Of a stretch of 64,000 nucleotides of DNA, positions 1 to 64,000 are shown one piece after another; positions within the stretch are counted from its first letter, which is position 1, and every line of letters starts with the position of its first letter. The DNA is from Escherichia coli 042 (GTDB lineage Bacteria; Pseudomonadota; Gammaproteobacteria; Enterobacterales; Enterobacteriaceae). Made by a program: the position numbers and the translations under genes. The notes beneath the pieces were generated by a model. That model was not told the origin of the DNA, did not search any database, and worked only from the letters and a program-made list of their open reading frames with translations. Where the stretch lies: assembly GCF_000027125.1 (NCBI RefSeq), contig NC_017626.1. The stretch is one strand, 5' to 3'.

Positions 1-9926: not shown

Positions 9927-11751
9927 ATTTGAGCTTAAGGCGTTGATCACCGGTGTCGACAGGCTTTCTCCCGCGCTGTCGAAAATGCAAAAGAAAATCC
10001 GGGGATTTAAACGCCAGGCGGAAGAAGCGTCACAGGGTGGGCTGGCGCTTGGTGGCGGACTGGCAGCGGGGCTGACGCTTTCCCTGAAATCTTATGCCGA
10101 TCAGGAAAACGCCGCTACCGGGCTGAAAGTCGCCATGATGGATGCGAACGGCGAGGTTGGAAAGCGCTTTCAGGACATCAATAAACTGGCTATTGGCCTG
10201 GGTAACCAGCTACCCGGTACAACGGCTGATTTCCAGAACATGATGCAGATGCTGGTGCGTCAGGGGATCCCGGCAGAAAACATCCTGGGTGGTGTGGGTA
10301 AAGCGACAGCTTATCTTGCGGTACAACTGAAAAAAACACCGGAAGCGGCTGCTGAGTTTGCTGCAAAGATGCAGGATGCTACCGGAACGGCTTCAGAAGA
10401 CATGATGGGGCTGTTCGACACTATCCAGAAGGCGTTTTATCTGGGCGTTGACGATACCAACATGTTGTCCTTCTTCACTAAAACCAGTTCTGTTCTGAAG
10501 ATGGTGAACAAGGACGGTCTTCAGGCTGCACAGAGCCTTGCCCCTATCAGCGTCATGATGGATCAGATGGGGATGAACGGGGAGTCGGCAGGTAATGCCC
10601 TGCGAAAAGTTATCCAGTCCGGATTAAGCGTTAAGAAAATCAGGGACGTCAATAAAGTCATGGCCCGCCAGAAACTCGGGGTACAGCTCGATTTTACTGA
10701 CGGCAAAGGGAGTTTTGGCGGTCTTGATAACATGTTTAAGCAACTGGCAAAGCTGCGAAAACTGACCGACGTTAAGCGAACAGGTGTACTTAAGGCAATA
10801 TTTGGTGATGATGCCGAAACCCTTCAGGTGGTCAATGCTCTGATCGATAAAGGAAAGGATGGTTACGATCAGATCCAGCAGAAGATGAATAAACAGGCCA
10901 GCCTGAATAAACGTGTTCAGGCACAGCTTGGTACGCTGTCCAACCTGTGGGAGGCAATGACGGGGACCGCAACTAACGGTCTTGCAGCTATTGGCGGCGC
11001 ATTTTCTGGTGACGCTAAAAATATCACGCAATGGTTGGGGGCGTTGGGGGAAAAATTCACGAAGTTTGCGGATGAAAATCCCCGGGTTATTCGCGGCGTC
11101 GTCGGGCTTGCTGCCGGTCTTGCGATTCTGAAACTGGGATTGATGGGCGTTGGCGGTGCCATCAGTATTGTCAGCAGGATCATGTCGATGACGCCGATTG
11201 GCATGATTGCGACGGCGATAGCCCTGGCTGCGGGATTAATTATCACTAACTGGGATGTTGTCGGACCTTATTTTAAGAAACTCTGGGAAACCATTGGTCC
11301 TTATTTTGAGGCTGGCTGGGAACTCCTAAAGAAAGTTTTTGCCTGGTCGCCGCTGGGGATGGTGATCAATAACTGGGGACCGGTTGTTAAGTGGTTTCAG
11401 GATATGTGGGACAAGCTGAAGCCAATTATTGAGTGGTTTACCGACAGTTCCGGTGACACGGTCGATGCCATTAACTCTGCGCAGTGGGGCGCGGGTGCTT
11501 ATGATGCTTATGGGACGGGAATACCGGCGCGGGGATACACACCTTATCCGGCGGTGGATCCGGCTCAGTCAAACAACGCCTCCGATGCCACAGGCCCGAA
11601 TCCCTTCATGATTAACAAAGCTTCTGCGCCAAAAGTTGATGGCGAGATCAAGGTTTCATTTATGAATATGCCACCAGGTATGCGGGTTACGGAAACACGT
11701 TCCAGTGGCATTGATATTAATCACGATGTTGGGTACACCAGATTTAGGTAA
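9919..11751 (+). CDS. Tail tape measure protein
   Basis: 610-aa ORF with Ala/Gly-rich hydrophobic segments after the chaperone pair. Confidence 0.85.
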   Translation: MAEFELKALITGVDRLSPALSKMQKKIRGFKRQAEEASQGGLALGGGLAAGLTLSLKSYADQENAATGLKVAMMDANGEVGKRFQDINKLAIGLGNQLPGTTADFQNMMQMLVRQGIPAENILGGVGKATAYLAVQLKKTPEAAAEFAAKMQDATGTASEDMMGLFDTIQKAFYLGVDDTNMLSFFTKTSSVLKMVNKDGLQAAQSLAPISVMMDQMGMNGESAGNALRKVIQSGLSVKKIRDVNKVMARQKLGVQLDFTDGKGSFGGLDNMFKQLAKLRKLTDVKRTGVLKAIFGDDAETLQVVNALIDKGKDGYDQIQQKMNKQASLNKRVQAQLGTLSNLWEAMTGTATNGLAAIGGAFSGDAKNITQWLGALGEKFTKFADENPRVIRGVVGLAAGLAILKLGLMGVGGAISIVSRIMSMTPIGMIATAIALAAGLIITNWDVVGPYFKKLWETIGPYFEAGWELLKKVFAWSPLGMVINNWGPVVKWFQDMWDKLKPIIEWFTDSSGDTVDAINSAQWGAGAYDAYGTGIPARGYTPYPAVDPAQSNNASDATGPNPFMINKASAPKVDGEIKVSFMNMPPGMRVTETRSSGIDINHDVGYTRFR

Positions 11752-11758
11752 AGACGAA

Positions 11759-11779
11759 CAGGGAGGGCCGCCCTCCCTG
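11759..11779. terminator. GC palindrome between tape measure and the antisense moron
   Basis: CAGGGAGGGC-C-GCCCTCCCTG; the T-rich flank is on the minus-strand side. Confidence 0.35.
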
Positions 11780-11783
11780 AACT

Positions 11784-12194
11784 TACTGTGCGAACACGCA
11801 ATTTCGGCCTGATGGGGAGCCGACAATTCTGGACATTTTTTCGCAAATAACAGTTACTTGTTCTCCTTTTTTAAGAGCAGCAGCTGTTGATTTTTCAGAG
11901 TCTTGCATCTCCATTCTTGCTGGCATGAATTCATTTTCAGTTCTGAATTTAATAATTATAGAGTCAGTAAAGTCCTTATCAATGGATTGTACGATACCTC
12001 TAACGGCGATTAATTTACCTTTTAACTGTTCATCGGTAGCGACTTCATTTTCTTCATACTCTTTAAACAGCTGTCGAGCAGTAGTGTTGTAGATTTCTTT
12101 TTGCGGTGCCGCAGCTTCCGTATCGGATGAGTATGAAGAATTAGAGCCTTTATCGTTACCAGTAAATATTACTACTGATAATAAATATGGGACT
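11784..12194 (-). pseudogene. Low-GC moron: OB-fold (tRNA_anti-like pattern) protein remnant with no start codon
   Basis: 136-codon open frame with no in-frame ATG/GTG/TTG until 46 codons before the stop; translation ...LFKEYEENEVATDEQLKGKLIAVRGIVQSIDKDF...KKGEQVTVICEKM...; AT-rich compared with flanking phage DNA. Confidence 0.4.
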
Positions 12195-12197
12195 TAT

Positions 12198-13523
12198 ATG
12201 ACGTGGAAAGACAGACTTCAGGACGCGTCATTTCGCGGCGTGCCGTTTAAGGTTGAAGAAGAAAGTGCGGGAACCGGTCGCCGTGTGGAAACACATGAAT
12301 ACCCGAACCGCGACAAACCCTATACCGAAGACCTGGGGAAAATCACTTTTCGCCCGTCCATCACGGCTTATGTGGTGGGAGATGACTGCTTTGACCAGCG
12401 CGATCGCCTGATTGACGCGCTGAATAAACCCGGTCCCGGCACGCTTGTCCATCCGACATACGGTGAGCTGAAAGTCTGTGTTGACGGAGAAGTTCGGGTC
12501 AGCACATCGAAGAGTGAAGGGCGTATTGTCCGCTTTGACCTGAAGTTTGTCGAAGCGGGAGAACTCTCTTACCCCACTTCAGGTGCGGCGACGGCGCAGA
12601 CGCTGATGTCATCCTGTTCTGCACTGGATGACTGCATCAGTGACAGCTTCAGAGGTTTCAGTATCGATGGCGTGGCGGATTTCGTGCAGAACGACGTCGT
12701 CGGTAATGTCAGCACAATGCTTGGGTATGTTTCTGATGCGATGAAAGTGGTGGATTCTGCCGTATCGGATGCTGCCAGGCTGTTGCAGGGGGATATCTCG
12801 GTACTTCTGCCGCCACCATCGTCAGGCAAAAATCTCGTTGAGCAGGTGCAGAAAATGTGGCGTACCGGGAAACGCCTTTATGGTAACGCCAGCGACCTGG
12901 TCACCATGATCAAAACGCTTTCCGGTGTCAGCCTCGGCAGCGATCTGCAACCGCGCGGCGTCTGGAAAACGGACAGTAAAACCACCGCCACGGCTACGCA
13001 GCAGCGTAACGTGGTTGCCAGCACCCTTCGTACGACCGCAATCAGCGAAGCGGCGTATGCCGTCACCCGATTGCCTGCGCCAACAACTTCCGCGGTGATG
13101 CAGAATGCCGCAGTGGGGCAGGCAACAACACCTGCGCAGAGCACTGGCTGGCCTTCCGTCACGCATCCGGCACTGAACAATGCACCGACGGTGAAAAACA
13201 CAGTTGACCTGCCGACGTGGGAAGAACTGACTGACATTCGCGACACACTGAATACGGCAATTGATAAGGAGTTGTCCCGTACAACCAGTGATGCGCTGTT
13301 TCTGGCGCTGCGCCGGGTGAAAGCAGATCTGAATGCGGATATCAACACGCGCCTTGAACAGTCTGCACGGATCATTCAGCGCACGCCGGATGAGGTTTTA
13401 CCCGCGCTGGTGCTGGCGGCGACCTGGTTTGATAACGCGGCGCGTGACGCGGACATTATCCGGCGTAATGCCATTACGCATCCCGGATTTGTGCCGGTGA
13501 TCCCTCTGAAGGTGCCAGTGTAA
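12198..13523 (+). CDS. DNA circularization protein (Mu gpN-like)
   Basis: 441-aa ORF starting MTWKDRLQDASFRGVPFKVEEESAGTGRR...; position after tape measure as in Mu-like tails. Confidence 0.7.
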   Translation: MTWKDRLQDASFRGVPFKVEEESAGTGRRVETHEYPNRDKPYTEDLGKITFRPSITAYVVGDDCFDQRDRLIDALNKPGPGTLVHPTYGELKVCVDGEVRVSTSKSEGRIVRFDLKFVEAGELSYPTSGAATAQTLMSSCSALDDCISDSFRGFSIDGVADFVQNDVVGNVSTMLGYVSDAMKVVDSAVSDAARLLQGDISVLLPPPSSGKNLVEQVQKMWRTGKRLYGNASDLVTMIKTLSGVSLGSDLQPRGVWKTDSKTTATATQQRNVVASTLRTTAISEAAYAVTRLPAPTTSAVMQNAAVGQATTPAQSTGWPSVTHPALNNAPTVKNTVDLPTWEELTDIRDTLNTAIDKELSRTTSDALFLALRRVKADLNADINTRLEQSARIIQRTPDEVLPALVLAATWFDNAARDADIIRRNAITHPGFVPVIPLKVPV

Positions 13524-14602
13524 TGAACGATAACGTCACGCTACGGGTAAATGGCCGGGAGTGGAATGGCTGGACATCGGTGCGCATCGGTGCCGGTGTT
13601 GAACGACTGGCGCGGGATTTCAGTGTGGAGATCACTCGCCAGTGGCCGGGAGATGAGGGTATCACCACGCTTCAGCCGCGCATTAAAAACGGTTCAAAAG
13701 TGGAAGTGCTGATTGGTGATGAGCTGGTGATCACCGGCTGGGTGGAGGCGACTCCCGTTCGTTACGATGCCCGTTCGGTCAGCACCGGTATTGCCGGACG
13801 TAGTCTGACGGCTGACCTGATTGACTGTGCAGCCGAACCGACACAGTTTAACGGACGCTCGCTGGTGCAGATTGCGCAGGCGCTTGCTGCGCCTTTCGGC
13901 ATTGAGGTGGTGAACAGCGGTGCGCCGTCGGGTGTTATTCCTGATGTTCAGCCTGATCACGGTGAAACGGTGATTGAGGTAATCAACAAAATACTCGGTC
14001 AGCAGCAGGCGCTGGCTTATGACGACCCGCACGGCAGGCTGGTGATTGGTGGTATTGGCTCAACGCGGGCACATACCGCGCTGGTACTCGGGGAAAACAT
14101 CCTTTCCTGCGATACGGAGAAGAGTATCCGGGAGCGGTTTTCTGTTTACCAGGTGGCGGGGCAGCGTGCCGGAAACGACGATGATTTCGGTGAGGCCACC
14201 ACCACCGCGCTGCGGGCCCGCACAGAGGACGCATTTATTGCCCGTTACCGTCCGATGTATATCAGGCAGACAGGACAGGCTACGGGGGCTGGCTGTATTG
14301 CCCGTGCGGACTTTGAAGCCCGACAACGGGCGGCGCGGACGGATGAAACCACCTATGTGGTGCAGGGCTGGCGACAGGGTAACGGTACGCTGTGGCAGCC
14401 CAACCAGCGGGTGATTGTCTTTGATCCGGTCTGTGGTTTCGACAACACCGAACTGCTTGTTTCGGAAGTCACGTTTACTCAGGACCAGAACGGCACCCTG
14501 ACGGAAATCCGTGTCGGCCCACCAGATGCTTATCTGCCTGAACCCGAAGCCCCCGGCGCGCGGAAAAAGAAAAAAGCCAGAGTACAGGAGGACCCGTTCT
14601 GA
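13523..14602 (+). CDS. Tail/baseplate hub protein (Mu gpP-like)
   Basis: 359-aa ORF, ATGA-coupled, in a Mu-like baseplate gene order. Confidence 0.7.
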   Translation: MNDNVTLRVNGREWNGWTSVRIGAGVERLARDFSVEITRQWPGDEGITTLQPRIKNGSKVEVLIGDELVITGWVEATPVRYDARSVSTGIAGRSLTADLIDCAAEPTQFNGRSLVQIAQALAAPFGIEVVNSGAPSGVIPDVQPDHGETVIEVINKILGQQQALAYDDPHGRLVIGGIGSTRAHTALVLGENILSCDTEKSIRERFSVYQVAGQRAGNDDDFGEATTTALRARTEDAFIARYRPMYIRQTGQATGAGCIARADFEARQRAARTDETTYVVQGWRQGNGTLWQPNQRVIVFDPVCGFDNTELLVSEVTFTQDQNGTLTEIRVGPPDAYLPEPEAPGARKKKKARVQEDPF

Positions 14603-15150
14603 TGAGGACGATTGAAGCCATGCAGCGACAACTCCTCGGCCTGATTGGGCGGGCCGTGGTGAAAAGCATCAGTGCCGCCACGAAATGTCAGACCGTGGAT
14701 GTGTCCCTGATTGCCGGTGAACCCAAAGCCGGGGTTGAACATCTTGAACCCTACGGTTTTACTGCAAGGGCAAACATCGGTGCGGAAGCGGTGGTGTTGT
14801 TTCCGGATGGCGACCGTTCTCATGCGGTGGTTGTTACGGTGTCGGACCGTCGCTACCGCCTGAAAGGGCTGCAGACGGGGGAGGTGGCTGTCTATGACGA
14901 TCAGGGGCAGTCCGTGACGCTGACCCGGGAGGGGATTGTGGTGGACGGTGCAGGTAAAACGATCACGTTTCGCAATGCACCTGAAGCACGTTTTGAAATG
15001 GACCTGGAAGTGACAGGACAGGTGAAAGACCTGTGCGACTCCGGCGGCACCACCATGTCAGCGATGCGGCTTGCCTATAACGGGCATCGTCACAGAGAGA
15101 ACGGTCAGGGCAGTAACACCGACAAACCTGATAAATCGATGGAGGCATGA
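14602..15150 (+). CDS. Baseplate spike protein (Mu gp45 / gpV-like)
   Basis: 182-aa ORF in the baseplate block. Confidence 0.65.
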   Translation: MRTIEAMQRQLLGLIGRAVVKSISAATKCQTVDVSLIAGEPKAGVEHLEPYGFTARANIGAEAVVLFPDGDRSHAVVVTVSDRRYRLKGLQTGEVAVYDDQGQSVTLTREGIVVDGAGKTITFRNAPEARFEMDLEVTGQVKDLCDSGGTTMSAMRLAYNGHRHRENGQGSNTDKPDKSMEA

Positions 15151-15575
15151 TGGAACTGTGGCTGACGGTGAACGGTAAACGCACCTGCGCCAGCGCACCG
15201 CTGGATCCGCTGACCCGCGCCGTGGTGATTTCCCTGTTTACCTGGCGGCGGGCGGAGCCTGATGACAATGCCGACGTCCCGATGGGATGGTGGGGGGATA
15301 CCTGGCCTGAGGTACAGAATGACCGTTACGGCTCCCGACTGTGGCTGCTTCAGCGCAGCAAACTGACCAATCAACTGGTGCAGACGGTAAGGGGGTATAT
15401 CCGCGAATGCCTGCAATGGATGATTGATGACGGCGTGGTGTCCCGTATTGATCTGGATATCCGCCGCACCGGGATTAATGAACTGGGTAACAGTATCACT
15501 CTCTGGCGTCGTGACGGACCGGTAATGATTTCTTTTGATGATCTGTGGAGTGCGATAACGCATGGCGGACAGTGA
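15147..15575 (+). CDS. Baseplate protein (gpW / gp25-like, Mu gp46-like)
   Basis: 142-aa ORF, overlapping coupling. Confidence 0.6.
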   Translation: MMELWLTVNGKRTCASAPLDPLTRAVVISLFTWRRAEPDDNADVPMGWWGDTWPEVQNDRYGSRLWLLQRSKLTNQLVQTVRGYIRECLQWMIDDGVVSRIDLDIRRTGINELGNSITLWRRDGPVMISFDDLWSAITHGGQ

Positions 15576-16620
15576 ATTTCAGCGCCCGACGCTGGCAGAA
15601 AATATCAGTATGCTCCGTAACGATTTATTCGCCAGGCTGGACGTCAGCGACACGCTCCGGCGCATGGATGAAGACGTGCGGGCAAAGGTGTATGCGGCGG
15701 CGCTGCATACGGTTTACGGGTACATCGATTATCTGGCAATGAACATGCTGCCTGACCTGTGCGATGAGTCCTGGCTGGCGCGACATGCTGCGATGAAACG
15801 GTGTCCGCGCAAGGGGGCCACGGCTGCCAGCGGGTATATGCGCTGGGAAGGTGTCAGCGATGGCCTGAAGGTGACCGCCGGAAGTGTTATTCAGCGCGAT
15901 GACCTGGTTCAGTACACGGCAACTGCCGATGCAACCAGCACCGGTGGTGTCCTGCGCGTGCCGATCGCCTGCTCAAGTGCAGGCGCGGTCGGTAACGCTG
16001 ACGACGGTACGTCATTAATCCTGGTCACGCCGGTTAATGGTCTGCCGTCTTCCGGCGAGGCAGATACCCTGACAGGTGGATTTGATACTGAAGAGCTGGA
16101 AACGTGGCGCGCCCGCGTCATTGAGCGGTATTACTGGACGCCTCAGGGCGGGGCTGACGGGGACTATGTCGTCTGGGCTAAAGAAGTGCCCGGCATTACC
16201 CGCGCATGGACATACCGACACTGGATGGGAACGGGGACTGTCGGTGTGATGATTGCCAGCAGTGACCTGATTAACCCCATTCCGGAAGAATCAACGGAAA
16301 CGGCGGCAAGACAACATATCGAGCCACTGGCCCCGGTGGCAGGCTCTGATTTGTATGTATTCAGGCCGGTGGCGCACAAAGTGGATTTTCATATCCGCGT
16401 GACGCCGGACACACCGGAAATACGGGCTGCCATCACCGCGGAGTTGCGTTCATTCCTGCTGCGTGATGGTTATCCGCAGGGAGAGCTTAAGGTATCGCGT
16501 ATCAGTGAAGCGATTTCCGGTGCGAACGGGGAATACAGCCATCAGTTGCTTGCTCCGGCGGACAATATCTCCATTGCAAAAAATGAACTGGCGGTTCTGG
16601 GGACGATTTCATGGACGTGA
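15562..16620 (+). CDS. Baseplate J-like protein (Mu gp47-like)
   Basis: 352-aa ORF in the baseplate block. Confidence 0.75.
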
Positions 16621-17195
16621 CAAACGATGATTACATCCGTCTGTTGTCGGCACTGTTGCCCCCTGGTCCGGCGTGGTCAGCCAGCGATCCGGCGATTGCC
16701 GGTGCGGCACCGTCATTAACCCGTGCTCATCAGCGTGCGGATGCCCTGATGCGGGAGCTGGATCCGCGCACCACCACCGAACTGATAAACCGCTGGGAGC
16801 GTCTGTGCGGCCTGCCGGATGAATGTATTCCGGCAGGGACGCAGACCCTTCGCCAGCGTCAGCAACGGCTGGATGCGAAGGTTAACCTGGCGGGTGGCAT
16901 CAATGAGGATTTTTACCTTGCGCAGCTTGCTGCCCTGGGCAGACCAGATGCCACCATCACGCGATACGACAAAAGCACGTTCACCTGCTCATCGGCCTGT
17001 ACTGACGCGGTGAATGCGCCGGAATGGCGGTATTACTGGCAGGTCAATATGCCAGCTGCCACCAACACCACCTGGATGACATGTGGCGATCCCTGTGATT
17101 CCGCACTGCGTATCTGGGGGGACACCGTTGTCGAGTGCGTGCTTAACAAACTCTGCCCGTCGCATACCTACGTAATTTTTAAATATCCGGAGTAA
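16611..17195 (+). CDS. Tail protein (Mu gp48-like)
   Basis: 194-aa ORF between baseplate J and the fibre gene. Confidence 0.6.
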
Positions 17196-17198
17196 TTC

Positions 17199-18131
17199 AT
17201 GCATCGTATAGACACGAAAACCGCGCAGAAGGATAAGTTCGGCGCGGGTAAGAACGGTTTTACCCGTGGTAACCCCCAGACCGGCACGCCTGCCACCGAT
17301 CTGGATGATGACTACTTTGACATGTTGCAGGAGGAGCTTTGCAGCGTGGTGGAGGCATCCGGTGCCAGCCTGGAGAAGGGGCGGCATGACCAGTTGCTTA
17401 CAGCGCTTCGTGAGCTGCTGTTAAGCCGCAAGAATCCGTTTGGCGATATCAAATCGGATGGCACGGTGAAAACGGCTCTCGAAAACCTTGGTTTGGGAGA
17501 TGGCTCGGGGCGTTACAGCAAAACTGTCGTTTTTTCATCGTCGGGTTCATATACGTGGCCAGCTGACGTAAAACGAATTGACGTTATTCTGACTGCGGCG
17601 GGCGGCGGTGGCGGTGGATGTAACGCGGAGAACGCAAATCAGACATTTTCAGGGGCTGGCGGAGGAGCCGGAGGTACTGTTTTTGCCACTATTTATGCGA
17701 CAGACAACGATGCCGGGCCAGGAACCTATACAGTGACAATTGGCAGCGGTGGTAGTGGTGCCAATGGGGCAGGGTCTGGAAATAATGGCGGTAATAGTTC
17801 GTTCATGACATTAACTGCGCTCGGCGGCCAGGGTGGGCAATGGGGCGGCGCTACAAATACCGCTGGCGGGCGCGGTGGCTCAGGCTCTGGCGGTTATAAA
17901 ACTGAACAAGGCGGAGACGGTTCAGACGGACAGGCGGGCCAGGCGCTATTAGTAGGCAATGGGGCATCGAGCTATTGGGGTGGCGGCGGCCGCGCTGGGC
18001 AACTGAGCGGTAATCCTGGAGTTTGCTCTGGCTCCGGCGGCGGGGGTGCATACGATAATAGCTATTCACACACGTCAGGACGTGGCGGGCACGGAGCTAA
18101 TGGCGTGCTGGTAATTCGGGAGTACATGTAA
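17199..18131 (+). CDS. Tail fibre protein with Gly-rich C-terminal region
   Basis: 310-aa ORF with a conserved fibre-type N-terminus ([21 protein letters not shown]...) and G-rich repeats. Confidence 0.7.
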
Positions 18132-18536
18132 ATGAATGATGTTTATGCAGTTGTTGATAATAACGTTGTTATTAATGTCATTATCTGGGACGGAATTTCT
18201 GAATGGAAACCAGAGGCTGGTAATTTAGTTCCGTTAAACGGCGATGCTGGCATCGGTTGGTCATATTCAGACGGAGTATTTACCGCGCCACCTCCCCCAG
18301 AACGCTCTCACAACGCGTTAGTTGCGGAGGCTGAGCTGCAGAAATCAGCACTACTGACCGTAGCAAATAACGCAATAGCACCGCTGCAGGATGCCGTTGA
18401 TTTGGAAATGGCGACAGACGATGAACAGACGTTACTGCTGGCGTGGAAAAAATACAGGGTACTGCTGAACCGTGTTGATACCTCAGCGGCACCCGAAATA
18501 GAGTGGCCTACGCAACCGGGGGAGCGGGCCAGTTGA
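18132..18536 (+). CDS. Tail fibre assembly protein (Tfa/U-like)
   Basis: 134-aa ORF ending ...[33 protein letters not shown]. Confidence 0.75.
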
Positions 18537-18657
18537 TATCAGGCGCAGGGGCAGCATCAACTGCTGTCACTGCGTCGATGTAGTCGAGTACCGCATTCAG
18601 CCGCCTTTTTTCATCATCAGTCAGTTTGCGGCCTACACCTCTCCGTTGACATCTTTG
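18508..18657 (-). pseudogene. Remnant of a second, convergent tail fibre assembly gene (tfa')
   Basis: Minus-strand frame bounded by TAA upstream, no start codon, ending ...[39 protein letters not shown], parallel to the Tfa C-terminal motif; overlaps the 3' end of tfa. Confidence 0.45.
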
Positions 18658-18834
18658 TTATATGGTACAACTGCGCAGAGGCCTGTCTCTCCAACTGTGC
18701 CAGTTGAATACTACGATACAACGCTCGGCCTTCCTATTTGGTGGAACATAACCACATCCACATGGAAAAGAGCTGATGGTGCAGATGTATAATTCTGGTG
18801 CCGCGCATGCGGCACCAATAAAAAACATATTAAA

Positions 18835-20310
18835 CTAAAGTGAATCTATTCCATTTTTCCAAATAAGAACTTTTTTGTCTTGTATTTTATGAGTGCTATC
18901 AGGCTGCCCAAACTGTTTTATGGCCTTTTCCTCTTGCTCTACATCATCAGCAATTAAAAAATTAGCTCCTTTTTGGTACCATTCTTTTTTTGATAACCAA
19001 TTATATGGTGTGAATCTATCACCATACGACTCAAATGGAGCTACGTTGATATCACTAAATCCAGCAACAGATGATGCAAACCAAAATGATGCATAACCTC
19101 TTTGTAGTTTATTTTTTATTAAGAAATCTCTTAATTCTATTGTAATATCATTTTTATTAACAATGTTTTTTGTTGTTGCCATCGTTGGCAACGATAACGC
19201 AATAACGATTAATGATATTAGTAAATTTGTCTTCACTGGTAAGGAGAAAGAATTTCTAGCAATCACAATTGACATGAAAATAAATGTTGGGACTATGTAT
19301 CTAATTGAGAAAAGATTTGTTGGCCTGTCACTTGAAACATAGGCAATCAACATGACTAATGATGATACAATAAGAACCTGGTCAATAAAATCAATTTCTT
19401 TAAATTTAAGAATGTTTTTATAAGATAAAAATAAGAATACAAAAATGAAAAACACCTTTATCATGGTGAATAATGAGTTAAAGCTACCTATCTCCATTCC
19501 AAACGCGTACCCACCAAAAAATTTGAATACGCCCATGATAACAAGAGATATGTTGCTTGTTATTTGTTGAAACTCTACTATGTGAGGTTTGGTTATGCCT
19601 GGCAGGTTAAATCCACCAAGCTTAATGAATATAAATGATATGATCTCAGCAATAAATATAGATGATATAGTGAAAACCAACAATAACAAATCATTAGTAT
19701 TCAACGAATCTCTTTTCATTAGAGAAGCATACATTCTATATATGCAAACAAAAACTATAGGTATTATAAAGGCATATTTAGATATATCATCACTAAAAAC
19801 AAGCAACGATAACATAAATACATATGGAAAAAGTAATTTTAAATCATTTTTCTTTCTGTATCTATCTATTATTAGTATGATCGCCAGCATGTAAATGTAC
19901 GCACCAATATGTATACATGCTATAAGCATTATACTTGATGAGAAAACCGTTGGAATTCCAAATACAGAAAGAACAGGCCATAACGATGCCCTACTTTTAG
20001 TATGAGAGATATATAGCGATAGTGTTACTAATATAGACATGAAAACTCCAGGCACAATATAGTACAGATTTTCATTAAATCCTATTATTTTTATCGCTAT
20101 AGCATATGGTATTATTTCTGTGAAATAGAATGATACAGTTGATAAATCCCACCCACTGAGAAAAATATTTCCTTCAGTAATATCCCTTGCCTCTCTGAAT
20201 GAAGACATGACATCTGAGTTTGGAATTATGTTTTTAGCAATCATTGAGTAAATTATTGATAATACAATAAATGTTGCCAGCCAATATAAAAGCTCAAGCT
20301 TCTTGCTCAT
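18835..20310 (-). CDS. gtrC: Serotype-specific O-antigen glucosyltransferase (GtrC-type polytopic membrane protein)
   Basis: 491-aa, strongly AT-rich, multi-TM ORF directly downstream of gtrB with a 4-nt overlap. Confidence 0.7.
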
Positions 20311-21224
20311 TTTTTACCCTTAAGTACATACTTTGGACGCTGCTTAACTTCAATGTAAATTCTACCAATATACTCACCGAGCACTCCAATCCCAATTAAC
20401 TGGATGCCGCCAAGAAATAATATTGATACAAGAATTGAAGGGTATCCAGGTACATTATTACCAAAAATTAATTTATCAATTATCATCCATGAACCGTATG
20501 TAAATGATATACATGCAATAAATAACCCAATATAGGTCCACATGCGAAGCGGGAATGTTGAGAAGCTAGTGATCCCTTCCAGCGCCAAGTTCCATAGCTT
20601 CCATCCATTGAACTTTGTGCTTCCTGCAACGCGTTCTGCTCGCGCATATTCTACGACATCGGTTCGACCACCAACCCAGCTCAGCACACCCTTCATAAAC
20701 AGGTTTCGTTCTGGCATGAGCTTAATATTTTCTACTACTTCGCGAGACATGAGCCGGAAGTCGCCAACATTCTCTTCTATCTGAGGGTTGCTGATTTTGT
20801 TATGAAGTTTATAGAACCACTCAGCAGATTTACGCTTCAGCCTGCTGTCAGTGGAGCGGTCAGAGCGTTTAGCCAGAACCATATCTGCACCGGCCTGCCA
20901 TTTCTCTATCAAGTGAGGAATAACTTCGATAGGGTCTTGCAGATCAACGTCAATCGGGATAATTGCCTCCCCGGTAGCATGGTCCAGACCTGCGAACAGG
21001 GCGGGTTCTTTGCCGAAGTTACGTGTGAACGACAGCGAAACCACAAGCGGGTCGGCAACAGCGAGCTCGTTGATAATTGATTCTGTAGCGTCTTTGCTGC
21101 CATCGTTTATGAAGACTATCTCGACTTCATGCTGCTGAAGCCCTTCAAATTCGCGCACAGTTTTATAAAAAATAGGTATCGTGGCCTCTTCGTTAAAGAC
21201 CGGAACGACTAAAGAAATTTTCAT
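20307..21224 (-). CDS. gtrB: Bactoprenol glucosyltransferase (GT2 family)
   Basis: 305-aa ORF with GT2 N-terminal motifs ([21 protein letters not shown]) and C-terminal TM helices. Confidence 0.9.
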
Positions 21225-33848: not shown

Positions 33849-34301
33849 ATGGCAGAAACCAAAATTGTTGTCGGTCCGCAGCCATTCAGCGTAGGAGAAG
33901 AGTATCCGTGGTTGGCGGAGCGTGATGAAGACGGTGCGGTAGTCACCTTTACCGGTAAGGTGCGCAACCATAACCTTGGCGACAGCGTCAAAGCATTAAC
34001 CCTCGAACACTATCCGGGGATGACTGAAAAAGCACTGGCAGAAATTGTCGATGAAGCGCGTAACCGCTGGCCGCTGGGGCGCGTCACGGTGATTCACCGC
34101 ATCGGGGAATTATGGCCGGGAGATGAAATCGTTTTTGTCGGTGTCACCAGTGCGCATCGCAGCAGTGCGTTTGAAGCCGGGCAGTTTATTATGGATTATC
34201 TCAAAACCCGCGCACCGTTCTGGAAGCGTGAAGCCACGCCGGAAGGCGACCGCTGGGTTGAAGCTCGGGAGAGCGATCAGCAGGCGGCAAAACGCTGGTA
34301 G
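33849..34301 (+). CDS. moaE: Molybdopterin synthase catalytic subunit
   Basis: 150-aa ORF; operon synteny. Confidence 0.9.
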   Translation: MAETKIVVGPQPFSVGEEYPWLAERDEDGAVVTFTGKVRNHNLGDSVKALTLEHYPGMTEKALAEIVDEARNRWPLGRVTVIHRIGELWPGDEIVFVGVTSAHRSSAFEAGQFIMDYLKTRAPFWKREATPEGDRWVEARESDQQAAKRW

Positions 34302-34437
34302 TTTTTTGTTAGCCGGATAAGGCACCGCTGCGTCCGGCAATTTCACCGCTCAGTACATGCGTTTACGCTGCGTCGATGCACAGCCTCATCATTTTGCAGT
34401 ATCCTTAAGATATTCCTTATATCTTCAGGAGATCGTC

Positions 34438-35142
34438 ATGGACAGATTCCCACGTTCTGATTCAATTGTACAACCCCGGGCTGGCTTGCAAACTTATATG
34501 GCGCAAGTCTATGGCTGGATGACCGTTGGCTTGTTGCTGACCGCATTTGTTGCCTGGTATGCGGCTAATTCCGCGGCCGTGATGGAGCTGTTGTTCACTA
34601 ACCGTGTCTTTTTAATCGGTCTGATCATCGCGCAATTAGCATTGGTTATTGTGTTATCAGCGATGATTCAAAAGCTGAGCGCAGGTGCAACGACGATGCT
34701 CTTTATGCTTTATTCGGCGCTGACGGGTCTTACGCTTTCCAGTATATTCATTGTCTATACCGCTGCTTCTATCGCCAGTACTTTCGTCGTTACTGCCGGG
34801 ATGTTCGGCGCAATGAGCCTGTACGGTTACACCACGAAGCGCGATTTAAGCGGCTTTGGCAATATGCTGTTTATGGCGTTAATCGGTATTGTCATAGCCT
34901 CGCTGGTCAATTTCTGGCTGAAAAGCGAAGCGTTGATGTGGGCAGTCACCTACATCGGCGTGATTGTCTTTGTCGGATTGACGGCGTATGACACGCAGAA
35001 ACTGAAAAATATGGGTGAGCAGATTGATACCCGCGACACGTCGAACCTGCGCAAATATTCCATTCTTGGCGCGTTAACCTTGTATCTGGACTTCATCAAC
35101 CTGTTCCTGATGTTGCTGCGGATCTTCGGCAACCGCCGTTAA
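34438..35142 (+). CDS. ybhL: BAX inhibitor-1 family inner membrane protein
   Basis: Start at MDRFPRSDSIVQPRAGL; multi-TM. Confidence 0.85.
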   Translation: MDRFPRSDSIVQPRAGLQTYMAQVYGWMTVGLLLTAFVAWYAANSAAVMELLFTNRVFLIGLIIAQLALVIVLSAMIQKLSAGATTMLFMLYSALTGLTLSSIFIVYTAASIASTFVVTAGMFGAMSLYGYTTKRDLSGFGNMLFMALIGIVIASLVNFWLKSEALMWAVTYIGVIVFVGLTAYDTQKLKNMGEQIDTRDTSNLRKYSILGALTLYLDFINLFLMLLRIFGNRR

Positions 35143-35348
35143 TTCTTTTTTCACCATCAATATCCCGGCCATGTGTCGGGATTTTTTTCTTACGAAAAAA
35201 CGACACTTAACAAGTACCAGGTATAAAATATGCCTTATGAGCGAGCGGAAGCGTTTTCCGTATCCATAAATACAAAAGTATTTTGTATGCGTGGTTTTGA
35301 ATTTATTGATGGTAAGTATTAATGTTTTTTCTAAGGACAACTAAAAGA

Positions 35349-36062
35349 ATGGAATCATACTCGCAAAACAGCAATAAATTAGATTTTCAGCACGAGGCCA
35401 GGATATTAAACGGCATATGGCTCATTACAGCTTTGGGTTTGGCGGCAACCGCAGGACTGGCCTGGGTAGCGAAGCATCTTGAAATTACGGCAACAAAATA
35501 TGATTCACCGCAAATGTATGTCGCCATAGGATTATTATTACTTTGTATGTATGGTTTAAGTAAGGATATCAACAAGATAAATGCCGCCATCGCAGGCCTA
35601 ATATATCTGTTTTTACTCTCTTTGGTGGCGATTGTCGTTGCTAGTTAAGTTCCTGTATCTGCCATTATCGTCGTGTTCAGCACCGCGGGCGCGATGTTTT
35701 TAATCAGTATGCTGGCCGGTTTATTATTTAATGTTGATCCTTGTTCTCATCGTTTTATCATTATGATGATGTTGACAGGGTTGGCCCTGGTGATCATCGT
35801 GAATGCCGCATTAATGAGTGAACGGCCCATTTGGGTAATAAGTTGCTTAATGATTGTGTTATGGTCAGGCATTATCTCGCATGGACGAAATAAGCTCCTT
35901 GAACTGGCAGGAAAATGCCATAGCGAAGAGTTGTGGAGTCCGGTTCGTTGCGCTTTTACAGGTGTATTAACACTCTATTACTATTTTATCGGCTTCTTTG
36001 GGATTCTTGCAGCAATAGCGATAACGCTTGTCTGGCAAAGGCATACGCGGTTTCATATTTAA
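35349..36062 (+). pseudogene. ybhM: ybhM interrupted by an in-frame TAA at 35646..35648
   Basis: Two ORF-track fragments (to 35648, and from 35673) are in the same frame and separated only by a single TAA; overall span equals a full-length gene. Confidence 0.7.
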
Positions 36063-36120
36063 CGCACTTTCGACTTACGTTTAGAAATGTAGTATCTGAA
36101 ATATAATAGTGGAGAATATC

Positions 36121-36498
36121 ATGCAGTTAGTTTGTACCATCGATAAAAAATATATGGATAAATTTATGGCTATACTGTTTTCAGGAGTGTTACATTCCTT
36201 GAAAGAAGGTTCAATAACTATAGATGAATCTGAACTACTTGTTTTTAGACCTTTTATTTCCAGGCTTTTGCACAAAAATAGTTGTGATAAAGAGTTAATA
36301 GATATAATCGATCTTGGTTGTGAGTTTGAAGATATTGAGTCCCTGGTTCCTGAGCATCTTGATGATGCTATAAAAAACTTAATAACCAAAGTAAGTGATT
36401 TTACATATGCAACAAAAGATAATTATCCCTTGAGTGATAAAATGGAACATGCAGTATCTTTTATGTTTACAAATAACAACGGGCATGATGTGCATTAA
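36121..36498 (+). CDS. Island ORF-A, acidic hypothetical protein
   Basis: ATG with GGAGA RBS; AT-rich; C-terminus ...DNYPLSDKMEHAVSFMFTNNNGHDVH recurs in the remnant at 37705..37830. Confidence 0.5.
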   Translation: MQLVCTIDKKYMDKFMAILFSGVLHSLKEGSITIDESELLVFRPFISRLLHKNSCDKELIDIIDLGCEFEDIESLVPEHLDDAIKNLITKVSDFTYATKDNYPLSDKMEHAVSFMFTNNNGHDVH

Positions 36499-36586
36499 TG
36501 TGGAATGCTAATAAATTGACCATAATTATGTATTCTTAGAATAGTATTGCAAATGTTAATTATGAAAATAAATATTGTGGATTATA

Positions 36587-37045
36587 ATGAAAAATAAAAT
36601 CGAGTTTGATCAGGCTATTAAAAATGCTTATCTCGATATGGCGTTTCCCAACTTTGCATTTGTGATGGAGAAGTATAACTCATTAAAATATAAAGGCATA
36701 ATTACTGAGTTGAGTTCACGGTTTGATGTAAGAGATAACACTGAATTAAATAATGATGTTTGTTTTTCATTAGAAGTTGTTTTGCAAGAAGGTATTGCCT
36801 TTTTATATATGTCTTTTGTCGGGCAATATGCATTTATAATATTCAAAAACGACGTTATAACAAAACATGCAAATATAAATGCAGATGTAGCAGGTTTAAT
36901 TGATATATTGCTTTGTCATGAATTCATGATTTTGGATAAAGAATTTTTACTAAGTGAAGTTAGTTGCGATATTTGTCCGTTTTTAGTCGAAGCAAATAAT
37001 AAATATTTAAATTATTTATTCGCTCGTGGATTGAAAATAAAATAG
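36587..37045 (+). CDS. Island ORF-B, hypothetical protein
   Basis: 152-aa AT-rich ORF co-directional with ORF-A (track start 36575). Confidence 0.45.
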   Translation: MKNKIEFDQAIKNAYLDMAFPNFAFVMEKYNSLKYKGIITELSSRFDVRDNTELNNDVCFSLEVVLQEGIAFLYMSFVGQYAFIIFKNDVITKHANINADVAGLIDILLCHEFMILDKEFLLSEVSCDICPFLVEANNKYLNYLFARGLKIK

Positions 37046-37104
37046 CGTTATTGTTAACTAGTTTAAGATATTGAAATTTGTTATTTAACATATCAGGATG
37101 TTCT

Positions 37105-37704
37105 ATGTTAATAAAGTTAATTGATTTACAAACTATCAAGATTTTCGAAAAAATAAACTCATCTTCATCCGATTTAAGTAAGGAAATAAAAATAAAATCG
37201 CCGCTTCTAATTCCCTATGAAAATCAAGGGGTAACATTTTATTGTGATGAGCTATATGTATTTGATTCCGATGGTTATATTGTATTTGGTCATGATTTAG
37301 ATGGTTATTTTATTGTTAGCGTAAAAAACAAGAAAGTTTATTACTTGTATGATATAGACGAATGCGCAAATTTTACGATGATGTATTGCAATTCTGGAAT
37401 AAATGATTTTATTATATTCAATAATATTTTTATGCAGGCGGTTTTTAAACAATCAGAATTGATGGAAAAACAATTGTTAACAGATGATGAAATTTTATCA
37501 GATGCAATGGATGCTATATTTACCCAATGCGACAGTGAGGCTATGAAAGATGATGCCTTCTGGGGCTTAAGATGCTACGAGCTTCGCGACGGCTTTTTTC
37601 CTTTAAATGATGCCAAAATTAAATTTTATAGTGAAATGGAAAAAGGTCCTCATCAAGGCAAAAGTGAATCCATTCACAAGAGCAAGTTGAACAAAAATGA
37701 TTAA
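37105..37704 (+). CDS. Island ORF-C, hypothetical protein (possible immunity-protein-like fold)
   Basis: 199-aa ORF with AGGA RBS; C-terminal ...DAFWGLRCYELRDGFFPL... motif. Confidence 0.45.
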   Translation: MLIKLIDLQTIKIFEKINSSSSDLSKEIKIKSPLLIPYENQGVTFYCDELYVFDSDGYIVFGHDLDGYFIVSVKNKKVYYLYDIDECANFTMMYCNSGINDFIIFNNIFMQAVFKQSELMEKQLLTDDEILSDAMDAIFTQCDSEAMKDDAFWGLRCYELRDGFFPLNDAKIKFYSEMEKGPHQGKSESIHKSKLNKND

Positions 37705-37830
37705 ATGAGAGGCTCTTCACATCGCCGCTTCATTATTCGTCCAGAAAAAGATGATTATCCCTTAAGTGATGAAATGGAAAATGTGGTTTCCTTGGGATTT
37801 AGCAATAATAAGGATTTGCAGAATGTTTAA
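37705..37830 (+). pseudogene. Remnant of an ORF-A paralogue fused to a ybhN-3'-like repeat
   Basis: 41-codon frame MRGSSHRRFIIRPEKDDYPLSDEMENVVSLGFSNNKDLQNV; last ~26 aa align with the ORF-A C-terminus at ~75% nucleotide identity. Confidence 0.45.
37715..37741. repeat. Direct repeat copy 1: duplicate of the ybhN 3' terminus
   Basis: CTTCACATCGCCGCTTCATT is identical to 38046..38065, with partial similarity extending further. Confidence 0.7.
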
Positions 37831-38044
37831 AGATAAAACTGTCGCAGCGGAAATTAGTGCATTAATGCTTGAGATTGGTGCGAAATTAGATAATTCCGTT
37901 TCAGTTGTTCAGATAAGTTGTGATGAATCTGAGTTTAATATTTATCGGGCCGCCGTTGGTGAAATTATGGGGCGCATGCTAATCGACATCATGAACCCCA
38001 TTTATAAACAGCATCCCGAACTTAAACAAAAAGAACTTAACTAA
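37826..38044 (+). CDS. Island ORF-D, small hypothetical protein
   Basis: 72-aa ORF from MFKDKTVAAEISALMLEIGAKL...; ATG overlaps the remnant stop. Confidence 0.4.
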   Translation, partial: FKDKTVAAEISALMLEIGAKLDNSVSVVQISCDESEFNIYRAAVGEIMGRMLIDIMNPIYKQHPELKQKELN

Positions 38045-38045
38045 A

Positions 38046-38072
38046 CTTCACATCGCCGCTTCATTTTTCGCC
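38046..38072. repeat. Direct repeat copy 2: the genuine ybhN stop and last codons
   Basis: Same 20-mer; encodes the ybhN C-terminus ...AKNEAAM* on the minus strand. Confidence 0.7.
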
Positions 38073-39004
38073 CGCAGCTTCTTCGCCTGGCTTTCCAGTA
38101 ACAGGTAACAGATCAGCGCCAGCAGCAGTGGGATAAAGTAATACAGCACACGATAAGCGAGTAGGGCGGCGATAATTGTGCCTTTAGATGTATGCTCCCC
38201 TGCCAGTAGCGCGATAAACACCGCTTCCAGCACACCAATTCCCGCCGGAATATGCACGATGACACCAGCAATACTACTAACCAGCAACACGCCCAGTACA
38301 AAGAAATAGTTCACGCTTTGACCAAGTAACAGCCAGATTATCGCTCCCATTACCATCCAGTTAACGCTGGAAATCAGCATCTGGGCGAGGGCAAATTTCC
38401 ATGAGGGCAGCACCAGTTTTTGCCCTTTGATGGTCATATGGCGGTGCTTCGCGAAAGCGCAAAACCACAAATAAACCGCGATAATCATCAATAAGCCAAT
38501 GCCGAGAATACGCAGTGTAGTTTGATCGACATACCAGTGATCCGGCAACTCCACCACGCCTGCGGTAAAGATAATCCCCGCCAGTAAAATATAGCCCAGC
38601 CAGTTGGTGGTAATACTCAGCGAGAAAATCCGCGTGATAGTGCTGCCCGGTAACCCTAGCCGGGAGTACAAACGATAGCGCATACCAATGCCGCCGACCC
38701 AGGTACTGAGTGTCAGGTTGAAGGCGTAGCAGATAAACGACACCAGCATCACCTGGCGCTTCGCCAGTTTGTGACCGCAGTAGAAGCGGGCGAGCAGGTC
38801 ATAGCAGCCGTAAATCAGATAACTGACGACCACCAGCCCGACCGCACTAAGCAGCGCAACGCGATTGTAGTCGCGGATGACCTTCCAGACCTCTTCCCAG
38901 TCCACCTTTTTGGCGTAGACCACCAGCAACACAATCACCGCGATAAAAAACAGCCAGGTGAGGATCTTCTTTGCTAAGCGCCAGCGCGGGTGTGATTTAC
39001 TCAT
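38048..39004 (-). CDS. ybhN: Inner membrane protein (UPF0104 family)
   Basis: 318-aa multi-TM ORF; translationally coupled to clsB. Confidence 0.85.
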   Translation of the reverse strand: MSKSHPRWRLAKKILTWLFFIAVIVLLVVYAKKVDWEEVWKVIRDYNRVALLSAVGLVVVSYLIYGCYDLLARFYCGHKLAKRQVMLVSFICYAFNLTLSTWVGGIGMRYRLYSRLGLPGSTITRIFSLSITTNWLGYILLAGIIFTAGVVELPDHWYVDQTTLRILGIGLLMIIAVYLWFCAFAKHRHMTIKGQKLVLPSWKFALAQMLISSVNWMVMGAIIWLLLGQSVNYFFVLGVLLVSSIAGVIVHIPAGIGVLEAVFIALLAGEHTSKGTIIAALLAYRVLYYFIPLLLALICYLLLESQAKKLRAKNEAAM

Positions 39005-40245
39005 CAGGGTTTTACCCCCGTGTTTTCAGTTTCTACCCGATCCTGCGTTTCCATTGTCGGTTGGGCGGGCGGGTCAACCTGCGCCAGACGTGGTGTGTGT
39101 GCCGGAAGCCAGCCCACCAGAGCCGGGAAGTGGCGTAAAAAGTGGAAGGCCAGCACGCTTTTAGTCAGGTTCCACCAGGTGCGTTTCGGCAGCATGGTTT
39201 CATCGACCTGCTGACAATCTGCGGCGATAATGCCGTTTAGATTATCACGCAGCGTCTGGTTAAAATGACGATCGTGGATGATGACATTTGCTTCGAGATT
39301 CAGTGACAAACTGAGCGGATCGAGATTACTGGACCCTACCGTCGCCCAGTGATCGTCCATCAATGCCACTTTGCCGTGGAGCGGACGGCGGCGGTACTCA
39401 AACACCTGAACGCCGCCTTTAACCAGATAGTTATACAGCAAGCGCGCGCCGACTCTGACAATCGGCATATCCGGTTCGCCCTGAATGATCAGTTTGATCC
39501 GCACCCCGCGCCGTGCCGCTTTACGCAAGGCGTGTAAAAATCGATAGCCGGGGAAGAAGTAGGCGTTGGCGATAATGACTTCTCGCCGCGCCTGAGTGAG
39601 CATTTTCAGATAGTGGCGTTCGATATCATCGCGATGTTCTTCGTTATCGCGCCAGACCAGCAATACCTGCGCTTCTCCCGGCTGGCGGTTCTCTTCTGCT
39701 TTATGATGACGTCGCCACCAGCGTCGTGCCGCGCTCTGTCCTGGCAGGTTTTCCAGCTCAAACTGGAGAATATCTTCGACAATCGGCCCTTCGAGGCGTA
39801 CCGCGTAATCCTGTTTAGCCTCCGGACCGTAGCTGGACATATGCTCGGCGGAGTAATTCAGCCCGCCAATAAAGGCGATACGCGCGTCGATCACCACAAT
39901 TTTGCGATGCATCCGGCGAAACACATTGGTGCGCATACCAAAAAGGCGAGGGCGGGGATCGTAGTAGCGGAACACCACGCCAGCTGCCGTCAGTTCATTG
40001 ACAAACTCATCGCTGAGATCCGGCGAACCGTAGCCATCCAGCAAGACTTCCGCTTTAACCCCGCGTTGTGCTGCTGCCAGTAGCGCCGCATGCAGCTGTT
40101 TGCCGACGTCATCCTCAAACCAGATAAACGTTTCAAGAATGATACGTTCTTGCGCCTCGCCAATCGCCTTAAACACCGCGGGATAATATTGCTCGCCGTT
40201 TTCCAGCAACTGGATCTTATTGCCTTCGCGCCAGCTACATTTCAT
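39004..40245 (-). CDS. clsB: Cardiolipin synthase B (PLD superfamily)
   Basis: 413-aa ORF; synteny. Confidence 0.85.
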
Positions 40246-41003
40246 AAATGAATCTCCGCACTTAAAGGGGCATGATCAGAAAGGTGTCGCCATGTCCGCA
40301 GCGGCAAGGCGGTTGGCGCGCTGGCGCTGGCATTTTTGACGTAGATCCTGTCCAGTCGTAGTAGAGGAAATTGCACCGGAAACGTGCGCGCCGGGCGTCC
40401 GTGGGCGCGGGTAAATATCTCATCCAGCCCGGCCTGCACTTTTAACGGATGATTAGCTTTTTGCCGCCAGTCGTTGAAATCACCCGCCACCAATACCGGT
40501 TCGCCGTCCGGTAGCTCATTCACCCATTCGGCGAGCATCGCAAGCTGCGCCTGACGATGCGCCTCACGCAGGCCCAGATGTACGCACATCACATGAATCG
40601 CTTTCCCGGTCATCGGCGGCACAATGCGGCAGTAGAGCACGCCGCGCTTTTCCGCACCATCGACCGAAACATCACGATTCTCATAATGTTCAATGGGATA
40701 ACGTGAAAGAACCGCGTTACCGTGATGCCCTTCCGGGTATACGGCATTGCGACCGTAGGCAAAATCGCTCCACATAGTGTCGGCGAGAAACTCGTAGTGC
40801 GAAGTATCTGGCCAGTTTTCCACATGCAGCGGATGAACTTCGTGCGCGCCCATCACTTCCTGCAGGCAAACAATATCGGCGCTGACGGTACGCACGGCGT
40901 CGCGAAGTTCCGGCAAAATGAAGCGTCGGTTAAACGCGGTAAAGCCTTTGTGAATATTGATAGTGAGCACCTTGAACGAAAATTGTTGTGTTTGATCGGG
41001 CAT
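40242..41003 (-). CDS. ybhP: Endonuclease/exonuclease/phosphatase family protein
   Basis: 253-aa ORF; synteny. Confidence 0.8.
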
Positions 41004-41135
41004 AATTTTCCTGTCTTTGCCTCTTATCTCATTGAAATAGTGTAGTCGGCGTCACAAAAAGGTGCGGTCTTACGGAATTTTCCGTAAAGTTCGGTACTCT
41101 GAGTAAGTAGAGATAAATTCTTCAGGAGAGAAGCC

Positions 41136-41546
41136 ATGAAGTGGCAACAACGTGTTCGTGTCGCAACTGGTCTAAGTTGCTGGCAGATTATGTTGCATTT
41201 ACTGGTAGTGGCGCTGCTGGTGGTGGGCTGGATGAGTAAGACTCTGGTTCACGTCGGCGTGGGATTATGCGCACTGTATTGTGTCACGGTAGTGATGATG
41301 CTGGTGTTTCAGCGCCACCCCGAGCAACGCTGGCGTGAGGTGGCAGACGTGCTGGAAGAGCTGACTACGACCTGGTATTTTGGCGCAGCGCTGATTGTGC
41401 TGTGGCTGTTGTCCCGTGTACTGGAAAACAACTTTTTGCTGGCAATTGCAGGGCTGGCAATCCTTGCCGGCCCGGCGGTAGTGTCTTTGCTGGCGAAAGA
41501 TAAGAAGTTACATCACCTTACGTCTAAACATCGCGTACGCCGCTGA
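41136..41546 (+). CDS. ybhQ: Inner membrane protein
   Basis: 136-aa ORF with four TM helices. Confidence 0.8.
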
Positions 41547-42614
41547 CCCTGTCGTGGCCGTTATCACCAGTAGCGGCCACAAACTATTCCACACAATATC
41601 CAGACTCGCATCCTTCAAATAAATCTGCTTGGTAATGTCCGTAAAGTGGCGAATAGGGTTAATCCACGTCAGGTTTTGCAGCCATACTGGCATGTTTTCC
41701 ACCGGCGAAACGTAACCGGAAAGGAGAATGGCGGGCATCATAAAAACAAACACGCCGATAAACGCCTGCTGTTGTGTCGAGCAGAGTGATGAAATCAACA
41801 GACCGAATCCCACCAGCGATAAACCGTAAATCACCATCGTAAAGTAGAACAGCGCCAGCGATCCGGCGAAGGGGATTTGATACGCCCAGATACCAATCGC
41901 CAGCACAATGGTGGCCTGGAAGGTGGCGACAATTAATGCCGGTACGGCCTTGCCGATGAATATCTGCCAGGTTGTGAGCGGCGAAACCAGTAACTGATCG
42001 AGCGTACCTTGTTCACGTTCGCGGGCAACAGAAAGTGAAGTGACGATCATCACGCCAATAGTGGTGATCATGGCGATCAGCGACGGCACCACAAACCATT
42101 TGTAGTCGAGATTCGGGTTATACCAGTTGCGTACCACCAGCTCGCTGTTGTTGGGTTTCGGTTTTCCTTCCAGCAGCTCCTGCTGATAATTTTTGACGAT
42201 CTGTTGCAGGTAGTTGGCGGCAATTTGCGCACTGTTGGAGTTACGCCCGTCGAGGATCAACTGCAACGGCGCGGTCTGGAAGGTATCCAGTTTGCGCGAG
42301 AAGTCAGCCGGGAAACGCACCAGGAGTAACGCCTTTTGTGTGTCGATGGTCGGGCGGATCTCCTGCGGGCTTTTCAGCAGCAGCACATGGGTAAAGGCGC
42401 TGGCGCGGGCAAAACGTTGAGTAAGTTCTACCGAGTGCTCGCCGTTATCTTCATCGTAGATGGCGATGGTGGCGTTGGTCACTTCCAGCGTGGCGGCGAA
42501 CGGGAACAGGATCACCTGAATCAGCACGGGTAAAATCAGAATTGCGCGGGTTTGCGGTTCGCGCAGCAGCGACTGCAACTCTTTGCGGATTAACGTCCAT
42601 AAGCGATGAAACAT
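41508..42614 (-). CDS. ybhR: ABC-2 transporter permease
   Basis: 368-aa ORF; operon with ybhS, ybhF, ybhG. Confidence 0.85.
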
Positions 42615-42624
42615 GCTCTTCTCC

Positions 42625-43750
42625 CTAATCCAGCCGACGTTTGGTTTTCAGCCACGTCAGGCCGATAAACATCACCGCCGAAGCGATCAAAAACAGCACG
42701 TTCACCACCAGTACCACCGGAATATTCCCGGCGAGGAACAGGCTTTGCAGGGTGCTGACGAAATAACGTGCGGGAATAATGTACGTCACCGCGCGGATCA
42801 CCGCGGGCATACTGTCTATCTGAAATATAAAGCCGGAAAGCATAATCGACGGCAGAAAAGCCGCGTTCAGGGCCACCTGAGCGGCGTTGAACTGGTTGCG
42901 GGTAATCGTGGAAATCAGCAGCCCCATCCCCAGGGTACTGAGTAAAAACAGGCTGGAGATAAAAAACAGAATCAGCAGCGACCCGCGATACGGCACGCCG
43001 AGAATAAACACCGACACCAGCATACACAGCAACATCGCCAGCATCCCGAGAAAGTAATAAGGGATCAGCTTACACAGCAGCAGCTCCGTGCGGGTAATCT
43101 CCGTAGAGAGCAAAGCCTCCATGGTGCCGCGTTCCCATTCTCGCGCCACCACCAGCGAGGTGAGAATCGCGCCGATGACCGTCATGATAATGGTCACCGC
43201 ACCGGGGATAATAAAGTGCTGGCTTATCGCCGCCGGGTTAAACCAGTAGCGGGTTTGTACATCAATAAGCGGTTCAAAAGTCTGCCCGTTATCCTCCGCG
43301 CGCTGCATTTGCCAGATCTGCCAGATCCCTTCGACATACCCCTGCACAAAGTTAGCGGTATTCGGCTCACTGCCGTCGGTGATCACCTGAATCGGTGCGG
43401 TGGCGTTGGCGCGCTCCATCTGTTCGGCGAAATCCACCGGAATAACCACCAGACCGCGAATTTTCCCCGCCTGCATTTTGGCGATCAGTTCCTGACGGTT
43501 ATCGCTGATGGTGGCGTCGATGTAGGGCGAACCGGTCATGGTGTGGGTGAAATCCAGCGCCGCTTCGCTACGCTGTTCCAGTAAAATCCCGACGCGCAGC
43601 TTGCTGGAGTCGAGGTTAATGCCGTATCCAAAAATAAACAGCAGTAGCAGTGGGATCACTACCGCAATCAGCCAGCTACTCGGATCGCGAACGATCTGCC
43701 GTGTCTCTTTGACGCACAGCGCCCGCACGCGACGCCAGGACAGGATCGGA

Positions 43751-43758
<8 letters not shown>
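42625..43758 (-). CDS. ybhS: ABC-2 transporter permease
   Basis: 377-aa ORF. Confidence 0.85.
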
Positions 43759-47149
<3,391 letters not shown>

Positions 47150-47377
47150 CGCACAGTCCATTCTTAATCAAATGATTGATTAAGATTATGACTCCATATG
47201 GGAGTTGTCCAGTATGGCTAAGAATTTTAGCAACGCCAGTCACAGGGATAATTTATGCGCTGCGTCACAAAAACTGCTACACTCCGCTCCCTCATGACAT
47301 TGTGGTTTTTGTCATTTTCCTTTTCAGTATCTCCCTGAAAACTACACCGGTAACGGTCGGGGCGGTTCGGAGTAGTT

Positions 47378-48742
47378 ATGTCTTTCGATTCTTTGGGTTT
47401 AAGCCCTGATATCCTGCGCGCCGTTGCCGAGCAGGGTTACCGTGAACCCACCCCTATTCAGCAGCAGGCGATCCCTGCGGTGCTGGAAGGCCGCGACCTG
47501 ATGGCCAGTGCCCAGACCGGCACCGGCAAAACAGCGGGCTTTACGCTGCCGCTGTTGCAACACCTGATCACTCGCCAGCCGCACGCCAAAGGGCGTCGTC
47601 CGGTACGTGCGCTCATTCTTACCCCGACCCGTGAACTGGCTGCGCAGATTGGCGAAAACGTCCGTGATTACAGCAAATACCTGAACATTCGTTCGCTGGT
47701 GGTGTTTGGTGGTGTGAGTATTAACCCGCAGATGATGAAACTGCGTGGCGGCGTTGATGTGCTGGTGGCAACGCCGGGACGTTTGCTGGACCTGGAACAT
47801 CAGAATGCAGTGAAGCTGGATCAGGTTGAAATTCTCGTCCTCGATGAAGCTGACCGCATGCTCGATATGGGCTTTATCCACGATATCCGTCGTGTGTTGA
47901 CTAAGCTGCCAGCGAAGCGCCAGAACCTGTTGTTCTCCGCCACTTTCTCTGACGATATTAAAAACCTGGCGGAAAAACTGCTGCACAACCCGCTGGAAAT
48001 CGAAGTGTCACGCCGCAATACCGCGTCTGATCAGGTGACCCAGCATGTTCACTTTGTTGATAAGAAACGCAAACGCGAATTGCTGTCGCACATGATTGGG
48101 AAAGGGAACTGGCAGCAGGTGCTGGTGTTTACCCGTACCAAACACGGCGCTAACCATCTGGCGGAACAGCTCAATAAAGATGGCATCCGTAGTGCGGCGA
48201 TCCACGGTAATAAATCGCAAGGTGCGCGTACCCGTGCGCTGGCTGATTTTAAATCGGGCGATATTCGTGTACTGGTGGCAACTGACATCGCTGCGCGCGG
48301 TCTGGATATCGAAGAGTTGCCGCACGTCGTCAACTATGAACTGCCAAACGTACCGGAAGATTATGTCCACCGTATCGGGCGTACCGGTCGTGCGGCTGCT
48401 ACCGGTGAAGCGTTGTCGCTGGTGTGTGTTGATGAACACAAACTGCTGCGTGATATCGAAAAACTGCTGAAAAAAGAGATCCCGCGCATTGCGATTCCGG
48501 GCTATGAGCCGGACCCGTCAATCAAAGCCGAACCGATCCAGAACGGTCGCCAGCAACGTGGCGGCGGCGGTCGTGGGCAAGGTGGTGGTCGCGGTCAACA
48601 GCAACCACGCCGTGGAGAAGGTGGCGCAAAATCTGCAAGCGCTAAACCTGGAGAAAAACCGTCTCGTCGCCTCGGCGATGCCAAACCGGCAGGCGAACAA
48701 CAACGTCGCCGCCGTCCGCGTAAACCTGCCGCTGCGCAGTAA
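47378..48742 (+). CDS. rhlE: ATP-dependent DEAD-box RNA helicase
   Basis: 454-aa ORF with DEAD motif and RGG-rich C-terminal tail. Confidence 0.95.
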
Positions 48743-48796
48743 TCTTTTGATGCCGGGCTATGCCCGGCAACTGAGCCTGATGGCAAACGCAAAACT

Positions 48797-48895
48797 GCCT
48801 GATGCGCTACGCTTATCAGGCCTACATGAACTCTGCAATATATTGAATTTGCATGCTTTTGTAGGCCGGATAAGGCGTTTGCGCCGCATCCGGCA
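48797..48895. repeat. REP/BIME element pair downstream of rhlE
   Basis: GCCTGATGCGCTACGCTTATCAGGCCTAC and GTAGGCCGGATAAGGCGTTTGCGCCGCATCCGGCA. Confidence 0.75.
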
Positions 48896-48977
48896 TTTCA
48901 CAACAAGCACTTGTCAGCAATTTGAGAACGCGGCAAAAAGATTTCTCTGTTTTATCGCCCATAAGTCACCCGAGATG

Positions 48978-49460
48978 TTACTTCTCTATAGCCAATTGTT
49001 CACGCAACTCCATTAAAAGGTAGCCCAGTCGATTCTTGCCCTTACCATTACCACCGTCTCCCCAGTAAGCATCATTTTCCGTATGCTCAACCAGTTTTGC
49101 GGACGCGGTTGCCAGCAAGAGCGCACGCAGTTCTGCATGTTGTTCGAATTTAGCGCGAAGCGCTTTTCGCATCACCTGTTCTTTGACCGACTCCCAGTTT
49201 TTACGAAGTGGCTTGGAACGATCACGCCCCATGCGAGCGGCGACCATAGGGGAAGAAACCCGACGGATCTCTTCGCGGTATTTTTCATCAAGGAATTTTT
49301 GTGCCTGGAAATAGTGTTCTGAGGTGGGCCAGGTTTTCCCGTCAACCTTAATGGGCCAGGCGGCAAAGTTAGAAAAATCACCGTAGTCATCGCCGGTGCT
49401 GTAGAAATTTATGGTGGTGTCTTGCATGACGTGTTGGATCCTTTGTGCTCGAACGGGCAT
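48978..49460 (-). CDS. ybiA: N-glycosidase YbiA (DUF1768)
   Basis: 160-aa ORF; synteny. Confidence 0.8.
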   Translation of the reverse strand: MPVRAQRIQHVMQDTTINFYSTGDDYGDFSNFAAWPIKVDGKTWPTSEHYFQAQKFLDEKYREEIRRVSSPMVAARMGRDRSKPLRKNWESVKEQVMRKALRAKFEQHAELRALLLATASAKLVEHTENDAYWGDGGNGKGKNRLGYLLMELREQLAIEK

Positions 49461-49545
49461 TAAACCGCATTATGTTGGTGGTTATTGCGAGTCGCTTTCC
49501 AGAAACAGAAAAACCATTACCCCTGAAAACCGAAAAATGCCACAA

Positions 49546-49565
49546 TATTGGCTGTTTATACAGTA
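49546..49565. promoter_or_regulatory. LexA (SOS) box of dinG
   Basis: TATTGGCTGTTTATACAGTA immediately upstream of the dinG start. Confidence 0.8.
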
Positions 49566-49579
49566 TTTCAGGTTTTCTC

Positions 49580-51730
49580 ATGGCATTAACCGCCGCGCTT
49601 AAAGCGCAAATTGCCGCCTGGTATAAGGCGCTTCAGGAACAGATCCCCGACTTTATTCCCCGTGCGCCGCAGCGGCAGATGATTGCGGACGTCGCCAAAA
49701 CGCTGGCCGGAGAAGAAGGGCGGCATCTGGCGATTGAAGCTCCCACCGGCGTTGGGAAAACGCTCTCCTATTTGATCCCCGGCATCGCCATTGCCCGCGA
49801 AGAGCAAAAAACGCTGGTGGTGAGTACCGCCAACGTGGCGTTGCAGGATCAGATTTACAGCAAAGATTTACCGCTGCTGAAAAAGATCATTCCCGATCTT
49901 AAATTCACTGCCGCTTTTGGGCGTGGGCGCTACGTTTGCCCGCGTAATCTGACGGCGCTTGCCAGTACTGAACCCACGCAACAGGATCTGCTGGCGTTTC
50001 TTGACGACGAACTGACGCCAAATAATCAGGAAGAGCAAAAACGTTGTGCGAAACTTAAGGGCGATCTCGATACTTATAAATGGGATGGTCTGCGCGATCA
50101 TACGGATATTGCTATAGATGACGATCTCTGGCGTCGTTTAAGTACCGACAAAGCCAGCTGCCTCAACCGCAACTGTTATTACTATCGCGAATGCCCGTTT
50201 TTTGTCGCTCGTCGGGAGATTCAGGAAGCGGAAGTGGTGGTGGCAAACCATGCGCTGGTGATGGCGGCGATGGAAAGCGAAGCCGTATTGCCTGACCCGA
50301 AAAATTTACTGCTGGTGCTGGACGAAGGTCATCACCTGCCGGATGTGGCGCGGGATGCGCTGGAGATGAGCGCCGAAATCACCGCGCCCTGGTATCGGCT
50401 GCAACTGGACTTGTTCACGAAACTGGTCGCTACCTGTATGGAGCAGTTTCGCCCGAAGACCATCCCACCGCTGGCGATCCCCGAGCGTTTGAATGCGCAT
50501 TGTGAAGAGTTGTATGAGCTTATCGCCTCGTTAAACAACATTCTCAATCTCTACATGCCTGCCGGGCAGGAGGCAGAACACCGTTTTGCGATGGGCGAAC
50601 TACCTGATGAAGTGCTGGAGATCTGCCAGCGGCTGGCAAAACTCACCGAGATGCTGCGTGGTCTGGCGGAGTTATTTCTTAACGATTTAAGTGAGAAAAC
50701 CGGCAGCCATGACATTGTACGTCTGCATCGGTTGATTTTGCAGATGAACCGCGCGCTGGGGATGTTCGAGGCGCAAAGCAAACTCTGGCGGCTGGCGTCT
50801 CTGGCGCAATCTTCCGGTGCGCCGGTGACCAAATGGGCGACGCGGGAAGAGCGCGAAGGGCAGCTACATCTCTGGTTTCACTGTGTGGGTATTCGTGTCA
50901 GCGATCAGCTGGAAAGGCTGCTGTGGCGCAGTATTCCGCACATTATTATCACTTCCGCGACCTTACGTTCGCTGAACAGTTTTTCGCGTTTGCAGGAGAT
51001 GAGCGGGCTGAAAGAGAAAGCGGGCGACCGTTTTGTGGCGCTGGATTCCCCCTTTAACCACTGCGAACAGGGCAAAATTGTTATTCCCCGGATGCGCGTT
51101 GAGCCTTCCATCGACAACGAAGAGCAGCACATTGCTGAAATGGCAGCCTTTTTCCGTGAGCAGGTGGAGAGCAAAAAACATCTCGGTATGTTGGTACTGT
51201 TTGCCAGCGGACGGGCGATGCAGCGGTTTCTCGACTATGTGACGGATTTACGCCTGATGTTGCTGGTGCAGGGCGATCAGCCGCGTTATCGCTTAGTTGA
51301 ACTGCACCGCAAACGCGTTGCCAACGGTGAGCGTAGTGTGCTGGTGGGCTTACAGTCCTTTGCCGAAGGACTTGATTTGAAAGGTGATCTGCTCAGCCAG
51401 GTGCATATCCACAAAATCGCTTTTCCGCCCATCGACAGCCCGGTGGTGATCACCGAAGGGGAATGGCTGAAAAGCCTCAACCGCTATCCGTTTGAGGTGC
51501 AAAGCCTGCCGAGTGCCTCGTTTAACCTGATTCAGCAGGTTGGGCGACTGATTCGAAGCCACGGTTGCTGGGGCGAAGTGGTGATTTACGATAAACGCTT
51601 GCTCACCAAAAACTACGGCAAGCGGCTACTGGATGCATTACCGGTATTTCCGATAGAGCAACCGGAAGTCCCTGAAGGTATAGTTAAAAAGAAAGAAAAA
51701 ACGAAATCCCCACGCCGTCGGCGGCGTTAA
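49580..51730 (+). CDS. dinG: ATP-dependent DNA helicase DinG
   Basis: 716-aa product from MALTAALKAQIAAWYK; the track ORF has a 5' extension across the SOS box. Confidence 0.9.
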   Translation: MALTAALKAQIAAWYKALQEQIPDFIPRAPQRQMIADVAKTLAGEEGRHLAIEAPTGVGKTLSYLIPGIAIAREEQKTLVVSTANVALQDQIYSKDLPLLKKIIPDLKFTAAFGRGRYVCPRNLTALASTEPTQQDLLAFLDDELTPNNQEEQKRCAKLKGDLDTYKWDGLRDHTDIAIDDDLWRRLSTDKASCLNRNCYYYRECPFFVARREIQEAEVVVANHALVMAAMESEAVLPDPKNLLLVLDEGHHLPDVARDALEMSAEITAPWYRLQLDLFTKLVATCMEQFRPKTIPPLAIPERLNAHCEELYELIASLNNILNLYMPAGQEAEHRFAMGELPDEVLEICQRLAKLTEMLRGLAELFLNDLSEKTGSHDIVRLHRLILQMNRALGMFEAQSKLWRLASLAQSSGAPVTKWATREEREGQLHLWFHCVGIRVSDQLERLLWRSIPHIIITSATLRSLNSFSRLQEMSGLKEKAGDRFVALDSPFNHCEQGKIVIPRMRVEPSIDNEEQHIAEMAAFFREQVESKKHLGMLVLFASGRAMQRFLDYVTDLRLMLLVQGDQPRYRLVELHRKRVANGERSVLVGLQSFAEGLDLKGDLLSQVHIHKIAFPPIDSPVVITEGEWLKSLNRYPFEVQSLPSASFNLIQQVGRLIRSHGCWGEVVIYDKRLLTKNYGKRLLDALPVFPIEQPEVPEGIVKKKEKTKSPRRRRR

Positions 51731-51757
51731 TGATGTGAGTCAGGTAAGGAGTCGTAA

Positions 51758-53944
<2,187 letters not shown>

Positions 53945-53946
<2 letters not shown>

Positions 53947-53974
53947 AAAAAAGCCCGTCCAGTGGCGGACGGGC
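53945..53974. terminator. Hairpin with 5' A-tract between ybiC and ybiJ (terminator-like, probably acting on the minus strand or bidirectionally)
   Basis: AAAAAAAA-GCCCGTCC-AGTGGC-GGACGGGC. Confidence 0.4.
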
Positions 53975-54085
53975 AAACAAGGGTAACATAGGATCAATGA
54001 GGGTTAGAGCATATGCGTCTGTCGGCAAACAGACAGGGAAATACTTGTGCTGGACGTAGCGTAAACGCCTGATCCGGCTTACGAA

Positions 54086-54346
54086 TTACTTATAAATTAC
54101 CGCAGTACCGCTTAATTTATTGTTGTTGGTGGCAGAAGTGATGCTGTATCCACTCGCCCCAGCTGCCGCAGCTTTCTCAGCCAGTTTCGCTTCCAGGGCA
54201 TCGAGGGTGGATGCGCCATCGGCAGAAACCACGCCGATTTTATTCATGTTCTGTGCCTGGGATGCCGTTACCGGTTCCGCGGCAAACACGCCAAATGACA
54301 GAGTTGAAAGAGCCATAGCAGCAACAACAGTATTTATAGTTTTCAT
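54086..54346 (-). CDS. ybiJ: YhcN/DUF1471 family periplasmic protein
   Basis: 86-aa ORF with signal peptide; paralogue of mcbA. Confidence 0.85.
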   Translation of the reverse strand: MKTINTVVAAMALSTLSFGVFAAEPVTASQAQNMNKIGVVSADGASTLDALEAKLAEKAAAAGASGYSITSATNNNKLSGTAVIYK

Positions 54347-54610
54347 AATTAATCTCTCGCAGGTGATTTTTGTATAAGTGACGTTGTTTCGTCGAGGTGA
54401 TGAGTATCACGTTTTTTTTCGAGAGATAAAATCGAAGAGAATTGACCGCCTTGTTCAAATAAATTGATTGATATCTAACGTACTGATAATCCATTTATTT
54501 GTTGAACTTATGGACTTGTTTTATGCAGCGTGGCAGTCACGACAGCGTTAAAGGCACGGAATGCCACGCAAAATAAAAATTATACTCGCTATACATCCCG
54601 CCAGTTGTAG

Positions 54611-54877
54611 TTAACGTAACTGGCTGTCTTTCGAACCTCTGCGATTATATCCTGTATAAGCTGGTTTTTGTAAATCTTTCTCCTGCTGACAATGAATGCA
54701 TAAGCGCACGCCAGGAATGGCTTCCCGACGGGCCTGCGGGATAGGTGCGCCGCACTCTTCACATTCATACAGGCTTTCACCACGCGGAATTTCACCCCGA
54801 GCGCGGGCAATCGCATCTTCAATTGTACTGTTGATCTGTTCGTTGACGGCGTCATCGTTAGCCCAACCGGATGCCAT
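54611..54877 (-). CDS. ybiI: DksA/TraR-type C4 zinc-finger protein
   Basis: 88-aa ORF with CxxC-N17-CxxC. Confidence 0.8.
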   Translation of the reverse strand: MASGWANDDAVNEQINSTIEDAIARARGEIPRGESLYECEECGAPIPQARREAIPGVRLCIHCQQEKDLQKPAYTGYNRRGSKDSQLR

Positions 54878-54950
54878 ATCGTCCTCCCCATATCAATACT
54901 TGTACAGTTAAGTGTAGCTAATATAGGGACGAACTCGGGCAGTTCAAGCG

Positions 54951-55628
54951 TCAGATCTCCGACCATTCCCGCAGCAGATTATGATAAAGATTGAGCAGCG
55001 ACAGGATCTCTTCACTTTCGCCGTAGCGGCTTTTCAGCGACTGAATATTGTTGTCCAGTTCAAACAGCATGGTGCGCTTTTTATCATCGCGGATCATCGA
55101 CTGGATCCACATAAATGATGCCACTCGTACGCCGCGGGTTACGGGCGTCACGCAATGCAGGCTGCTGGAGGGATACAACACCAGATCGCCTGCCGGAAGT
55201 TTTACCCGATGTTGCCCGAAGGTGTCATTAACGACCAGTTCGCCGCCGTCGTAGCTTTGTGGATCGCTTAAAAACAGCGTGGCAGAAAGGTCAGTGCGCA
55301 TCCAGCCGTTTTGTGGGTGACTGCGTACTGCGCCATCCACATGAAAACCATAGGTTTCATTGTTCTGATAGCGATTAAACAGCGGCGTGGAAAGGGTACG
55401 CGGTAAGGCCGCGGCAAAGAACAAAGCATGTTGGTTAACCGCGTTCAGCACCTCATTTTGCAGGGCGGCGTATAACGTGCTGCGGGTGTCTACCTGTTGA
55501 TTGTTCTTAACTTGCGCACCTTGTGCGCCGGTGGTGACGCGTCCATCCACCCATTCGGCTTGTTCCAGTTGTTCGCGAAAACGGGCGACGTCCTGTGGCG
55601 ATAGCACGCCGGGAATGTGGTACATCAT
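54951..55628 (-). CDS. ybiX: PKHD-type Fe(II)/2-oxoglutarate hydroxylase
   Basis: Start at [17 protein letters not shown]; operon with fiu. Confidence 0.8.
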
Positions 55629-55669
55629 ACAAGTTCTCCAAAAAGTGGGGCCTGCGCCCCACATCTCAA

Positions 55670-57952
55670 TCAGAAATGCATATTGGCCGTGAGCAGGAAG
55701 GTTCTTGGCTCGCCCGGGTGATAACGGTAGCCGCTCTTGTTGATTGAGGCGACGTAATCGGTATCAAACAGGTTGTAGACGTTTAGCTGGAAGTCGAGAT
55801 TGCGATTAACCCGATACCCCAGTTTAGCGTCGGCGACCCAGTAACCTTCGGTAAACGCTGGCGTTCCCACCGCGCCGTCAGAACCTTTATGCATACTGCC
55901 GATATAGCGTGCGCCCGCACCAACGGAAATATCATCGGTTGCCTGATACTGGCTCCATAAGGTAAAGGCGTGCTCCGGGGTATACGGCAGCGATGAGGAA
56001 CCATCCTGGGCAACATCTTTGCCGTTTTTGATGGTTGCTTTTTGCTGGGTATAGCCGCCAATCACCTGCCACGCGGGAGTGATATTCCCGGCCACGGATA
56101 TCTCATAGCCTTCGACGCGTTTCTTACCGTATTGCGAGTAAGTTCCGTCATCATTTTGCTCAACTTCATTTTCGATATCAGTACGGAACAGCGCGGCGGT
56201 GAGCAACAGGCGTTTATCCAGAACCTGCCATTTGGTGCCAATCTCGCTGGTGTTGGCTTTTTGCGGTTTAAAATCGGTGCGGTTGGCACTGTTACCGCTG
56301 CCAGACTGCGCAAGGGCGAAGTTGTTGCCGCCCGGAGGTTGCTGGGAAACGGCATAGTTAATATAGACATTGCCGTTTTCCGTCAGGTGATACAGCGCCC
56401 CGGCTTTCCAGTTCACCAGATTGCCCGACTTAGCGGTATCGACGGTGGTGACCGGAGAACCTTTTGCCATGCCAGCAGGGCAGGTGATGGCACCGCGTCC
56501 GCTGCCGCCGCAGGCGGTGGCACTGTCATATTCAGTATGATAATTATCCAGACGGATCCCGCCGTTCAGCTCAAAATCACGGGTGATTTGCAGCGTATCG
56601 AAGGCGTAAATTGCGAAGGTATCCGTCTGACCATTGGCGTTTGCGCCGTTGCGCGTCAGGCCGCCGGGATGAATGCTGCTGTCAGGATGATAAATATTTA
56701 CCGCAGGTAACGTCACCGGATTAACGCCGTAGTTAGTCTGCGTTTCACGGGTAAATTCCACGCCGGTACTGACATCATGACCGATAGAACCGGTATAGAA
56801 CGTCGAGGTCAGGTTGGTCTGGTTGGTGAGAATTTTATTACTCACATCTTTGGTATTCGCCGTGCGTGACCAGGTCCAGCTATTCACATCGCTGGTGGGC
56901 TGGGTAATATTCGACGCCCCGCCCATAATCGCCGTCATCAGGTAATCCTGCTTCACGCGCGACCAACGGGTAGTATTGCGAATGGTGGTGTTATCGTTGA
57001 TGTCGTGCTCAAAACGCATGGTAGCGGTGTCGGTGGTCGAATCGTCGTAATCGGAATCCGTGCCGTAAAAGTTATGAGTATCAACTTTTCCGGAATGATT
57101 CAGGGCCGCTGTTCCCGCAGATGGGGCAGAATAGCCCGGCAAACCGATAGTCGGAATGCCACCGTCTGGCGTGTTGTGCTGGGTGACATGCAGATAATTA
57201 AGATACAAACGATTCGCTGTACCAAGGCCAAAAGCGACAGAAGGGGCGACGCCGTAACGCTCATTTTTGACTTTGTCGCGTCCGGCATCGTGCGTTTTTT
57301 CACCCATCACGTTCAGGCGCACCGCAGTGGTATCACCAATGACCTGATTGACGTCCAGCGTGCCGCGGCGGAACCAGGCGCTGCCAATACTGGCGGAGGC
57401 GTCAATGCCCGAATCATTGCGCGGCTGCTTGCTGATCATATTGATCGAGCCCGTCGGTGCGCTGCGCCCGTAGTCGGTGCCGGACGGCCCTTTAATCACT
57501 TCGACCTGCTCGGTATTGAAGGTGTCGCGCGAGACGCTGCCGATATCGCGAATGCCATCAATATAAATACTGTTAGAGGTATCGGCACCACGCATATAAA
57601 TGGCGTCGCCAGTGGTGGAGTTACCGTTCTCACCCGCAAAAAACGCACCCACGCCGGGGACGTTTTTGAGCGCGTCGGTAAGGTTGGTTGCGCCCTGATC
57701 TTTAATCACTTGTTCAGAAATCACCGTCATCGTGCGGGTAGTATCCGCTACCGGACGCGAGAATTTCGGATCAGCAGATTGTTGTGGCGCATAAAGCGAA
57801 GGCGTTGATGCTTCGACAACCAGCGTGTCATCCGCGTTAGCTTGCCCTTCGGCGGCGAGTGCCTGAGCCACAGGCGTGATGCTAATACAAAGACCAGCAA
57901 AGAACGTGAGCGAATGAAATTGTCTGGCAGGGAAATTGCGATTGTTTTCCAT
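55670..57952 (-). CDS. fiu: TonB-dependent catecholate siderophore receptor
   Basis: 760-aa ORF with signal peptide, TonB box region and C-terminal aromatic residue (ends ...ANMHF). Confidence 0.9.
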
Positions 57953-58056
57953 TTTGCAGGTGACTTTTTCTTATATGTTGAAATTTTCACTGTCACGAGA
58001 AAGCCTCTCTGCGGATGCGATGCCACTGTTAATCTCGTGATAGCGTTCGTGCAAGT

Positions 58057-58083
58057 GATAATAATTTTGATAAGCATTATCAC
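58057..58083. promoter_or_regulatory. Putative Fur box upstream of fiu
   Basis: GATAATAATTTTGATAAGCATTATCAC resembles GATAATGATAATCATTATC. Confidence 0.6.
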
Positions 58084-58216
58084 TTGGCGCGATTTTCTAT
58101 CACCCATTGCGCGAAAAAGAAATACATTTATTTACATTGCGTTCATATTTGATGTTTTTTGATTACAAAACAGGCGAAAACTGCATCCAGAGGCGAATGC
58201 AGTTACGTTGGTGGGG

Positions 58217-58477
58217 TTATTTGTAGATGGTTGCAGTACCGAACATCTGGTCATTTCCGCCCGCGGAATTAATGACATAACCTTTCGCGCCTTGCTCGCG
58301 CGCTTTTTCTGCCAGTTTATCCTCCAGATCGCTTAGGTTTGATGCGCCAGTTGCCGAAACGGTACCGGCGGGCCGTAGCTGACCGCTGTCCAGGTTACTC
58401 ATCGGTTGCGCGGCATAAGCCGTGAGAGAGATTCCGCTCAGGACGGTGGCAATCAGTAGTGTGAGGCACTTTTTCAT
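58217..58477 (-). CDS. mcbA: YhcN/DUF1471 family periplasmic protein
   Basis: 86-aa product from MKKCLTLLIATVLSGISLTAYA; the track ORF has a 5' extension. Confidence 0.8.
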   Translation of the reverse strand: MKKCLTLLIATVLSGISLTAYAAQPMSNLDSGQLRPAGTVSATGASNLSDLEDKLAEKAREQGAKGYVINSAGGNDQMFGTATIYK

Positions 58478-58752
58478 AATGACATCCTCATAAATACAAC
58501 GGGTAGTGCCTGATAAGTGTAGGTCGCCTGGACGAGGAAAATGACGCAAAAAATTGACAGAGATGTGCTTGTTTTTTGAACGATATATTTTTACAAAATA
58601 AGACAAATCAATAACATGCATGATGCTGATTTTTATGGTGAATTGCCATAAACCATAGTCATGTTAAGGTTTTTGGGAATGATAAACGCAGCCAGATATT
58701 TACCCTGTCGCGTTATGCGGGTATCTTACGCCGCTGCTTAAAGGAGAATGCT

Positions 58753-59679
58753 ATGTCCGCCCAGAAACCGGGGTTGCATCCGCGCAACCGTCATCACAGC
58801 CGCTACGATCTCGCCACGCTTTGTCAGGTCAATCCTGAACTCAGGCAATTCCTCACGCTTACACCCGCCGGGGAGCAAAGCGTAGACTTTGCCAATCCGC
58901 TGGCGGTGAAGGCGCTCAATAAGGCGTTGCTGGCCCATTTTTACGCCGTAGCGAACTGGGATATCCCCGACGGTTTTCTCTGCCCGCCAGTACCGGGCCG
59001 GGCGGATTATATTCATCACCTTGCCGATTTACTGGCAGAAGCAAGCGGAACAATTCCAGCTAATGCCAGCATTCTGGATATCGGCGTTGGTGCGAACTGT
59101 ATTTACCCGCTGATTGGCGTACATGAATATGGCTGGCGTTTTACTGGTAGTGAAACCAGCAGCCAGGCGTTAAGCAGTGCGCAGGCGATCATCAGTGCTA
59201 ATCCGGGGCTTAGCCGCGCCATTCGTCTGCGTCGGCAAAAAGAGAGTGGGGCGATTTTTAACGGCATCATCCATAAAAACGAGCAATACGACGCGACCTT
59301 GTGTAACCCGCCATTCCACGATTCCGCCGCTGCGGCACGGGCAGGTAGTGAACGTAAACGCCGTAACTTGGGGCTGAACAAAGACGATGTACTGAACTTT
59401 GGTGGTCAGCAACAGGAGTTGTGGTGTGAAGGCGGTGAAGTCGCTTTTATCAAAAAGATGATTGAAGAGAGCAAAGGCTTCGCGAAGCAGGTGATGTGGT
59501 TTACCTCACTGGTATCTCGTGGTGAAAACTTACCGCCATTGTATCGTGCCCTGACGGACGTTGGCGCGGTGAAGGTGGTTAAAAAAGAGATGGCCCAGGG
59601 GCAAAAGCAGAGTCGCTTTATTGCCTGGACCTTTATGAACGACGAGCAGCGCCGCCGTTTTGTCAATCGCCAACGTTAA
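58753..59679 (+). CDS. rlmF: 23S rRNA m6A1618 methyltransferase
   Basis: 308-aa ORF; synteny. Confidence 0.85.
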
Positions 59680-61901
59680 AGCGTTGGCTCCCCCGGCGGC
59701 AGCGGTTCAGCCGGGGCCGCGCCCGGAGCAGGCAGCACCTGATAAGTCTGCACCGGCGCGCGAACGCCCGCCAGGTCGAAATGTTTTTTCACCTGGCTGT
59801 CGAGGGCAAAGCGGACCGTCCACTGTTTGAGTGGCAGCGTGGTGAACGAAACACGCAGTGTAAATGCGGTATTGCTTAAGCCGACAATCCCGGCAAAGTT
59901 CGGTTCACCGATAATCAACCCGCGAATTTCTTCGTTTTCCATCAATTCAGCTACCGCATCTTTCAGTGCCTGATTGGCTTTATCAGCATCTTCATGGCGA
60001 TCAACATCGTAATTTGCCACCACCGAACCAATGCCGCGGACGAAGTTAGCAAAGGTAGTTATCGAAGACCACGGAATGATGTGATACGCCCCGGTATCCT
60101 GACGCACGCCCACGGAGCGAATCGACATCCGTTCCACAGTACCGGTCAACGGCCCGATAGTCACCAAATCTCCAGTGTTCATGCCGTTTTCAAACTGAAT
60201 AAATACCCCGGTGATAATATCTTTCACCAGCGTTTGCGAACCAAACGAGATAGCCAGACCTAATGCCCCGGCACCTGCCAGCAATGGCGCGATATTGACG
60301 CCGATTTCCGACAACACAATCATGATGGTGATGGTACTGATAATCACCGCCAGCGCGTTACGGAACAGCGTCAGCAGGGTACGCGTACGGGCGCTGGGTA
60401 GTGGGCGGCCATGAATATCCGAAGCCAGCCTGTTTTCGATCAAACTGGCGAGCACCGTCCAGCCAACCGCCGAGAAGAAAAGAATGAGTGCGATACGGAT
60501 CAGGATATCTACGGTTTTCTGCCCCGCACCGTTTTGCAGCCAGTTCCAGAAATCGAACAATCCCCATGCGCTCAACAGCAACATTACCGCCACGCAGACG
60601 GTCAGAATACGCGCCGTTTTCAGCGCCGCCGACAGCCAGCCATTCAACCGTTTTTGCAGCTCCGGATAGTTACGCTGAGTATGTGGCGAGAGAGTGATGG
60701 TTTTCGCCAGCCAGCGGGAAAACATACCGGAAACAAATGCTGCGATACCAATAATCGCCAGGCTGCGCACCGTTGCACCCATCATAAATTTCAGGCTGTT
60801 GCCCGGATCGAACAACGAAAAGAAAAACAGCACGATAAAATAGGCGCTTGCCAGCCAGTGCCACACCAGCGCAAAGGCGCGGATAAACAGGCTGAAAAAG
60901 GCCAGCGAATGCTCCGCGAAGTTGAGCAAATGCTGGGTAATCTCTTTTTTATTACGAAAGATCAGGTACAACGCCCAGACCGTCATGCACAGCATAATGA
61001 TGACGTTCGCCAGCGCACCTATCTGTACATTCACCTGATTAGAGATAATCGGCACGGCCACAATCAGGCCATAGCCAATCAGGCTGCTTAACCAGCTCAG
61101 GCGACGACTCCAGTAACGGGCGCTCTCGTCCTGAATCGTGAACGGGCGCAGCTCCGCCACGTTTGGGCAAAAAATCAGGCGTAGTACAGCTTTGAAAAAT
61201 TCAATCAGGGCAAAGGCGTTGAGAAACAAACTTTGTTGGAAAGCGATGGTGCGACTGCCCGCATTCAGGTTGTCGCTTAAAACCTGACCGACAAATAATG
61301 TCAGTGCCAGTAACAGCAGGTCGATAATAAACGCCCCGATAATCATCGCCGGAAGCTGCAACCAGTTACTGCGCTCACGATTTTTTTGCCGCGCCCACTG
61401 GCCCATTTTGCGATACAGCGGAAGTGCGCACAGGCGAATCAGCCAGTAAAAACCAAACACTAATACCGCTAACATTGAAAAATGGGTCAGCGCATTGCTG
61501 AAGGTTTGTGGATTAAACGGCTTATGCGGGGAGCCGGTGATATTGCGATAAAGTTGCCCGAAGCGGGCGGAAAGGGCTTCACCATAATGGCGGCTGACTT
61601 CGGTGACCTTTTGCAGCACGGTTTGCTCTTCAACCAGCGTCGGCGGCACGATCTTTGGTACCGGTTCCGCAGGGGGCGTAGCGGCGACGGTGCGCAACTG
61701 GTCGATCAATTCTTTACGCGAGGTGTCATTATCCAGCACATCCGCCAGTGCGCCATAGGCCGCTTTTTTTTGTTCGATATCCGGTTCCGGGGCCGGTTCA
61801 GTCGTTGAGTCCGTTGTCGTTGTGGTTGTAACGCCGGGTATGGATACCGCGTGGGCAGGTGCGCCCAGCAGGCAGAAGAGGATGAACAGGATCCACCGCA
61901 T
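59676..61901 (-). CDS. ybiO: MscS-family mechanosensitive channel
   Basis: Start at [18 protein letters not shown] (signal peptide); multi-TM and MscS-like C-terminal domain. Confidence 0.85.
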
Positions 61902-62039
61902 GACTCCTCCAGTGAGAAAACAGAGCAAAAAGATAAGTATAGATGCTGGGGGAGGGGCGATTTTAAATGAGAGGAATCTGGTGTGCCTCCCTTTCGGGGG
62001 AAAGGGAGGAAGGGATATTAAGCAGGTTGCTGACAACGT

Positions 62040-62150
62040 GCGGGCTTTTTTGCCGGATGCGGCGTGAACGCCTTATCCGTCCTACAAGTTCATGCAATTT
62101 TAATAAGTTGCCAGATATCCTGTAGGCCTGATAAGCGTAGCGCATCAGGC
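62040..62150. repeat. REP/BIME elements between ybiO and glnQ
   Basis: TGCCGGATGCGGCGTGAACGCCTTATCCGTCCTACA and GTAGGCCTGATAAGCGTAGCGCATCAGGC. Confidence 0.75.
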
Positions 62151-62161
62151 AATGTGTCTTA

Positions 62162-64000: not shown

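Follow-up and report, generated by a model that had tools for sequence, protein, structure and literature searches.

The window analysed here comprises 64,000 nucleotides of Escherichia coli 042, and the segment under study lies in it within a lambdoid prophage of the SfII/SfV type that carries gtrABC. Between the tail tape measure gene and the gene for a DNA circularization (Mu N-like) tail protein (Table 1), the minus strand displays a reading frame of 136 sense codons, open throughout from position 12193 down to a TAA stop at 11785-11783. Base composition differs along the region, with a GC content of 0.38 for 11783-12193 versus 0.51 for the tape measure gene (9919-11751) and 0.56 for the N-like gene (12198-13523). 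Upstream, the frame is closed by an in-frame stop at 12196-12194, 1-2 nt off the ATG of the N-like gene at 12198, and its earliest in-frame canonical start (ATG, GTG or TTG) is the ATG at 11926, which is codon 90 and leaves an ORF of 47 aa. These features coincide with the initial annotation of the segment, which had described an AT-rich antisense stretch between the tape measure and Mu-N-like genes, open for 136 codons, with a late first start codon and an upstream end abutting the start of its neighbour. The same annotation had proposed either the remnant of a 5'-truncated moron of lipoprotein type, encoding a tRNA_anti-like OB-fold protein and regarded as a candidate exclusion or host-interaction factor, or a gene that makes use of an unusual start.

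Table 1. Features at the junction between the tape measure and N-like genes in the window.
Feature	Positions	Strand	Basis and remarks
Tail tape measure gene, 610 aa	9919..11751	+	Left neighbour of the moron slot; ORF list, RefSeq annotation of the locally identical NZ_CM144243.1
GC-rich hairpin CAGGGAGGGCCGCCCTCCCTG	11759..11779		Between the convergent tape-measure and OB-fold genes; terminator scan
Sole in-frame canonical-start ORF, 47 aa	11783..11926	-	C-terminal third of the OB domain; no Shine-Dalgarno; not considered a gene
OB-fold moron remnant, codons 25-148 and stop	11783..12157	-	STEC388 alignment, PF12869, PHROG 8545, family alignment
142-bp deletion junction, TAA microhomology	12155..12159	-	Gene strand ATATTTACTGG/TAA/CGATAAAGG; 142 gap columns
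Twelve codons VPYLLSVVIFTG, formerly upstream non-coding DNA	12158..12193	-	Holds ATA 12169-12167, the RefSeq start
DNA circularization (Mu N-like) tail gene	12198..13523	+	Right neighbour of the moron slot

The translation of the open frame matched the Pfam family PF12869 (tRNA_anti-like) with E = 8.2e-17 over residues 11-118, and PHROG 8545 with E = 4e-42, the latter along profile positions 34-176 only. It was also 99-100% identical to residues 25-148 of intact E. coli proteins of 148 aa from these same families, annotated as 'OB-fold protein' (WP_000734912.1 and WP_096129238.1 are examples) and encoded in antisense at the same tape-measure/N junction. The part of the frame that is genuinely coding can be narrowed to 11783-12157 (124 codons plus the stop), which spans a linker rich in Ser and Thr as well as the entire OB domain with its two invariant cysteines. 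An Rfam scan of 11400-12600 found nothing above the gathering score, and a reading of the segment as a non-coding RNA was rejected on that basis.

The region 11700-12300 was then compared by megablast with 5426 complete E. coli genomes, where full-length matches were of two kinds, either one piece of 601 nt or two pieces spanning 743-744 nt; the 1-bp difference in length among loci of the longer, intact kind falls between the stop codons of the tape measure and OB-fold genes, outside the latter gene. Alignment of the window with the intact locus of STEC388, whose 148-aa product starts with MKKLLKWILYIFIGLVIIGYFAGNNDKGS and is preceded by the DNA AAGGTGATAAC, shows, in 663 columns, no differences other than one gap of 142 nt and one substitution. 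The missing DNA comprises ~70 nt upstream of the ATG, including the Shine-Dalgarno motif AAGGTGA and a candidate extended -10 element, together with codons 1-24 of the 148-aa gene (MKKLLKWILYIFIGLVIIGYFAGN), which contain its sole transmembrane segment. Thus, the absence of a start codon in the window allele is due to a deletion that removed the start along with the first 24 codons. The two ends of the deleted DNA share a 3-nt TAA microhomology (ACTGGTAA followed by TGCC at one end, GGCAATAA followed by CGAT at the other) and, since this TAA is common to both, the junction is placed within 12155-12159. An identical junction string was found at loci L001, L013, L034 and L035, while intact loci keep both flanks. 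As judged from these alignments, the lesion is shown to be a single event of 142 bp at the TAA microhomology. Upstream of the junction, the codons VPYLLSVVIFTG at 12158-12193 correspond to DNA that is intergenic in intact alleles; after the deletion they came to be in frame with the remnant, and are stop-free by chance. The gap between the tape measure and N-like genes amounts to 446 bp in the window, 588 bp in the intact allele, and ~60 bp in phages SfII and vB_EcoM-689R6.

The intact protein was then explored for its family, fold and topology. It matched PF12869 with E = 3.9e-19 over residues 2-130 and PHROG 8545, labelled 'superinfection exclusion Sie-like', with E = 1.5e-49 over positions 14-176 of 177, while neither the NCBIfam nor the PADLOC models gave any match to it. 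An AlphaFold2 model built on a 74-sequence alignment reached a mean pLDDT of 85, with block means of ~94-98 across most of the OB domain, and predicted a helix at residues 3-21, a disordered stretch at 23-39 and a helix-capped beta-barrel at 46-146. When this model was compared with solved structures by Foldseek, the best match was 3F1Z, followed by the anticodon-binding OB regions of Asp-, Asn- and Lys-tRNA synthetases, RPA and Stn1. A search of the PDB by sequence profile yielded no match at all, so that 3F1Z came to light through the fold comparison only. The OB fold proposed initially, for which profile and structure searches had been suggested as a check, is thus confirmed for the intact protein at the level of a predicted model, and the PF12869 match is significant for the remnant as well. 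3F1Z itself is a structural-genomics entry for a putative nucleic-acid-binding lipoprotein of K. pneumoniae, matched here with E = 1.4e-5 and TM scores of 0.52-0.64. It resembles the intact protein in combining an OB barrel with a helical element and in being tethered to the envelope, but the sequence identity between the two is just 17-18%, and 3F1Z is described as a lipoprotein, whereas the subfamily studied here has a TM anchor that looks uncleaved.

This last aspect bears on the lipoprotein identity assumed initially, which did not stand. The intact E. coli protein is not a lipoprotein because its N-terminus, ...IIGYFAGNNDKG (...GYFAGNN), has no cysteine, and no lipobox occurs in 71 of its 74 relatives. 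Among those 74 sequences, the N-terminus is TM-like in 71, carries a lipobox in 3, and in 3 shows a cytoplasmic zinc ribbon ahead of the TM segment. The OB domain, for its part, contains exactly two cysteines in 73 of the 74 members, both of them invariant (C129 and C144). Considering that the anchors are interchangeable and the cysteine pair is conserved, we infer that the OB domain would be anchored to the inner membrane on its periplasmic side. Its charge is roughly neutral (median net charge of +2, pI values of 5.1-9.4) and was therefore uninformative as a clue to DNA binding.

The ~560-bp cassette that encodes the intact protein lies in antisense between the tape measure and N-like genes, and the window keeps the 3' five-sixths of it. 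In SfII and vB_EcoM-689R6, homologous tape measure and N-like genes are separated by a gap that merely contains a hairpin, indicating that the cassette is an insertion. By comparison with these SfII-type phages without it, the OB-fold cassette is, on sequence grounds, a genuine moron. This agrees with the description of such elements (PMC3594210), as it constitutes additional DNA separating genes that adjoin each other in relatives and has a deviant base composition. Taken together with the 142-bp deletion, this bears out the 5'-truncated moron remnant of the initial annotation, and the intact homologues it had led one to expect at the same position in related prophages do exist, with an N-terminal export or anchor segment. 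Morons are also described as having a terminator and a promoter of their own. Regarding the former, the hairpin at 11779-11759, with 9 GC-rich base pairs and a T-rich tail on the minus strand, looks like a putative terminator of the minus-strand moron transcript, as a match to the consensus only; in the intact allele the terminator scan called it for both strands, and in the window for the minus strand. Regarding the latter, a consensus scan upstream of the intact gene revealed no canonical sigma-70 promoter. An extended -10-like motif, TGC(C/T)ATAA(T/A), which ends 59 nt upstream of the ATG and was seen by eye to be conserved in both allele lineages, is the candidate element that falls inside the 142 bp deleted in the window. 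In the window, no promoter-like site lies upstream of the remnant, and all of the upstream DNA that the intact allele has is deleted.

The second allele lineage just mentioned encodes a product of 150 aa, is represented by strain 15.03CC at the same junction, and shows 75% nucleotide identity to the first. Between both lineages the OB domain displays a pN of 0.11 and a pS of 0.80, the latter saturated, giving a pN/pS of 0.14. In addition, the gene occupies this junction at three loci (L036-L038) whose tape measure and N-like proteins are just 67-72% identical to those of the window. Given this ratio and its presence in tail modules that are only ~70% identical, the gene is, on these comparisons, maintained by selection where it is intact. 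Homologous protein clusters number more than 90 across Enterobacterales.

Turning to the distribution of the alleles, the intact cassette was found in 54 records among the 5426 complete E. coli genomes and the deletion in 15, the latter corresponding to at least 8 distinct genomes, as one genome of 5,067,659 bp has been deposited eight times. Strains DG341-1 and SCU-482 are among the carriers of the deletion. The 3' end of the gene is lost beside an IS1 element in two further records, and the diverged allele is present in at least 3. At the 16 IMG/VR loci of the first allele lineage, the deletion junction was seen in two (L034 and L035), the other 14 having both flanks intact. When contigs are counted, the 128-aa product annotated for the remnant appears in 152 and the intact 148-aa product in at least 1000. 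Considering that 15 records from at least 8 genomes, 2 of 16 IMG/VR loci and 152 contigs carry either the junction or the product, the deletion is a real recurrent allele and not an assembly error. Its setting could be explored in the deletion-bearing prophage of DG341-1, which is 99.9% identical to window positions 1-18742 and sits between ybhC and ybhB. This prophage is otherwise complete, with int/xis, recombination genes, a repressor region, replication genes, Q, lysis genes and iss, as well as an HK97-type head, an SfII/Mu-type tail and gtrABC; gtrABC is within the window, and iss, in the near-identical DG341-1 prophage, corresponds to a position outside it. The lesion is, therefore, small and specific to an accessory gene rather than a sign of general prophage decay. 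Separately, database products of 133, 138 and 141 aa exist besides that of 148 aa. Further lesions were considered as their origin and discarded, as the RefSeq loci examined, UMNK88 included, carry the full 447-nt gene; such products are most simply explained by differing choices of start among annotators.

Despite its missing start, the remnant is presented by RefSeq as a 128-aa 'OB-fold protein' CDS (MFTGNDKG..., WP_071821387.1), for which the PGAP pipeline uses the ATA at 12169; it is for this reason that the unusual start of the initial annotation was considered. No Shine-Dalgarno motif was found in the 22 nt (CCCATATTTATTATCAGTAGTA) ahead of this ATA, and the consensus promoter scan detected no promoter-like site upstream of the remnant in the window. 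The best Kyte-Doolittle window of 19 residues scores 2.16 for the intact protein and only 0.55 for the remnant, in line with the loss of the export signal. The sole promoter-like site of the region, TTGATA-16-TATAAT (11982 to 11955 on the minus strand, 11 of 12 matches), is internal to the coding sequence and equally present in intact alleles. Expression of the 47-aa ORF from this site was also contemplated and rejected as a chance coincidence, since that ORF has no Shine-Dalgarno motif and covers a third of the domain only, and the site is shared with intact alleles. Thus, the window allele has neither a start with a ribosome-binding site nor the anchor formed by residues 1-24, and in comparison with the intact members of PF12869/PHROG 8545 it is a defective one, devoid also of the upstream region. 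Given that the ATA has no Shine-Dalgarno motif or promoter-like site ahead of it, stems from intergenic DNA and is followed by no hydrophobic segment, the RefSeq gene model is probably an artefact of homology-guided start picking, and the unusual start finds no support. We infer that the remnant is unlikely to be expressed as a functional protein, so that its RefSeq entry should carry a pseudogene flag.

These data allow the possible natures of the segment to be weighed. If the open frame had arisen by chance in an AT-rich spacer without coding function, the lack of a start codon would be natural, spurious features being frequent in such DNA. Nonetheless, AT-rich DNA is stop-rich, so a frame of 136 codons runs opposite to chance, and the highly significant Pfam and PHROG matches indicate that this one is not fortuitous. 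The intact-allele alignment, the numerous homologous clusters and the purifying selection between allele lineages, together with the Pfam match, refute the chance origin, whose probability we consider negligible. It might alternatively be envisaged that the remnant is still functional, its translation from the non-canonical ATA giving an OB-fold protein that stays in the cytoplasm and serves a new role. In agreement with this, PGAP treats the segment as an intact CDS in records of identical sequence, no stop interrupts the 12 codons that precede the junction, and the allele persists in several distinct genomes and many contigs. On the contrary, initiation at ATA in E. coli attains ~1% or less of the level of ATG, and in this case it would have to occur with no Shine-Dalgarno motif in the preceding 22 nt and with no promoter-like site between the ATA and the divergent N-like gene, just 28 nt away. 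Moreover, those 12 codons correspond to intergenic sequence in intact alleles, the sole TM/export segment is gone, and both the invariant cysteine pair and the variety of anchors in the family argue for a domain that works outside the cytoplasm. Retained function is for these reasons regarded as very unlikely. The segment is, with a probability of around 0.85, a pseudogene, that is, the dead 5'-deleted remnant of a membrane-anchored OB-fold prophage moron. As a feature it is already known, since it belongs to a catalogued family (PF12869/PHROG 8545), its product is in RefSeq and its intact form is common; being a decayed accessory gene, it is in itself of little importance.

The role of the intact protein was approached through its genomic contexts, surveyed at 80 loci from viral contigs. 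The arrangement seen in E. coli, antisense between the tape measure and N-like genes, was displayed by 20 of them. In at least 11 viral loci the OB gene lies 14-31 bp downstream of a gene for a CI-type repressor (phrog_4, E = 5e-55) and is co-oriented with it; upstream of the repressor, the other strand carries a CII-like gene. In at least 10 P2-like loci, a regulator or repressor, a membrane protein (phrog_6521) and the OB gene follow one another in this order, convergent with tail gene D, and the same order, starting with an annotated immunity repressor, is found in Burkholderia phage Carl1. Other placements include antisense beside the tape measure gene (L056), antisense inside the baseplate operon in Klebsiella phage ST405-OXA48phi1.2, and the prophage end after the tail fibre genes in Serratia, while no phage gene occurs within 8 kb of some Pantoea homologues, which reside in chromosomal islands. 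Positions next to repressor or tail genes are typical of genes expressed in the lysogen, as exemplified by lambda rexAB, which sits after cI. The placement of the intact gene therefore suggests, as far as gene order can tell, that it may be expressed in the lysogen.

A working model for the intact protein is offered by HK97 gp15, the founding moron, which is produced from the prophage under expression signals of its own, adjoins the tape measure gene, inserts in the inner membrane and blocks genome entry (PMC3594210, summarising Cumby et al. 2012). Its block depends on the tail of the incoming phage and is proposed to prevent this tail from forming the DNA channel (PMC3594210). Like gp15, the OB-fold moron is a small insertion of deviant GC content beside the tape measure gene in the tail operon. 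Unlike it, it has an OB domain and lies between the tape measure and N-like genes, gp15 being a member of the YebO family encoded between the tail assembly chaperone and tape measure genes. The analogy is thus positional and topological, with no homology claimed. By this analogy, the intact gene would be expressed from the repressed prophage, the TM helix of its product would display the OB domain in the periplasm, and this domain would interfere with genome entry by the incoming phage. That the intact protein is such a superinfection-exclusion factor, acting at the step of genome entry, is put forward tentatively, at odds slightly short of even. It would in this respect also be analogous to Sie proteins encoded next to repressors, such as lactococcal Sie2009.

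A further parallel is found in the phage homologues of TcdC, in which a membrane anchor is joined to an OB fold matching PF12869 and which are encoded between CI repressor and integrase genes (PMC3575817). They share with the intact protein the hydrophobic anchor and the C-terminal OB fold (PF12869 by profile comparison), and their placement in the lysogeny module beside the CI repressor recurs in no fewer than 21 of the viral loci surveyed. They differ in belonging to Gram-positive phages, and the coiled-coil dimerisation region of C. difficile TcdC is absent from the OB-fold moron. TcdC has been reported to bind G-quadruplex DNA. The intact family might provide another lysogenic-conversion or envelope function, or a TcdC-like regulator, and not exclusion; the window allele would still be a dead copy. 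OB folds bind oligosaccharides, proteins and nucleic acids, so that an oligosaccharide, peptidoglycan or a host periplasmic protein could be the ligand. No function has been assigned to 3F1Z, the closest among solved structures, PADLOC gives no match, Pantoea homologues occur in non-phage islands, and the prophage already has conversion genes, namely gtrABC in the window and iss in its DG341-1 counterpart, all of which is compatible with such a role. However, the repeated placement downstream of CI-type repressors and beside tape measure or tail genes points rather to exclusion, as does the label of PHROG 8545, even if this label is an annotation only and no paper characterising any PF12869/PHROG 8545 member was found in the searchable literature. 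A viral structural neighbour with the tRNA_anti-like fold also carries the description 'Host cell surface-exposed lipoprotein', a name borne in Pfam by the family whose founding member is the Sie protein Ltp. Balancing these observations, a role other than exclusion is a serious possibility, though one we hold at somewhat below even chances.

Should the proposed exclusion role be correct, the deletion in the window would be a natural knock-out, and the 54 records with the intact allele would offer closely related material to compare with it. It is a fair possibility, somewhat short of even odds, that intact members make up a widespread exclusion class that blocks genome entry by binding the tail tip, the tape measure protein or the DNA in the periplasm. 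Such proteins are common in prophages of Enterobacterales and Burkholderia. Since the family is frequent, repeatedly adjacent to repressor or tape measure genes, and new to experimental characterisation as far as the searchable literature goes, it may be regarded as a reasonable and cheap candidate for a new mechanism of exclusion at genome entry.

The truncated OB-fold remnant, which lies between the tape-measure and Mu N-like tail genes of the prophage, has been entered by RefSeq/PGAP as an intact 128-aa 'OB-fold protein' (WP_071821387.1) that lacks a pseudogene flag and is given ATA as its start codon. This annotation is carried by NZ_CM144243.1 and 14 other records, and the product is found in 152 contigs. 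A second, independent inactivation of the same moron was observed in E. coli EJN001 (L016), where an IS1A element directly adjoining the OB-fold gene has taken the place of the gene's 3' end and of the upstream tail genes, the remaining piece being annotated as 'OB-fold putative lipoprotein'.

Within the OB-fold coding sequence of the 042 remnant there is also a near-consensus sigma-70 promoter-like site (TTGATA-16-TATAAT, 11/12 matches), which is likewise present in intact alleles. AT-richness probably accounts for this site; in principle, it could drive in the remnant a short antisense transcript running into the GC-rich, terminator-like hairpin located between the convergent tape-measure and OB-fold genes.

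At the prophage end adjoining ybhB, an O-antigen glucosylation (serotype-conversion) module was identified, consisting of gtrA, gtrB and a 491-aa gene occupying the place of the type-specific gtr. The serotype-specific gene has been swapped relative to the prophage of strain DG341-1, since a segment at this position finds no match in that otherwise 99.9% identical prophage. Outside the prophage, ~2.5 kb of chromosome, approximately the ybhN-ybhL interval, finds no match in the corresponding DG341-1 region, and its flanks show just 97.9-99.3% identity, indicating that the window comes from a strain background other than DG341-1.

Coordinates of the features discussed
Feature	Sequence	Position	Strand
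Promoter-like site	window	11955-11982	minus
ATA start codon of WP_071821387.1	window	12167-12169	
Serotype-conversion module	window	18835-21583	minus
491-aa gene	window	18835-20310	minus
gtrB	window	20307-21224	minus
gtrA	window	21221-21583	minus
Unmatched prophage segment	window	18742-20307	
Unmatched chromosomal segment	window	35465-38030	
Inactivated moron, EJN001	NZ_CP086338.1 (L016)	929484-929816	
5' end of intact gene	L002	3459-3541	
Carl1 gene pair	L011	3061-4312	
ST405-OXA48phi1.2 relative	L012	3632-4300	

When the intact gene was compared between the two allele lineages (L002 vs L015), synonymous sites were far more conserved in the Shine-Dalgarno and first 24 codons (pS 0.31) than over the remainder of the coding sequence (pS 0.80). 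This suggests either that the 5' end recombined recently or that it is under a nucleotide-level constraint, linked to regulation or to the initiation of translation.

The OB-fold gene of P2-like phages consistently has an upstream partner gene, which encodes a membrane protein of 240-275 aa (phrog_6521, category 'moron'), the pair sitting downstream of a repressor or regulator (loci L063-L065, L069-L074 and L083, and genes 38-37 of Burkholderia phage Carl1); both genes may form a two-gene module. Some OB-fold relatives carry an N-terminal cytoplasmic zinc-ribbon before the TM segment, as in Klebsiella phage ST405-OXA48phi1.2 and family members P0078, P0081 and P0083, one such relative being misannotated as 'hydrogenase maduration factor'. 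The zinc-ribbon hints at a cytoplasmic partner or a signalling role for the anchor of these variants.

Follow-up and report, generated by a model that had tools for sequence, protein, structure and literature searches.

Probable remnant of an invertible tail-fibre segment near a predicted O-antigen modification cassette in an Escherichia coli prophage

Introduction

Invertible tail-fibre segments, and their decay, are textbook phage biology. In the G segment of Mu (S-U / U'-S', gin), convergent chaperone genes lie between two fibre ends, with an invertase gene adjacent. The P segment of the e14 prophage carries stfP-tfaP, then tfaE-stfE on the opposite strand and then pinE, with its two tfa genes converging and overlapping, and this segment inverts (PMC12529663). 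A P1-like plasmid with a C segment of the cin type carries S-U, an opposite-strand U' with two S'v genes and a recombinase, and a P2-like prophage that we used as a further comparator has H and tfa, a second tfa facing them and a recombinase 87% identical to PinE.

Two other groups of phages bear on the locus described here. The Shigella serotype-converting myoviruses SfIV, SfII, SfI and SfV carry tail genes followed by an opposite-strand gtrC-gtrB-gtrA cassette and attP (PMC3851460, PMC3636060). One of these, SfIV, encodes a nearly full-length TfaE homologue (ORF22) with no S'v or invertase, which the SfIV paper regards as an additional assembly protein rather than a relic of inversion. In P22, the 3' end of the gene 9 tailspike faces the 3' end of gtrC over a short hairpin spacer, followed by gtrB, gtrA and att, and P22-like coliphages with gtr clusters are known (bioRxiv 10.1101/2021.06.09.447823).

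Here we compare these systems with a tail-fibre locus in the genome of Escherichia coli 042. The window, meaning the whole 64-kb stretch of DNA that was analysed, opens with ~21.9 kb of prophage late region (terminase, head, contractile tail and baseplate, through to ymfQ), and the rest of it is E. coli chromosome.

Results

An intact fibre gene with an e14-type crossover site

The tail module of the prophage ends in an intact fibre gene and an intact chaperone gene, with the following features:

17199..18131, plus strand: tail-fibre gene, intact, 310 aa (ORF; PHROG tail-fibre families)
17199 to about 17503, plus strand: constant e14 StfP-type N-terminus of the fibre gene (DNA identity, tblastn)
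17473..17503, plus strand: Pin-type crossover site, GGCTCTCGAAAACCTTGGTTTGGGAGATGG, at the constant/variable boundary of the fibre gene
about 17504 to 18131, plus strand: glycine-rich variable C-terminal part (Sv) of the fibre gene
18132..18536, plus strand: tfa, intact tail-fibre assembly gene, 134 aa (ORF; PHROG 188, E 4e-35; PGAP 'tail fiber assembly protein')

The fibre region is 96% DNA-identical to e14, across ymfQ and the constant N-terminus of stfP, up to position 17503, and to SfIV up to 17500; beyond these positions the identity ends abruptly. At the protein level StfP residues 1-128 match the fibre gene with 80% identity (tblastn). For the variable fibre end and tfa, the window and e14 have different alleles, glycine-rich in the window and of StfP type in e14. 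The baseplate, the constant part of the fibre and the left crossover site are the same in the Shigella phages SfIV, SfII, SfI and SfV.

At the boundary of e14 identity stands the crossover site CTCTCGAAAACCTTGGTTTGGGAGA, which has the same core as the left P-segment site of e14, agrees with e14 as far as ...GGGAGA, and matches the published 16-nt e14 P-segment repeat TTGGTTTGGGAGAAGG at 15 of 16 positions (PMC12529663). The site lies within the fibre gene, exactly at the boundary of its constant and variable parts, as in segments of the Gin/Pin/Cin type, and it encodes part of the fibre itself (ALENLGLG). In e14 an inverted partner site follows (L005, 6604-6619) and then pinE, whereas the window holds no such partner.

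PGAP divides the 310-aa fibre ORF (17199-18131 in the window; L002, 5100-6032) into a 'StfP pseudogene, missing C-terminus' and a 'glycine-rich domain-containing protein'. By translation the ORF is one continuous frame, and the split is an annotation artefact that stems from the mosaic boundary at the crossover site.

A second chaperone gene, of which the last 41 codons remain

Facing tfa on the other strand is a gene remnant, which we refer to as the tfa' stub:

18508..18657, minus strand: tfa' stub, comprising a stop codon, 41 TfaE/U'-type C-terminal codons and 8 junction codons

An earlier note, made by reading the window's sequence, had placed a Tfa-like C-terminus without N-terminus or start at this position, overlapping the 3' end of tfa, and translation, BLASTP and Pfam bear out both its coordinates and its description. 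The minus-strand frame, translated from 18699 downwards, has 49 sense codons from 18657 to 18511 and a stop at 18510-18508, with an in-frame stop at 18660-18658 immediately upstream, and an ORF listing with a 30-aa minimum contains no start-bearing ORF in this frame. Only the last 41 residues (18633-18511) are Tfa-like; the first 8 codons (QRCQRRGV) are junction sequence that is not homologous to Tfa. In BLASTP searches these residues matched e14 TfaE at residues 160-200 of 200 (68% identity, E 4e-17), SfIV ORF22 at residues 134-174 of 174 (68%, E 2e-17) and, as the best protein match, U' of the P1-like plasmid at residues 160-200 of 200 (80%, E 3e-21). In the reverse direction, TfaE residues 160-200 mapped to 18633-18511 (tblastn) and no other part of TfaE found a match; homology to e14 tfaE ends at about 18634-18636. 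The stub matches the Pfam family Caudo_TAP (PF02413) at model positions 95-130 of 131 with E 5.2e-10, and PHROG tail-fibre-assembly families with E 8e-14 to 3e-6; it is a member of the Caudo_TAP family that lacks the start and the N-terminal domain of a complete gene. The E-values against TfaE, Caudo_TAP and the P1-like U' rule out a chance likeness, and the significant similarity to Tfa proteins on which the earlier note had made its reading depend is therefore present.

Because it has no start codon and is preceded by an in-frame stop, the tfa' stub is a dead pseudogene remnant: of another tail-fibre chaperone gene, facing the opposite way to tfa, only the final 41 codons are left. In every related genome inspected, PGAP labels the stretch equivalent to 18508-18636 'tail fiber assembly protein; incomplete; missing N-terminus', and public RefSeq annotation already flags an incomplete tail-fibre-assembly pseudogene.

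The last 29 nt of tfa overlap the stub tail to tail (18508-18536), which agrees with the overlap described in the earlier note, and an identical 29-nt overlap of convergent chaperone genes is found in e14 (L005, 5518-5546), in SfIV and in the P1-like plasmid. In the last of these, DNA identity across overlap and stub is 75%, while the plasmid backbone is unrelated to the window. The likeness to Mu is one of organisation only. Mu U and U' do not overlap, and we detected no alignment between the stub and Mu U'; of the two comparisons that the earlier note had proposed, with e14 and with Mu, the first alone was thus positive.

A remnant of this kind could also have arisen independently of any inversion system, if part of the resident tfa had been copied from its 3' end in inverted orientation, and the two proteins do have a motif in common (TDDE...VD..AP.I.WP; 43% identity over 35 aa, E 1e-6). 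The TfaE/U' alleles are, however, far closer to the stub (68-80% over 41 aa), the same convergent overlap occurs in intact inversion segments, and no long inverted repeat in the DNA links the stub to tfa. We reject self-duplication on the comparison of 43% with 68-80% and regard it as extremely improbable. Since the match to TfaE/U' is so much better than that to the prophage Tfa, the stub is, judged by its sequence, a separate U' allele of the TfaE/P1 U' type.

An imperfect 17-bp hairpin (18536-18581, plus strand) begins at the tfa stop codon, inside the stub, and by eye a shorter stem is present at the equivalent place in e14 tfaE. Convergent tfa junctions may have such a stem in common, or the likeness may be coincidental. 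The hairpin also bears on whether the stub region has been kept for a function, be it to separate the late operon from the lysogenically expressed gtr operon as a terminator or antisense buffer, or to encode a small peptide. Such a role would fit with the hairpin's place directly after the tfa stop, with the predicted fold of 18530-18660 (-37.8 kcal/mol, z = -1.96) and with the 97-100% conservation of the stub in the seven related lineages aligned. The z-score is marginal, however, no terminator-like site was found between tfa and gtrC, and the sole promoter-like match nearby (18475-18504, plus strand) is at chance level. The absent start codon and the in-frame upstream stop argue against a peptide, and one lineage carries a frameshift in the gene fragment next to the stub (see below). 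The conservation itself is no higher than that of flanking DNA and is therefore explained by recent common descent. A retained function is very improbable.

The other half of the invertible segment is missing

The earlier note had regarded the stub as the vestige of an invertible tail-fibre segment, and this reading is supported by the StfP-type N-terminus, the one crossover site and the 29-nt overlap. We searched the window on both strands for a second crossover site with the 20-mer, the palindromic core and the published 16-mer, allowing up to 3 mismatches, and found none bar a lone 3-mismatch match in host DNA, on the same strand and at chance level; the search for crossover sites that the note had called for thus returned one site and no inverted second copy. 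Neither PinE nor StfE of e14 has a match at E<=1 anywhere in the 64-kb window (tblastn). The window begins within the gene for the small terminase subunit, and the absence of an early-region invertase was established in a related complete prophage, that of strain PCP06238, which lies between ybhB and ybhC (att-lambda) and is 99.4% identical over 17100-18850. PinE has no match in the 47-kb stretch containing that prophage, StfE has a chance-level match only (E 0.12, both tblastn), and its annotated recombination genes are a tyrosine integrase and an excisionase, with no serine recombinase.

We found no S'v and no complete U' on the opposite strand. A similarity search would miss an unrecognised S'v allele, but the space from the stub to gtrC is only about 200 nt. 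Spot checks of host-side ORFs for an invertase or S'v turned up housekeeping genes only. The absence of invertase and alternative fibre that the earlier note had proposed accordingly holds for the window and for the related complete prophage, and the intact invertase and S'v that would have spoken against the note's reading are not nearby.

The constant fibre part, Sv, tfa and stub are contiguous in 65 of the 67 complete E. coli genomes that have this Sv with tfa, in a single orientation, and among these 65 assembled copies we found no orientation polymorphism. Of the components of an invertible segment, the locus therefore has neither second site nor S'v with U', neither serine invertase nor both orientations. 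A single crossover site without an invertase makes inversion of the segment impossible, and host range is reasonably expected to be fixed to one fibre, as the earlier note had also suggested.

Invertases of the Pin family from other prophages could in principle still rearrange the segment in trans by acting on the surviving site. PinQ, PinR and PinE all invert the e14 P segment, PinQ being from a different prophage (PMC12529663), and the surviving site has the same core as that of e14. Two inverted sites are nonetheless needed, of which there is one in 64 kb, and 65 of 65 contiguous copies share the same orientation; rearrangement in trans is highly improbable.

A tailspike remnant is fused to the stub

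Beyond the tfa' stub lie the following features, up to the end of the prophage:

18646..18792, plus strand: tailspike C-terminal fragment, 48 codons and stop, ending ...GTTAQRPVSPTVPVEYYDTTLGLPIWWNITTSTWKRADGADV; a second gene remnant
18796..18817, no strand: GC-rich hairpin GGTGCCGC-GCAT-GCGGCACC (inverted repeat I1, folding)
18835..21583, minus strand: predicted O-antigen modification cassette gtrC-gtrB-gtrA (ORFs; PGAP names in related genomes)
18835-20310, minus strand: GtrC-like membrane protein, 491 aa, with convergent stop at 18835 (PGAP 'hypothetical protein' in related genomes)
20307-21224, minus strand: GtrB (PGAP 'glycosyltransferase family 2 protein (yfdH)' in related genomes)
21221-21583, minus strand: GtrA (PGAP 'GtrA family protein' in related genomes)
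21927..21941, plus strand: lambda-type att core GCTTTTTTATACTAA (exact single match, against 0.01 expected by chance)

The gtr cassette does not adjoin the stub, as the earlier note had it; the 48-codon tailspike fragment stands between them. This fragment corresponds to the last 44 residues (584-627) of tailspike 3 of CBA120 (PDB 6NW9/5W6F, E 7e-14), and its other matches are to the extreme 3' ends of tailspike genes (tblastn). Nothing tailspike-like precedes the 48 codons, so this is not a full-length tailspike gene; TTG is the sole opening codon of the frame, Pfam and NCBIfam give no match for it, and in one lineage a 4-nt deletion shifts its reading frame. Among the matches listed, from 68 E. 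coli genomes, the fragment is unannotated in every record. It meets the tfa' stub at about 18637-18645 through about 10-20 nt of junction sequence and is thus a second gene remnant, fused to the stub.

The hairpin at 18796-18817 lies between the stop of the tailspike fragment and the stop of gtrC and folds with -19.8 and -20.6 kcal/mol (z-scores -4.2 and -4.4); a consensus scan did not call it a terminator. As in P22, a tailspike 3' end here faces the 3' end of gtrC over a short hairpin spacer, followed by gtrB, gtrA and att, and the hairpin holds the position of the P22 gtrC terminator, with the difference that only the last 48 tailspike codons are kept in the window. The P22 tailspike is not known to carry the C-terminal motif of the window's fragment. 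The tailspike stub is absent from SfIV, SfII, SfI and SfV, which share with the window the order of tail genes, opposite-strand gtr cassette and att.

The gene in the gtrC position has PHROG matches only to families of unknown function, on its C-terminal half, and a tblastn search of 50,697 phage records with its protein gave no match at E 1e-5; the gene may encode an uncharacterised serotype-specific O-antigen modifier. The att core marks the end of the prophage beside ybhB-bioA, and within 21790-21941 the sequence just upstream of the core may resemble the P arm of lambda. The SfV/e14-like myovirus thus appears to integrate beside bio, at the site used by lambda, whereas the Shigella phages SfIV, SfII, SfI and SfV integrate at thrW (PMC3636060).

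Graded decay in the SfV/e14 family

The extent to which the second half of the segment is retained differs between members of the SfV/e14 family. The segment is complete in e14, where full tfaE, stfE, the right crossover site and pinE are all present, each of which is missing in the window. SfIV lacks S'v and pin but still has TfaE residues 30-200 at 92% identity; in the window lineage 41 codons are left, and in SfI nothing.

In SfII we observed a weak trace of the TfaE C-terminus downstream of its tfa (L018, 4008-4079; E 0.002) and a weak trace of PinE residues 73-102 around its acyltransferase gene (L018, 5596-5685; E 0.001; both tblastn). These traces may be further debris of the same inversion system.

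Conserved stubs, variable cargo and a block in a P2-like prophage

The tfa' stub is present at at least 95% identity in 68 of 5426 complete E. coli genomes, and Sv with tfa in 67 of the 5426. The junction of the stub with the tailspike fragment is the same in all seven lineages aligned, which points to a single ancestral event. Identity to the window is 96-100% in all seven up to 18725, and 97-100% in the stub itself. To the right of the tailspike stub the DNA varies by lineage, with several gtrC types or an acyltransferase, and so does the integration site, which is either att-lambda or argW with IntS. Where the cargo differs, identity over the final 22 codons of the tailspike stub drops to 64-81% in five lineages, and beyond the stop of the fragment identity is at the level of noise in all six lineages with different cargo. 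These last 22 codons are thus a hotspot of divergence between lineages with different cargo. Three variant endings keep the frame, the position of the stop and the conserved W..A.G residues, which suggests that they were imported from functional tailspike genes along with the cargo.

In E. coli ET650 (NZ_CP100936; L014, 4239-7853) a 3.6-kb block is 98.2% identical to 18375-21989 of the window. Gene G and the sheath gene of a P2-like prophage flank it, its left junction is within tfa, and it contains 160 nt of the tfa 3' end, both stubs, gtrCBA and the att core. Next to the block come a diverged att flank and part of an ORF that, by eye, resembles the N-terminus of hutI. It looks as though a prophage/chromosome junction of another enterobacterium had been moved into the P2 cargo slot of ET650. 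The tfa' stub can therefore travel with the cargo.

This raises the alternative that truncation preceded the stub's arrival at the locus, the stub having formed the left edge of a mobile block (tfa 3' end, stubs, gtrCBA and att) that enters tail-fibre loci through the conserved 3' part of tfa genes, in which case the carrier myovirus lineage may itself never have had an invertase. The ET650 block, with its left junction in tfa, speaks for this, as does the combination of variable cargo (gtrC types, acyltransferase, two att sites) with stubs that are 96-100% identical. Against it, the constant part and crossover site of the window's fibre gene are still its own and of e14 type, Sv and tfa are inherited together with the stub (67 genomes with Sv and tfa, 68 with the stub at at least 95%), and the ET650 copy looks secondary because it carries chromosomal DNA flanking att. 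We consider this alternative possible, though on balance unlikely. It would change the history of the element and not its nature, for whether decayed in place or imported truncated, the tfa' stub originated in some invertible segment. The earlier note's word 'lost' is upheld as to the absence; with the block also present in a P2-like prophage, the loss may have happened in situ or before import as a block.

We found neither of the presumptive parents intact. Among complete E. coli genomes the closest full-length U' genes are 69-78% DNA-identical, and an intact U' ancestor was not found. A donor with a full-length tailspike, this 3' end and gtrC was found neither in the protein database nor in E. 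coli genomes or IMG/VR, nor in phage records searched by tblastn with the GtrC-like protein: in the protein database the tailspike stub matches just three short 'hypothetical proteins' of E. coli, each of them this very fragment, and its matches in IMG/VR are the same prophage and unrelated environmental phages without gtr genes.

Discussion

The reading that we favour, and hold to be probable, is that the tfa' stub is the 3' end of a U'/TfaE-type gene left behind when a single recombination exchanged the distal half of a host-range switch for a module of tailspike end, gtr cassette and att. We infer the order of events and the nature of the donor as follows. The ancestral locus would have had the layout of the e14 P segment or the P1 C segment, with constant fibre N-terminus, crossover site, Sv and U, then U' and S'v on the opposite strand, and then a second crossover site and a serine invertase. 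The donor module would have been arranged as in P22, with a tailspike gene, a hairpin, opposite-strand gtrC-gtrB-gtrA and att. A single recombination without evident homology would have joined the two, with one breakpoint inside U' at about codon 160 of 200 and the other about 48 codons before the end of the tailspike gene. It would have removed the N-terminus of U', S'v, the right crossover site and the invertase, and put in their place a module for O-antigen modification and integration. The locus is left with a single expressed fibre (Sc-Sv) and the chaperone that goes with it, an orphan crossover site and a pair of inert gene stubs, no protein being made from the tfa' stub. The orphan site would have been kept because it encodes part of the fibre.

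On its own the tfa' stub matters little, as an ordinary inert pseudogene from a known kind of system; only the fusion to a tailspike stub and the ability of the block as a whole to move are mildly new. Its value is historical: it indicates that the ancestor of this family of serotype-converting prophages had a host-range switch of the e14/P1 type, whose distal half was replaced by O-antigen-modification cargo. It also accounts for oddities of annotation, namely the 'extra' assembly gene of SfIV and the division of an intact fibre gene by PGAP. Together, the tfa' and tailspike stubs mark precise module boundaries, and could be used to trace the exchange of cargo among enterobacterial prophages.

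A more speculative reading, which we put forward as rather doubtful, is that the paired stubs serve as reusable homology anchors, the tfa 3' end on the left and the tailspike C-terminal motif on the cargo side, between which O-antigen cargo has been swapped repeatedly. If so, cargo would have moved between SfV/e14-like and P2-like phages, into a slot that otherwise holds the invertase half of the segment, and a single locus would have been the site of a recurrent trade of host-range switching for receptor-modifying lysogenic conversion.

Follow-up and report, generated by a model that had tools for sequence, protein, structure and literature searches.

Premature termination of ybhM within a clonal lineage of Escherichia coli, beside a variable islet of immunity-like genes

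Genes and signals of the ybhL-ybhN interval

The locus considered here was analysed within a window of 64,000 nucleotides of Escherichia coli 042, the term window being used hereafter for that whole stretch of DNA, and its features are collected in table 1. The gene ybhM, of the BI-1/YccA family, lies between ybhL and ybhN, and both its length and its place agree with those of the ybhM annotated in K-12 and other E. coli. Its reading frame of 714 nt translates from M1 to S99, meets a stop and then continues through 137 sense codons to the terminal TAA. This confirms a preliminary description of the sequence, according to which an in-frame TAA splits a ybhM that is otherwise as long as in K-12. 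The start at 35322 found in the list of open reading frames, which gives a 108-aa ORF, is not the orthologous start of ybhM; because the K-12 start corresponds to position 35349, the truncated product has 99 residues. The upstream paralogue ybhL had been described as intact, which is borne out, and the neighbouring gene identical to it in loci L003 and L009 matches the Pfam family Bax1-I. The terminator-like hairpin that follows ybhL implies, on the strength of a consensus match, that ybhM has a promoter of its own in the AT-rich spacer.

Table 1. Features of the ybhL-ybhN interval (positions in the window).
Feature	Position	Strand	Evidence or remarks
ybhL, intact paralogue of ybhM, 234 aa	34438..35142	+	Two substitutions with respect to K-12
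Terminator-like hairpin and T-run after ybhL	35162..35190	+	Consensus match only
ybhM pseudogene, BI-1/YccA family, 237 codons plus stop	35349..36062	+	Translation; gapless collinearity with K-12 and AST215
N-terminal stub of 99 aa (N-terminal helix and TM1-TM3), sole product expected	35349..35648	+	Exact sequence in public data; AF2 model; hydropathy
Premature TAA, codon 100	35646..35648	+	Causal SNP at 35647: A here, T in all relatives
3' remnant of ybhM (TM4-TM7), read as untranslated	35649..36062	+	
Low-GC (30.7%) islet with orphan immunity-like genes	36050..38030	+	In place of about 30 bp of the ybhM-ybhN spacer in K-12
DUF3969 gene	36121-36498	+	E=3e-16
152-aa ORF	36587-37045	+	No Pfam match
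SUKH-4 immunity-like ORF	37105-37704	+	E=6.9e-6
73-aa ORF	37823-38044	+	
ybhN, intact	38048..39004	-	Protein identical to K-12

The vicinity of ybhM to an island had also been pointed out before, and the two indeed adjoin so tightly that homology to K-12 stops within the last two codons of ybhM (about position 36050), where RFFH* becomes RFHI*, to resume at about 38031, just before the stop of ybhN. No toxin gene lies adjacent to the immunity-like genes of this 2-kb islet, and ybhM and the islet ORFs are all without a matching NCBIfam model. The complete genome closest to the islet is that of GF4-3, which covers 84% of the query with 93% identity. Across E. coli the interval between ybhL and ybhN is hypervariable, with none to two ybhM-like genes and none to four immunity-like genes, and the islet varies more than the adjacent ybhM. 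Two direct repeats are found in it: one of 66 nt (36414-36479 and 37746-37811, 77% identical) that copies the 3' end of the DUF3969 gene, and another of 28 nt (37715-37742 and 38046-38073, 93% identical) that copies the 3' end of ybhN. The presence of both scars in the same islet suggests a stepwise gain of cassettes through recombination at the ybhN end. Of the promoter-like sites in the region the best one, again a consensus match, is situated between ybhM and the islet (36080-36107), so the latter may be independent of ybhM transcription.

Other parts of the window contain features of separate interest. Positions 1-21700 correspond to the right part of a serotype-converting myovirus prophage resembling SfI and SfII (96% identity over 84% of the query), in which three low-GC ORFs on the minus strand (120, 305 and 491 aa, at 18835-21583) lie under the matched SfI/SfII gtr genes of O-antigen modification. 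The ORFs adjoining the prophage we take, from their order and sizes, to be ybhB and bioA-bioD. Rfam matches include a Moco riboswitch at 31466-31610, upstream of an ORF collinear with K-12 moaA, and the sRNA ES036 (CssrF) at 48818-48860 on the minus strand. The 85-nt tRNA-Gly(gcc) that ARAGORN places at 51326-51410 falls inside an ORF of 761 aa (49445-51730) and is probably a false positive.

The premature stop and its distribution

Codon 100 is TTA (Leu) in every intact ybhM allele examined, as opposed to TAA in the window, and alignment with the intact orthologues of K-12 and AST215 reveals no indels over the 714 nt. This single-base change with respect to intact alleles supports the earlier proposal that ybhM has become a pseudogene by nonsense mutation. 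The accompanying expectation that the codon would be a sense codon elsewhere was correct, but the codons suggested, CAA or TAT, were not. No reference allele with a stop at this position and a correspondingly shorter gene was encountered, since K-12 and all other references examined have a sense codon there and a ybhM annotated with 237 aa.

The stop allele recurs widely in public data. The exact 99-aa product was recovered from no fewer than 83 contigs, and from 128 index blocks, of NCBI, ENA and Logan assemblies, the E. coli carriers in GenBank, Logan and ENA including LR134246.1 (locus L004), and it has been deposited as VED13180.1 and VED36639.1 under the annotation 'membrane protein YbhM'. 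The allele is thus present in public records already, where it is not described as a pseudogene. Loci L003 and L004 reproduce the window across ybhM, with zero mismatches over 6.3 kb. An error of sequencing or assembly, by which the true base at 35647 would be T and ybhM intact, might draw some support from the carrier assembly L004 itself, in which moaC appears to be split into 127 aa and 35 aa, a sign of errors in that assembly, whose differences from the window are all indels, with zero mismatches. However, the change in ybhM is a substitution rather than a homopolymer indel, and the isolates of the sister group, which have T, make up a set of their own that is likewise replicated. Given the recurrence of the 99-aa product on so many contigs and the match of L003 and L004 to the window, the error that the preliminary description had allowed for can be excluded for all practical purposes. 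(The split moaC, called at 774-1261 of L004, is whole in both the window and L003 and is probably an indel error of that long-read assembly).

The polarity of the change was examined through intact relatives of the allele. Three missense changes, G132C, T141M and A206V, are specific to this allele. With L100 kept and each of these sites in either state, eight full-length proteins are possible; all were looked up, and only one of the eight exists, namely P0031 (MDY9197483.1 and others), which has all three states of the window. P0031 equals the YbhM of the window at all the other 236 positions, differing by L100 only, and occurs on 8-17 contigs in loci with the same islet and flanks. Among the sister loci, L009 shows 3 SNPs with respect to the window over 20.7 kb, L010 shows 4 over 20.7 kb and L011 shows 3 over 11 kb, that at 35647 being one of them each time, and the metagenomic scaffolds L012 and L013 differ within ybhM at this position only. 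Because these five sister sequences (L009-L013), otherwise nearly identical to the window, carry T at 35647, the stop is the newest change on this allele, having arisen within one clonal lineage. The possibility that G132C, T141M and A206V represent decay following the stop, under relaxed selection, was rejected, for their joint presence in the intact sister protein places them before it. Public data contain the truncated allele more often than the intact sister allele (83 versus 8-17 contigs, in raw counts that include clonal relatives), which could reflect neutrality combined with clonal expansion, or else a selective benefit.

Among 5,426 complete RefSeq genomes of E. coli, the 63-mer around the stop has no exact match (the best being AST215 with one mismatch), and neither do TAA-bearing 41-mers built on either of two common backgrounds; an exact 40-mer is absent also from the species-representative genomes of GTDB. 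The nearest complete RefSeq E. coli shows 98.0% identity for ybhM itself, and 99.3% over the upstream 7.3 kb.

As a separate observation, the ybhM of the window is a recombinant mosaic. Its 5' part is identical to the islet-free allele of AST215 and its 3' part is of the type that goes with the islet downstream, the two meeting between positions 336 and 402 of the gene.

Predicted consequences for the YbhM protein

When rejoined across the stop, YbhM matches the Pfam family Bax1-I (PF01027, E=4.3e-18), the match spanning positions 3-205 of the 207 in the model; in the precomputed Pfam listing, neither fragment has a match by itself. The AF2 model of the protein (pLDDT 78) contains helices at residues 4-43, 54-76, 79-100, 103-127, 134-154, 159-192 and 198-236, and agrees with the hydropathy segments in showing seven transmembrane helices. 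In this model, codon 100 ends helix 79-100, just ahead of the turn at residues 101-102 that connects TM3 to TM4, so the stub is predicted to retain TM1-TM3 but to lack TM4-TM7. In-frame candidates for a restart of translation are GTG 35673, ATG 35694 and ATG 35709, none of which is preceded by a recognisable Shine-Dalgarno sequence; each would drop part of TM4. There is no suppressor tRNA in the window and no Rfam element or recoding signal at the stop site. A terminator-like hairpin just 3' of the stop (35669-35696) was also considered and attributed to chance, two such sites having been found versus 1.7 expected. With a stub predicted to lack TM4-TM7, restart codons without Shine-Dalgarno sequences and a window devoid of suppressor tRNA or recoding elements, the outcome best supported is loss of function.

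Two ways in which a working protein might nevertheless be produced have to be weighed against this outcome. Full-length YbhM would still be made if the stop were bypassed through readthrough, whether programmed or leaky, or with the help of an ochre suppressor tRNA, and the remaining frame is indeed open, though this is expected of so young a mutation. Both release factors recognise UAA, which is the commonest and least leaky stop in E. coli, while ochre suppressors are rare in natural isolates; since, in addition, the window contains no suppressor tRNA, the site is without recoding signals and the nearby hairpin falls within chance expectation, we regard such a bypass as exceedingly improbable. 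Alternatively, ybhM could function as a split gene, in which the stub with TM1-3 and a reinitiated C-terminal product with TM4-7 assemble into a working protein. The position of the stop, exactly at the turn between TM3 and TM4, would suit this arrangement, as would the in-frame GTG and ATG that follow the stop by 24 and 45 nt and the calling of 35694-36062 as a gene in the assembly of L004, although the gene caller does not predict it in L003. However, a restart at codon 109 or 116 would remove from a third to half of TM4 (helix 103-127), all restart codons are without anything like a Shine-Dalgarno sequence, and the change consists of a single recent SNP accompanied by zero compensatory changes, which together make a split gene highly improbable.

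Recurrent loss of ybhM and comparison with known relatives

Disruption of ybhM is by no means restricted to the lineage studied here. In about 11% of complete genomes less than 80% of ybhM is covered, and about 88% keep most of the gene. In one sampled genome, an in-frame deletion of 324 bp leaves a protein of 129 aa (WP_000446924.1); IS1 insertions annotated as pseudogenes are found in others, for instance SCEC020001; and in strain N96 ybhM is missing between ybhL and the islet. Many YbhM products of E. coli and Shigella are truncated or partial at contig ends. The laboratory strains HB101/RR1 carry ybhM::IS5 (PMC5379014). With regard to expression, the sole note that we found is the induction of ybhM in O157 on lettuce (PMC6891304), and in the literature searched no paper joins ybhL with yccA.

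This recurrence bears upon the question of whether the loss has been adaptive, that is, whether inactivation of ybhM is advantageous, for instance because a phage or a polymorphic toxin makes use of this inner-membrane protein, so that the stop was selected rather than drifting. Independent disruptions by different mechanisms would be in accord with selection, as would the more frequent sampling of the mutant sub-clade than of its intact sister and the position of ybhM next to immunity-like genes in a locus that is hypervariable. Yet recurrent loss is equally expected of a dispensable gene under drift, most of ybhM is retained by the large majority of complete genomes mentioned above, the sampling counts are raw and include clonal relatives, and the literature searched contains no link of ybhM to toxins or phages; we therefore consider adaptive loss rather unlikely. 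A more specific version, in which YbhM is exploited by a phage or by a contact-dependent or polymorphic toxin, or is itself a membrane immunity protein, and its loss has been selected on that account, seems to us very unlikely; if it were true, the TAA at codon 100 would be one of many convergent knock-outs conferring resistance. This version starts from a BI-1-like protein devoid of the di-Asp sensor of its family, encoded in a hypervariable locus that also has extra BI-1 paralogues and orphan immunity genes.

The ybhM of the window is, very probably, a real, recent and lineage-specific loss-of-function allele of a dispensable gene, produced by a single nonsense SNP. Within a clonal lineage of E. 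coli, a T to A transversion at 35647 turned Leu100 (TTA) of one sub-clade into TAA, an ochre stop. Translation would then end at the turn between TM3 and TM4 and release a three-helix stub of 99 residues, without TM4-TM7 and hence without over half of the Bax1-I domain, so that YbhM function would be lost. The stub is probably degraded, and a functional protein is not expected. Such loss appears to be tolerated because the gene is dispensable, having been destroyed independently in many lineages of E. coli and Shigella, and the mutation may consequently be near-neutral. By itself, the stop is an ordinary strain-specific pseudogene that matters little. It does mark one clonal sub-lineage of E. 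coli with a clean and datable knock-out of ybhM, and the TTA sister and TAA isolates form a natural isogenic pair in which a ybhM phenotype could be sought. The stop is, furthermore, another instance of the repeated inactivation of ybhM, which indicates a gene that is dispensable in many niches and that annotators and pan-genome studies should not count as core.

Compared with the other broken alleles of ybhM (the 324-bp deletion, the IS1 and IS5 insertions and the Shigella partials), the present one concerns the same gene and likewise indicates that its loss is tolerated in natural and laboratory strains, but those are independent events of deletion or IS insertion, none of which has TAA at codon 100, whereas the window presents a point nonsense mutation. 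The ybhM of K-12 (b0787; WP_000446911.1), encoding an inner-membrane protein of the BI-1/YccA family, occupies the same locus and aligns without gaps over 714 nt with 94.6% nucleotide identity; it differs in having TTA at codon 100, an intact ORF, no islet and FH* instead of HI* as its last two codons. Closest of all is the sister allele encoding P0031, which shares islet and flanks with the window and differs, apart from the T at 35647 that preserves a full-length YbhM, by 2-3 other SNPs per 11-20.7 kb.

The structural prototype of the TMBIM/BI-1 family, YetJ of Bacillus subtilis (PDB 4PGW and related entries), shares the Pfam Bax1-I family and seven predicted helices with YbhM, and, among PDB sequences, gives the best match to the ybhM-family profile, nearly full length but with a marginal E=0.054; fold searches with the YbhM model gave no specific match. 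Asp171 and Asp195 of YetJ reportedly form a di-aspartyl pH sensor, a feature of the TM6/TM7 region that characterises a functional subclass rather than membership of the Pfam family. Both aspartates are retained in YbhL, whereas in all alleles of YbhM the aligned residues are Gly179 and Tyr212. Because it has neither of these aspartates, YbhM appears from its sequence to be a divergent member of the family, one whose mode of action is unlikely to be that of canonical BI-1 or YetJ.

Follow-up and report, generated by a model that had tools for sequence, protein, structure and literature searches.

The 64,000-nucleotide stretch of Escherichia coli 042 DNA analyzed here (from contig NC_017626.1; hereafter the window) contains, at positions 36063–38047, an island between ybhM and ybhN that carries four open reading frames, ORF-A to ORF-D, and one gene fragment (Table 1). 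All four are on the plus strand, and the ORF list holds no further one in the island. A first-pass annotation had described about 2 kb of AT-rich DNA at this place, with four plus-strand ORFs of exactly these lengths (125, 152, 199 and 72 aa), and both observations stand: GC content is 25–33% in 300-nt windows across 36050–37700, against 50–57% in equal windows of the flanks (moaC-moaE and ybhN-clsB). The low-GC tract begins at about 35150, so that ybhM (about 40% GC) is part of it. The short ybhM-ybhN spacer stated for K-12 was also correct, as it measures 35 nt in MG1655 (ybhM end at 821506, ybhN end at 821542). One correction concerns ybhM. Its product is 94.5% identical to K-12 YbhM over 235 aa, but a nonsense codon (TAA) occupies 35646–35648, where K-12-like sequence encodes Leu, and the ORF list shows the gene as two pieces of 108 and 129 aa. 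We therefore regard ybhM as a pseudogene.

The ORFs are closely spaced, with gaps of 88, 59 and 121 nt between A and B, B and C, and C and D, respectively, the last gap being occupied by a putative recombination scar and the gene fragment. Each ORF had been credited with its own RBS-like sequence; GGAG, AGGA or AAGGA is indeed found 7–9 nt 5' of the ATG of ORF-A, ORF-C and ORF-D, whereas the match for ORF-B is weaker. The proteins had been called small and acidic, and all four have a pI of 4.7–5.0. A sigma-70-like site (TTTAGA-16-TATAAT, 10 of 12 matches), the top-scoring one in a scan of the region, is a candidate promoter for an A-B-C-D transcript. We treat it as a lead only, because the regional total of such sites does not exceed that of shuffled sequences; the promoter and terminator scan of the region was overall not above chance.

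Table 1. Features of the ybhM-ybhN interval (positions in the window).
Feature	Position	Strand	Remarks
ybhM, Bax inhibitor-1/YccA family	35349..36062	+	Left island border, inside low-GC tract
Sigma-70-like promoter candidate	36080..36107	+	13 nt upstream of ORF-A start
ORF-A, 125 aa, DUF3969 (PF13108)	36121..36498	+	Predicted CdiI/RhsI-type immunity protein, without cognate toxin here
ORF-B, 152 aa, without family assignment	36587..37045	+	Always between A and C
ORF-C, 199 aa, SUKH-4 family immunity protein	37105..37704	+	Pfam PF14435
Putative recombination scar, 28-nt ybhN 3' duplicate	37715..37742		Repeat D2, 26/28 identical to 38046-38073
3' remnant of second, displaced DUF3969 allele	37743..37830	+	Repeat D1; tblastn of ORF-A
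ORF-D, 72 aa, two-helix hairpin	37826..38044	+	Predicted immunity partner of Rhs with Cys-rich tail
ybhN	38048..39004	-	Convergent right border; stop codon 3 nt from ORF-D stop

ORF-A matches the Pfam family DUF3969 with an i-Evalue of 3e-16 (model positions 4–85 of 106). In P. aeruginosa chromosomes, the gene of a 117-aa DUF3969 protein begins 13 nt after that of a 3430-aa CdiA with TPS, Fil_haemagg and DUF637 domains, and downstream of it lies an orphan toxin/immunity array (Deam_C, EndoU, Ntox24, Imm42, Imm35). This protein, the exact sequence of which is indexed in 1842 blocks, is 39% identical to ORF-A (E 7e-19). A second relative, 47% identical to ORF-A, is encoded in an E. coli Rhs-linked orphan module that is present in 950 of the 5426 genomes of this species; the toxin tail preceding it resembles the P. 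aeruginosa CdiA tail (59% identity over 87 aa). The tail in question is a CdiA/Rhs tail of about 90 aa with the motif IRNTY...HYF. DUF3969 homologues are thus found in the cdiI slot behind P. aeruginosa CdiA and in an rhsI-like slot of the E. coli module. ORF-A itself is preceded by ybhM rather than by the toxin-encoding 3' end of a cdiA or rhs gene, and for this reason it is classed as an orphan. An apparent fusion of DUF3969 to Fic (P0013) was rejected as informative, being a scaffold-gap chimera containing XXXX. Our literature search found no paper naming DUF3969 and none naming ybhM together with ybhN.

The evidence on ORF-D also comes from its relatives. Its AlphaFold2 model is a confident hairpin (pLDDT 96.5) that retrieves only generic helical hairpins from the PDB with Foldseek (E>1). 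The family is widespread, with proteins of 70–80 aa and 514 representatives at E≤1e-3, and none of 75 members has a Pfam match; a genome scan with a 14-sequence ORF-D alignment returned only 8 loci. In four sequence-distinct loci (L011-14, L017, L032 and P0139), the D homologue lies 1–4 nt after, overlaps, or, in P0139, is fused to a protein that terminates in one and the same Cys-rich tail (about 45 aa). Three of these four partners are Rhs/YD proteins, the one in L011 matching the RHS core domain TIGR03696 at E 8.6e-27, and that of L017, from Polyangium, is 389 aa long and has this tail too. Neither this tail nor the CdiA tail preceding DUF3969 has a match in NCBIfam or the PDB; Pfam, run on the Rhs tail alone, returned a glycine-zipper match only. 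Within the window ORF-D does not follow a polymorphic toxin C-terminus, and in Escherichia it is either paired with DUF3969 or alone.

A faint SUKH likeness had been suspected at the C-terminus of ORF-C. It is borne out by a match to Pfam SUKH-4 (i-Evalue 6.9e-6), which is partial (query 55–153, model 78–173 of 179), and by the names of its homologues in RefSeq. NCBI gives the exact ORF-C protein (P0014) the name "SUKH-4 family immunity protein", and PF14435 is a precomputed match on all four clusters of ORF-C homologues. Supernumerary SUKH genes have been proposed to provide immunity to non-self toxins (PMC3113570). ORF-B has no match in Pfam, NCBIfam, PADLOC, PHROGs, the PDB or plasmids, and its sequence relatives form only three clusters, restricted to Escherichia/Shigella (members named E. 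coli, E. fergusonii and Shigella sonnei). Its AlphaFold2 model has low confidence (pLDDT 61), and Foldseek against AFDB50 returned uncharacterized proteins of about 150–170 aa from many phyla (E 3e-7 to 1e-3). We predict that ORF-B is a further immunity protein, which is the weakest of our assignments.

The genes are rare and the interval is highly variable. Among 5426 complete genomes, ORF-A was found in 38, ORF-D in 34, and ORF-B and ORF-C in five, always together (5/5). At least six architectures were observed for the ybhL-ybhN interval, which is in a deleted state in most E. coli. Cassette alleles are 72–96% identical, compared to 95–97% for the flanks. Measured against diverged alleles, dN/dS is 0.13–0.36 for ORF-A (pI 4.85), 0.35–0.47 for ORF-B (pI 5.0), 0.11–0.27 for ORF-C (pI 4.67) and 0.20–0.30 for ORF-D, and 0–0.04 for ybhN. 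Since the overall range of 0.11–0.47 holds over alleles differing by up to 28% in nucleotides, it indicates that purifying selection continues to act on all four proteins. Together with the exact copies of ORF-A, ORF-B and ORF-C present on 87–104 public contigs, it argues that the four are not chance ORFs.

The sequence between ORF-C and ORF-D suggests how the array was assembled. Positions 37672–37739 match the junction between ORF-C and ybhN in strains EC42405 and L008 at 98.5% identity, and the 28-nt scar probably marks a former junction between an A-B-C cassette and ybhN. The decayed paralogue fragment noticed in the first pass is real: 37746–37811 shares 77% identity with the end of ORF-A (36414–36479), and tblastn of ORF-A finds the remnant at E 3.7e-5. 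Its region is collinear with the DUF3969 3' end, ORF-D and ybhN of RMDEC465 (92%), and in other strains this DUF3969 gene stands directly upstream of ORF-D. Judged from these alignments, the locus is a mosaic: an A-B-C cassette that carries 28 nt from the end of ybhN adjoins a truncated DUF3969 gene, which is followed by ORF-D. It would have arisen by recombination at the ybhL-ybhN interval, where the cassette, by then attached to the end of ybhN, would have entered an older arrangement of DUF3969 and ORF-D and interrupted its DUF3969 gene; the ybhN duplicate and the truncated gene would be what this event left behind. The spread of the cassettes appears to have occurred by homologous recombination through the conserved flanks, as far as we infer.

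In K-12, the spacer still contains the final 15 nt of ORF-D and the 3 nt that follow, as an exact match whose score is reached by none of 300 shuffles. Because of this retained end, and because ORF-D occupies the same site in two other Escherichia species (three species in all), K-12 represents a deleted state. The island had been read as an insertion relative to K-12, and that direction has to be reversed: K-12 lost a cassette, and 042 does not show a simple gain. In K-12-type strains, everything except those last 15 nt of ORF-D would have been deleted.

Taken together, we consider that the island is probably a strain-variable, heterogeneous polyimmunity locus, that is, a set of toxin-less immunity genes that could protect the cell against toxins injected by rivals. 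The first-pass annotation had offered an immunity-protein or orphan cassette array as one reading, and we favor it on account of the SUKH-4 assignment of ORF-C and the toxin-adjoining slots held by homologues of ORF-A and ORF-D. Consistent with what that annotation proposed, K-12 lacks the 2 kb and no ORF falls into a housekeeping family. Immunity is thus suggested by homologue context for ORF-A and ORF-D and by Pfam for ORF-C, with ORF-B left without assignment. The four families stacked here (DUF3969, the 152-aa ORF-B protein, SUKH-4 and the 72-aa helical hairpin) are unrelated, and their products would be small, acidic, cytoplasmic proteins, each expected to bind and neutralize a single kind of C-terminal toxin domain that other bacteria deliver by way of CDI (CdiA) or Rhs/T6SS. 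Homologues of the two partner toxin tails are absent from the whole window (tblastn, E≤1), and ORF-A to ORF-D match no toxin or TA family in NCBIfam, Pfam or PADLOC. Because no toxin is encoded in the island, the genes would act as orphan immunity against non-self toxins. For these particular alleles we infer expression, toxin binding and the identity of the toxins, as well as the immunity role of ORF-B.

Several points weigh against this explanation. Immunity proteins are usually allele-specific, and ORF-A is only 39–47% identical to the homologues that adjoin toxins. The SUKH-4 match of ORF-C is of moderate significance besides being partial, and ORF-B has neither a family nor an informative genomic context, in addition to its low-confidence model. 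Several D homologues occur by themselves, away from any toxin, and D-family genes elsewhere are repeatedly linked to an ABC/SMC-type ATPase of about 250 aa; as this ATPase is absent here, the native role of ORF-D may need a partner. Finally, E. coli often silences AT-rich DNA such as this.

An alternative is that the genes are transcriptionally silent, decaying leftovers of former toxin-immunity modules, of no present benefit and heading toward a K-12-type deletion. The locus is in fact partly decaying, since it includes the ybhM pseudogene and the DUF3969 fragment, and the very low GC, the K-12 deletion scar and the scarcity of the genes in E. coli (D in 34, A in 38 and B-C in five of 5426 genomes) would fit such a fate. 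Nevertheless, four intact reading frames with identical copies on many contigs, the dN/dS values and the retention of ORF-D at this site in three Escherichia species make it an unlikely account. Less likely again is that ORF-D, and perhaps the whole array, goes beyond simple immunity and belongs to a multi-component system in which a compact ABC/SMC-type ATPase would normally take part, for instance a module of ATPase-coupled immunity or defense. The D-family gene abuts a 250–251-aa AAA_15/AAA_21 ATPase in four sequence-distinct non-Escherichia loci, these being the ones with an ATPase sequence available (L011-14, L032/L033, L034). Those ATPases share 62–64% identity among themselves, the P0139 fusion is followed by a similar gene of 253 aa, and the ATPase has weak PADLOC matches (mad3 at 3e-21, AriA, PtuA). 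However, these matches cover only generic P-loop regions of the defense models, tblastn finds no such ATPase in the window, and in Escherichia ORF-D occurs beside DUF3969 or by itself. Moreover, three of five ATPase loci also have an upstream Rhs protein, which fits D as an immunity gene.

It is improbable that a pair of genes within the island, most plausibly ORF-B and the SUKH-4 ORF-C, forms a self-contained toxin-immunity or addiction module that stabilizes it. The invariable co-occurrence of the two genes would agree with such a module, and a protein without known family such as ORF-B might be toxic. But ORF-B is acidic, lacks any delivery or pre-toxin domain, gives no match to toxin, TA or defense models, and resembles the other three ORFs in its dN/dS; moreover, most E. 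coli carry a deletion of the interval, whereas an addiction module would be expected to resist loss. We give the least credence to an uncharacterized anti-phage defense system or a mobile-element remnant, although defense islands, too, typically show low GC, a patchy distribution and small genes without known function. PADLOC returned no family for any of the four ORFs at E≤1, PHROGs gave marginal matches only (E 0.01–0.03), and no enzymatic domain was found in the four proteins. The ORF list shows no integrase or transposase in the island, tRNA and Rfam searches gave no match, and there are no terminal direct repeats, the sole flank-related repeat being the internal 28-nt ybhN duplicate. No DNA copy of the island was present among 50,697 phage and 72,556 plasmid records. 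The small defense or addiction module once proposed as an alternative for these ORFs finds no support, with PADLOC blank and no toxin candidate detected.

Beyond the polyimmunity reading of this one island, it is possible, if rather doubtful, that the ybhL-ybhN interval is a dedicated site, as old as the genus, at which Escherichia collects immunity genes, where new cassettes are stacked by recombination at the ybhN 3' end, and that it holds three immunity families undescribed as such. These would be DUF3969 (CdiI/RhsI), the D family (with the undescribed Cys-rich Rhs tail and the compact ATPase as partners) and the ORF-B family. The immunity repertoire might also include the variable BI-1/YbhM-like membrane-protein paralogues that stand in tandem in the low-GC tract.

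When strains attack one another by contact in crowded environments such as the gut, orphan immunity genes are believed to determine which of them survive, and the island is a compact example in a tractable organism. Its natural alleles include the empty interval of K-12, cassettes of one, two or three genes, and the stack present here, so that gain and loss are directly testable. It also provides functional leads for three unannotated families (DUF3969, the 70–80-aa hairpin family and the 152-aa Escherichia/Shigella family), and it draws attention to two toxin tails, the IRNTY...HYF tail of CdiA/Rhs and the Cys-rich tail of Rhs.

T6SS orphan immunity genes and acquired interbacterial defense clusters keep immunity genes without the effector, presumably as protection against non-kin, and such clusters are often found on mobile elements with recombinases. 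The island is similar in having putative immunity genes without cognate effector, but differs in its lack of mobility genes. Orphan immunity is also mentioned in PMC10539506. Another comparison is provided by cdiA-CT/cdiI and rhs-CT/rhsI modules with their orphan arrays (Poole et al., 2011, PMC3150448; Mercy et al., 2016, PMC4725963). DUF3969 homologues fill their cdiI/rhsI-like slots, D-family genes fill the slot after Rhs tails, and GC likewise falls in the CT/immunity region. In contrast, no cdiA, cdiB, rhs core, orphan toxin fragment or pre-toxin motif is present in or near the island, and its immunity-type genes stand alone, unlike orphan CT/immunity pairs.

The best counterparts are the heterogeneous polyimmunity loci described by Zhang, Iyer, Aravind et al. 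(Biol Direct 2012, PMC3482391; NAR 2011, PMC3113570). Such loci are characterized by genes that all point the same way, lie close together and differ in content from strain to strain (PMC3482391). The island likewise is a tandem series of small genes, all in one direction and closely spaced, whose immunity-type products are structurally unrelated and include one SUKH member; it has no full-length toxin, and it varies among strains of one species. Published loci have up to 19 genes compared to the four found here, and the island differs in having no adjacent recombinase and in occupying a fixed chromosomal interval between housekeeping genes. The term DUF3969 does not occur in 300,000 of the 357,715 characters of PMC3482391, and two or three of the island families (DUF3969, the D family and B) are absent from the Imm families named in that stretch of text. 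The type of locus is already known, and the island is a good example of it rather than a new system.

The interval from the ybhM stop (36062) to the ybhN stop (38048) spans 1985 nt with a GC content of 25–33%, against 50–57% in the flanking housekeeping genes, and thus bears out the AT-rich island of about 2 kb described in the first-pass annotation. The K-12 spacer, described there as short, is 35 nt in MG1655, and the four co-directional small ORFs have exactly the sizes claimed. Their own RBS-like sequences were found for ORF-A, ORF-C and ORF-D (GGAG, AGGA or AAGGA 7–9 nt 5' of the start), the match for ORF-B being weaker. The decayed paralogue fragment is a copy of the ORF-A 3' end with 77% identity. 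All four proteins are acidic (pI 4.7–5.0), and the exact ORF-A, ORF-B and ORF-C proteins have accessions CBG33699-CBG33701. In public contigs, the 8 kb around the island are matched at 100% identity by LECL01000063.1 and at 99.95% by LR134246.1. A gap of 3 nt separates the stop codons of ORF-D and ybhN, which run on opposite strands (38044-38048), and nothing in it resembles a terminator; the convergent transcripts would overlap.

Features of the ybhM–ybhN island and its flanks
Feature	Position	Strand	Size
moaC-moaD-moaE-ybhL-ybhM	left of island	+	
ORF-A	36121-36498	+	125 aa
ORF-B	36587-37045	+	152 aa
ORF-C	37105-37704	+	199 aa
Scar (duplicate of ybhN 3' end)	37715-37742		28 nt
A' fragment (copy of ORF-A 3' end)	37746-37811		66 nt
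ORF-D	37826-38044	+	72 aa
ybhN-clsB-ybhP	right of island	-	

ORF-A matches Pfam DUF3969 (E 3e-16), a family for which no paper was found in the literature searched. A P. aeruginosa record, found by tblastn among plasmid records, contains a DUF3969 gene (product 39% identical to ORF-A) directly 3' of a DUF637-containing haemagglutinin-type protein, and exact-protein look-up placed the same protein in P. aeruginosa chromosomes, where it is indexed in 1842 blocks. The gene starts 13 nt past a 3430-aa CdiA with TPS, Fil_haemagg and DUF637 domains, and beyond it lies a typical orphan array with Deam_C, EndoU, Ntox24, Imm42 and Imm35. The slot after CdiA in Pseudomonas CDI loci is the cdiI position (PMC4725963), and it is this position that the DUF3969 gene occupies. 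The last 87 residues of the CdiA are 59% identical to the toxin tail of an Rhs-linked orphan module present in 950 of 5426 complete E. coli genomes, in which the tail, carrying an internal stop, precedes an N-terminally truncated DUF3969 gene (47% identity to ORF-A). One and the same toxin tail is thus coupled with DUF3969 in two delivery systems from two genera, which is the signature of an immunity family.

The Rhs-linked module (L023 376-1315; L030 7028-7940) lies just 5' of a PAAR-Rhs gene, amid ISAs1 and IS66 copies. The matching PLSDB "plasmid" records, NZ_OL790696.1 and NZ_CP116719.1 (L025, L024), probably derive from chromosomes, the first of the pair described being 4.8 Mb in length and the second a linear 24-kb piece whose cdiA–DUF3969 region matches P. 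aeruginosa chromosomal loci (L026-L029). An apparent DUF3969–Fic protein (P0013; L007 2346-3226), in which 149 nt of an E. coli DUF3969 gene are joined to a Fic gene, was set aside as probably an assembly chimera, given a metagenome scaffold gap with XXXX in the adjoining ORF.

The faint SUKH likeness noticed in ORF-C was upheld by a partial SUKH-4 profile match (E 6.9e-6) and by the NCBI label of ORF-C and its homologues, SUKH-4 family immunity protein. SUKH proteins have been proposed as immunity proteins, and supernumerary tandem copies to guard against non-self toxins (PMC3113570).

ORF-D had no match in Pfam, NCBIfam or PADLOC. Exhaustive phmmer searching gathered 514 representative relatives, mostly stand-alone and of 70–80 aa, and 0 of 75 members had a Pfam match. 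The AF2 model of ORF-D is a confidently predicted two-helix hairpin (pLDDT 96.5) with no specific neighbour in the structure search. At four sequence-distinct loci a homologue is fused to, overlaps with or follows at 1–4 nt a protein ending in one shared tail of ~45 aa (C..[IV]K..C...CS.[ST]SLPT.D.GF.FWNCVN.[CF]M...GC); further homologues stand alone. Three of the four tail-bearing partners are Rhs/YD proteins, namely L011-14 (RHS core domain, E 8.6e-27), L032 (RHS repeats and YD-shell) and the fusion P0139, and the fourth, from Polyangium (L017), is 389 aa long. Outside Escherichia, D-family genes also adjoin a 250-253-aa AAA_15/AAA_21 ATPase (L032 2-4368; L033; L034 77-1061; L011-L014; P0139 locus), and at three of these five loci the D gene is also 3' of an Rhs protein with the Cys-rich tail. 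Between loci, the ATPases with available sequence share 62-64% identity, and they weakly match mad3, AriA and PtuA in PADLOC; Rhs, D-family gene and ATPase may form a three-gene module. Neither partner toxin tail (CdiA or Rhs) has a homologue anywhere within the 64-kb window.

ORF-B was negative in every family library searched, and profile comparison found it unrelated to ORF-C. Its relatives by sequence form only three clusters, with named members in E. coli, E. fergusonii and Shigella sonnei. Foldseek against AFDB50, queried with a weak AF2 model (pLDDT 61), returned uncharacterised proteins of 150-170 aa from scattered phyla (E 3e-7 to 1e-3), led by Gilliamella (33% identity) and then Rothia, Saprospira, Streptomyces, Sorangium and Burkholderia, which suggests a sporadically distributed family.

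The ybhL–ybhN interval takes at least six architectures.

Gene orders between ybhL and ybhN (BI1x and BI1y, extra Bax inhibitor-1-like paralogues; ybhM*, nonsense allele)
Genome	Gene order
K-12	ybhL-ybhM-ybhN
RMDEC465 and Escherichia sp. MOD1-EC7003	ybhL-BI1x-ybhM-A-D-ybhN
GF4-3	ybhL-BI1x-ybhM-BI1y-A-B-C-ybhN
EC42405	ybhL-A-B-C-ybhN
E. whittamii	ybhL-(BI1x fragment)-D-ybhN
Window	ybhL-ybhM*-A-B-C-[scar]-[A' fragment]-D-ybhN

Positions 37672-37739, comprising the ORF-C end and 28 nt of the ybhN 3' end, share 98.5% identity with the point where ORF-C meets ybhN in EC42405 and L008, and from 37746 on the DNA runs collinear with RMDEC465 through the DUF3969 3' end, D and ybhN. The array thus stacks two cassette types that existed beforehand. 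Its alleles are mosaic, ORF-A and ORF-B being closest to GF4-3 (96%) and ORF-C to EC42405 and L008 (92-94%). At its end the K-12 spacer reproduces 38030-38047 exactly, 18 nt made up of the final 15 nt of ORF-D and the 3 nt that follow, a match reached in 0 of 300 shuffles; K-12 thus represents the deleted state. Among the 5426 complete E. coli genomes, ORF-D occurs in 34, ORF-A in 38, ORF-B–ORF-C in 5 and all four together in none; in carriers they are always chromosomal and single-copy.

A single nonsense codon (TAA) at 35646-35648, replacing Leu at codon 99 of the K-12-like allele, splits ybhM into 108- and 129-aa ORFs, and the matching public contigs, L005 and L006, show the same split. To the left of the island, tandem genes for Bax inhibitor-1/YbhM-like membrane proteins occur in varying number within the low-GC tract (L001 691-2900; L003 698-2220; L015 6019-7569): with ybhL included, EC42405 has one, K-12 two, RMDEC465 three and GF4-3 four. 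The fourth paralogue (232 aa) matches no NCBIfam model, and these paralogues might be part of the same conflict-related repertoire. In MOD1-EC7003 (L015 8219-8377) ybhN is mostly deleted, ~37 first codons being left between ORF-D and clsB. In EC42405-type strains (L002 about 4060-4250) a sequence that by eye is palindromic and REP-like separates the SUKH-4 gene from ybhN, and after it the 3' end of the SUKH-4 gene is repeated; this is another indication that the ybhN 3' end has been rearranged repeatedly.

Several rival readings were weighed. The island could be a silent relic; against diverged alleles, dN/dS is 0.13-0.36 for ORF-A, 0.35-0.47 for ORF-B, 0.11-0.27 for ORF-C and 0.20-0.30 for ORF-D, compared with 0-0.04 for ybhN, values that place all four genes under relaxed purifying selection, the pattern one would expect of accessory conflict genes. 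As to phage defence or a mobile element, no integrase, transposase, tRNA or Rfam element is present, and the island DNA matched none of 50,697 phage and 72,556 plasmid records. ORF-B and ORF-C might instead form an addiction pair. An ATPase-coupled role for ORF-D would draw on the ~250-aa ABC/SMC-type ATPase linked to its family elsewhere, but such an ATPase is absent from this locus.

This kind of locus is already known and two of the four island proteins are already labelled in RefSeq. The new leads are modest: DUF3969 as a candidate CdiI/RhsI-type family, a widespread hairpin family that lacks a Pfam model and is linked with an undescribed Cys-rich Rhs tail, and a fixed chromosomal stacking site bearing a clear recombination scar. 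Heterogeneous polyimmunity loci are defined by tandem, co-directional, closely spaced unrelated immunity genes of strain-variable content (PMC3482391). Since its features broadly match that definition, the island is likely, though by no means surely, a locus of this type.

What the first reader, a model, noticed from the sequence alone, without database searches (positions are those of the whole stretch)
37705..38072. Cassette-like junctions: the ybhN 3' terminus is duplicated at the ends of both ORF-C and ORF-D
The 20-mer CTTCACATCGCCGCTTCATT (with a further ~7 bp partly conserved) occurs at 37715 and again at 38046, where it is the real stop codon and last codons of ybhN. The ~330 bp between the copies contains only ORF-D. 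This is a target-duplication or site-specific recombination signature, implying ORF-D (or the whole array) was added by recombination at the ybhN 3' end. It suggests a locus that accumulates cassettes.
Basis: seen in the sequence. Interest (0 to 1): 0.7.

Follow-up and report, generated by a model that had tools for sequence, protein, structure and literature searches.

The report
Recombination scar joining two immunity-gene alleles
The duplicated end of the ybhN gene is real, but it is a one-off scar left when two alternative versions of a small, strain-variable E. coli gene islet (probably orphan anti-toxin immunity genes) were spliced together out of register, not the mark of a dedicated cassette-capture system.

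Summary
The repeat is real: 28 nt (26/28 identical, first 20 exact) at 37715-37742 and 38046-38073. The second copy is the true stop codon and last codons of ybhN. It is not REP-like, since it occurs once per E. coli genome. The window carries a rare AT-rich islet between ybhM and ybhN: DUF3969 (A), ORF-B, a SUKH-4 immunity protein (C) and ORF-D. Both parental forms of this islet exist in other strains. In "type 3" (GF4-3, N96), A-B-C abuts the ybhN stop through the same junction and there is no ORF-D. In "type 2" (34 of 5,426 complete E. coli genomes, plus E. albertii and E. fergusonii), a full DUF3969 gene overlaps ORF-D by 8 nt and ORF-D abuts ybhN. Type-3 homology to the window ends at 37739 and type-2 homology starts at 37742. 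So the 330-bp unit is not ORF-D alone. It is a ybhN relic, then the last 28 codons of a second DUF3969 gene, then ORF-D. One out-of-register illegitimate crossover between the two alleles, probably homology-facilitated, explains both this repeat and a second 66-nt repeat. I found no integrase, hairpin or recurrent site. This is an ordinary mechanism documented unusually cleanly.

The parts
36080..36107 (+). Best sigma-70-like promoter match (TTTAGA-16-TATAAT) just upstream of ORF-A; a possible promoter for the A-B-C-(41 aa)-D gene string
   Evidence: 10 of 12 hexamer positions match. The number of promoter-like sites in the region is not above shuffles, so this is weak evidence.
36121..36498 (+). 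ORF-A, DUF3969 family protein, 125 aa
   Evidence: Pfam PF13108, E = 3e-16. 92-95% identical homologues are annotated 'DUF3969 family protein' in E. coli.
36414..36479 (+). Copy 1 of the second direct repeat: the 3' end of ORF-A, paralogous to 37746-37811
   Evidence: family D1: 66 nt, 77% identity.
36587..37045 (+). ORF-B, 152 aa, no known family; found only in Escherichia
   Evidence: No Pfam, NCBIfam, PADLOC or PHROGs match. Only 3 protein clusters among 5.8 billion proteins.
37105..37704 (+). ORF-C, 199 aa, SUKH-4 family immunity protein with no adjacent toxin gene (orphan)
   Evidence: Pfam PF14435, E = 6.9e-6. NCBI names the N96 homologue 'SUKH-4 family immunity protein'.
37715..37742 (.). 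Relic of the ybhN 3' end (stop codon plus last ~8 codons, antisense to the islet genes). It was carried along with the A-B-C block from an allele in which ORF-C abuts ybhN.
   Evidence: The junction 'aaatgagaggctCTTCACATCG' is identical in N96, where it is the real ybhN end. Homology to GF4-3 and N96 runs through the relic and stops at 37739.
37740..37745 (.). Illegitimate recombination breakpoint, with at most 3 nt of microhomology
   Evidence: Type-3 alleles align up to 37739. Type-2 alleles align from 37742 (L010, L011, L012, L021), 37745 (E. albertii) or 37746 (PT62).
37743..37830 (+). 3' remnant (last 28 codons plus stop) of a second, type-2 DUF3969 gene (A')
   Evidence: 87-94% identical to the 3' ends of full-length DUF3969 genes that precede ORF-D in L010, L015 and L021, but only 77% identical to ORF-A of the same genome.
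37705..37830 (+). Chimeric 41-codon ORF: an ATG in the ORF-C/ybhN spacer, then the antisense ybhN relic, then an in-frame A' remnant. It keeps the native 8-nt overlap (ATGTTTAA) with the ORF-D start.
   Evidence: It is called as a gene in L004. Full-length A' has the same 8-nt overlap with ORF-D in L010.
37823..38044 (+). ORF-D, 73 aa, predicted helical hairpin; member of a large uncharacterised family of small proteins
   Evidence: Homologues lie at the same locus in E. coli, Shigella, E. albertii and E. fergusonii. dN/dS is 0.11-0.50. 520 cluster representatives have E <= 1e-3. AlphaFold2 pLDDT 96, helices 5-32 and 35-63. No Pfam match.
38030..38045 (.). 16 nt (last four codons and stop of ORF-D, plus 1 nt) that are also present in the K-12 ybhM-ybhN spacer
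   Evidence: K-12 homology resumes at 38030.
38046..38073 (-). Copy 2 of the 28-nt repeat: the genuine 3' end of ybhN (gene 38048-39004, - strand)
   Evidence: Single copy in 5,422 of 5,426 complete E. coli genomes.

Best explanation
The duplicated ybhN terminus is the scar of a single out-of-register (illegitimate) recombination between two alternative alleles of a strain-variable islet in the ybhM-ybhN gap. Allele 'type 3' is ybhM-A(DUF3969)-B-C(SUKH-4)|ybhN, with ORF-C abutting the ybhN stop codon. Allele 'type 2' is ...A'(DUF3969)-D|ybhN, with A' overlapping ORF-D by 8 nt. DNA from one allele met a chromosome carrying the other. One side recombined in flanking homology. The other end was joined illegitimately, connecting a point ~25-28 nt inside ybhN of the type-3 allele to a point ~85 nt before the end of A' in the type-2 allele. 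The product, A-B-C-[ybhN relic]-[A' remnant]-D-ybhN, duplicates the two segments that both alleles share on either side of the join. These are the ybhN end (28-nt repeat) and the DUF3969 3' end (66-nt repeat). The most likely specific route is homology-facilitated illegitimate recombination after transduction or conjugation; this step is inferred. The functional result is stacking: the strain keeps ORF-D and also has ORF-B and the SUKH-4 immunity protein. That fits selection for a broader repertoire of orphan immunity genes against toxins delivered by competitors. The immunity function is inferred from family membership of ORF-C only. Shown: the anatomy, both parental alleles, the sharp breakpoint and the uniqueness of the repeat. 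Inferred: the recombination pathway, the direction of transfer and the selective benefit.
For: 1) Both parental configurations exist. Type 3 is in GF4-3 and in N96 plus three other complete genomes. In N96 the ORF-C|ybhN junction 'aaatgagaggctCTTCACATCGCC' is identical to the window's relic junction. Type 2 is in 34 of 5,426 complete E. coli genomes, in L010 and L021, in E. albertii and in E. fergusonii.
2) Type-3 homology to the window ends at 37739 and type-2 homology begins at 37742-37746, so there is one sharp breakpoint.
3) The A' remnant is 87-94% identical to type-2 A' genes but only 77% identical to ORF-A in the same genome. It therefore came from another allele, not from an in-genome duplication.
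4) The same event accounts for the second repeat, D1.
5) All chimeric alleles found (window, L003-L005, L026) carry an identical relic and remnant, consistent with a single origin.
6) The 28-mer is single-copy genome-wide and has no hairpin. No recombinase lies among neighbouring genes, and the islet has no plasmid or phage match.
7) ORF-C is a SUKH-4 immunity protein. SUKH genes in toxin-less arrays have been proposed to protect against non-self toxins (PMC3113570).
[quoted passage not shown] The process has been measured in E. coli conjugation (PMC3240628).
Against: The exact parental sequences are not in the collections. The best type-3 match to A-B-C is only 92% (GF4-3), and the best type-2 matches to the A'-D unit are 91-94%. 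Microhomology at the join is 3 nt or less and cannot be placed exactly, because the relic has since acquired 2 substitutions. The polarity of the event (A-B-C added to a type-2 genome, or A'-D added to a type-3 genome) is unresolved. Type 3 could in principle arise from the chimera by deletion between the 28-nt repeats. That still requires an earlier ORF-C|ybhN adjacency to create the relic. Immunity function is untested, and ORF-A, ORF-B and ORF-D have no assigned function.
Confidence: 0.8

Rival explanations
1. Site-specific cassette capture (integron-like): the 28-mer overlapping the ybhN stop is an attachment site, and the 331-bp ORF-D unit is a mobile cassette inserted by a recombinase, regenerating the site on both sides.
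For: A direct repeat brackets a unit that contains one intact small gene. Strains with and without the unit exist. The locus is hypervariable.
Against: No integrase or recombinase lies among the Pfam-annotated genes within +/-6 kb. Neither copy folds into a hairpin; z-scores are -0.4 to +2.2. The repeat is missing from the other gene boundaries of the array. The unit starts inside a truncated DUF3969 gene. In the widespread ORF-D alleles there is only one copy of the site, preceded by a full-length DUF3969 gene. Every chimeric allele found (window, L003-L005, L026) carries an identical relic, which fits a single origin.
Confidence: 0.04
2. In-genome tandem duplication: a segment running from inside DUF3969 to 28 nt inside ybhN was duplicated in one chromosome, and the upstream copy later had ORF-D replaced by ORF-B and ORF-C.
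For: A tandem duplication would produce exactly a ybhN(28)|DUF3969-3' junction plus two pairs of direct repeats.
Against: The two DUF3969 3' ends are 77% identical while the two ybhN ends are 93% identical. The remnant is closer (87-94%) to A' genes of other strains than to ORF-A of its own genome. This route needs an extra precise replacement ending exactly at the relic. It also needs independent deletions to explain the old, diverged type-3 alleles (81-92% identical across A-B-C) that share the ORF-C|ybhN junction.
Confidence: 0.08
3. Transposon-type target-site duplication or a REP/BIME-like repeated element.
For: The direct repeats flank a short insert. A REP element has inserted elsewhere in this islet in strain N96.
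Against: At 28 nt and imperfect, the repeat is much longer than target-site duplications, which from general knowledge are 2-14 bp. There are no terminal inverted repeats and no transposase. The sequence occurs once per genome in 5,422 E. coli genomes and was matched exactly in only two other species representatives, both Escherichia sp.. There is no palindromic structure and no Rfam match.
Confidence: 0.01
4. Chance similarity.
For: None.
Against: A 20-mer exact repeat was seen in 0 of 100 shuffles. The relic continues an alignment to type-3 alleles in which the same sequence is the real ybhN end.
Confidence: 0

Closest known systems
Orphan immunity-gene arrays built by displacement, proposed to occur through homology-facilitated illegitimate recombination (Vibrio cholerae T6SS auxiliary clusters, Kirchberger et al. 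2017, PMC5361080; Rhs/CDI orphan modules, Poole et al. 2011, PMC3150448)
   Same: Incoming DNA from a different allele is added while the resident small gene is kept and shifted. Remnants of a flanking gene are left as direct repeats at module borders. No integrase is involved. The result is a stacked set of putative immunity genes. One member is from a recognised immunity superfamily (SUKH-4).
   Different: No toxin or effector gene and no secretion-system cluster is present at this locus. The conserved 'anchor' whose end is duplicated is a housekeeping membrane-protein gene (ybhN) read from the opposite strand, not the conserved part of a toxin gene. Only one displacement step is visible. 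Both parental alleles are still extant, so the event can be reconstructed to within about 3 nt.
Homology-facilitated illegitimate recombination as measured experimentally (E. coli conjugation, Amarir-Bouhram et al. 2011, PMC3240628; Streptococcus, Pseudomonas and Acinetobacter as cited in PMC5361080)
   Same: One join lies in homology and the other is illegitimate with little or no microhomology. Net gain of DNA occurs with partial duplication of recipient sequence.
   Different: Here the pathway is only inferred from the product. The homologous anchor and the direction of transfer cannot be identified.
SUKH-superfamily poly-immunity loci (Zhang, Iyer and Aravind 2011, PMC3113570)
   Same: A SUKH-4 gene lies in a short same-strand array with other small, unrelated, strain-variable genes and no adjacent toxin. 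The array is AT-rich (GC 22-39% against ~50-57% in the flanks).
   Different: It holds only one SUKH gene. The neighbours (DUF3969, ORF-B, ORF-D) are not known immunity families. The islet sits next to an expansion of Bax-inhibitor-1 paralogues, which has not been described for such loci.
Integron gene cassettes with attC sites
   Same: The superficial anatomy matches: promoter-less small ORFs in one orientation, with a repeat at two ORF ends.
   Different: There is no integrase, no attC hairpin and no repeat at the other boundaries, and the 'cassette' begins inside a truncated gene.

Membership tests
Integron-type cassette array | Tyrosine-recombinase (IntI) gene adjacent to the array | tested here: not met
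   Genes within +/-6 kb of the same architecture (L003, L004) are moaA-E, ybhL, ybhM, the islet, ybhN, clsB, ybhP, ybhQ, ybhR, ybhS and ybhF. None carries a recombinase Pfam domain. ORFs in window 34000-42000 show the same core genes.
Integron-type cassette array | Imperfect-palindrome attC site able to fold as a hairpin at each cassette 3' end | tested here: not met
   Single-strand DNA folds of both copies on both strands give -0.1 to -4.6 kcal/mol and z-scores of -0.4 to +2.2. The repeat is absent after ORF-A and ORF-B.
Transposable element with target-site duplication | Short exact duplication flanking an element with terminal inverted repeats and/or a transposase | tested here: not met
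   The repeat is 28 nt and imperfect. No inverted repeats lie at the unit ends. The only ORFs inside are a gene remnant and ORF-D.
REP/BIME or other dispersed repeat | Many copies per genome, palindromic | tested here: not met
   5,427 places in 5,422 E. coli genomes, median 1 per genome; every listed full-length match lies under ybhN. The few extra places equal those found for the whole 2.4-kb region, so they are probably large duplications. There are 2 exact hits in 100,044 species representatives. No hairpin.
Illegitimate (homology-facilitated) recombination scar between alleles | Both parental arrangements exist independently | tested here: met
   Type 3: GF4-3, N96 and three others. Type 2: 34 complete genomes plus L010, L021, E. 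albertii and E. fergusonii.
Illegitimate (homology-facilitated) recombination scar between alleles | Single sharp breakpoint with little or no microhomology; duplicated segments are those shared by both parents on either side of the join | tested here: met
   The breakpoint lies at 37740-37745. The duplicated segments are the ybhN end and the DUF3969 3' end. The remnant is closer to type-2 alleles than to its own ORF-A.
Illegitimate (homology-facilitated) recombination scar between alleles | Homologous anchor on one side of the incoming DNA | tested here: inconclusive
   Identity profiles of both flanks against six genomes are mosaic and show no import boundary.
Polymorphic-toxin orphan immunity locus | Member(s) of recognised immunity-protein families | tested here: met
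   ORF-C matches SUKH-4 (PF14435) at E = 6.9e-6. NCBI gives the same name to the N96 homologue. ORF-A, ORF-B and ORF-D are not in any immunity family.
Polymorphic-toxin orphan immunity locus | No cognate toxin adjacent; strain-variable presence | tested here: met
   No toxin domain appears in neighbouring genes. A-B-C is present in 5 and A'-D in 34 of 5,426 complete E. coli genomes.
Polymorphic-toxin orphan immunity locus | Protein neutralises a specific delivered toxin | not testable with these tools
   This needs competition or co-expression assays.

The most novel reading that the evidence does not exclude
The ybhN 3' terminus is a recurrently used recombination anchor. This would make the ybhM-ybhN gap an integrase-independent collector that stacks orphan immunity genes (and Bax-inhibitor-1 paralogues) by repeated out-of-register exchanges between alleles. 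The in-frame 41-codon fusion ORF would then be retained because it preserves translational coupling of ORF-D. The window would be the first captured step of a general, directional array-building process at a housekeeping-gene border.
Probability: 0.07. Interest if true: 0.6.

Novelty: new member of a known kind. Interest (0 to 1): 0.3.

Why it matters
Arrays of orphan immunity genes are thought to grow by rare illegitimate joins that add new modules while keeping old ones. That model mostly rests on comparing complex arrays whose intermediates are missing. Here both parental alleles and the product are all extant in Escherichia, and the join can be placed to within about 3 nt. This gives a clean natural example and a simple PCR-testable locus. 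It also flags the ybhL-ybhN interval as an undescribed hypervariable spot. That interval carries a SUKH-4 gene, a DUF3969 gene and a widespread but uncharacterised 73-aa helical-hairpin family. For genome annotation, the 41-codon ORF at 37705-37830 should be treated as a fusion artefact, and ORF-D should be treated as a real gene.

Tried and rejected
- NCBIfam, PADLOC and PHROGs scans of ORF-A to ORF-D gave nothing significant.
- Pfam on ORF-B, ORF-D and 58 diverse ORF-D relatives gave nothing.
- A Foldseek search of the confident ORF-D model against the PDB gave only non-specific helical hairpins such as EsxE/F, with E > 1, so no function is assigned.
- The AlphaFold2 model of DUF3969 from a shallow alignment had pLDDT 52 and was unusable, so it was not searched.
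- Genomic contexts of two remote ORF-D relatives were short metagenome contigs (neighbours rhomboid, ParDE) and uninformative.
- A full-text literature search for 'DUF3969' found 0 papers.
- I tried to infer the direction of transfer from sliding identity profiles of both flanks against six genomes. The region is mosaic and shows no clear import boundary.
- The metagenome scan for the ORF-C|ybhN junction gave only one contig, essentially the same strain at 99.97%.
- Rfam found nothing. The islet has no counterpart on plasmids or phages.
- No terminator-like sites were found, and promoter-like sites were not above shuffles.

Full report
**Observation**

The window is an Escherichia coli chromosome segment with the gene order moaE-ybhL-ybhM-[islet]-ybhN-clsB-ybhP-ybhQ-ybhR. 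The 20-mer CTTCACATCGCCGCTTCATT occurs exactly twice, at 37715 and 38046, even when 3 mismatches are allowed. None was expected in shuffles. It extends to a 28-nt direct repeat with 26/28 identical. Copy 2 covers the stop codon and last codons of ybhN (38048..39004, - strand).

One detail needs correcting. The interval between the copies is not only ORF-D. Its first ~88 nt belong to a truncated DUF3969 gene, and that remnant forms a second direct repeat (37746-37811 versus 36414-36479, 77% identical).

**Setting**

K-12 has only a 35-bp spacer between the convergent genes ybhM and ybhN. The window instead has a ~2-kb AT-rich islet at 36063-38029, with GC of 22-39% against ~50-57% in the flanks. 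It contains four same-strand genes:

- ORF-A: DUF3969 family, Pfam E = 3e-16.
- ORF-B: no known family, found only in Escherichia.
- ORF-C: SUKH-4 immunity protein, E = 6.9e-6.
- ORF-D: 73 aa.

ORF-D is a real gene. It has dN/dS of 0.11-0.50 across alleles, and its AlphaFold2 model is a helical hairpin with pLDDT 96. It belongs to a large uncharacterised family, with 520 cluster representatives at E <= 1e-3 and no Pfam match. The islet has no counterpart on plasmids or phages, and no recombinase lies nearby.

**Alleles in other strains**

- Type 1 (K-12-like, about 99% of complete E. coli genomes): no islet. The 16 nt next to ybhN equal the last codons of ORF-D.
- Type 2: a full-length DUF3969 gene (A') overlaps ORF-D by 8 nt, and ORF-D abuts ybhN. 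It is found in 34 of 5,426 complete E. coli genomes, in L010 and L021 and in E. fergusonii. In E. albertii, ybhN-clsB-ybhP are deleted but a degenerate ybhN end remains.
- Type 3: A-B-C with ORF-C abutting the ybhN stop and no ORF-D. It is found in GF4-3 (92% identity) and in N96 plus three others (81%). In N96 the junction 'aaatgagaggctCTTCACATCG' is identical to the junction at the window's relic.
- Type 4 (the window): found only in four metagenome or read-assembly contigs, L003-L005 at 98.3-98.7% and L026 at 99.97%. It is in none of the 5,426 complete genomes.

**Breakpoint**

Type-3 alleles align with the window through ORF-C, the 10-nt spacer and the ybhN relic, and stop at 37739. Type-2 alleles align from 37742-37746 onward into ybhN. 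The remnant at 37743-37830 is 87-94% identical to type-2 A' 3' ends but only 77% identical to ORF-A of the same genome.

The window allele is therefore type-3 sequence on the left, including ~25-28 nt of ybhN, joined to type-2 sequence on the right, which starts ~85 nt before the end of A'. Microhomology at the join is 3 nt or less. A single out-of-register crossover between the two alleles explains both direct repeats. They are the two segments that the alleles share on either side of the join.

The relic shows that an ORF-C|ybhN adjacency (type 3) existed before the chimera. The type-3 alleles are also much more diverged from each other (81-92%) than the relic is from ybhN (26/28). All chimeric alleles share an identical relic and remnant, which fits a single origin.

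**Mechanism and its rivals**

The product has the form expected of homology-facilitated illegitimate recombination, with one end in flanking homology and the other joined illegitimately. This process occurs in E. coli at low frequency (PMC3240628). It has also been proposed to build orphan immunity arrays in Vibrio and Rhs loci (PMC5361080). The pathway and the polarity are inferred. Flank identity profiles did not reveal which allele was the recipient.

- Site-specific, integron-like capture is disfavoured. There is no recombinase and no hairpin. The repeat is not at the other gene boundaries, and the unit begins inside a truncated gene.
- A transposon target-site duplication or a REP element is excluded by the repeat's length and imperfection, and by its single copy per genome.
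- An in-genome tandem duplication is disfavoured by the type-2 affinity of the remnant and by the extra steps it requires.

**Function**

ORF-C belongs to the SUKH-4 immunity family. Toxin-less SUKH genes in arrays have been proposed to protect against toxins of competitors (PMC3113570). The net effect of the event is that one chromosome now carries ORF-B and ORF-C in addition to ORF-D. I therefore read the islet as an orphan immunity-type islet whose content was enlarged by the event. This reading is inferred from one family assignment only, because ORF-A, ORF-B and ORF-D have no assigned function.

The join also created an in-frame 41-codon ORF (37705-37830). It keeps the native ATGTTTAA overlap with the ORF-D start, which may preserve translational coupling. 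This is speculative.

**Verdict**

It is a one-off illegitimate-recombination scar rather than a target duplication or an attachment site. ORF-D next to ybhN is the old arrangement, not a newly inserted cassette. The finding is a new, unusually well-resolved example of a known kind of event, and its interest is modest.

Noticed in passing
window 35646-35648: ybhM carries an in-frame TAA where other strains have a Leu codon, splitting the 237-aa Bax-inhibitor-1 family gene into 108-aa and 129-aa ORFs. The 99.97%-identical metagenome contig L026 and the contig L003 have the intact gene, so this is a strain-specific nonsense mutation or a sequencing error.
   Followed up: yes
window 38030-38045; L002 (K-12) 1681-1696: The common islet-free E. 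coli allele retains the 16 nt that encode the last four codons and stop of ORF-D next to ybhN. This suggests that the K-12-type spacer is a deletion derivative of an ancestral DUF3969-ORF-D allele that is still present in E. albertii, E. fergusonii and rare E. coli.
   Followed up: partly
L013 (E. coli N96) about 4553-4700: A ~150-bp REP/BIME-like palindromic element (gcctgatgcgct...ccgcatccggca) is inserted inside the 3' end of the SUKH-4 gene in the N96-type allele, shortening the ORF.
   Followed up: no
L011, L012, L017 (window equivalents 38100-38892); L006-L009 (E. albertii; window equivalents about 38074-40854): There are independent deletions next to ORF-D. Some E. coli and Escherichia sp. 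strains lack most of ybhN, keeping ~54 nt of its 3' end. E. albertii lacks ybhN-clsB-ybhP but keeps a degenerate ybhN 3' relic after ORF-D.
   Followed up: partly
L001 1176-3385; L006-L010; L018-L020: The ybhL-ybhM interval is itself variable. It can hold one to three extra Bax-inhibitor-1/YccA paralogues, including a divergent 232-237-aa copy with no Pfam hit. In some strains of E. coli, E. albertii and E. fergusonii it holds a 553-aa sulfatase gene. An expanding set of BI-1 paralogues next to immunity-type genes has not, to my knowledge, been described.
   Followed up: no
window 37823-38044 (ORF-D) and P0031-P0178: ORF-D belongs to a large family with no Pfam model: 520 cluster representatives at E <= 1e-3, mostly 70-80 aa. 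The consensus includes ...NPIY..HP.LKP.EL. The confident predicted fold is a helical hairpin. One 1,956-aa protein (P0031) matches over 18 stretches, so it may contain repeated copies of the motif.
   Followed up: partly
L015 2182-3410; NZ_CP042298.1 (RM9088): IS2 and IS1 insertions disrupt the DUF3969 gene upstream of ORF-D in some type-2 alleles. This is further evidence that the DUF3969 partner is dispensable while ORF-D is kept.
   Followed up: no
window 37672-37739 versus L013 4703-4770: The last 68 nt of the A-B-C block (ORF-C end, spacer and relic) are 98.5% identical to N96, while the rest of A-B-C is only 81% identical to N96 and 92% to GF4-3. The islet is therefore itself a mosaic produced by homologous exchange between type-3 alleles.
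   Followed up: partly

What the first reader, a model, noticed from the sequence alone, without database searches (positions are those of the whole stretch)
37705..37830. Decayed paralogue of ORF-A directly upstream of ORF-D, overlapping its start
A 41-codon frame ends ...DDYPLSDEMENVVSLGFSNNKDLQNV, which aligns with the ORF-A C-terminus DNYPLSDKMEHAVSFMFTNNNGHDVH at ~75% nucleotide identity over ~80 bp. Its N-terminus is derived from the ybhN-like repeat, and its stop overlaps the ORF-D ATG. So an ancestral two-gene unit (A-like then downstream gene) existed twice: A with B, and A' with D. This is the arrangement seen for toxin-C-terminus/immunity or other paired modules that diversify by recombination.
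Basis: seen in the sequence. Interest (0 to 1): 0.6.

Follow-up and report, generated by a model that had tools for sequence, protein, structure and literature searches.

The report
Recombination scar in orphan immunity-gene island
The 41-codon frame is the truncated last 29 codons of a second, allelic DUF3969 gene, fused to a stray copy of the ybhN gene end when two alternative versions of a small E. coli island were joined by recombination; the island most likely holds orphan immunity genes against toxins injected by rival bacteria.

Summary
37746-37811 matches the 3' end of ORF-A at 77% over 66 nt, far above shuffles. 37715-37742 is a 28-nt copy of the ybhN 3' end. The frame's stop overlaps the ORF-D ATG.

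It is not an in-genome duplicate that decayed. E. coli carries alternative alleles between ybhM and ybhN: none (most strains), DUF3969-D, DUF3969-B-C, or D alone. The remnant is 80/85 nt identical to the 3' end of intact DUF3969 genes of the other allelic lineage (88-3493 type), which sit directly before D. The window is therefore a composite: an A-B-C allele with about 28 nt of ybhN end, joined illegitimately to the last 29 codons of a DUF3969-D allele. This composite is fixed, with an identical scar, in many E. coli assemblies.

Function is inferred. A is DUF3969 and C is SUKH-4. Elsewhere, DUF3969 genes sit directly after one conserved, unnamed ~88-aa toxin C-terminal domain carried by CdiA-, Rhs- and HINT-type proteins (11 of 25 genome loci; 3 of 3 reciprocal look-ups). 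So A is an immunity gene, not a toxin end, and the island is an orphan immunity array.

The scar is ordinary; the DUF3969 assignment is a useful by-product.

The parts
36080..36107 (+). Best sigma-70-like promoter match (TTTAGA-16-TATAAT) upstream of A; possible operon promoter for A-B-C-(A')-D.
   Evidence: 10 of 12 matches, the best in the region. The number of such sites is not above the shuffle expectation, so this is weak evidence. No terminator-like site lies between A and D.
36121..36498 (+). ORF-A, a full-length DUF3969 gene of lineage 'type 1' (125 aa); inferred orphan immunity gene.
   Evidence: Pfam PF13108, E=3e-16. AF2 pLDDT 92.9: helical bundle with paired N- and C-terminal strands. 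96-99% nt identity to A of GF4-3 and PT62.
36587..37045 (+). ORF-B (152 aa), no known family; cargo gene of the A-B-C alleles.
   Evidence: No Pfam, NCBIfam or PADLOC hit. 91% aa identity to GF4-3 B and 68% to N96 B.
37105..37704 (+). ORF-C (199 aa), SUKH-4 family immunity-type protein.
   Evidence: Pfam PF14435, E=6.9e-6. Homologues are annotated 'SUKH-4 family immunity protein' in RefSeq.
37705..37714 (+). Spacer ATGAGAGGCT, which in A-B-C alleles lies between the C stop and the ybhN stop. It supplies the ATG of the 41-codon frame and directly abuts the C stop (TAAATG).
   Evidence: Alignment with N96 and GF4-3; sequence.
37715..37742 (+). Stray copy of the ybhN 3' end (antisense), brought in with the A-B-C allele; left member of the direct repeat.
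   Evidence: the repeat finder D2: 28 nt, 26/28 identical to 38046-38073. Collinear with the C-ybhN junction of A-B-C alleles.
37743..37830 (+). A' remnant: the last ~29 codons of a 'type 2' DUF3969 gene. The join with the ybhN copy lies at about 37742-37745.
   Evidence: 80/85 nt identical to the 88-3493 A 3' end and 77/85 to FDAARGOS_943, against 77% to resident A. Identical in all eight composite loci examined.
37705..37830 (+). The chimeric 41-codon ORF of the finding (spacer + antisense ybhN + A' tail).
   Evidence: No family hit. In the AF2 model of A, the equivalent C-terminal helix and strand pack against the N-terminal strand, so the fragment cannot fold as a domain on its own (inference).
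37810..37814 (+). AAGGA Shine-Dalgarno-like motif for D, 8 nt before its ATG, inside the A' remnant.
   Evidence: Read from the sequence. The ~20 nt upstream of D are also kept in the D-only allele L007.
37823..38044 (+). ORF-D (73 aa), an Escherichia-restricted helical-hairpin protein; cargo gene of the A-D alleles.
   Evidence: 20 homologues, all Escherichia/Shigella. pN/pS 0.27-0.53 between alleles. AF2 pLDDT 90.7, two long helices. No Pfam, NCBIfam or PADLOC hit.
38048..39004 (-). ybhN (318 aa). Its 3' end (38046-38073) is the right member of the direct repeat.

Best explanation
The 126-nt frame is a recombination scar. The spacer between ybhM and ybhN in Escherichia is a small, AT-rich (30% GC), hypervariable island with alternative alleles: DUF3969-D, DUF3969-B-C, D alone, or nothing.

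In an ancestor of this strain, DNA of an A-B-C allele, including about 28 nt of the adjacent ybhN 3' end, was joined to a resident or incoming 'type 2' DUF3969-D allele. One crossover was homologous, in shared flanking sequence. The other was an illegitimate join at about 37742-37745, between the ybhN end and codon ~94 of the type-2 DUF3969 gene. This is the pattern expected from homology-facilitated illegitimate recombination.

The result is A-B-C, then the ybhN-end copy, then the last 29 codons of A', then D, then ybhN. The A' tail was kept because it lies between the join and D. It carries D's ribosome-binding site, so D stays expressed from the A-B-C transcript. The fused frame being open is probably incidental.

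Functionally (inferred from gene context, not from experiment), the island is an array of orphan immunity genes. DUF3969 is the cognate immunity family of a conserved ~88-aa polymorphic-toxin C-terminal domain, and C is a SUKH-4 immunity protein. B and D are probably further immunity-type cargo. Carrying both cargo sets would widen protection against toxins delivered by competitors.
For: Structure (shown):
- Allele types at the same locus in E. coli.
- 37705-37742 is collinear with the C-ybhN junction of A-B-C alleles, and 37743-38044 with the A-D junction of 88-3493-type alleles.
- The remnant is 80/85 identical to type-2 A, versus 77% to resident type-1 A. Window D is closest to type-2-linked D, at 92%.
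- Direct 28-nt ybhN repeat.
- The composite is identical in eight other loci. The exact D protein is indexed in 248 collection blocks. One carrier (L008) has flanks 1.7-2.1% diverged but an island only 0.4% diverged.

Function (inferred):
- A is DUF3969, E=3e-16; C is SUKH-4, E=6.9e-6.
- DUF3969 follows, with overlaps or gaps of -19 to +25 nt, ORFs that end in one conserved toxin domain in 11 of 25 genome loci from Proteobacteria and Firmicutes (phmmer E 1e-23 to 1e-42).
- That domain is attached to a Fil_haemagg_2 protein (L029), to Rhs_assc_core and to an intein-C/HINT region, to PT-HINT, and occurs as an orphan module after a TPS/PT-VENN CdiA.
- Reciprocal look-ups from the toxin gave DUF3969 immediately downstream in 3 of 3 cases.
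- A DUF3969+DUF4176+CdiI_4 fusion protein exists.
- DUF3969 lies in arrays with other toxin/immunity pairs.
- Standalone or arrayed SUKH genes have been proposed to give immunity to non-self toxins (PMC3113570). Orphan cdiI genes are expressed and protective (PMC3150448).
- No cognate toxin lies in the 64-kb window.
Against: - No experiment links DUF3969 to toxin neutralisation, and no paper in the searched library mentions DUF3969.
- B and D have no family, and outside Escherichia they are not found next to toxins.
- The direction of the event (which allele was resident) and the exact break, within about 3 nt, cannot be resolved.
- The left ybhN copy differs at 2 of 28 positions from all ybhN alleles seen, which blurs the join.
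- Expression of D, or of the 41-codon frame, has not been shown.
Confidence: 0.78

Rival explanations
1. In-genome tandem duplication of an ancestral A+downstream-gene unit, followed by mutational decay of the second A copy.
For: A and A' lie 1.3 kb apart on the same strand, and each precedes another small gene. Their identity of 77% over 66 nt is well above chance.
Against: A' is 94% identical to intact genes of a different allelic lineage and only 77% to resident A. That 77% equals the divergence between lineages (72-77%) seen across strains. The remnant is truncated by a clean join to a ybhN fragment that belongs to the A-B-C allele. It is not degraded by substitutions, frameshifts or stops. 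Intact A-D and A-B-C alleles exist separately at the same locus.
Confidence: 0.05
2. The 41-codon chimeric ORF is functional as a translated bridge. Ribosomes terminating at the C stop restart at the abutting ATG (TAAATG), read the frame, and terminate on top of the D start (ATGTTTAA). D translation would thereby be coupled to C, and the open frame would be maintained by selection.
For: Seen in the sequence: the C stop at 37702-04 directly abuts ATG 37705, the frame is open across the join, and its stop overlaps the D ATG. In intact A-D alleles of the FDAARGOS_943 type the A stop likewise overlaps the D start. The frame is identical in all composite carriers examined, including one with diverged flanks.
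Against: An in-frame join has a 1-in-3 chance expectation. D has its own AAGGA motif 8 nt upstream of the ATG. In 88-3493 and PT62 the A stop does not overlap the D start, so coupling is not universal. There is no sequence variation among carriers with which to test constraint. No expression data exist.
Confidence: 0.12
3. A (DUF3969) and D form a toxin-antitoxin or otherwise obligate two-component module, and A' is what remains after one partner was disabled.
For: A and D are adjacent or overlapping, co-oriented small genes in about 33 E. coli genomes.
Against: D exists intact with no A gene at all (L007), and here with only a 29-codon stump of its own A partner. A exists without D in the A-B-C alleles. 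There are no PADLOC, NCBIfam or Pfam toxin-antitoxin hits. Outside Escherichia, DUF3969 pairs with an upstream secreted-toxin domain, not with a D-like gene.
Confidence: 0.04
4. The similarity is a chance match in AT-rich DNA.
For: The island has 30% GC, and low-complexity AT-rich sequence inflates short matches.
Against: Score 57 against a shuffle mean of 21.0, sd 2.7, max 38. 80/85 identity to an intact gene end in another strain, in the same position relative to D.
Confidence: 0.01

Closest known systems
Orphan cdiA-CT/cdiI and rhs-CT/rhsI modules downstream of CDI and Rhs loci (Poole et al. 2011, PMC3150448)
   Same: Arrays of small co-oriented genes from the polymorphic toxin-immunity world. 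5'-truncated gene fragments are left in front of intact downstream genes. Modules are exchanged between strains by recombination. The orphan immunity genes are thought to broaden protection.
   Different: Here the truncated fragment comes from an immunity-family gene (DUF3969), not from a toxin. There is no VENN or DPxGL motif, no cdiBA or rhs gene, and no toxin in the 64-kb window. The island sits between housekeeping genes ybhM and ybhN.
Polyimmunity loci / supernumerary SUKH immunity genes (Zhang, Iyer and Aravind 2011, PMC3113570); acquired interbacterial defence clusters of Bacteroidales (Ross et al. 2019, cited from my own knowledge)
   Same: Several unrelated immunity-type genes (DUF3969, SUKH-4, plus unknowns) clustered without a toxin. 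The cluster has patchy strain distribution and foreign base composition.
   Different: It is very small (2-4 genes) and has no recombinase or mobile-element genes. It is chromosomal, at a fixed site, with allelic cargo variants. Protection has not been tested.
Homology-facilitated illegitimate recombination (de Vries and Wackernagel 2002, cited from my own knowledge)
   Same: One homologous anchor plus one illegitimate join with 0-3 nt of microhomology explains a foreign segment inserted next to shared sequence. It also explains the duplicated 28-nt ybhN end.
   Different: The mechanism is inferred only from the end product. A Campbell-type insertion of a circularised A'-D-ybhN' fragment would give the same structure.
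Pfam DUF3969 (PF13108)
   Same: ORF-A matches the model (E=3e-16), and the remnant is the tail of another member.
   Different: Pfam lists the family as of unknown function. The immunity role proposed here comes from gene context found here.

Membership tests
DUF3969 (PF13108) | Significant match to the Pfam model (full-length ORF-A) | tested here: met
   E=3e-16, residues 10-91 on model positions 4-85 of 106.
DUF3969 (PF13108) | The A' remnant derives from a family member | tested here: met
   The remnant lies C-terminal to the Pfam-matched core, so the HMM cannot see it (no family). However, it is 80/85 nt identical to the 3' end of the annotated DUF3969 gene of E. coli 88-3493, in the same position before D.
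Polymorphic-toxin immunity protein (CdiI/RhsI type) | Encoded immediately downstream of, and co-oriented with, the toxin C-terminal domain it neutralises | tested here: met
   Met for the DUF3969 family: 11 of 25 genome loci, L029/L030, L020-23, and 3 of 3 reciprocal look-ups. Not met for the window's own copies, which have no toxin upstream (orphans).
Polymorphic-toxin immunity protein (CdiI/RhsI type) | The partner toxin domain is carried by several delivery scaffolds (polymorphic-toxin architecture) | tested here: met
   Fil_haemagg_2; Rhs_assc_core TIGR03696, E=3.8e-21; intein-C/HINT; PT-HINT PF07591; orphan module after a TPS + PT-VENN CdiA.
Polymorphic-toxin immunity protein (CdiI/RhsI type) | Binds and neutralises the cognate toxin | not testable with these tools
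   Needs co-expression, pull-down or competition assays.
Polymorphic-toxin immunity protein (CdiI/RhsI type) | Fold shared with a solved immunity protein | tested here: inconclusive
SUKH-4 immunity proteins (PF14435), for ORF-C | Significant match to the Pfam model | tested here: met
   E=6.9e-6, partial (model positions 78-173 of 179). Precomputed hits on identical proteins are marked 'weak'.
Orphan toxin-CT/immunity module | The truncated upstream fragment is a toxin gene end (VENN, DPxGL or a toxin domain) | tested here: not met
   The fragment is the tail of a DUF3969 (immunity-position) gene. No similarity to the cognate toxin domain occurs anywhere in the window.
Toxin-antitoxin pair (A with D) | The partners are mutually dependent and always co-occur | tested here: not met
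   A D-only allele exists. A-B-C alleles lack D. Here D has only a stump of its own A.
Toxin-antitoxin pair (A with D) | Match to a known TA or defence family | tested here: not met
   PADLOC, NCBIfam and Pfam give nothing for D, and only DUF3969 for A.
In-genome tandem paralogue | The remnant is most similar to the resident full-length copy | tested here: not met
   77% to resident A versus 94% to the 88-3493-type allele.

The most novel reading that the evidence does not exclude
DUF3969 is the dedicated immunity family for a widespread, still unnamed ~88-aa polymorphic-toxin domain (IKNVY...ESGxWKKVYKDG...SIHYFQSQSGKVFDVKVK.GWSN). This domain is delivered by CDI, Rhs and HINT-type carriers, and possibly by LXG-type carriers, in both Proteobacteria and Firmicutes. 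Escherichia would keep two deep allelic lineages of orphan DUF3969 at ybhM-ybhN as armour against it. The conserved 3' patch of the gene (GATnATTATCCCTTnAGTGATnAAATGGAA) would serve as the homology handle by which downstream cargo genes (B-C or D) are swapped and stacked, an immunity-side counterpart of the VENN/DPxGL recombination handles of toxins. The open 41-codon frame would then be retained as a translational bridge to D.
Probability: 0.15. Interest if true: 0.55.

Novelty: new member of a known kind. Interest (0 to 1): 0.33.

Why it matters
The scar itself is an ordinary by-product of recombination. It does document, base by base, how two alternative cargo sets of a small accessory island were stacked in one E. 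coli lineage.

The more useful result is a by-product. A domain of unknown function (DUF3969), with no paper in the library searched, can now be assigned by consistent gene context as the immunity partner of a conserved but unnamed interbacterial toxin domain. That gives annotators a name for both families and gives experimenters a directly testable toxin/immunity pair. It also marks the ybhM-ybhN spacer of E. coli, including a 15-17-nt relic of D in K-12, as a minor hotspot for orphan immunity genes.

Tried and rejected
- PADLOC and NCBIfam scans of A, B, C, D and A' gave nothing usable.
- Pfam gave nothing for B or D, and nothing for the toxin domain, whether as a single sequence or as a 16-sequence alignment.
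- PDB sequence and profile searches for DUF3969 and for the toxin domain found no credible relative. The 26-residue match to a TIGR02646 protein, E=5e-4, was judged too short to use.
- Literature searches for DUF3969 and PF13108 returned zero papers.
- The word-indexed homologue search for A reached only Escherichia. The exhaustive representative search was needed to see the family.
An 18-sequence alignment worked.
- The promoter/terminator scan is not above background.
- An integrase-type insertion, with the 28-nt repeat as an att duplication, was considered and rejected. No recombinase or mobile-element gene is present, and the left repeat is simply the normal C-ybhN junction of A-B-C alleles.
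- B-, C- and D-like genes were looked for next to DUF3969 outside Escherichia and not found.

Full report
**Setting.** The window is Escherichia coli chromosome: moaB-E, ybhL, ybhM, an AT-rich island, then ybhN, clsB, ybhP, ybhQ and ybhR. An 8.2-kb stretch around the finding is base-for-base identical to three public E. coli assemblies, including the complete genome LR134238.1. The island spans 36080-38045. It has 30.5% GC against 53-54% in the flanks. It holds four co-oriented ORFs:
- A, 36121-36498
- B, 36587-37045
- C, 37105-37704
- D, 37823-38044

The 41-codon frame of the finding, 37705-37830, lies between C and D.

**Checking the observation.** Every descriptive element holds.
- The frame exists with the stated C-terminus.
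- Its 3' two-thirds align with the 3' end of A: 36414-36479 against 37746-37811, 66 nt, 77%.
- The local alignment score is 57, against 21.0 +/- 2.7 (maximum 38) in 500 composition-preserving shuffles.
- At protein level the match is 21 residues at 67%, E=3.7e-5 within the window.
- The 5' third contains a 28-nt direct repeat of the ybhN 3' end: 37715-37742 against 38046-38073, 26/28.
- The frame's TAA (37828-30) overlaps the D ATG (37823-25).
- One small correction: D starts at 37823.

**What the remnant is.** A blastn search of the island against 5,426 complete E. coli genomes shows that the ybhM-ybhN spacer is polymorphic.
- Most strains have no island.
- 39 genomes carry part of it.
- 5 have DUF3969-B-C-ybhN, for example GF4-3 and N96.
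- About 33 have DUF3969-D-ybhN, for example PT62, 2014C-3075, 88-3493 and FDAARGOS_943.
- One has D alone.

The multiple alignment of the junctions is decisive. Window 37705-37742 is collinear with the C-stop/ybhN-stop junction of the A-B-C alleles. From about 37743 onward the window is collinear with the end of the DUF3969 gene and with D of the 88-3493-type A-D alleles.

The 85 nt at 37746-37830 are 80/85 identical to 88-3493 and 77/85 to FDAARGOS_943.

The DUF3969 genes fall into two deep lineages that are about 72% identical at nucleotide level.
- Type 1: window, GF4-3, PT62 and 2014C.
- Type 2: N96, 88-3493 and FDA943.

Each lineage occurs with both cargo types. The resident A is type 1 and the remnant is type 2.

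The remnant is no more diverged from its intact relatives (94%) than the adjacent functional D gene is from theirs (92%). It is truncated, not decayed.

The join lies at about 37742-37745 with at most 1-3 nt of microhomology, and the A' reading frame is preserved.

**How the structure arose (inferred).** The simplest route needs one homologous exchange and one illegitimate join. Either the homologous exchange was in the shared left flank or A, or it was in ybhN; the illegitimate join was between the ybhN 3' end of an A-B-C allele and codon ~94 of a type-2 DUF3969 gene of an A-D allele. This is the signature of homology-facilitated illegitimate recombination. A Campbell-type insertion of a circularised fragment would give the same product.

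The 28-nt 'repeat' is just the ybhN end that normally follows C. No integrase or mobile-element gene is present.

The composite then spread.
- The exact D protein of the window is indexed in 248 blocks of the assembly collection, and every place shown has the A-B-C-gap-D arrangement.
- The scar is identical in eight other loci.
- One carrier (L008) differs from the window by 2.1% and 1.7% in the left and right flanks, but by only 0.41% in the island. That suggests the island moves between backgrounds as a unit.
- Within the island there is further mosaicism. B is closest to GF4-3 (91% aa) and C is closest to N96 (91% aa).

**What the genes do (inferred from context).**

A matches Pfam DUF3969 (E=3e-16) and C matches SUKH-4 (E=6.9e-6). 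B and D match nothing in Pfam, NCBIfam or PADLOC. No paper in the library mentions DUF3969.

An exhaustive search found 255 DUF3969 cluster representatives. Most are stand-alone proteins of about 105-125 aa.

Their contexts are consistent.
- In L029 a DUF3969 gene overlaps by 14 nt the end of a 1,439-aa Fil_haemagg_2 protein.
- In L020-L023 it follows an orphan toxin-end fragment in an array downstream of CdiA_C plus a CDI immunity gene.
- L027 encodes a DUF3969+DUF4176+CdiI_4 fusion.
- L017 and L024 are long co-oriented arrays with HEAT_2 and DUF4279 proteins.

A scan of one genome per species returned 28 loci, from Escherichia albertii, Proteus, Providencia, Clostridia, Treponema, Paenibacillus and others. 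In 11 of the 25 with a readable upstream ORF, that ORF ends -19 to +25 nt from the DUF3969 start. In each case it terminates in the same ~88-aa domain, 60-70% identical across phyla (phmmer E 1e-23 to 1e-42).

This domain hangs on a 1,650-aa Proteus protein, on a protein of at least 1,992 aa from a Bacillota genome, on an Rhs-associated core (TIGR03696, E=3.8e-21), on an intein-C/HINT region, and on PT-HINT. That is polymorphic-toxin architecture. The domain has no Pfam, NCBIfam or PDB relative.

The test also works in reverse. Starting from three toxin-domain homologues (Salmonella enterica, Pseudomonas aeruginosa, Priestia koreensis), the next gene is DUF3969 in all three. They lie inside arrays of other toxin/immunity pairs: Tox-HNH-EHHH, Ntox25, Ntox50/MafI2, CdiI_5, Colicin-DNase, Imm47 and deaminases. 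In Salmonella the array sits right after a TPS/Fil_haemagg/PT-VENN CdiA.

DUF3969 therefore occupies the immunity position of one specific toxin family. The window contains no such toxin. Its DUF3969 and SUKH-4 genes are thus orphans. This fits the published idea that supernumerary immunity genes protect against non-self toxins (PMC3113570), and the finding that orphan cdiI genes are expressed and protective (PMC3150448).

**Why the stump persists.** The last 15 nt of A' hold an AAGGA motif 8 nt before the D ATG. The roughly 20 nt before D are also retained in the independent D-only allele. So rearrangements that keep D expressed would be the ones that survive.

The frame is open from an ATG that abuts the C stop (TAAATG) to a stop that overlaps the D start. 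A ribosome relay from C to D is therefore conceivable. However, an in-frame join is a 1-in-3 event, D has its own ribosome-binding motif, and there is no variation among carriers to test constraint. I give the relay 12%.

**Rivals.**
- Tandem duplication and decay is contradicted by the 94% versus 77% comparison and by the clean ybhN join.
- An A-D toxin-antitoxin pair is contradicted by D-only alleles and by alleles with A but no D.
- Chance is excluded.

**Comparison with known systems.** The nearest analogues are orphan CT/immunity modules of CDI and Rhs loci, and polyimmunity loci. This island works like the latter. It is not an orphan CT/immunity module, because the truncated piece is from an immunity-position gene and no toxin fragment or delivery gene is present.

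**Verdict.** The feature is an ordinary recombination scar in a small orphan-immunity island. The worthwhile by-product is the context-based assignment of DUF3969 as the immunity partner of an unnamed toxin domain. I place it as a new member of a known kind, with modest interest.

Noticed in passing
window 35349-36062 (nonsense at 35647): ybhM is a pseudogene here through a single TTA->TAA change (Leu100 to stop). Otherwise near-identical composite carriers (L011, L008) have the intact 237-aa gene.
   Followed up: yes
L016 1223-1250 (E. coli K-12-type ybhM-ybhN spacer): The 'empty' K-12-type site keeps AAAGAACTTAACTAAAC, the last 15-17 nt of ORF-D, directly next to the ybhN stop. The common island-free allele therefore looks like a deletion derivative of a D-containing allele.
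   Followed up: partly
L029 4750-5014; L032 5730-5995; L059/L060 4001-4321; L062 4001-4324 and others: A conserved ~88-aa toxin C-terminal domain (IKNVY..APKYP.GF...ESG.WKKVYKDG...SIHYFQSQSGKVFDVKVK.GWSN) has no Pfam, NCBIfam or PDB match. It is carried by CdiA-like, Rhs and HINT proteins across Proteobacteria and Firmicutes, and is followed by DUF3969 in every case examined. Its activity is unknown.
   Followed up: partly
window 33823-42044 versus L008: In a second chromosomal background the island differs by 0.41%, while the left and right flanks differ by 2.1% and 1.7%. This suggests the composite island was transferred between lineages as a unit.
   Followed up: partly
window 36587-37704 versus L001 and L003: The cargo is itself a mosaic. 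B is 91% (aa) identical to GF4-3 but 68% to N96, whereas C is 91% to N96 but 81% to GF4-3.
   Followed up: no
L001 691-2900; L002 1-1131; L004 1-1483; L007 50-1485: The number of Bax-inhibitor-1 family paralogues between ybhL and the island varies from one to three or four among E. coli strains. The variable zone therefore extends to the left of the island.
   Followed up: no
protein P0010 (133 aa, ENA contig of 3.8 kb): One protein has precomputed Pfam hits to both DUF3969 and Fic/DOC (PF02661). It is 82% identical to A over 58 residues and may be a chimera or a fragment.
   Followed up: no
window 37715-37742: The stray ybhN-end copy differs at 2 of 28 positions (T->A, C->T) from every functional ybhN allele aligned, and all composite carriers share both changes. 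They arose either at the join or before the composite spread.
   Followed up: partly
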